A DNA stretch of 21,777 bases from Promethearchaeota archaeon (GTDB lineage Archaea > Asgardarchaeota > Lokiarchaeia > Sigyniarchaeales > SOKP01). Below the pieces are notes generated by a model. It made no database searches. It was given only the letters and a program-made list of their open reading frames with translations, and was not told where the DNA came from. The DNA is taken from NCBI GenBank assembly GCA_008080735.1, contig SHMW01000064.1:1-21777 (forward strand). Direction: 5' to 3'. A program made the translations under genes and the position numbers. Below are positions 1 through 21,777 of the stretch, one piece after another (within the stretch, counting starts at the first letter, position 1; each line of letters starts with the position of its first letter).

Positions 1-2
1 CA

Positions 3-626
3 GCATTTTATGTTGTAATCGTAATTATTCGAAAGGATCTGACATATATTGGAAATAAATTATTTGTCGTGTCTTTTTTCTTGTTTGGTTTATATGGTCT
101 TGTGCTATTTCTCTATGAATTTCCCATCTCACTCTTTATCAATGAGTTTCTTATCAGAGCTTCCTTATTAATCGTGGTCATTGGGGTATTGTTCTTTGTA
201 TTGTCAATGCAAGTTTTTGCTCAAAGCTCCATGTATTTAAAAAAACCTATAGCCATTTTTCTAAGCGCTATAAGTATAGTGGTATGTGTGATAACTTTCA
301 TATTCCCTTACAACGTTTATCAGCTGTATCCTACTATTGAAGCAGATAAAAATATAATCTCTTTGCTTGCTACTGGGGTGTGGAGTTTTGCCTTGATGAT
401 ATACAATTCACTTACCCTATACAACGTGATGAAGGAATTTGATGATTCAGAAATGAAGATGAAAAGGAAACTAAATAGATTATTAATTGCACAATTGATT
501 GGTATCCTAAGCCCTACTATGAGTGTTATTGGAAATATAACTGGAAATACAATAATTCATGCATTTATGTTTGTCTTTTTGGCCATTCCAATGGTATTAG
601 TAGGGTTATTGATTAGGAAACAGTAA
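3..626 (+). CDS. Multi-pass membrane protein, 5'-truncated by the window edge
   Basis: The frame of ORF 69..626 is open back to position 3 (gca ttt tat gtt...), so the true start lies upstream. About 6-7 hydrophobic segments. No family motif recognised. Confidence 0.75.
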   Translation, partial: AFYVVIVIIRKDLTYIGNKLFVVSFFLFGLYGLVLFLYEFPISLFINEFLIRASLLIVVIGVLFFVLSMQVFAQSSMYLKKPIAIFLSAISIVVCVITFIFPYNVYQLYPTIEADKNIISLLATGVWSFALMIYNSLTLYNVMKEFDDSEMKMKRKLNRLLIAQLIGILSPTMSVIGNITGNTIIHAFMFVFLAIPMVLVGLLIRKQ

Positions 627-742
627 GAATATGTTAAACTAATGTAAAAGCTTTAGAAAATGCAATCTAATTCGTAAAATTACTAAATTTTTCGAAATTT
701 CTATCTTTTTTTCTTTATAATTGGATAGTTCATAAGATTCCT

Positions 743-1840
743 ATGGGAGTCAAACTAGATTCTATCATTAGCCGCAGAAAATTGACCTTCGAAGAGTTAA
801 AAGGGAAGATCATTGCGGTCGATGCGCCCAATATCATAATGGGGCTCCTTAATTTCAGCCATAAAAACCCTTCATTCAACTCTAGTACCGATCTGATTAT
901 GGATCGTACTCAGCGCGCTATCTCACACTTGTACGGACTTCTCTATAGGATAAAATTTTATTACTCTAAAGATATATTGCCAATTTTTTGTTTTGACGGA
1001 CGTGTACACCCACTTAAGCGGAAGATCACCAAAAATCAATTAAATGATTTCCGGTTTGCTCAAAAACGCTATAGAAACGCCATCAACAGTAATAATAAGG
1101 AGCTTGCAAGACAGATCGCCCTTTCGAAAGAATATTTTTGGCCCAACCTAATGAAAGAATCAAAAGACCTACTTCATGCTCTCGGGGTGCCCGTCGTCGA
1201 ATCGCCCGCGTCTGCAGAATCGCAATGTGCCCATTTGGTTAAAAAAGGGATCGCTCAGTTCTCAAATTCTCAAGATTTTGATTCTTTATTATTTGGATGC
1301 CCTTATCTGATACAAAACCTTTCTAAATCACGCCGTAGAAAGGTACACGGGAGATGGACCTATAATCGTATCGATCCATTACTTGTTGATCTTCAACAAA
1401 CCCTAGTAGAGCTACAAATCGATCAATTCCAACTGGTAGAGCTAGCCTTGATGCTTGAGACGGACTATTTTGAGGGGATAAAAGGAATTGGCCCGAAAAC
1501 CGCCCTTAAATTAGTCAGGAGATATAAAAGAATTGAGAATATAATCTCTGCTCAAAAGTATGAGTACGATTTTTCAGGATTAGATCACAAGTTAATTAGT
1601 GAGTTTCGCAAATTATTTTTATTGCCCGAAGTAGTAAATTCACTCGATCACCTATGTTGGAACCCCCCCAACAAATCCAGGATATTAACACTATTATGTA
1701 AAGATCATCATCTTAATCGAGAACGTGTAGAGAAACATAGAAATCAACTTAATGATAAATTCTATGAATGTCTTCAATATTTCCAATATGATTTAAACCG
1801 ACCGAAAAGCGTTCAAAAAACTCTCGATATGGTTTTATAA
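743..1840 (+). CDS. fen: Flap endonuclease-1 (FEN1/XPG family), divergent
   Basis: MGV N-terminus, AVDAxN, SHLxGLLYR, PIFCFDG, SQDFDSLLFG, TDYxxGIKGIGPKTALKL (H3TH), and C-terminal PIP-like QKTLD. Confidence 0.92.
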   Translation: MGVKLDSIISRRKLTFEELKGKIIAVDAPNIIMGLLNFSHKNPSFNSSTDLIMDRTQRAISHLYGLLYRIKFYYSKDILPIFCFDGRVHPLKRKITKNQLNDFRFAQKRYRNAINSNNKELARQIALSKEYFWPNLMKESKDLLHALGVPVVESPASAESQCAHLVKKGIAQFSNSQDFDSLLFGCPYLIQNLSKSRRRKVHGRWTYNRIDPLLVDLQQTLVELQIDQFQLVELALMLETDYFEGIKGIGPKTALKLVRRYKRIENIISAQKYEYDFSGLDHKLISEFRKLFLLPEVVNSLDHLCWNPPNKSRILTLLCKDHHLNRERVEKHRNQLNDKFYECLQYFQYDLNRPKSVQKTLDMVL

Positions 1841-1859
1841 TAGAGAAACTTCGCTATTT

Positions 1860-2489
1860 CTATTGTTTTTGATTAATCGAATGAGCCAAAAATCCACCTA
1901 TGAATGCGTGAATAATCATCCAAGGTAATCCAAAATATGCATTTCCAAGAAATGTTCCAGAATCCAAAAAAGATCCCGCACTCCACCCTTGCTTATAAAA
2001 AAATGCCAACGCAATGACAATGAGCCCAAAATAGACTAATGATTGAACCACTCCTGTTAAAGAGGACACATATACCTTTCTTAATCGTGTCTTCTTATCT
2101 AATACTCTAAAGGATACATCCGCAGAGAGACCCGTAAGTAGTCCAAATACACAATATCCAACAACAGACCAAATGCTAATTAAGGCATCATTTAAGATCA
2201 ACTCGAAATAGCTCTCTACGAAAAATCCGATAATCGCATATGGAGTCCATAGGAGAAATCCAATCCCAAATACTTGTGTTTTTAATATAAGATACACCGA
2301 TATGAAGCTGGTAAATAATGAGATCATATATACATAAAACATTGCAAGTCCATAATACGGTTCAAGCACTCCAAAAGGTTGAGTGAGTGAGCCCGCAAAG
2401 AAGTCCCAAAAAAAAATCGAGAAATTCAATAAAACCATCAAACAAAAGCTGCCAATTGCCCAAAATAGGAGTATTTTTTTTCTTTTCAT
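1860..2489 (-). CDS. Integral membrane protein (~6 TM), possibly ECF S-component-like
   Basis: 209 aa, ATG start, Gly-rich hydrophobic helices. The size and the GLxAD segment are reminiscent of S-components (weak). Confidence 0.7.
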   Translation of the reverse strand: MKRKKILLFWAIGSFCLMVLLNFSIFFWDFFAGSLTQPFGVLEPYYGLAMFYVYMISLFTSFISVYLILKTQVFGIGFLLWTPYAIIGFFVESYFELILNDALISIWSVVGYCVFGLLTGLSADVSFRVLDKKTRLRKVYVSSLTGVVQSLVYFGLIVIALAFFYKQGWSAGSFLDSGTFLGNAYFGLPWMIIHAFIGGFLAHSINQKQ

Positions 2490-2663
2490 ACTATGTTAAA
2501 CACCTATATCGTTAAGAACATATATAAATGATTTTCCAATTTAGTGGAAAAATAGATATTTTTGTATATAAAGTTTAAATAGTCCATTTCTAGAAATTAT
2601 TGTTTTGCAGACTTTTTGTTTAAATACTTTTACTGTATCATCTCTTCAAATATTAATTGCGAA

Positions 2664-3284
2664 ATGAAAATAGCTATGACAAAAGTATTTAATATTGCAA
2701 TTAAACAAAAGAGCCAAGATGAGCTGAAATATTCACTTTATTACAATTTCGCGATAGAAAAGGTTTTAAGGTGTGTTTTTCAAACCTTATGCTTCGTAAA
2801 GGATGCTAAAGAAAAAATACTAGTGAGTGGCTTTTCCAGTCAAATTTATCGAGAAATCTCGCAAGAAACGTATATTCAAGAATTTCTCGTGAAAAGTATT
2901 ATTGAAAAGTTTTTACAAGAGCTCCAAAACTTCCGTAAATTTTGGAAATATTGTAATATCAAATGGAATCATAAAAAAGAACGTGTGTTTGCGAAAGTTC
3001 GAATTTATCTTCATAAACTCCATCGAATCGCGCCTGTATTTGACTACCGACGTGCCTGTATAAATCTCAATATATTTCATAAATTTCTAAGAATGGAGCA
3101 CTTTTGGCCTCAGATTTCTACTCAGTTGGCGATTATAATTTACATAACCGATTTAAATGACACCGAGCATGAGGGTCGATTAAGAATTCAAAATATCAGA
3201 ATGCTGATGAATTCATCTGCTTATGCATTTTACGGTATTAGAAAGCGACTAATCGAAAAAGGGGTGCTGTCTATTAATGAGTGA
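2664..3284 (+). CDS. Hypothetical protein; C-terminus resembles a TFIIB/cyclin-type helical repeat
   Basis: Long ORF, ATG at 2664 (or 2676) preferred over TTG 2616. Its stop overlaps the rpa start (ATGAGTGA). C-terminal PQISTQLAIIIYI...IRMLMNSSAYAFYGIRKRL loosely follows the TFB PxxlAAaxlYia...iaxvxxvsxxtirxryxxL pattern. Confidence 0.65.
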   Translation: MKIAMTKVFNIAIKQKSQDELKYSLYYNFAIEKVLRCVFQTLCFVKDAKEKILVSGFSSQIYREISQETYIQEFLVKSIIEKFLQELQNFRKFWKYCNIKWNHKKERVFAKVRIYLHKLHRIAPVFDYRRACINLNIFHKFLRMEHFWPQISTQLAIIIYITDLNDTEHEGRLRIQNIRMLMNSSAYAFYGIRKRLIEKGVLSINE

Positions 3285-4212
3285 AACGCAAGAGGTATTA
3301 CAAAAGCTCACTGAGGCAGGGCTATCTGAAGAGGATTTAAAAGAAGAAATCAAGCGAAAAGAACGCGAATTTCGGGGATTTATAACCACGCAAGGTGCGC
3401 TCTTTCTGATCGCCAAAGAACATGGAATTGAAATCTACTCTCATGATATTGATCCCGAACTTTATGAGGAGGTTCAACGAGATATCGATTATAACGAGTT
3501 TACTATCCCCATCTCTGATCTTAGAGAAGGCCTTTCGAATATTGTACTACTCGGCAAAATCAGCCGTATTTTTCCCATTAGAGAGTTTATCCGTAAAGAT
3601 GGGACGCCTGGAATCGTCGGTTCATTCTTACTCACCGATACTTGGGGCACTACTAAGATAATACTATGGGACCACCATACTAAAATAATGCAGACTGAAT
3701 TTTTCACCATTGGTACGATTCTAAGAGTAATCAACGGCTATTGTAAAAAAGGATTAAAGGAACGCTTAGAAGTGCATTTGTCTAAACAAGGAAAAGTACA
3801 AATAGAACCTGAAGATATTCCCAGCAAGACCAAAAAAGGCTTAGAGGAGATCGAAATAAAAATGGTAGACGCAGGAGGACAATCCTTAGATAAAAATCTT
3901 GTAGAAATGAAAATAGAGGATCTCTTTAACACGAATGGATTTGTAAAGTCAATTTCAGGTGTAATCAAGATAAAGGAGCTTAAAGAGTTTAAGAAGGAAA
4001 ATGGCGAAAGATCGTTTTTGCTGAAATTTCTATTAATTGATCAGACTAATTCCATTAATGTAGCGGTGTGGGGCATGCAAGCAATAAATATTCTTCGAAT
4101 TATCGAAAATGGAATGAGTGTGAAGCTCATTAATATCTTTGTAGATGAAAATGAATTTGAGAAGAGGAAAGAGATCCATTTTACCAAAAAATCTATCTTA
4201 GAGATTATTTAA
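3277..4212 (+). CDS. rpa: Replication protein A-like ssDNA-binding protein (N-terminal helical domain plus two OB folds)
   Basis: N-terminal EEIKRKEREFRGFITTQGALFLIAKEHGI, typical of archaeal RPA N-termini. OB1: ISDLREGLSNIVLLGKISRIFPIREFIRKDGTPGIVGSFLLTDTWGTTKIILWD. OB2: KEFKKENGERSFLLKFLLIDQTNSINVAVWG. Confidence 0.88.
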   Translation: MSETQEVLQKLTEAGLSEEDLKEEIKRKEREFRGFITTQGALFLIAKEHGIEIYSHDIDPELYEEVQRDIDYNEFTIPISDLREGLSNIVLLGKISRIFPIREFIRKDGTPGIVGSFLLTDTWGTTKIILWDHHTKIMQTEFFTIGTILRVINGYCKKGLKERLEVHLSKQGKVQIEPEDIPSKTKKGLEEIEIKMVDAGGQSLDKNLVEMKIEDLFNTNGFVKSISGVIKIKELKEFKKENGERSFLLKFLLIDQTNSINVAVWGMQAINILRIIENGMSVKLINIFVDENEFEKRKEIHFTKKSILEII

Positions 4213-4275
4213 AACACTTTTTGCAACGTCATATGTAAACAATTAATCAATATGTTCTAGTTCTGATGGGTTTTC

Positions 4276-5316
4276 CTACACTTGAATTATTTTTTTCGCG
4301 GCTTTTCTTAATCGATTCATAATCGCTAATCCTAACCGTTTTTCTTTTACCCCTTCCATAATAATAATATCCATATCTTTATTATCGAATTTCCGAAATG
4401 TCTTGAAGATGTTTTTCGCTATAGTCTCAAGATCGCTTCCTATAAACTCAACTGTATCTGCTTGATATTGATGCTTTTGGTTAATCGTAATGATACCGAC
4501 CTTATAGCCTTTTTTTTCAAAATTGGTTGCGATTTCTTGGACCTTCAATTCTATCCTATCAGACTTACCTTCGACTAAGAAAACATCTGCTTTGGGGGAA
4601 TAATGCCTGTATTTCATTCCTGGAGATTTAGCTGCTGCGATTTTTTCATCTGGGTTATATTTCGATTTTTCTATATTATTTTTTCCTAAGATTTTTTGTA
4701 AATCCTCGAACGTGACGCCACCTGGTCTTAATAATGTTATTGGGGTTGTAGTCAAATCGATAACTGTCGATTCAACACCAATATTTGTCTCACCACCGTC
4801 AATGATAGCATCAATCATTCCATTTAAATCATTTATCACATGTTTCGCGGAGGTTGGGCTAGGTCTTGTTGATATATTAGCAGACGGGGCTGCAATGGGT
4901 ACTTTAGACTCATTAATTAAGGACAACGCGATTTTATTTGAAGGCATACGAATTGCCACTGTCTCGAGTCCCGCATTTACAATCTTCGGAACTATGGAAG
5001 ATTTTTGTAATACTATGGTTAGAGGTCCCGGCCAAAAGTTTTCAATTAGCACTTCTACCTTTTGAGGTATGTTTTTTGCCAGCTTTTCCAATTCTAACTT
5101 ATCTCCAATATGTATTATTAGAGGATTGTCGGGAGGTCTTCCTTTTACTTTAAAGATCTTTTCCACTGCACGAGGACTTAACGCATCGGCTCCAAGCCCG
5201 TACACAGTTTCAGTAGGGAAGGCAACTAATCCGCCATCTCGTAATATTTTTGCTGCCTTTTGTATTTTATTCAAGTCGATAGATACAGGATCGACTCTTA
5301 ATATTTCAGTTTTCAA
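4276..5316 (-). CDS. sua5: L-threonylcarbamoyladenylate synthase Sua5 (TsaC2, with C-terminal Sua5 domain)
   Basis: VAFPTETVYGLGA, KGRPPDNPLIIH, FWPGPLT, VAIRMP, APSAN, GVESTV, SPGMKYRHYSP, AIMNRLRKAA. Probable TTG start at 5316 behind an AGGTG SD (ORF open to 5352). Confidence 0.97.
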   Translation of the reverse strand: MKTEILRVDPVSIDLNKIQKAAKILRDGGLVAFPTETVYGLGADALSPRAVEKIFKVKGRPPDNPLIIHIGDKLELEKLAKNIPQKVEVLIENFWPGPLTIVLQKSSIVPKIVNAGLETVAIRMPSNKIALSLINESKVPIAAPSANISTRPSPTSAKHVINDLNGMIDAIIDGGETNIGVESTVIDLTTTPITLLRPGGVTFEDLQKILGKNNIEKSKYNPDEKIAAAKSPGMKYRHYSPKADVFLVEGKSDRIELKVQEIATNFEKKGYKVGIITINQKHQYQADTVEFIGSDLETIAKNIFKTFRKFDNKDMDIIIMEGVKEKRLGLAIMNRLRKAAKKIIQV

Positions 5317-5633
5317 AATAACACCTAAGAGAGAATAAAATTCTACGTTCAATCTGCAAAGCTCTAGGATATAATAGTAAATCGAAAAATAAAGCTATTT
5401 CGATTGGGTCTTCACAATTTTTTAGGAGCTTTTGTTAACTTCGATTTTTCCCAAGAACATTTTCCCTTTATCTGAAAAGCAATAATCTGAAGGCTCCTAT
5501 AGTTTAATCAATAAATTCAATTTTAACATATTCTATGATTAATTGGTTAATTAAGCGAAGTAGAAATTTTTTCCTTTATATATTCCTATTCTCTTTTTGT
5601 CGTAATTAAACTGAAAATGAAAAACTTACATAT

Positions 5634-6182
5634 ATGACTATAAGCATACCCAAGGTATTATATAAGAACAGTATTAGCAGCATTCTTGACGAGATAAGGA
5701 GCTCTTACGGTACACTAACCCGAAGAGGTTATATCTATGGACTCATCGCAGTTGATCAAGACGCAAAAATCATCGCGGTGGATTCACGATTCGATCGGAG
5801 TTTGAATTATTGGGATCTCTCCTCCATCGGTGCTGCTCTCTACGGAGTTGCACGGCAAGGTCAAGATTTTTTCGACGCCGACTACTTGGATCGGGCTTCC
5901 ATCATTTATAATAACCTACGATTATTTGTCAAATCCATCACCAATGTCCAGCTAAATCCACAAGAAAAGCGTGAAATTCTCATAATATTACTTAGCGACA
6001 ATCAAGTCAATATTGGTGTAGCAGTGCTCCAGATGGAACGATTTGCGATGAAGATTAAGACGCAAATCGAAAGCTCGGGCTCCATCAAGAACACACTCAA
6101 AATGAACGAAAGAGAATTGAAAGAACATATTAAAACCTTGAAAAGCGAGATATTCGGCAATAAAATCAGCTCTATTGAGTAA
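5634..6182 (+). CDS. mglB: Roadblock/LC7-domain protein, MglB-like
   Basis: LIAVDQDAKIIA...LSSIGAALYGVARQ...LIILLSDNQVNIGVAVLQM matches the roadblock pattern. Lies directly upstream of an MglA-like GTPase. Confidence 0.8.
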   Translation: MTISIPKVLYKNSISSILDEIRSSYGTLTRRGYIYGLIAVDQDAKIIAVDSRFDRSLNYWDLSSIGAALYGVARQGQDFFDADYLDRASIIYNNLRLFVKSITNVQLNPQEKREILIILLSDNQVNIGVAVLQMERFAMKIKTQIESSGSIKNTLKMNERELKEHIKTLKSEIFGNKISSIE

Positions 6183-6190
6183 GGAGGTGA
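6182..6190 (+). promoter_or_regulatory. Shine-Dalgarno site AGGAGGTGA for the mglA-like gene
   Basis: Abuts the mglB stop and lies 11 nt before the in-frame ATG at 6202. Confidence 0.6.
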
Positions 6191-6201
6191 GACATTTAAC
6201 A

Positions 6202-6855
6202 ATGCTAAAAAATGAGATAGAGGATGATCATGTAAACGATATTCAACGGAACGCAGGCGGCATGATTCTCGGCAATATGATCCAACTCAAGATCGTGTAT
6301 TGGGGTCCTGGAGAGTCTGGTAAGACCACCAACTTTCTACGTCTCAAGGAAAAGTTCGACAGCAGACGTATCACCCGCGGATATTCCATCGAAACTAACG
6401 ACGGCAGGACTTTATGGCAAGATTCAATGTTCCTCTCATTCGATGCCAGTATCAATAAAAGAAATTATTCCATCATCGTCCATGTGGTCACATGCACAGG
6501 GCAAGAGCGATTTCTCTCTACAAGGGAATATGTGTTAGAAGGTGCGGATGGGATTATGTTTGTCGCAGATTCACAGCCAGAATTATTAGAGCAGAATAAA
6601 CGGAGTTTTCGGGAGCTGCTTAGTTTCGCTAGCCCTCGGCGTATCCCTTATATCATTCAATTGAATAAGCGGGATATCGAAGAAAAAGTAAGTATAACCG
6701 AATTCAAGCGGCAATTGGGGCTTCCAAGTGAAAATCAATATGCTGATGGGACCTTAGTGGTATATCCAGTTATCGCGCTCACGGGGCAAAACGTAGCAGA
6801 AACCTTCCGAGACCTTTTAGGGCAAGTTCTCTTCAATGTATTTAATTTTTCTTAG
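6202..6855 (+). CDS. mglA: Small Ras-superfamily GTPase, MglA family
   Basis: KIVYWGPGESGKTTN (G1), GRTL (MglA intrinsic Arg finger), TCTGQ (MglA-type TxxGQ instead of DxxG), GADGIMFVADSQ, NKRD (G4), IALTG (G5). Confidence 0.9.
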   Translation: MLKNEIEDDHVNDIQRNAGGMILGNMIQLKIVYWGPGESGKTTNFLRLKEKFDSRRITRGYSIETNDGRTLWQDSMFLSFDASINKRNYSIIVHVVTCTGQERFLSTREYVLEGADGIMFVADSQPELLEQNKRSFRELLSFASPRRIPYIIQLNKRDIEEKVSITEFKRQLGLPSENQYADGTLVVYPVIALTGQNVAETFRDLLGQVLFNVFNFS

Positions 6856-7094
6856 TTATTTTTCTTTTTATACCAGATTCTATTTTCTTGTAACTCATGG
6901 TCTTGGCGAATCCCTATCTTACTCAATTCTTCATTTAGCTTTTTCTGATCTACAATCCCATTAGTATCAGTAAGCGTTTTGAGAACTCTTTTTCCGCGGA
7001 TACAGTTCAACCACCAATCTACTGATGGTTCTACTTCAAATCCTTCTTTTAATTCCTTTAAGTTGCTAAGAACTTCCTCCACCTTAATTTCCAT
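6852..7094 (-). CDS. Small hypothetical protein (80 aa)
   Basis: ATG start preceded by GAGTGATGGT. Protein-like composition. Fills the gap convergent with mglA (4-nt overlap). Confidence 0.6.
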   Translation of the reverse strand: MEIKVEEVLSNLKELKEGFEVEPSVDWWLNCIRGKRVLKTLTDTNGIVDQKKLNEELSKIGIRQDHELQENRIWYKKKNN

Positions 7095-7244
7095 ACCATC
7101 ACTCTTTTCCTATTTTCATAAATACGATTTTTTTGAAATATTATCTTATAGGCAATCATAACCGTTAAGTTTAAAATATTGCCAAAATCCCAAACTTAAA
7201 ACTAAAAATTTTTTCTTTTTATACTCATATATTCTTTTAAAGCT

Positions 7245-8498
7245 ATGGACACCGAATACGATTTTCTCACACCTGAGTTCTTGCACTTGATATTTTTTAA
7301 GCAGAAAAATATCGTGATATTTCCGCATGTTGACCTTAAGCACCTCAGGGTGCTGGAAGCCTTCACGGTCGGCTATAATCTCATCGATCTTGAAGCCACT
7401 GCACTTTATAATATCCGCGAGATGGTAAGAAGTGACGCAGAATCCTATTCCCAAACGCCGAATTACCATCTCATCTACAACCTGGATAAAGAGAAAGCAA
7501 AGCAGCTGTTGGATCTTGAAAATGCCCACATGATATTAAATGTTAACCAGAATTGTTCTGATCTCATTGATTTTGCCCACGAAAGCTTCATCTTTTATAA
7601 TAAGAAGAGCGCGAAATTTCTCAATTACGAGTTCACTCAAACGGATCTGAAAATGGAAAAAATAATACTCAGCCTCGCCAAGACGTATGAAATGATCCGA
7701 GAGAAGCTCCAAGGGATCAAAAGTACTGCCACCAAAATCTATTCGACTTTGATGAATAATCCCGAATCTTTTGACATTGATAGACTCATAAATGCTTATA
7801 CATTAACAGAACAAGAGAGCCTCATCGAATTTACGGAAAATTATTATGATATCATCATCCCAGACGACGATGGAATTGAAAATGAACAAGAAAAAGATTC
7901 CATTTCAAGAGAGAGCCGAGCCTATGGAAACACCAACCAAAACCGAGAAGAGTCAATTCCTAAGTCTATGGGTATGGCAACTCGCGCACTTGATTTCTCT
8001 GATGATTTTGAAATAATTAAAAATCAGAATAAACATATTTTTCGGGTATTTCTTCACGAGCTTGATGAATATCGCCAAAAAGAGATAAATAATAGTAATT
8101 TAGATCTTAACCAATTTTTCGTGCCAAATGATCTCTATAATTATTTACGGCGTCATCATTGGTCTGAAGGAATTCCAGAAAGTTTTTTGAATCAATGGAA
8201 AGCGGCCCTGAATAGAAATGGGGGCCTATCTCAAGAGGAACTATTGGATTTCGAGAATATTCTTCGGGGGTTGGATATCAAAAATGACCTTATTCATCAA
8301 ATAATTGATGGCAGTGAGTCGAAAATACAAAAAATCAATGAAAGAAGTAATAATAATGCTTTACCCAGTCAGCTAAATGAAAATGACCAAAATTTGGGAG
8401 ATTATGAAATTCCTCCAGTCTCAGATTTCGCTCGTTTTAAAGCATGGATGATAAATACATTAGATGCCATTGAGAAAAAATTGAAAAATTCAACATAA
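7245..8498 (+). CDS. Hypothetical protein (417 aa)
   Basis: Long ORF with ATG. Globular N- and C-terminal parts joined by acidic/Asn-rich linkers. No motif recognised. Confidence 0.8.
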   Translation: MDTEYDFLTPEFLHLIFFKQKNIVIFPHVDLKHLRVLEAFTVGYNLIDLEATALYNIREMVRSDAESYSQTPNYHLIYNLDKEKAKQLLDLENAHMILNVNQNCSDLIDFAHESFIFYNKKSAKFLNYEFTQTDLKMEKIILSLAKTYEMIREKLQGIKSTATKIYSTLMNNPESFDIDRLINAYTLTEQESLIEFTENYYDIIIPDDDGIENEQEKDSISRESRAYGNTNQNREESIPKSMGMATRALDFSDDFEIIKNQNKHIFRVFLHELDEYRQKEINNSNLDLNQFFVPNDLYNYLRRHHWSEGIPESFLNQWKAALNRNGGLSQEELLDFENILRGLDIKNDLIHQIIDGSESKIQKINERSNNNALPSQLNENDQNLGDYEIPPVSDFARFKAWMINTLDAIEKKLKNST

Positions 8499-8738
8499 TA
8501 TTTAGAAGGAAACTTATATGGGTTTATACCATAAAGGAGAAGGTTAGCACAAAATGATGAAATGGTGCTACAAATAAGGAAGGTAAACAGAATCATCAAC
8601 AAAAAGAACAAATGCATTCTCATGAGTCCTTTGTTTTAATTCACTGATAATTAATTGTGTAAAGACATGAGATATTTCTTCTAAATTAGTTTTTCATCCG
8701 TTATACTAAAAAATTTTCTCTTGGACAAAAATGATTAA

Positions 8739-8746
8739 TTTAAATA
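8739..8746 (+). promoter_or_regulatory. Candidate TATA box (TTTAAATA) for the structured element at 8770
   Basis: Centre ~27 nt upstream of G8770, with purine-rich BRE-like sequence upstream. The AT-rich background lowers specificity. Confidence 0.4.
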
Positions 8747-8769
8747 AGGGTAAAATAATATTAAGTATA

Positions 8770-8908
8770 GAAGAACAGAATCAGTCTTATTCCCTGGATT
8801 TTTGTCTTTTGGTTAAACACACTTTTCAGTGTGTTATTTAACGCCCTCCTCCTCCTTTTCATTTGAATAGGTATGGATTACTGTTCTTCGTTTATCTCTT
8901 TCTTTTTT
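8770..8908 (+). ncRNA. Candidate structured non-coding RNA of unknown family
   Basis: Nested stems GAAGAACAG(8770-78)/CTGTTCTTC(8881-89), AATC/GATT, CTTATTC(8786-92)/GAATAGG(8865-71). Inner hairpin AACACACT-TTTC-AGTGTGTT (8816-35). Followed by a T-rich tract. Confidence 0.5.
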
Positions 8909-9042
8909 AATGTTTATTCTAAAAGGAGAAAATATAATGAATATAAAAATACTAATTAACTGACGCAAAATTGAAGGAAAAATATATCATTTAGGCTCCC
9001 ACAAAATCGCAAAATAAATAATAAGAATAAAAAGGCTTAAAT

Positions 9043-9816
9043 CTATGTTATACTATTCTTTTCCAATACCCAGTTGTCAATCAGAAAAAGCTGGGACTCT
9101 TTTGCTTGGTCATTAAACGTGTTATGGATTGTAGATTTGGGAATCCACGCTTCTTTTTCATTCGGAAATTCAAGTAAGAGAGCTTTATTCGTAGAGCGTT
9201 TTAACACTCCATTTATTTTTATCACGTCTTTTATCGTCTTCAATTGATTTGATGGTCCGGGATTAGAGGGAGGAGTGAGGGCGATGATTTCCTCTTCTAT
9301 ATATGAATTTGTATTAGTAATTTGTCTTTCAGCTGGTTTTGGATATGATTGTTTTGAAGAGTTGTTGTTTGTTTTTGATGGATTATCTTGATAGGAATTG
9401 GACGCATTAGAATTTAGTTCAGAAATGGTGGCATATTCGATTTTCTCTTCTAGGATATGTTCTAAAAGGAGACGCATGATTTCGATTTGAGCCTCATCAA
9501 GCATTTTCGAATAGTCACCTATATTAACCCAGATGATATTTTCCTGCCAATTAAGTGAGATCTGTGTATTCGAACCGTTATATTTATGATAAGTCGTCCA
9601 AGAATTTTTTTCTTTACGGAGGACTTTTAAAATCATTACCAATTCGTCCAAGGAGACCTTGATGACTTTTCCTTCGCCTTGAGAAGGCTTTTCCCAAATG
9701 TTTCCTCTTTTACGCTTTATACACCGAAAAAAAAGCCAATCTTCTTTTCTTGAGGTACTCTGAATCATAAGAGCCGTGTTTTGTCCGAAAAAACTCCTAT
9801 TATGCGAATTAACCAT
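9043..9816 (-). CDS. Hypothetical protein: Whirly/PC4-like N-terminal domain, N/S/P-rich linker and small beta-rich C-terminal domain
   Basis: WEKPSQGEGKVIKVSLDELVMILKVL...WTTYHKY recalls Whirly YDWxxKqxfsLsxxEigxll...effH. C-terminal TNKALLL...WIPKSTI...IDNWVLEK. Confidence 0.75.
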   Translation of the reverse strand: MVNSHNRSFFGQNTALMIQSTSRKEDWLFFRCIKRKRGNIWEKPSQGEGKVIKVSLDELVMILKVLRKEKNSWTTYHKYNGSNTQISLNWQENIIWVNIGDYSKMLDEAQIEIMRLLLEHILEEKIEYATISELNSNASNSYQDNPSKTNNNSSKQSYPKPAERQITNTNSYIEEEIIALTPPSNPGPSNQLKTIKDVIKINGVLKRSTNKALLLEFPNEKEAWIPKSTIHNTFNDQAKESQLFLIDNWVLEKNSIT

Positions 9817-9956
9817 TTTTTCATTCCCAATTATGTGAATTTTGTACTATCAGTATATTTAAGCATAACTATATAAAGGAAAAGGATGTTGAAAGACAAT
9901 TCATATTAAAGAAGATGTTAACAAATAGAGTGCCCAAAATTAATAATTAATAGATA

Positions 9957-9981
9957 TGAACAATTGACGGTTCAATGTTCA
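9957..9981. terminator. Hairpin just downstream of the 10003..11151 gene
   Basis: TGAACA(A)TTGA-CGGT-TCAA-TGTTCA inverted repeat about 20 nt past the stop codon. Confidence 0.3.
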
Positions 9982-10002
9982 AACTAGAGAAAACAAGTAA
10001 GT

Positions 10003-11151
10003 TTAATTAATTTCAAATTGAACGTCCGCATGTCGAACCTTAGAGTTTAACAATTTTAAAACATTGTTGGCAAAATTTTTAAGGTTGTTGGCATATTTTT
10101 GTCTGAGATGTTGTTGCTCTATGAGAAAGTTGTAAATCATCGACCTCGTAGCCTCTGGGCCGTTGTTAATGAAATACCCCATCCAATGAGAAGAATACCG
10201 ACAAATGCGTTTTAATTCGGAATTTGGATACTCATTTTTATTAAATATCAATCGGTTGCACTTTCGGATTGAATTGCCTACTCGTTCGATGTAATCGGCG
10301 ATGGCATACGCATATCGGCATAAAGAGATCATATTTGAGATAATACGTGAATCGCGTGTATTTGCTGACTCTTCGATGGATTCCCAAGCGTTTTGCCAGT
10401 CATCACTCTCTCCATTGTCAGGACTATTTTGGAGCATCGCCACATTGATAACATCACTTAGATCGACATCATGCCCTCTCTTAAGTTTTTTCTTGAAAAT
10501 GCTTTTAAGATCAGAGCCATCTAAATAGCTTCCATTTCCAAAACTCATTCGCTGGTCGAGATCATTTGAAGCAATTAATATTCCCGATTTCTTGTTATTT
10601 GTATCATAATCAATCCAATCTACTTTTTTTTCCCATTCTTTAGTGTCGGGGTTTTTTTTCCAGCCACTTTTTTTTAGAATATGCTCAAATAATCGCAACT
10701 CAAAAATCCAGAAATCAATATCATCGGTAAAACGTTTCCTCCTCCAGTCTCGGGTGGTATATTTTTCCAAATATATTTTTACACAACCTCGAACTATGCC
10801 GTATCCTCCATTTTTCATCGCATCACACGCTTCTTCATAAAATTCGTGCTCGGGGTTGGAGGTAATGTCCATGATTTCGTTGATAATAATTCTCGCTTCT
10901 GTGGCGACCACATCAAGGGGAATATTCCCATCAGAAGGATAGCTTCTCGAGCCCCCATCAAGAAATTTTTTAAATAGCTGTAGATCATTCTCAGGGATTT
11001 TATATCGTGGATTATCAAACATTTGCTTGCTAAATACCAAATGAGTGAGTCCATCCTCATCTTCGTAGATTTCTTCTTGAATTGGAGCAATTTCTCGTAG
11101 ATTATCACCCTTTACTACGGCATCTGCTTTTGAATCCCAAAATTTCAACAT
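10003..11151 (-). CDS. Putative nucleotidyltransferase (Pol-beta superfamily, AbiEii/MenT-like motif layout)
   Basis: GIVRGCVKIYL...RFTDDIDF (hG[G/S]...RxTxDxD) and the later KKKLKRGHDVDLSDV (KxxxxRxxxxDxxD). Confidence 0.65.
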   Translation of the reverse strand: MLKFWDSKADAVVKGDNLREIAPIQEEIYEDEDGLTHLVFSKQMFDNPRYKIPENDLQLFKKFLDGGSRSYPSDGNIPLDVVATEARIIINEIMDITSNPEHEFYEEACDAMKNGGYGIVRGCVKIYLEKYTTRDWRRKRFTDDIDFWIFELRLFEHILKKSGWKKNPDTKEWEKKVDWIDYDTNNKKSGILIASNDLDQRMSFGNGSYLDGSDLKSIFKKKLKRGHDVDLSDVINVAMLQNSPDNGESDDWQNAWESIEESANTRDSRIISNMISLCRYAYAIADYIERVGNSIRKCNRLIFNKNEYPNSELKRICRYSSHWMGYFINNGPEATRSMIYNFLIEQQHLRQKYANNLKNFANNVLKLLNSKVRHADVQFEIN

Positions 11152-11585
11152 AGTACCAACATCATACTTTTAAGAGTTTGTTCAGAAATTTACAATTAAG
11201 TTGATCTTATTTCAATTCTAGCTTAAGATGCTATATAAAATTTAGTATAATTAAGAAATATGTGAACATTCTTCATTATAGAGTAATATATCCAACAAAA
11301 CTTAAACAATTTGAACACAGTGATCCCGTAGGTTGAAAAATGTTTTGCCTCCTTAGTTATGAAAATTGATGCATCAGTTTAATTAATTAAGAATTTAATC
11401 GATTTTAGTCGAAATAATGTTGCAAATTCGTAATTAATTATTCATTTCTGATTCCTTACCAACTTTTTAATCTCCTATATTTAATAATAATTAATTCTAT
11501 TTTACCCACAAGATTACTATTACCCGTGGAATTTCATTTCGGAAATTCAAAATAATCTGAAAATGCAAAAATATATCTAATCATC

Positions 11586-13658
11586 ATGAAATTATCGAAA
11601 TTGTATGAGAATGCTCCGGGAAAAGACATGTTAATGTCGGGAAATGAGGCGTTTGCTCGGGGGATTTTTGAAGCTGGAGTGCGCTATTCGGCAAATTATC
11701 CCGGTACGCCTCTGAGTGAGGTCGGCGACTCCCTTAAATACCTTTCCGATACTTCTGCAGAGTTTACCTTTGACTATGCCCTCAATGAAAAAGTAGCGTT
11801 GGAATCATGTATTGGCGCGAGTTGGGCAGGAGTGCGATCAGTGGTGATGTTTAAACACTTGGGATTAAACGTAGCTGCCGATCCATTACATACGTTTCCA
11901 TATTCTGGAGTGAATGGTGGGATGCTTATACTATGCGGCGGGGACCCTAGCATTCTTTCCTCTACTAACGCACAAGATAACAGATTATACTCTCTTCATA
12001 CCAAAATACCAATAATAGAACCATCCACGGTTCAAGAATGTAAAGATTTTATAAAAGAAGGATTACGCATTTCAGAACTATATCAGATCCCTATCTATCT
12101 ACACGTGACCACCCGATTATGTCATAGTAATGGGATCGTCAAGCTTGGAGAATTTACGCCGCCTAAAAAAGAGGGGCATTTTGAGAAAAATCCGGATCGT
12201 TATGTAAATACCTTAGGAAGAGCACTAAAGAATCAAAAAGGCTATTTTCAGAAAATCTCTGAAGTTGCGCAAAATCGCAAAATTTTCAATCTATTCAGTA
12301 AAATAAAAATAATCGATTTAAATAACGATAATGAGGAACATAATCCTCCCAATATCGGGATTATAACGAGCGGTATCTGTTATGGATATGTTATTGAAGC
12401 ATGCCATAAATTAAATATCGCCCCGCCTATCTTAAAGTTGGGATTAACCTTCCCTATCAATAGAAAAGAAATATGCAGTTTCGCAAATGATCATAATCTG
12501 GATATTTTATTAATAGTTGAGGAATTAGAAGCGTTCATTGAAACCTTTTCGAAACGCGTTTTCTGCAATTATTGCGATGCTAAGCGAGATTTGGAAATTC
12601 ATGGTAAGGACTATTTGCCTAACACGGGCGAATTAAGTACGGAAATTGTAATGACGTTTTTCTCACATTTTTTTGAAATTGAAAATAAATATTTACTTGA
12701 TGAGTATGAAACCAAGAAAAAAGCGCTCCAAGAAATAATACCGAGTTTACCTATCCGACAACCGACTTTTTGTCCCGGGTGTCAATATCGTACCGTATTC
12801 TATGCCTTAAAACGAGTATCGGAGAAGCTCCAAGAGGAAAAAGGAGTAGAATATGTATATGCCGGTGATATTGGATGTTATACCCTTTCAGAAGCATATC
12901 CCTATGAACTATTGGATTGGGTGGTATGTATGGGAGCGGGGATTGGAATCGCGAACGGGATGGCTCAGATCTTAGACGATACCCAAAAATTAATTGCTTA
13001 TGTGGGGGACAGTACCTTTTTCCATACAGGTCTTCAACCCTTACTTAATGCTATTAAAAATAATATCGACCTTACAGTAATTATATTCAACAATTACTGG
13101 ACTGCGATGACCGGCCATCAAGAAATTGTAGCAACCCCAAACGAGTATGTAAAACGATACGGAGATGCTACCGGGATCCATACGAATTCTATCAATTTAA
13201 CAGCCTTTCTGCAAAATCTTGGGCTAAAAAATCTTACAATCACCGATGCGTATAACATAGACAAATTAGAGCGTATCTTTGAGAAGGAATTGCAAAAGTC
13301 CGGGGTAAAAGTAATTTTAATCAATGAGGAATGTGCCTTAGAAAAAAAACGACGAATAAAGAGCGAAAAGAAGGAACTACAGCGAAAAAAGAAAACAGAA
13401 ACTTATTACTCAATTTCTCAATCGTGTGTGAAATGTAATGAATGTATCGATCAATTTGGGTGTCCTGCTATTAATGCGCGAATGGAATCGAATCCTATTA
13501 AAGTTCAAGACTCAAAAAGAGAAGAATTGGAATATTACATTGATGAATCTATGTGTACTCCAGAAGTATGCCCCGGCGCATGTCGACAAGTATGCAAAAA
13601 CCAGATGATTCTAAAAACAATGATAAATCCGCATCTTGAGAATCCCGATAAAGAATAA
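11586..13658 (+). CDS. iorA: Indolepyruvate:ferredoxin oxidoreductase alpha subunit
   Basis: MSGNEAFARG, YPGTP, NEKVALE, KHLGLNVAADP, PTFCPGCQYR, GDIGCY, TPP-binding GDSTFFH...NNYWTAMTG, and C-terminal ferredoxin Cys clusters. Confidence 0.96.
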   Translation: MKLSKLYENAPGKDMLMSGNEAFARGIFEAGVRYSANYPGTPLSEVGDSLKYLSDTSAEFTFDYALNEKVALESCIGASWAGVRSVVMFKHLGLNVAADPLHTFPYSGVNGGMLILCGGDPSILSSTNAQDNRLYSLHTKIPIIEPSTVQECKDFIKEGLRISELYQIPIYLHVTTRLCHSNGIVKLGEFTPPKKEGHFEKNPDRYVNTLGRALKNQKGYFQKISEVAQNRKIFNLFSKIKIIDLNNDNEEHNPPNIGIITSGICYGYVIEACHKLNIAPPILKLGLTFPINRKEICSFANDHNLDILLIVEELEAFIETFSKRVFCNYCDAKRDLEIHGKDYLPNTGELSTEIVMTFFSHFFEIENKYLLDEYETKKKALQEIIPSLPIRQPTFCPGCQYRTVFYALKRVSEKLQEEKGVEYVYAGDIGCYTLSEAYPYELLDWVVCMGAGIGIANGMAQILDDTQKLIAYVGDSTFFHTGLQPLLNAIKNNIDLTVIIFNNYWTAMTGHQEIVATPNEYVKRYGDATGIHTNSINLTAFLQNLGLKNLTITDAYNIDKLERIFEKELQKSGVKVILINEECALEKKRRIKSEKKELQRKKKTETYYSISQSCVKCNECIDQFGCPAINARMESNPIKVQDSKREELEYYIDESMCTPEVCPGACRQVCKNQMILKTMINPHLENPDKE

Positions 13659-13677
13659 AGTCAAACTCTACGCTTAT

Positions 13678-14301
13678 TTAATATCTCGGATGCATAAATT
13701 TGGGGACAAACATAGGAACCATCTCCTTATAGTGAAGATATTCATCGCTAAATTCTCGAATTAACTCTTTCTCTTCTTTCCAGGAGATTAAATAATTGTA
13801 TGCTATTATCAATGGAGTTGCGATTAAGGAATAGAATCCTACAAAAAGTATCGAAAAAGCAAGGTGGGCAAAAATGGCTCCGAGATATTGTGGATGCCGC
13901 AATTGGGAATAAATCCCCTCGGTTTCTACTCGTTTCGGTCTATGTGTTTCTGAAACTTCTAACGATGTATGTATTACACCCACGATTCCCAAATAACCAC
14001 TTATTAGGAGTAAAGGAACTGAGATGAACAAGTGAATTAGATATATCGGAATATTTAAAAATGGGACTGTGAACAATGTCACATCTAACAACGGAATATG
14101 ATAATGAGGTTGAGGAGAAAGCCATAATCCGAATAGAAAAATAAAAAAGCCCCATCCCGAAATTAATCCTAAAATCTTTCCGAGTGTCGTTCCCTTTTCT
14201 TTCCCAAATCGGTTCTCGAGTGCGGTGTGGTTCACTGAGAAAAAATGAACAGGGAGCAAAAGAAAAATGGATACCAGAAAAATCCAGAATAGAAATGACA
14301 T
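13678..14301 (-). CDS. Isoprenylcysteine carboxyl methyltransferase / PEMT family membrane methyltransferase
   Basis: TEGIYSQLRHPQYLG and EEKELxxxFxxEYxxYKxxVPxFVP signatures, plus several TM helices. Confidence 0.9.
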   Translation of the reverse strand: MSFLFWIFLVSIFLLLPVHFFSVNHTALENRFGKEKGTTLGKILGLISGWGFFIFLFGLWLSPQPHYHIPLLDVTLFTVPFLNIPIYLIHLFISVPLLLISGYLGIVGVIHTSLEVSETHRPKRVETEGIYSQLRHPQYLGAIFAHLAFSILFVGFYSLIATPLIIAYNYLISWKEEKELIREFSDEYLHYKEMVPMFVPKFMHPRY

Positions 14302-14458
14302 TTTGCTATTTTATGATGATAAACTCAATCGAGAAATTGATTTAAGATATGTAATTTGCTGATAATATTTTAATCTGTATGTTTTAGATTATATATTGAA
14401 ATGATTAGATATTTACCCAATTAATCCTTACAAAATCTAGAAATTATCGTGATTATCA

Positions 14459-15103
14459 ATGGCAGATATATTCAATATTCTGGTCGCGGGGGTTGGTGGT
14501 CAAGGAGCGATTCTATTGGGAAATCTATTGAGAACTTATGGTCTAAACTCTCCCTTAATTAAAAATGTGGTAGGGACTGAAACACGCGGGGTCTCTCAGA
14601 GAGAAGGTTCTGTGATGGCTACTGCGAGATATCTAATTGAGAGTAGAGTCTATCAACTGGATCAAGGATATGAAAAAGAGGACCTCATTTCACCCACGAT
14701 TCCGATGAATGATGCTCATCTGGTTTTAGGTTTGGAACCATTAGAAACTCTACGCAATCTGAAATATATATCTGAACAGAGTGTGGTCGTCATCAATACG
14801 CATAAACGATTTCCTCGAGATGTAATCTTAAAAAAGGAAGGTAGTAAACAATATCCCTCAATGGCAGATATCGTAGATCTTTTGGATCAATTCGCGAGGA
14901 GAACTATTTCTATGGACTTTAACAAAATAAGTAAGAGCGAATATGATAATGCAATTTACGCAAATACGATTATCCTTGGAGTTGCAGCCAAAGAGTTTGA
15001 AAACATCTTTTTGAACGAAAAGCTCATTGAAATCATTAAAAAGAATTTAAAACCCGTTGAGATTAATATTAGTGCTTTTGAATTGGGATATAGTTTGATC
15101 TAA
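14459..15103 (+). CDS. iorB: Indolepyruvate:ferredoxin oxidoreductase beta subunit
   Basis: NILVAGVGGQG, ETRGVSQREGSV, LGLEPLETLR, NTIILG, NISAFELG. Located near iorA. Confidence 0.93.
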   Translation: MADIFNILVAGVGGQGAILLGNLLRTYGLNSPLIKNVVGTETRGVSQREGSVMATARYLIESRVYQLDQGYEKEDLISPTIPMNDAHLVLGLEPLETLRNLKYISEQSVVVINTHKRFPRDVILKKEGSKQYPSMADIVDLLDQFARRTISMDFNKISKSEYDNAIYANTIILGVAAKEFENIFLNEKLIEIIKKNLKPVEINISAFELGYSLI

Positions 15104-15132
15104 ATGCAGAGAATTGACTCACTATTCGATCT

Positions 15133-17199
15133 TTATTCTAAGAAATAAGGTTTAAAAGAGGCAAGTTTGCCATCTTTAAATGTAATCATCCGATACGCTC
15201 CTACCATTTTTGGCTTTGTATAGCTTCCCAAGCCTAGAGCAGGGGTTTGAACAATAAAAGGTCCCTCTTTCTCTATATCTTCCGGACTATCAAATCTTTC
15301 TGAATACACATCGTAAAAGACTGCAGCAGGATTTTCAAGTTTTTTTAATATAAATGGGGGTGCGTCAAAAACCGTAGACTTTTCTTTTGTCTCTCCTAAG
15401 CGAAATTCTTTTAACACATGCGTATGTCCGGATAGGGTCAAAATGGTATAGTCTTTACAGAATTGAATTAATTCCTCCCATTTATTCGATACTGTCCCGT
15501 GCTTAACATTAAAGGATGTGTCTATCCTAGCAGAACTTTCTTCTTTTCCGAGTTTTCGGAGGATGGACTCTTTGAAATCTTCGATCCGTTTTCTTATATC
15601 CGTTTTACCTATTTCTTCAAACCTCTTGCGAAAGTACTTCGATTTGCCAATATTAATCGGAGGGCCGTGAATCAGCAAGATTACATTTTTCCCGGTAGAG
15701 TATTTCCTATTTATGATGTTTTCCAGATATGTGATCTGCGTTCCATCTAAACCCGTAACGGATGGATGACCTGAAAGCATATCACGAAAATTCTTAAACG
15801 AGTCCGAACCGCTATTGAGAAATACTAGTTCTGTGTTACCTAAAGAAATCGAGAAGTTTAATGAAGGGTTAATATGTTTGAGATATGGTTTTAATGCCAA
15901 ATTTGATTTTGAAATCGAGGAGATAGGATTAGCCGAAAATAATTCATTTAATGCGGATGCTTCGGAGGAGGTAAGCCCTAATTTCTTATATAATCCTGCC
16001 CATGTAAGATCATAATGATAAGGCCTAAAATCATGATTCCCCACGATCGTAAATAGAGGACATAATAATTCTTGTCCTTGTAGAACACCTTCATACCGCT
16101 TTTTCGGTTTCTTATTAAGAATGATATCATAAAATAATTTCCAATTGGTTTGCTCGAATTTAATTTTATTGAGATCAATAATCGCATCAGAAAATTCACT
16201 CTTGATTACAAAATCAACTATATCGCCCGTGAGTATAACAAAATCCAACTCATTGTTTAGCACTTTACGATTGGCAATCTTGATGAGTCTCCTTAGTTGG
16301 TTGTTGGGATTTACAAATCGTTTCTCCAACGATTTTCTAAGTATCTTCGCTTCTTGTTTAGTTTTTTCTTCTTGTTGTTTTTCTTCTTCTTGCTGCTCTG
16401 AGTCTTGAGAAAAAAGAGATTTAAGTTTGGCACCAATATTTCCGAAAAAGTCTCCAATACTTGAAACTAAAGAGTTTGACTGCCAATTTGAGATGATTTC
16501 ATAAATCCTATCATTTCTCTGTGCGAGGTGTGTATCCGTGATGTGTAAAAAATTAAAATCAGTCCAATTTTTCTTCGTAAGAACGAGAGAATGATACGTT
16601 GTATCATTATTCTTGGCTTCTATATCACACATTATGAAATCTCTAGCCTTTAAATAATCACGTGCTTCTTTTGAAAGAGAGAATGATACATTTAGGCAAT
16701 AGTAATGACTCAAATCGTCAAATACTTTCCATTCGCGCAGATATTTTTGGGGAATGCAGTATTCACTCTCAAGGTAAGGGATGGTATCAATCTCACCTTC
16801 ATTTTTAGCTTCAACATCTATTATAGAAAGTTTAATAGGATCTCCACGATACCCTCTCGGTTCTAATTTACTCAGCTTTTCACTAATCTCTTTCTTCTTT
16901 TTAGATTTCCTAGTAAAAAATTTTTTAATGCGATTCCAAATGGATCTAAGGCCCTTTTTACTCTCCTCCATTATTCTCTGCAGTTTCCATTTATATTCAA
17001 TCACAGGAATAATTGCTAATCTAGATTCAAGAACTTGACGGAGTTTATCGGGGGTATCCAAATGACTTACCAGAAGAATTTGGAACTTACTCTTGAATTC
17101 TTCTTTTATGATATTAGGTAATTGAATAAATTTCGGATGCCCTAAATTGGGATTCACCAGTCGAATCATATCTCTTTCTGATATGGTTTGTGAATTCAT
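15133..17199 (-). CDS. Large calcineurin-like metallophosphoesterase
   Basis: All five motifs: DTH, GDIVD, GNHD, HGPP, GHTH. Long N-terminal extension and insertions. Confidence 0.88.
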   Translation of the reverse strand: MNSQTISERDMIRLVNPNLGHPKFIQLPNIIKEEFKSKFQILLVSHLDTPDKLRQVLESRLAIIPVIEYKWKLQRIMEESKKGLRSIWNRIKKFFTRKSKKKKEISEKLSKLEPRGYRGDPIKLSIIDVEAKNEGEIDTIPYLESEYCIPQKYLREWKVFDDLSHYYCLNVSFSLSKEARDYLKARDFIMCDIEAKNNDTTYHSLVLTKKNWTDFNFLHITDTHLAQRNDRIYEIISNWQSNSLVSSIGDFFGNIGAKLKSLFSQDSEQQEEEKQQEEKTKQEAKILRKSLEKRFVNPNNQLRRLIKIANRKVLNNELDFVILTGDIVDFVIKSEFSDAIIDLNKIKFEQTNWKLFYDIILNKKPKKRYEGVLQGQELLCPLFTIVGNHDFRPYHYDLTWAGLYKKLGLTSSEASALNELFSANPISSISKSNLALKPYLKHINPSLNFSISLGNTELVFLNSGSDSFKNFRDMLSGHPSVTGLDGTQITYLENIINRKYSTGKNVILLIHGPPINIGKSKYFRKRFEEIGKTDIRKRIEDFKESILRKLGKEESSARIDTSFNVKHGTVSNKWEELIQFCKDYTILTLSGHTHVLKEFRLGETKEKSTVFDAPPFILKKLENPAAVFYDVYSERFDSPEDIEKEGPFIVQTPALGLGSYTKPKMVGAYRMITFKDGKLASFKPYFLE

Positions 17200-17425
17200 A
17201 GGTATTTATTAGTAAAACACGATTTCGATATACTATTAAACTAATTAAGTTAAAAAAATTCTTTCTATACTGATAAGAGATTAACTTTTATAAAATTCCA
17301 ATACTGAAAATTAGCATATATGCGTCATTTTTAAATATTCTGCGAGGATATTTCACGATAAATACAATAAAGGATTTTAAGAATGAGTTATCTAAAGTAA
17401 GGATATTGAAATGTAATCGTAAGAA

Positions 17426-17701
17426 TTAGCCTGCTAAATTCACAAATATAACATTGTCGCCCCGTACTACTATGTTTCCGAGATCCTCGTGTTCCTCTCG
17501 TATATTGCCTTCCTCATCTTGATATTCGAATATCTGTGAAGCGGAGGCTAATGAAAGGTTCAAATGTTCATCAAATCCTTCTAACTTCCCTCTAAAAAGC
17601 CGATTCCTTTTCACCTTAATAAGGATGATCTTATTTATGCTGTTCTTCAAGTAATCAATTGGACGGGCTTGCTGCCTATAATTTTGTCGTCTTTCTACCA
17701 T
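17426..17701 (-). CDS. Sm/Lsm-family protein (SmAP)
   Basis: Sm1 motif PIDYL...FRGKLEGFDEHLNLSL and Sm2 motif LGNIVVRGDNVIFV. Confidence 0.96.
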   Translation of the reverse strand: MVERRQNYRQQARPIDYLKNSINKIILIKVKRNRLFRGKLEGFDEHLNLSLASASQIFEYQDEEGNIREEHEDLGNIVVRGDNVIFVNLAG

Positions 17702-17803
17702 GTTTAAAACACTAAAATAAAAATTCTATATTAAATTAAATATCATAGCTTAAATTAAAAATCTTTTGGTTTTAAAGAAATAACGCATTAGAGAGCAAAA
17801 AAA

Positions 17804-17956
17804 ATGTCTAGTGAAAATTCCACACCCGAATTTGTGAGATGTGATGTGAAAAACTGTCAAAAAAAAATCAGAAAAGATAATGCCATTAAAGTAGGAGAAC
17901 ATTATTTTTGTAAAGTATGCGGAGTAGCCTATATCCGCGAACAACTTAATATATAA
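17804..17956 (+). CDS. Small Cys4 zinc-finger protein (50 aa), not in the ORF track
   Basis: MSSENSTPEFVRCDVKNCQKKIRKDNAIKVGEHYFCKVCGVAYIREQLNI*: C-x4-C-x17-C-x2-C, treble-clef (TRASH/LIM-half)-like spacing with YFC. Confidence 0.75.
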   Translation: MSSENSTPEFVRCDVKNCQKKIRKDNAIKVGEHYFCKVCGVAYIREQLNI

Positions 17957-18054
17957 GGGATTTTGATTTTCTAATCGAATAGATTAGGTATTTAAAAGCT
18001 TATTTATACCTATAATATAATCAATTTATCTAATCAAAATTTACACACGGAATC

Positions 18055-18942
18055 ATGAAAGATCAGGTTATTAACCCCGAAAATATTCCAACTAAAGAAG
18101 AGATTGAAGAATATATTTCTACTATCGAAAATACCTATTTTCATAAAAACATCATCTATAATGCGTTAAATATCGTTGAATCCCTTTCCGAGGTCGAAGC
18201 GGCGTTTCTTATGGGATCAATTTCAGAGGGGACGGGGGATATCTTTTCGGATATCGATTTTTTTTTGATGTTAGAAGACGGCAAAGATTATTCGAAAGTG
18301 CAAGAATCATTTCTATCCGAAATTGACAAATTAGGAGAGGTCATTCATATCTTCCAATCGAATGCCAAAAAAAATAGCACCATTATTTATTTAAAGCCGT
18401 TTATTAAATTCGAATTGGTTGTTGAAAGCTTTTCCAAACTCAGCGCTGAATGGAGAATCGGGAAGAGGGGCTCGCTATTATACGATAAAAATGGATTGGG
18501 AAAGGAAGCTATTGAAGAATCTAAAAAATTAGAATTTGAGTTTGAAGATCATCTGGATGAGATTAGAAATGTGGCATTGGAACTTCCAAGCTTCTGTTTT
18601 TTGATAGCAGGGTATATGACACGGGAGGAGTATATTACCACAATAGATTTTGTCGCTTGGATACGCCGTAAATTACTGCGGATTAGTGGATTTCTACTTG
18701 GTATACGAGACGAGGGAACTCGTAGGGCAGAACAACGTTTTCCAAAGGAATTAGTCGAGTTTTATAACAAATGTAGGGTTCGTAAAAACGATGATGTATG
18801 GGATTGTTTAAATATGTTTTTAGAATGGTATTCTGAATGGCTAGTCCCACATTTCGAGAATAAGAACATTATCCACGCCGGAGAGGAAGTGCCTGTGATT
18901 AAAGCAGCAATCAAAAAGCTGCGAAATGGCCACTTTCATTAA
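18055..18942 (+). CDS. Nucleotidyltransferase (Pol-beta superfamily; lincosamide/aminoglycoside adenylyltransferase-like architecture)
   Basis: AFLMGSISEGTGDIFSDIDF (GS-x10-DxD), followed by a helical C-terminal domain with RRAEQRFP. Confidence 0.8.
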   Translation: MKDQVINPENIPTKEEIEEYISTIENTYFHKNIIYNALNIVESLSEVEAAFLMGSISEGTGDIFSDIDFFLMLEDGKDYSKVQESFLSEIDKLGEVIHIFQSNAKKNSTIIYLKPFIKFELVVESFSKLSAEWRIGKRGSLLYDKNGLGKEAIEESKKLEFEFEDHLDEIRNVALELPSFCFLIAGYMTREEYITTIDFVAWIRRKLLRISGFLLGIRDEGTRRAEQRFPKELVEFYNKCRVRKNDDVWDCLNMFLEWYSEWLVPHFENKNIIHAGEEVPVIKAAIKKLRNGHFH

Positions 18943-19025
18943 ATATAACTCTCTAATTCCTTTATTTTTAGAATATTAGAAAAAAGGCTTTATTATTGCG
19001 AAGATTTTTCTACTCGTGAATTAAG

Positions 19026-19577
19026 ATGGAGTGGTTTACTGCGGATTATCACCTTTCACACAAGAATATCATTCGCTATGTAAATAGACCGTTTGAGAAT
19101 GCAGAGGTGATGAATGATGTTATTCTGAGCAATTTAGAGTTAAGCGTGGATAAAGGTGATGTGGTGTATTATTTGGGCGATTTGACGTTTAAAAAAAAGG
19201 TCGCGCTGCAGTTCTTTGAGCGCTTTCGAAACCTCGAGACTCATTATATCATCGGCAACCACGACAAAGAAGAGATAATTACCATCGCGAAAAAGTATTG
19301 TAAAAGTGTGTCTTACCTGAAAGATATCAAACTAAACGGTCGTAATATAACGCTTTGTCATTATGCAATGCGCGTATGGAATAAAAGTCATTGTAATGCG
19401 TGGCAGTTATACGGTCATTCCCACGGGAATCTCGCCCCCGTTGGAAAACAATTTGATGTAGGGGTGGATTCCAATGAGTTTAAACCCGTTTCGATAACTC
19501 AGATTGAGAAAATAATGGAAAAGGCACCAAATAATATGAATTACATTCCTCCCGAAAAACGGCAGTCAAAACGGTAA
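19026..19577 (+). CDS. Small calcineurin-like phosphoesterase (COG4186-like, common in phages and RNA-repair loci)
   Basis: WFTADYHLSHKNI, YYLGD, GNHD, LCHY, LYGHSH, DVGVD. Confidence 0.88.
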   Translation: MEWFTADYHLSHKNIIRYVNRPFENAEVMNDVILSNLELSVDKGDVVYYLGDLTFKKKVALQFFERFRNLETHYIIGNHDKEEIITIAKKYCKSVSYLKDIKLNGRNITLCHYAMRVWNKSHCNAWQLYGHSHGNLAPVGKQFDVGVDSNEFKPVSITQIEKIMEKAPNNMNYIPPEKRQSKR

Positions 19578-19725
19578 GGTTTCCCAATTTCACTAAAAAG
19601 TCCACCATTTTAGATAAGGTTGATTTGGTTTGTAAATTTTTTATGGTAGTATATGTTAATATTCTTATGCTCTAGATCTTTTTGATGGACCCGTGGCCCA
19701 GACTGGATAAGGCAGCGCCCTCCTA

Positions 19726-19742
19726 AGGTGAGCACCTGAGAA
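19726..19742 (+). other. tRNA intron 1 at canonical position 37/38 (17 nt)
   Basis: AGGTGAGCACCTGAGAA. Removal restores the CT-CCT-AA loop. Relaxed BHB (CTCC/TGAG with one mismatch, internal GGT/ACC stem). Confidence 0.85.
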
Positions 19743-19764
19743 AGGCGAAGACCGGGAGTTCAAA

Positions 19765-19798
19765 TTGACGCTTCACTCATTTCGAGTTGTCATGTAAA
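19765..19798 (+). other. tRNA intron 2 at non-canonical position 59/60 in the T-loop (34 nt)
   Basis: BHB: TTCA/TGTA central helix (one U-U mismatch), two AAT bulges, outer TGAC/GTCA stem, inner ACTC/GAGT hairpin. Removal restores TTCAAAT. Confidence 0.82.
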
Positions 19799-19875
19799 TC
19801 TCCCCGGGTCCGCTATTTCTTATTTACCAAATTAAATCCAATTGAAAATGGTGATTGGTATAATATAGCTTAAGT

Positions 19876-20334
19876 CTAAAAAAGAAGGTCCTTAAACCTA
19901 TCTTTTACGGATAACTTCAGATCTTTAATTAACGCGTCCACCCGAGGTTTAAATTCACTAAAATAATCGGAATTCTTAGTAAAGATATCATAAATCGCAA
20001 ATCGGTTTGTAAATTGATTTAAAACATTCTCAAGCAAGGGTTTTAACACTTTCTCCTCTTTTTCCTCATCTGTTATGCAATAGCCTATGAGTGCCTTTTT
20101 TTCTTTCGGCTCGGTAAACGTTTCAATCGATTTACTGAAGATTACCATCTGATAATCTTCCATTTTAACTAAGTTGAGATCGCCACCAAATAAATCCTTC
20201 GAAAATTCGTCTAAAGTTGAAATGAAGCCTGCTCTGAGGTCGGCATCAATACTCTGATCGTTCTCAGAAGAATAATATTTAATTAATAAGAGGTTCTTCT
20301 GCCCTAAATTGATACCGAATTCTAAAATCGTCAT
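19876..20334 (-). CDS. Longin-like domain protein (Asgard type)
   Basis: DADLRAGFISTLDEFSKDLFGGDLNLVKMEDYQMVI...LIGYCITD...LLENVLNQFTNRF...FSEFKPRVDALI follows the longin b-b-a-b-b-b-a-a pattern. Confidence 0.75.
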   Translation of the reverse strand: MTILEFGINLGQKNLLLIKYYSSENDQSIDADLRAGFISTLDEFSKDLFGGDLNLVKMEDYQMVIFSKSIETFTEPKEKKALIGYCITDEEKEEKVLKPLLENVLNQFTNRFAIYDIFTKNSDYFSEFKPRVDALIKDLKLSVKDRFKDLLF

Positions 20335-20724
20335 AATACAAATTCACAACTGGTGACTGAAGTCTATTTGTTTAAAGGATATATATTTTTAAAAATTTAG
20401 TAAAAATTATTTATATTAGATCTAGATATAATATGCGACTAAATATATCTTTTGGACATGTTTGTAGGGATCGAATCCCGTCTAAAGGCTCCCGAATTGT
20501 CTCAGCTACTTTTTTTGATATTTTAGTTTAGTATTATTCGATTATATCTAATGGAAAGTATTCAAACTAAGTATAAATAGGTTATTAATAATGTAGATAG
20601 GCAGTTTGGATAAGAAAAGCTGTCCTAAATGTGTCTTATAACTCATAACTCCGCATTTATAAATAGAACTAAGATTCCACGATATTTTGGTAAGATTGAA
20701 GACTTCTCAGAGCTTCAAGTACAA

Positions 20725-21225
20725 TTAGAGAGCTCTCTGCTCGAAGAAGTCCTCTACATCTTCTATGAATTTCATGATTCCTCGATCAAAATGCCTGGTT
20801 AATGCATCTAAGTCCCGAAAATCAGGATTCTCGACTAAGATATGCTCTATAATCGAATCGATTCCTTCTAAGCTCGATGGGATTCGATATTTCTCCCAGC
20901 CGTTTTTCCGAATCATATCCCAATATTTTTTCTGGATGCTCTTGTTGTACCCTGCTAACCATACCTCAAATCTGAACTCCTCGTGAAGAAATACCAGCGC
21001 GACTCTCAATTTTCGCGTTTTCAAGAAGGGCGGGTTGAGCGCAAAATAGGTCATATCCATATATCCAAAATAGATATTGCCAGTGACGGCATAGTCCGGA
21101 TATTTGCTTTTAAAATGGGAGCGCAGGGACCCCATATACTCCATTAACCCTCGATATGCGTTCTGGATTATCCCTTTCTGCAGCTGGGCTTTATATTCCA
21201 GCATACTCTCATGAAATGATACCAT
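20725..21225 (-). CDS. Conserved hypothetical protein (DUF7000-like as recalled; unverified)
   Basis: YxGYMDMTYF...LRVALVFLHEEFRFEVWLAGYNKSIQKKYW motif, familiar from bacterial and archaeal hypothetical proteins. Confidence 0.75.
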   Translation of the reverse strand: MVSFHESMLEYKAQLQKGIIQNAYRGLMEYMGSLRSHFKSKYPDYAVTGNIYFGYMDMTYFALNPPFLKTRKLRVALVFLHEEFRFEVWLAGYNKSIQKKYWDMIRKNGWEKYRIPSSLEGIDSIIEHILVENPDFRDLDALTRHFDRGIMKFIEDVEDFFEQRAL

Positions 21226-21293
21226 AATATAAGGATATGTGCGATCTTGATTAAATCTATTTATAGTCGAAAAGCGCTATAAAAAAAATTCCA

Positions 21294-21556
21294 CTATATA
21301 TTTTTTTTTTGAAGCTATATTCTTTGTCTTTCCAACATCTCCTGGAAATCGCTCTCTGGTGATATCATCTATTTCAATCTTCTTTCTGAAGCTATATTCT
21401 TTGTCTTCTCAGTCTGAATTTCTAGGCGGGTTACTAAGCCTTATTATTTCAATCTTCTTTCTGAAGCTATATTCTTTGTCTTAGTAAAGAAGCCGACTTG
21501 GGAAGAATTGGAAACAAAAATTTCAATCTTCTTTCTGAATTTAAACCAAATTGAAT
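21294..21556 (-). CRISPR. CRISPR mini-array: two full 37-nt repeats, two half-conserved terminal repeats, three spacers
   Basis: Full repeats ATTTCAATCTTCTTTCTGAAGCTATATTCTTTGTCTT at 21371-21407 and 21446-21482. Partial copies at 21310-21330 and 21520-21539. Unique spacers of 40, 38 and 37 nt. On the minus strand the repeat ends CTTC-AGAAA-GAAG-ATTGAAAT (hairpin plus 8-nt handle). Confidence 0.9.
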
Positions 21557-21777
21557 ACAAAATAATAATTTATTATTTATCTAGTAATAGTATTTAATTC
21601 TTTAAACAATAAAACTTCACTAAAAATATCATTAATAAGATCTTAACATTATTCCAAATAATTGGAAAAGTTGACAAATAAGGTAAACACATTTAAGAAT
21701 ACCTCAATTTTCGATTGTTGCTAAAATAAAATTAAACAAATTTATTTTTAATCTATTATGTTTAAGTCCATTCAAAA
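21557..21777 (-). promoter_or_regulatory. Probable CRISPR leader
   Basis: Very AT-rich, no ORF in the track, located 5' of the array in the ATTGAAAT-3' orientation. Confidence 0.55.

Follow-up and report, generated by a model that had tools for sequence, protein, structure and literature searches.

No known organisms are more closely related to eukaryotes than the Asgard archaea and, to our knowledge, little of their non-coding RNA has been catalogued in Rfam. Among the small RNAs described elsewhere, Y RNAs keep a conserved Ro-binding stem, bacterial sibling small RNAs with C-rich seeds block translation by pairing with GGAGG-type ribosome-binding sites or G-rich mRNA, and U7 works with the CPSF73 nuclease, the archaeal homologue of which, aCPSF1, terminates transcription. 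The consensus of the Sm site reads AAUUUUUGG in spliceosomal RNAs and AAUUUGUCU in U7 (PMC7026596). The RNA described here lies in a 21,777-nt stretch of a Lokiarchaeial genome, the whole of which is referred to as the window, and it resembles the Sm-class snRNAs, U7 especially, in its U-rich single-stranded site flanked by helices, in the presence of a pyrimidine-rich single strand elsewhere in the molecule (5' CUCUUU in U7) and in its size of 100-145 nt. It differs from them in the position of the site, which comes after the 5' arm of the closing stem and not before a 3'-terminal hairpin; ACAGAGA, branch-point and histone-downstream-element pairing elements were not recognised by eye, Rfam snRNA models match no form of the RNA, and the resemblance spans 7-9 bases. 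With sibling small RNAs associated with SmAP/LSm or Hfq it shares the existence of several paralogues, a conserved single-stranded motif set within variable helices, and a promoter and U-tract belonging to each gene. With Y RNAs (RF00019) and bacterial Y-like RNAs it shares paired ends around an interior rich in pyrimidines, and an oligo-U tail after them.

The element is housed in a 544-nt gap (8499-9042) between two convergent open reading frames, 7245-8498 (+) and 9043-9816 (-), neither of which has a Pfam match. That it belongs to a real RNA gene of ~120-140 bases, a member of a Lokiarchaeial family with a U-rich core, is in our judgement highly probable. The gene runs from 8770 to ~8908 (+), with its own TATA-like promoter box and a likely U-tract terminator, and is one of five paralogues. 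The fuller account, in which the small structured non-coding RNA made from it would also work in a particle with protein, falls slightly short of an even call. The gap, stems, hairpin, pyrimidine tract and flanks that a first-pass annotation had described here were all found where it had placed them (Table 1), and the feature that defines the RNA is the invariant U-rich stretch at 8793-8812, which had been handled there as a minor hairpin.

Table 1. Parts of the RNA element in the window, with the basis on which each was placed.
Feature	Positions	Strand	Basis
TATA-like promoter box TTTAAATAAGGG	8739..8751	+	sequence; ~19 nt before first paired base
Closing stem P1, 5' arm (9-bp outer stem plus AAUC)	8770..8782	+	MFE fold
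Invariant U-rich core CCUGGAUUUUUGUCUUUUGG, with heptad AUUUUUG	8793..8812	+	own-genome copies and order-wide search
Hairpin P2: 8 bp, 8816-8823/8828-8835, lengthened by GUUA/UAAC	8812..8842	+	MFE fold and R1 alignment
Unpaired C/U-rich tract CCCUCCUCCUCCUUUUC	8844..8860	+	mean unpaired probability 0.87 over 70 members
Extended closing stem, 3' arm	8864..8889	+	MFE fold; family hairpin P3 absent from window copy
U-rich 3' flank ending in UUUCUUUUUU, likely terminator	8890..8908	+	sequence; U-run without CC

Folded as the plus strand, positions 8765-8895 (131 nt) reach a minimum free energy of -32.9 kcal/mol; the mean for shuffles is -20.0 +/- 2.8 (z -4.61), and none of 200 shuffles folds equally well, which agrees with the structured RNA proposed at first pass. 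The minus strand also folds well (z -3.83), so the strand is not given by the fold alone. The closing stem of the window copy is built from 9 bp (8770-8778/8881-8889), followed by AAUC/GAUU (8779-8782/8876-8879) and by a third part, an interrupted helix at ~8784-8792/8864-8873; the covariance model of the family, R1, places 8779-8788 as P1. A small GGAU/GUCU hairpin is a weak prediction of the fold, and because its bases are invariant it lies beyond covariation testing.

The RNA is not confined to a single locus. Across the full assembly (4.15 Mb, 140 contigs, 33.6% G+C), the core 20-mer CCTGGATTTTTGTCTTTTGG (8793-8812) has perfect copies on C18, C33 and C51 and a copy with a single mismatch on contig C57, and R1 recovers exactly five copies in the genome (E 6.5e-21 to 7.9e-8). 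All five loci have the same layout, in which a closing stem formed by the two ends is accompanied by the core, a hairpin directly 3' of it, a C/U-rich stretch and a U-rich stretch. The closing stems differ in sequence in every copy and are complementary in each, and the same holds for the hairpins. The layout of the family is thus P1, formed from both ends, the invariant single-stranded U-rich stretch, P2, a linker consisting of UGAUUU(C) plus a C-rich tract, and usually a third hairpin, P3. The C-rich tract is kept as GCCCUCCUCCCCCUAU in the canonical copies of f1, the taxonomic family to which this genome belongs, and is only weak in subfamily B and several paralogues. Two loci (L128 and L137) carry an extra hairpin of ~30 nt between GCCCUCC and CCCCCU, which splits the tract into two conserved halves.

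The window copy is one of the more divergent members. It scores 52.2 bits against R1 (E 3.6e-12 in the window, 6.8e-10 genome-wide), the best copy in the genome scoring 94 bits, and its alignment deletes 20 model positions corresponding to P3 (GACC...GGUC type). P3 is also absent in paralogues L015, L017 and L018, and is therefore typical of the family and not obligatory. The window and C57 copies are each other's nearest relatives and alone have a GAAGAAC-type stem in common. An orthologue of the window copy with its own stem was not found by blastn in six other species of the genus, which points to a young or fast-evolving paralogue. Its low score and the lack of both P3 and the CC of the family's 3' flank could also mark a paralogue in decay, which we think rather unlikely.

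Covariation also supports the fold. A seed alignment of 67 members made with MAFFT (A1) was scored against the 20 pairs of a structure drawn by hand. Of its cells 91.2% are paired, and 19/20 pairs have changed on both sides, while controls in which the partner was slid by 1-3 columns give 36-43% pairing. A second set (A2) comprised 75 members from metagenome contigs that had been kept outside the building of R1; 94.4% of its cells are paired and 20/20 pairs are compensatory, in an alignment which was fitted to R1 and so leans towards the structure. Its members were retrieved by exact match to the core 19-mer that had also served for the seed set. Slid controls give 35-43%, and A2 contains 184 double-change cells vs 45.5 in shuffles. 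The metagenome scan yielded genomic contigs only. Compensatory changes occur in all 10 P1 pairs and all 6 P2 pairs of the family. The fold is therefore more than chance, and the stand-alone structured RNA gene suggested by the first-pass annotation has helices that are held in homologues by compensatory changes. Since the members of all alignments were gathered via the core pattern, the invariance of the core within them comes partly from selection; it rests instead on the search at ≤2 mismatches and on the R1 matches, and core variants are rare in both.

Multiple copies would also be expected of a DNA-level repeat, such as a MITE or another mobile element. A short leaderless mRNA encoding a peptide of 12-14 residues (MTPA.PWIFVFW) is a related thought, given that an ATG stands at or near the start of P1 in ~68% of members and that some of them encode the same short peptide. 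This explanation is extremely improbable, and the frame counts together with covariation have already refuted it. A MITE-like repeat with target-site duplications had been named at first pass as something that would refute the RNA reading; the conserved terminal inverted repeats of a MITE are lacking: the termini differ between copies and co-vary within each copy, the interior alone is kept, and the canonical copy is syntenic in ~50/155 loci, where it adjoins a radical-SAM gene. As for the micro-ORF, 45/141 members have no ATG, the window copy has none upstream of its core, the reading frame of the core varies (42, 39 and 15 members in the three frames) and the core shows no variation at what would be its third codon positions. 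An excess of G-U pairs on one strand is a further point against both versions. Another paralogue is flanked by genes for an NYN RNase and a Hel308-type helicase, and no neighbour gene is common to all copies.

The same G-U excess bears on orientation. Read as the plus strand, the helices contain 99 G-U vs 24 A-C combinations in A1 and 56 vs 22 in A2, and this excess, an upstream box of the AAAUAGGG type and a downstream U-tract all favour an RNA on the plus strand. Members are A-rich 5' of P1, and in a subset of the metagenome members a AAUAAAAUAGGG-type box begins -26 to -19 from P1 (43 motif matches in 65 upstream flanks), with AA..AU after it immediately before the stem. The 3' flank follows the consensus N-CC-Y-UUU, with C at 72% and 84%. 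In the window copy TTTAAATAAGGG stands at the family distance, its first part, TTTAAATA (8739-8746), being centred ~27 nt 5' of 8770, and TTTCTTTTTT occupies 8899-8908 as a long U-run 3' of the closing stem, with the CC of the consensus absent. The TATA-like box and U-tract reported at first pass therefore recur at the same distances in other members. Because of strand bias, flank signals and synteny, we regard the copies as RNA genes that are stable and passed on vertically, and not as mobile DNA. One group of paralogues among the metagenome loci has a second motif, TTGACAAGAATTATCATAG...ATTATGAT, with a palindromic half-site, ~35-58 nt upstream of P1, possibly a transcription-factor site peculiar to that paralogue.

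The CC in the 3' flank raises the thought of a tRNA-like minihelix, in which the closing stem of 10-13 bp and N-CC would mimic an acceptor stem with its discriminator base, and RNase P, RNase Z or the CCA-adding enzyme would act on the RNA or be diverted by it as a decoy. A U before P1 and an A after it often lengthen the stem, in keeping with this. Position 4 of the flank, however, is C or U and not A, the CC is missing from the window copy and may be no more than part of the terminator, and ARAGORN finds no tRNA, so that we consider such mimicry very improbable.

The family is specific to Lokiarchaeia. Allowing ≤2 mismatches, the core occurs in 132/154 genomes of the order and in 126/134 genomes of f1, with 1-18 copies each, and a reversed-pattern control gives near 0. 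R1 has matches in 25/25 sampled f1 genomes, and in 125 other sampled genomes of the phylum it yields a single weak match (E 7.4e-4). The copies in this and other Asgard genomes on which the first-pass proposal had been made to depend thus exist, as four more loci here and, with compensatory changes, in other f1 genomes. Public contigs with the core are nearly all labelled Promethearchaeota/Promethearchaeia (= Lokiarchaeia). One locus labelled Odinarchaeota (L082) has coordinates identical to those of a match in an f1 genome (G128:C82:662-780), and we infer that the other non-Loki Asgard labels on core-bearing contigs are submitters' misassignments too. A sister family, f3, which includes the single-contig genomes G009 and G014, has a variant core, UUAUUUUGUCUUUUUGGAUG, exact in 11/14 genomes with 1-6 copies; G009 and G014 have 3-5 copies. 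The f3 form keeps P1, P2 and P3 and has an additional hairpin in which CCUCC pairs with GGAGG; f1 and f3 have in common AUUUUGUCUUUU(U)GG and UGAUUU after P2. Neither core form was found in 12 other genomes of the class.

The family is also uncatalogued. The first-pass annotation had recognised no known RNA layout, and Rfam 15 gives no match for the window at the gathering score, no meaningful one at E≤10, and none for the canonical, subfamily B and f3 copies (E≤1), which also argues against homology to U1, U2, U4, U5 or U7 in any of these four forms. A description of the RNA was not found in the literature searched. Candidates among known RNAs were also considered individually. A tRNA is rejected on the ARAGORN result. 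Box C/D RNAs and K-turns were judged by eye: the flanks of P2 show no consistent G-A pairs between families, and there is no Rfam match. Canonical f1 copies have CUGA after P2 and no matching GA on the 5' strand (GGUAG), f3 has GGAUG/CUUGA, and the window copy has neither a C box of the RUGAUGA type nor a CUGA D box. A BHB processing motif at P1 was rejected since the flanks are not complementary (by eye). A 5S rRNA was considered because RF00001 finds none in this genome and the RNA has three helices and ~120 nt; it was rejected because f1 genomes carry a separate, permuted 5S-like gene.

That 5S-like gene lies outside the window and is an observation in its own right. RF00001 has sub-threshold matches in 2/3 near-complete f1 genomes, at G147:C1:120664-120846 and G020:C10 ~292840-293160 (loci L221 and L220). 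The weak matches span the 5' half only, the 3' half stands directly upstream, the halves are joined via a UUC(G) loop closing helix I, and the unit is flanked by a 13-bp inverted repeat. From its sequence, the unit looks like a circularly permuted 5S gene. A blastn search of the assembly studied here finds no copy of it.

The likeness to Y RNAs noted at the outset had led the first-pass annotation to compare the RNA with that class, and a scaffold bound by a Ro60- or vault-type protein would fit an architecture of paired ends, pyrimidine-rich interior and 3' U-tract. Membership in the Y RNAs does not hold up. PF05731 (TROVE/Ro60) is matched in Deinococcus and Bacteroides controls and has 0 matches in this genome, which is 93% complete, so that Ro60 is largely refuted; there is no Rfam match; and, unlike the Ro-binding helix of Y RNAs, the sequence of the closing stem is not conserved and varies freely between copies. 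A Y-RNA-like or vault-RNA-like scaffold is accordingly an extremely remote prospect.

A more serious competitor is a trans-acting antisense regulator, in which the C-rich tract (CCCUCCUCC...) would pair with GGAGG-type ribosome-binding sites or G-rich mRNA and block translation. The tract had been called anti-Shine-Dalgarno-like at first pass; its exposure stands, with a predicted unpaired probability of 0.87, it is conserved in the canonical f1 copies, and the family is multi-copy as sibling small RNAs are. The proposed pairing fares less well, as complementary sites are no commoner than in the reversed control: counts of 10-nt complementary seeds in this genome, set against the reversed tract, are 267 vs 289, 344 vs 416 and 966 vs 1012. 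The top complementary sites are Glu-rich coding repeats, the CCUCC of f3 is taken up by GGAGG in its local hairpin, and the tract is weak in subfamily B and several paralogues. Unlike sibling small RNAs, moreover, the family has target complementarity that does not exceed control, a core far longer and more invariant than a typical seed, and conservation across two taxonomic families with syntenic orthologues; its most conserved part is this U-rich core and not the C-rich tract. An antisense regulator of this kind is therefore unlikely, and the anti-Shine-Dalgarno reading, held at that same low level, is ranked second, after a particle with an Sm-like protein.

The reading that we place first, though at well below even odds, is that of a particle RNA whose U-rich site binds protein, most likely an Sm-like (SmAP/LSm) ring. 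The RNA would work as a stable RNA-protein particle, and its putative protein-binding site would be the invariant U-rich stretch that separates two helices, AUUUUUG-UCUUUUGG. The core is invariant even where the nearby helices drift, and no site complementary to it at ≤3 mismatches exists elsewhere in this genome. This invariance, the missing complementary partner and the placement between two helices suit a protein-binding site better than an antisense seed. AUUUUUG stands at 8798-8804 between P1 and P2, and the core also contains UUUGUCU. In the predicted fold, 8798-8804 has the form of an Sm site, a single-stranded A-U4-6-G with helices on either side. Against this, the predicted unpaired probability of the core is just 0.58, and the resemblance is that of a short U-rich motif within a 34% G+C genome. 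The Sm-site-like part of the RNA, for which the first pass had suggested binding of Sm-type proteins, is the U-rich stretch 8793-8812 and not the C-rich tract. The exposed C-rich tract in f1 might additionally contact G-rich RNA, an addition that we regard as doubtful.

Candidate proteins for such a ring are encoded. LSM genes number four in this genome, and one lies inside the window (17429-17701, -); orthologues of the window-encoded LSm with 67-92% identity occur in 23/25 sampled f1 genomes. Proteins ≥67% identical to it are found only within f1, and a SmAP1-like control shows the same family-level gap; LSm genes are present in nearly all sampled Asgard genomes. Since LSm is near-universal in the Asgard sample and the SmAP1-like control behaves alike, the co-occurrence says nothing on mechanism. 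The window LSm/Sm-like protein itself has 90 residues, and its Sm fold contains an acidic insertion, EYQDEEGNIREEHEDLG.

A stronger version of the particle reading can be drawn by analogy. The RNA might be an archaeal RNA of Sm-class ribonucleoproteins, in which AUUUUUGUCU would nucleate a SmAP/LSm ring and the pyrimidine strand would guide the particle to purine-rich RNA. The family would then be analogous in function, or even related, to eukaryotic Sm-class RNAs, U7 among them. We consider this improbable.

Two other features of the window can be recorded. An Arf/Ras-like small GTPase gene of a type typical of Asgard archaea lies at 6175-6855 (+; Pfam Arf, 1.2e-9). A mini CRISPR-like array occupies 21300-21541, with full 37-nt repeats at 21371-21407 and 21446-21482, one degenerate and one truncated repeat, and spacers of 37-40 nt; in the minus-strand reading the repeat closes with ...ATTGAAAT.

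Even without a function, R1 fills an annotation gap in Lokiarchaeial genomes. Few 20-nt stretches outside rRNA and tRNA are as invariant as the core, which resembles an Sm site. If the RNA does form a particle with an Sm-like protein, it would give the question of Sm-ring function before spliceosomes a tangible molecule to work on, and if the Sm-class reading were true, such an RNA would have been found in the archaeal group closest to eukaryotes.

Follow-up and report, generated by a model that had tools for sequence, protein, structure and literature searches.

Close to the end of a 21,777-nt stretch of DNA (hereafter the window) from a promethearchaeotal (Asgard) archaeon of marine sediment, the host chromosome carries a real three-spacer CRISPR array that is read on the minus strand. 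The window corresponds to C64:1-21777, where C64 is a scaffold of a 4.1-Mb metagenome-assembled genome (MAG) in 140 contigs. The array is likely to be a small, probably static secondary array of the type III-B/CARF locus that begins just beyond the window, within a CRISPR-Cas island of the host, with a 37-nt repeat of the family common to the type I-B array of the same genome. The impression of an orphan array without cas genes is thereby corrected. Static secondary arrays of small size have been described next to type III loci, as have degenerate terminal repeats, and the array changes little in CRISPR biology. Its sole unusual point is a possible inversion that splits the first repeat.

Anatomy of the array

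A 37-nt unit, ATTTCAATCTTCTTTCTGAAGCTATATTCTTTGTCTT on the plus strand, occurs in exact copies at 21371-21407 and 21446-21482. The 20-nt end of the unit is found exactly at 21311-21330 (+) with a T10 run directly before it, and its 20-nt start is found exactly at 21520-21539 (+). The units are spaced by 77, 75 and 74 nt and delimit three unique spacers of 37, 38 and 40 nt. CRISPR arrays are made up of at least two near-identical direct repeats of 24-48 nt with unique spacers of similar length between them, and this element has two exact 37-nt repeats and two partial copies. The repeat has no match among the CRISPR-DR families of Rfam, and Tandem Repeats Finder gave no output, which is normal for repeats that are interspaced.

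On the minus strand the repeat reads AAGACAAAGAATATAGCTTCAGAAAGAAGATTGAAAT and ends in ...ATTGAAAT. In this orientation the array opens with a leader-side remnant of the first repeat (21520..21539, repeat nt 18-37, TTCAGAAAGAAGATTGAAAT), identical to the full repeats at 20/20 positions. Spacer 1 (37 nt, 21483..21519, minus strand), whose upstream repeat is this truncated copy only, is followed by an exact full repeat (21446..21482, minus strand), by spacer 2 (38 nt, 21408..21445, minus strand), which has a full repeat on either side, and by a second exact full repeat (21371..21407, minus strand). The trailer-proximal spacer 3 (40 nt, 21331..21370, minus strand) leads into the terminal repeat (21294..21330, minus strand), which is intact over nt 1-21 (21310-21330) and then runs into A10 and TATATAG. 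The earlier note had described half-repeats at both ends, and the remnants of nt 18-37 on the leader side and of nt 1-21 followed by A10 on the trailer side bear this out.

We compared the partial copies with a chance baseline of 500 flank shuffles, in which the best match to the full repeat was 24/37 and the usual match 19-20. The trailer copy matches the full repeat at 30/37 positions and the leader-side copy at 25/37, and with two exact 37-nt repeats the minus-strand CRISPR array proposed earlier stands above shuffled-flank chance. No further degenerate repeat copies were found in either array flank. All surviving repeat parts are mutually 100% identical (37/37, 20/20 and 21/21). In the trailer copy the 3' 17 nt match at 10/17 positions, AGAAAGAAGA being now A10. 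This A10 fits three G-to-A changes, and decay is indistinguishable here from truncation because the composition of the A-run alone would score nearly as well. The 5' 17 nt of the leader-side copy match at 5/17 positions only, and that part has therefore truly been replaced.

The minus-strand repeat contains a weak predicted hairpin of only 4 bp (CUUC/GAAG, -2.5 kcal/mol, z -1.9) abutting the 8-nt ATTGAAAT tag. The truncated leader-side copy retains three of the four hairpin pairs together with the tag, and by sequence every spacer keeps an upstream handle, as the earlier note had it. In the truncated copy, the tag pairs with the upstream flank (-5.1 kcal/mol, z -0.9) no better than in shuffles. 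Judged by its repeat, the array would belong to the class 1, Cas6-processed type, within the ...ATTGAAAN repeat family.

Upstream of the array in the sense of transcription (21541..21777, minus strand), the sequence is AT-rich, single copy in the MAG and ends at the N10 gap that is also the window end. On the other side a T8 run (21281..21288, minus strand) is a candidate archaeal oligo-T terminator; it lies 13-20 nt beyond the end of the 37-nt terminal copy (21294) and 22-29 nt beyond the last conserved base (21310). The gene downstream of the array (20725..21225, minus strand) encodes a DUF7000 protein (PF22526, E 2e-58). No repeats were found near the DUF7000 orthologues in three related genomes (G022, G011 and G006), and DUF7000 has no CRISPR link in relatives.

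Terminal repeats in related genomes

Arrays of the same repeat family with 16 to more than 100 repeats occur in G005, G022, G004, G024 and LW40_87, and the 3' part of the repeat has exact matches in MAGs titled Promethearchaeota. An alignment of 13 repeat copies revealed conserved columns 14-37 and variable columns 1-13; the leader-side remnant consists of nt 18-37. Long arrays in the relatives have terminal repeats that decay in their 3' part, which is the side expected from the ...ATTGAAAT reading. An extra terminal copy in G005 retains approximately 23 nt of the 5' part, the terminal copy in G032 has lost exactly the 8-nt tag, and the tag is altered in the terminal repeats of LW40_87 and Zod578. 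Ordinary degenerate terminal repeats thus keep the 5' part and lose the 3' part, as in these four genomes, and the trailer of our array is no different from them. Decay at the trailer end is an entirely ordinary pattern, and the earlier note finds no support in it, since it is the usual state of affairs in relatives.

First repeats are worn as well. The initial 10 nt are altered in the first repeat of a mini-array in G005, and the first repeat of a mini-array in LW40_87 starts with ATTC versus GTTG, while the 3' 13 nt are still perfect in the heterogeneous mini-arrays of relatives. A mirror-image rule of end decay recurs in relatives, in which the first repeat wears at its 5' side and the last at its 3' side. 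Our array is an extreme case of this common pattern, each of its end repeats having dropped the half that is needed by no crRNA. Compared with ordinary arrays, what stands out is the mirror-image loss at the leader end; such loss is less usual because the adaptation machinery normally keeps the first repeat intact. In G005, G003, G020 and G032, too, type III and CARF genes have short arrays or solitary repeats next to them.

A type III-B/CARF locus next to the array

The earlier note had seen no cas genes and had supposed that Cas proteins act only in trans. This impression arose because the window edge lies at an N10 scaffold gap (21778-21787); the type III-B/CARF genes of this scaffold begin at 22041, 264 nt beyond the window. 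Past this gap, three genes are encoded on the minus strand: a Cas_NE0113/Csx14/Crn1-like CARF gene (csx14b, 22041-22814), a Csx1-like CARF gene (22907-24268) and a second Csx14-like gene (csx14a, 24332-25336). A second gap (25367-25376) separates them from two plus-strand genes, cmr1 (25583-26479) and the N-terminus of cas10/cmr2 (26515-26613), of which the first 33 codons are present before the gene runs off the scaffold. By their encoded proteins, the cas genes of C64 are assigned to a type III-B locus that is partial in the MAG, the remainder of the operon being absent from it. On the present scaffold, the CARF block (csx14a, csx1, csx14b) that adjoins the type III-B operon is located upstream of the array and has the same orientation. 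The link from the array to the type III genes spans a scaffold gap written as N10, which may differ in true size, and the orientation of the middle contig is that given by the scaffolder.

The only well-similar orthologous locus among 160 genomes of the class, and the only orthologous cmr1 among 60 family members, is on contig C89 of G022 (G022:C89), a complete type III-B locus with csx14a, cmr1, cmr2, cmr3, cmr4, cmr5, cmr6 and cas6. We dropped the idea that C64 and C82, a contig of our MAG with a partial type III-A operon (the csm3 tail, csm4, csm5 and a second Cas6), form one operon because the G022 orthologue of the C64 locus is of the cmr type (III-B) and C82 is of the csm type (III-A).

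Elsewhere in the genome, contig C17 carries an adaptation-competent type I-B locus (cas1, cas2, cas4, two cas7, cas5, cas3 and Cas6) that ends in an AT-rich leader and one repeat, after which the contig stops. This first repeat differs from the array repeat at 2/37 positions and is of the same 37-nt family. Candidates for the cognate Cas6 of the repeat are present in the genome: two paralogues (C17:42230-43108 and C82:2704-3525) score above the PF10040 cut-off of 25 (50.6 and 45.6 bits) and share 34% identity, and their matches to TIGR01877 are below the family cut-off. The genome-wide check for cas6 proposed in the earlier note was thus productive, and inspection beyond 21777 and across the genome, which it had also proposed, yielded the III-B/CARF genes on C64, the I-B locus with a near-identical repeat on C17 and the III-A genes on C82. 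The inventory of this Asgard genome now comprises type I-B, partial type III-A and partial type III-B.

Type III loci can use the arrays and the Cas6 of a resident type I system, as in Pyrococcus furiosus and Saccharolobus islandicus. Our locus resembles these in having a type III-B module with no cas1 or cas2 of its own in view, a repeat of the I-B family and Cas6 encoded elsewhere; it differs from them in its short private array right beside the CARF and cmr genes, with the cmr remainder unassembled. For the Sulfolobales, an overview is available (PMC4390879).

Loss of the leader and proposed use of the spacers

Neither a recognizable leader nor an intact leader-repeat junction is present, as the first repeat is without nt 1-17. 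A comparison of the upstream flank and of U2 with the leaders of C17 (type I-B), G005 and LW40_87 revealed no significant similarity. Because repeat nt 1-17 and a recognizable leader are gone, canonical integration by Cas1-Cas2 is unlikely, and it is probable that the array no longer acquires spacers. The acquisition-frozen state suggested in the earlier note agrees with this loss of the canonical junction. Of the documented cases, the nearest is locus F of Saccharolobus (Sulfolobus) solfataricus, a leaderless array that stays invariant and does not acquire spacers (Garrett et al. 2015, PMC4390879). The leader has been lost in both, but locus F has 88 spacers versus 3 in the Asgard array, the loss in the latter cuts through the first repeat, and invariance is known for locus F only.

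From the sequence we infer how such an array could be transcribed, processed and loaded. Minus-strand transcription would start within or upstream of the AT-rich region of approximately 500 nt between csx14b and the array (21541-22040), or would result from read-through of the CARF genes, and could be ended by the T8 run past the terminal repeat copy. Cleavage by Cas6 would fall 8 nt short of each repeat end. As intact repeats lie upstream of spacers 2 and 3, these two would yield crRNAs with a AUUGAAAU 5' tag, which would be loaded into the type III-B complex and possibly into the type I-B and type III-A complexes too. The terminal repeat would have shed its unused 3' part, as is common for terminal repeats. 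We think it slightly more likely than not that expression and use extend to spacers 2 and 3 at the least.

The fate of spacer 1 would depend on whether the 20-nt repeat remnant is cleavable or not. This remnant is without A15, G16 and C17 of the conserved core, including one base of the stem. Cas6 enzymes of weakly structured repeats often require the 5' part of the repeat, an example being the Cas6 of Pyrococcus furiosus. Spacer 1 may therefore be unusable.

A possible inversion within the first repeat

The missing 5' part of the first repeat has a counterpart on the same scaffold. The sequence AAGACAAAGAAT at C64:25513-25524 (+) is an exact copy of repeat nt 1-12, approximately 4 kb off and 58 nt before the start of cmr1, and this 12-nt inverted copy suggests that an inversion split the repeat. 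An inversion of approximately 4 kb (about 21541-25528) with one breakpoint in the first repeat, between nt 17 and 18, would have made the truncation; the leader and repeat nt 1-12(16) would now stand before cmr1 and point at it, and the array would be left leaderless downstream of csx14b. If the segment is turned back, the layout becomes canonical, with the array and leader followed by csx14a, csx1, csx14b, cmr1 and cas10 reading away. We regard this as a tentative reading that is somewhat doubtful on balance, and it complements the explanation as a secondary array of the III-B/CARF locus without replacing it.

Several features agree with an inversion. The fragment is on the predicted strand and side and is the complement of the retained nt 18-37. 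The TAAC after AAGACAAAGAAT matches nt 13-17 with one deletion and one mismatch, and the fragment follows ...AAGG, as does the first type I-B repeat. Apart from the copies in the array, the 4.1-Mb genome has only two occurrences of the 12-mer, which corresponds to a chance of approximately 0.005 of finding one within 5 kb; by a two-edit 17-mer criterion there are 15 other matches, for a chance of approximately 0.01-0.04. In G022:C89, the single family member with an orthologous cmr1, csx14a is codirectional with cmr1 and cas10. Against these points, the AAGACAAAGAAT match was found post hoc, and a similar two-edit 16-mer at C17:46128, inside the coding sequence of cas7, is clearly due to chance. 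At the supposed breakpoint 5 nt have not stayed intact, the segment ends have neither inverted repeats nor microhomology but AT-rich chance pairs only, and U2 has no detectable similarity to other leaders. Other relatives also differ in gene order: csx14a, csx14b and a mini-array follow one another in G005 as they do here, and csx1 is divergent from cmr1 in G032. The orientation of the middle contig in our MAG was, moreover, set by scaffolding.

If true, the inversion would exemplify an array being frozen, and a cas locus rewired, by recombination within a repeat. A further step, which we consider rather speculative, is that the inversion swapped regulatory contexts: the leader with nt 1-12 would have come to lie before cmr1-cas10, and selection would keep exactly the 20 nt (most of the stem-loop and the 8-nt tag) required for maturation of the first crRNA. 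Such a swap would amount to a natural experiment on how small a Cas6 and tag unit can be, and effector genes would be driven by a co-opted CRISPR leader promoter. As for insertion of an IS element or MITE into the first repeat, it was unsupported, both array flanks being single copy in the MAG, and an element may be hidden in the scaffold gap.

Possible relic or assembly artifact

An array that has lost its promoter and leader could also be a dead relic that is neither transcribed nor processed and has not yet decayed. The unrecognizable leader and the truncated first repeat fit a relic, as do the small number of spacers (three), the lack of matched protospacers in exact-word searches and the existence elsewhere of a main array of the repeat family that is seemingly large (unitig depth of 564 versus 7.2 for the flank, see below). 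Against a relic, the retained parts are 100% identical and decay is limited to the two parts needed by no crRNA, and the heterogeneous mini-arrays of relatives likewise have a perfect 3' 13 nt. The array moreover lies in the same direction behind the CARF genes, so that read-through could transcribe it. We consider a dead relic unlikely and favor a small array that is probably static and may be in use.

To check the assembly independently, we compared the window with Logan contigs from two marine-sediment runs of one study (X1 and X2) that contain part of it. A 931-nt Logan contig of run X1 covers 20700-21399 with 0 differences, which confirms the trailer junction and spacer 3; this contig enters the full repeat at 21371..21407 from the trailer side. 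The Logan contigs of X1 and X2 do not cover 21492-21777 and have only spacer 3 and the trailer in common with the array, and for this reason the leader-side junction rests on the present assembly. Exact searches of public genome and metagenome contigs for the leader-side junction gave no match, nor did an exact search of metagenome contigs for a 23-nt core of spacer 1, and by exact-sequence searches no second strain or assembly carrying the array was found in public genome and metagenome contigs. In run X1 a variant of the repeat is present as a 37-nt unitig at a depth of 564, versus 7.2 for the flank, suggesting that the sample holds at least one large array of the repeat family that is absent from the MAG.

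These data bear on whether the half repeat was joined to TTTAAACC... along an assembly path that is chimeric or mixes populations, so that the true array would extend further. A contig break lies 237 nt from the leader-side junction, the region 21492-21777 is uncovered in both runs of the same study, and many related arrays are present in the sample, all of which would favor an artifact. However, a de Bruijn path requires every junction-spanning k-mer to be in the reads, the flank has no k-1 overlap with the repeat and is single copy, and the comparable trailer junction is confirmed. On these k-mer grounds an artifact at the leader side is quite improbable, and the truncated first repeat is probably real.

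Comparison with regulatory and virus-borne mini-arrays

The earlier note had likened the array to CreA/CreR regulatory guides and to viral mini-arrays. CreA of CreTA (Li et al. 2021 as cited in Shmakov et al. 2023) and the crRNA-like mini-arrays of CRISPR-cas loci (Shmakov et al. 2023, 10.1101/2023.03.03.530964) have one, often shortened, spacer, diverged repeats and partial complementarity to a nearby promoter. Our array shares with them its location among cas genes, its very small size and a degenerate distal repeat. It departs from them in its three spacers of normal length, in internal repeats that are perfect and in the lack of complementarity of this kind to the cas loci.

In such a role, guides from the array would repress cas, a toxin or another host gene by partial complementarity. 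Short arrays and solitary repeats of relatives are frequent near type III genes, CARF genes and toxin-antitoxin cassettes, and regulation of cas genes and of toxin-antitoxin cargo has been described for elements of this kind (bioRxiv 10.1101/2023.03.03.530964). We searched for partial matches in four stretches, namely both sides of the array on C64, C82:1-4300 and C17:38541-58480. The best identity was 19-25 of 37-40 nt and the longest exact run was 12 nt, within the control range; spacer 1 on the C17 stretch alone equals, and does not exceed, the highest control value (25/37). No partial match to the cas loci was above shuffled-spacer controls, no self-target beyond chance was found genome-wide, and no toxin-like gene is adjacent. 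Together with three full-length spacers between perfect repeats, these results leave a regulatory role highly improbable, and the likeness to CreA/CreR does not hold: the spacers are of normal length, the repeats are perfect and complementarity to the cas loci is not above shuffles. The reading as a secondary array of the type III-B locus is retained.

Virus-borne mini-arrays and solitary repeat units, whose targets are competitors, reside in the genomes of viruses or plasmids (Medvedeva et al. 2019, PMC6858448; PMC11656645), and they share with our array a content of one to few spacers and the lack of adjoining adaptation genes. The Asgard array, in contrast, has a chromosomal position, with housekeeping genes on one side and a type III-B locus on the other. 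Genes for FEN1, Sua5, subunits of 2-oxoacid:ferredoxin oxidoreductase (POR) and an LSM protein are present in the window, which is therefore host chromosome and not virus; no virus hallmark genes were seen in the window. This chromosomal housekeeping context rules out a virus- or plasmid-borne mini-array, and the proposed viral likeness falls with it.

Spacer targets

We searched the genome for self-targets of the spacers and found none beyond chance. In IMG/VR, searches with six 19-20-nt spacer halves as exact words gave no protospacer that extended; the halves had either chance matches limited to the seed, with 22-27 of 37-38 nt on extension, or no match. A search of JGI metagenome contigs with exact sub-words of spacer 1 likewise found no protospacer. 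The three spacers could serve in a search for Promethearchaeota viruses.

Genes and repeat sequence beyond the window

The earlier note placed the three-spacer array (minus strand, window 21294-21556) with no cas genes in view, an impression that arose because the window ends at the first of the two N10 gaps of its scaffold, C64 (C64:21778-21787 and 25367-25376). Beyond the second gap, 58 nt upstream of cmr1 and outside the window, we find a repeat fragment on the plus strand (C64:25513-25528) whose sequence, AAGACAAAGAAT, matches repeat nt 1-12 exactly and continues with TAAC. It is immediately preceded by AAGG and is inverted with respect to the array. The 12-mer corresponding to repeat nt 1-12 occurs only twice in the genome outside the array, and the fragment upstream of cmr1 may be the lost half of the array's truncated first repeat.

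The genome encodes two Cas6 paralogues with 34% identity, both of which pass PF10040 and score under the cut-off for TIGR01877. One follows cas3 in the type I-B locus of contig C17 (C17:42230-43108), and the other ends a partial csm operon on contig C82 (C82:1-3525), with an adjoining SIR2-TPR gene.

Abundance of the repeat family

In the marine-sediment sequencing run X1, a 37-nt unitig carrying a variant of the repeat maps to window 21371-21405 at a depth of 564, compared with 7.2 for the single-copy flank. This suggests that the sample holds large arrays of the same repeat family that are absent from the assembled genome. Contig C17 breaks off 23 nt into the first spacer of its own array.

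Flank of the truncated repeat

Directly upstream of the truncated repeat, UUCAAUUU (window 21541-21556, minus strand) is predicted to pair with AGAUUGAA of the 8-nt tag that ends the repeat (8 bp, −5.1 kcal/mol), a pairing no stronger than in shuffled controls. A search of window 19000-21777 with ARAGORN, which often misses archaeal tRNAs with multiple introns, returned zero tRNAs.

Arrays in related genomes

One genome from the same genus has, downstream of a type III locus, 37-nt CRISPR repeats that stand singly or in pairs and are interleaved on one strand with toxin-antitoxin cassettes, three MNT-HepT and one MazE/VapB-PIN (L019, G005:C6:20001-32000, positions 175-6669). This stretch looks like an array with toxin-antitoxin genes as spacers, and may be compared with the mini-arrays that regulate toxin-antitoxin cargo (Shmakov et al. 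2023, 10.1101/2023.03.03.530964). A member of the host's order with a complete genome carries a mini-array of 7 repeats that lies between csx1 and cmr1 (L054, G032:C1:114001-134000, positions 10949-11437). Compared with the 53-repeat main array 8 kb away, the repeats of this mini-array show differences at fixed positions, and its terminal repeat lacks exactly the 8-nt tag. Another relative has an array of >100 repeats (L049 and L047, G024:C48:7001-14800) arranged in long blocks of repeats that end in GAAAC or GAAAT. At least two pairs of adjacent units in this array have an identical spacer start, which suggests internal block recombination or duplication.
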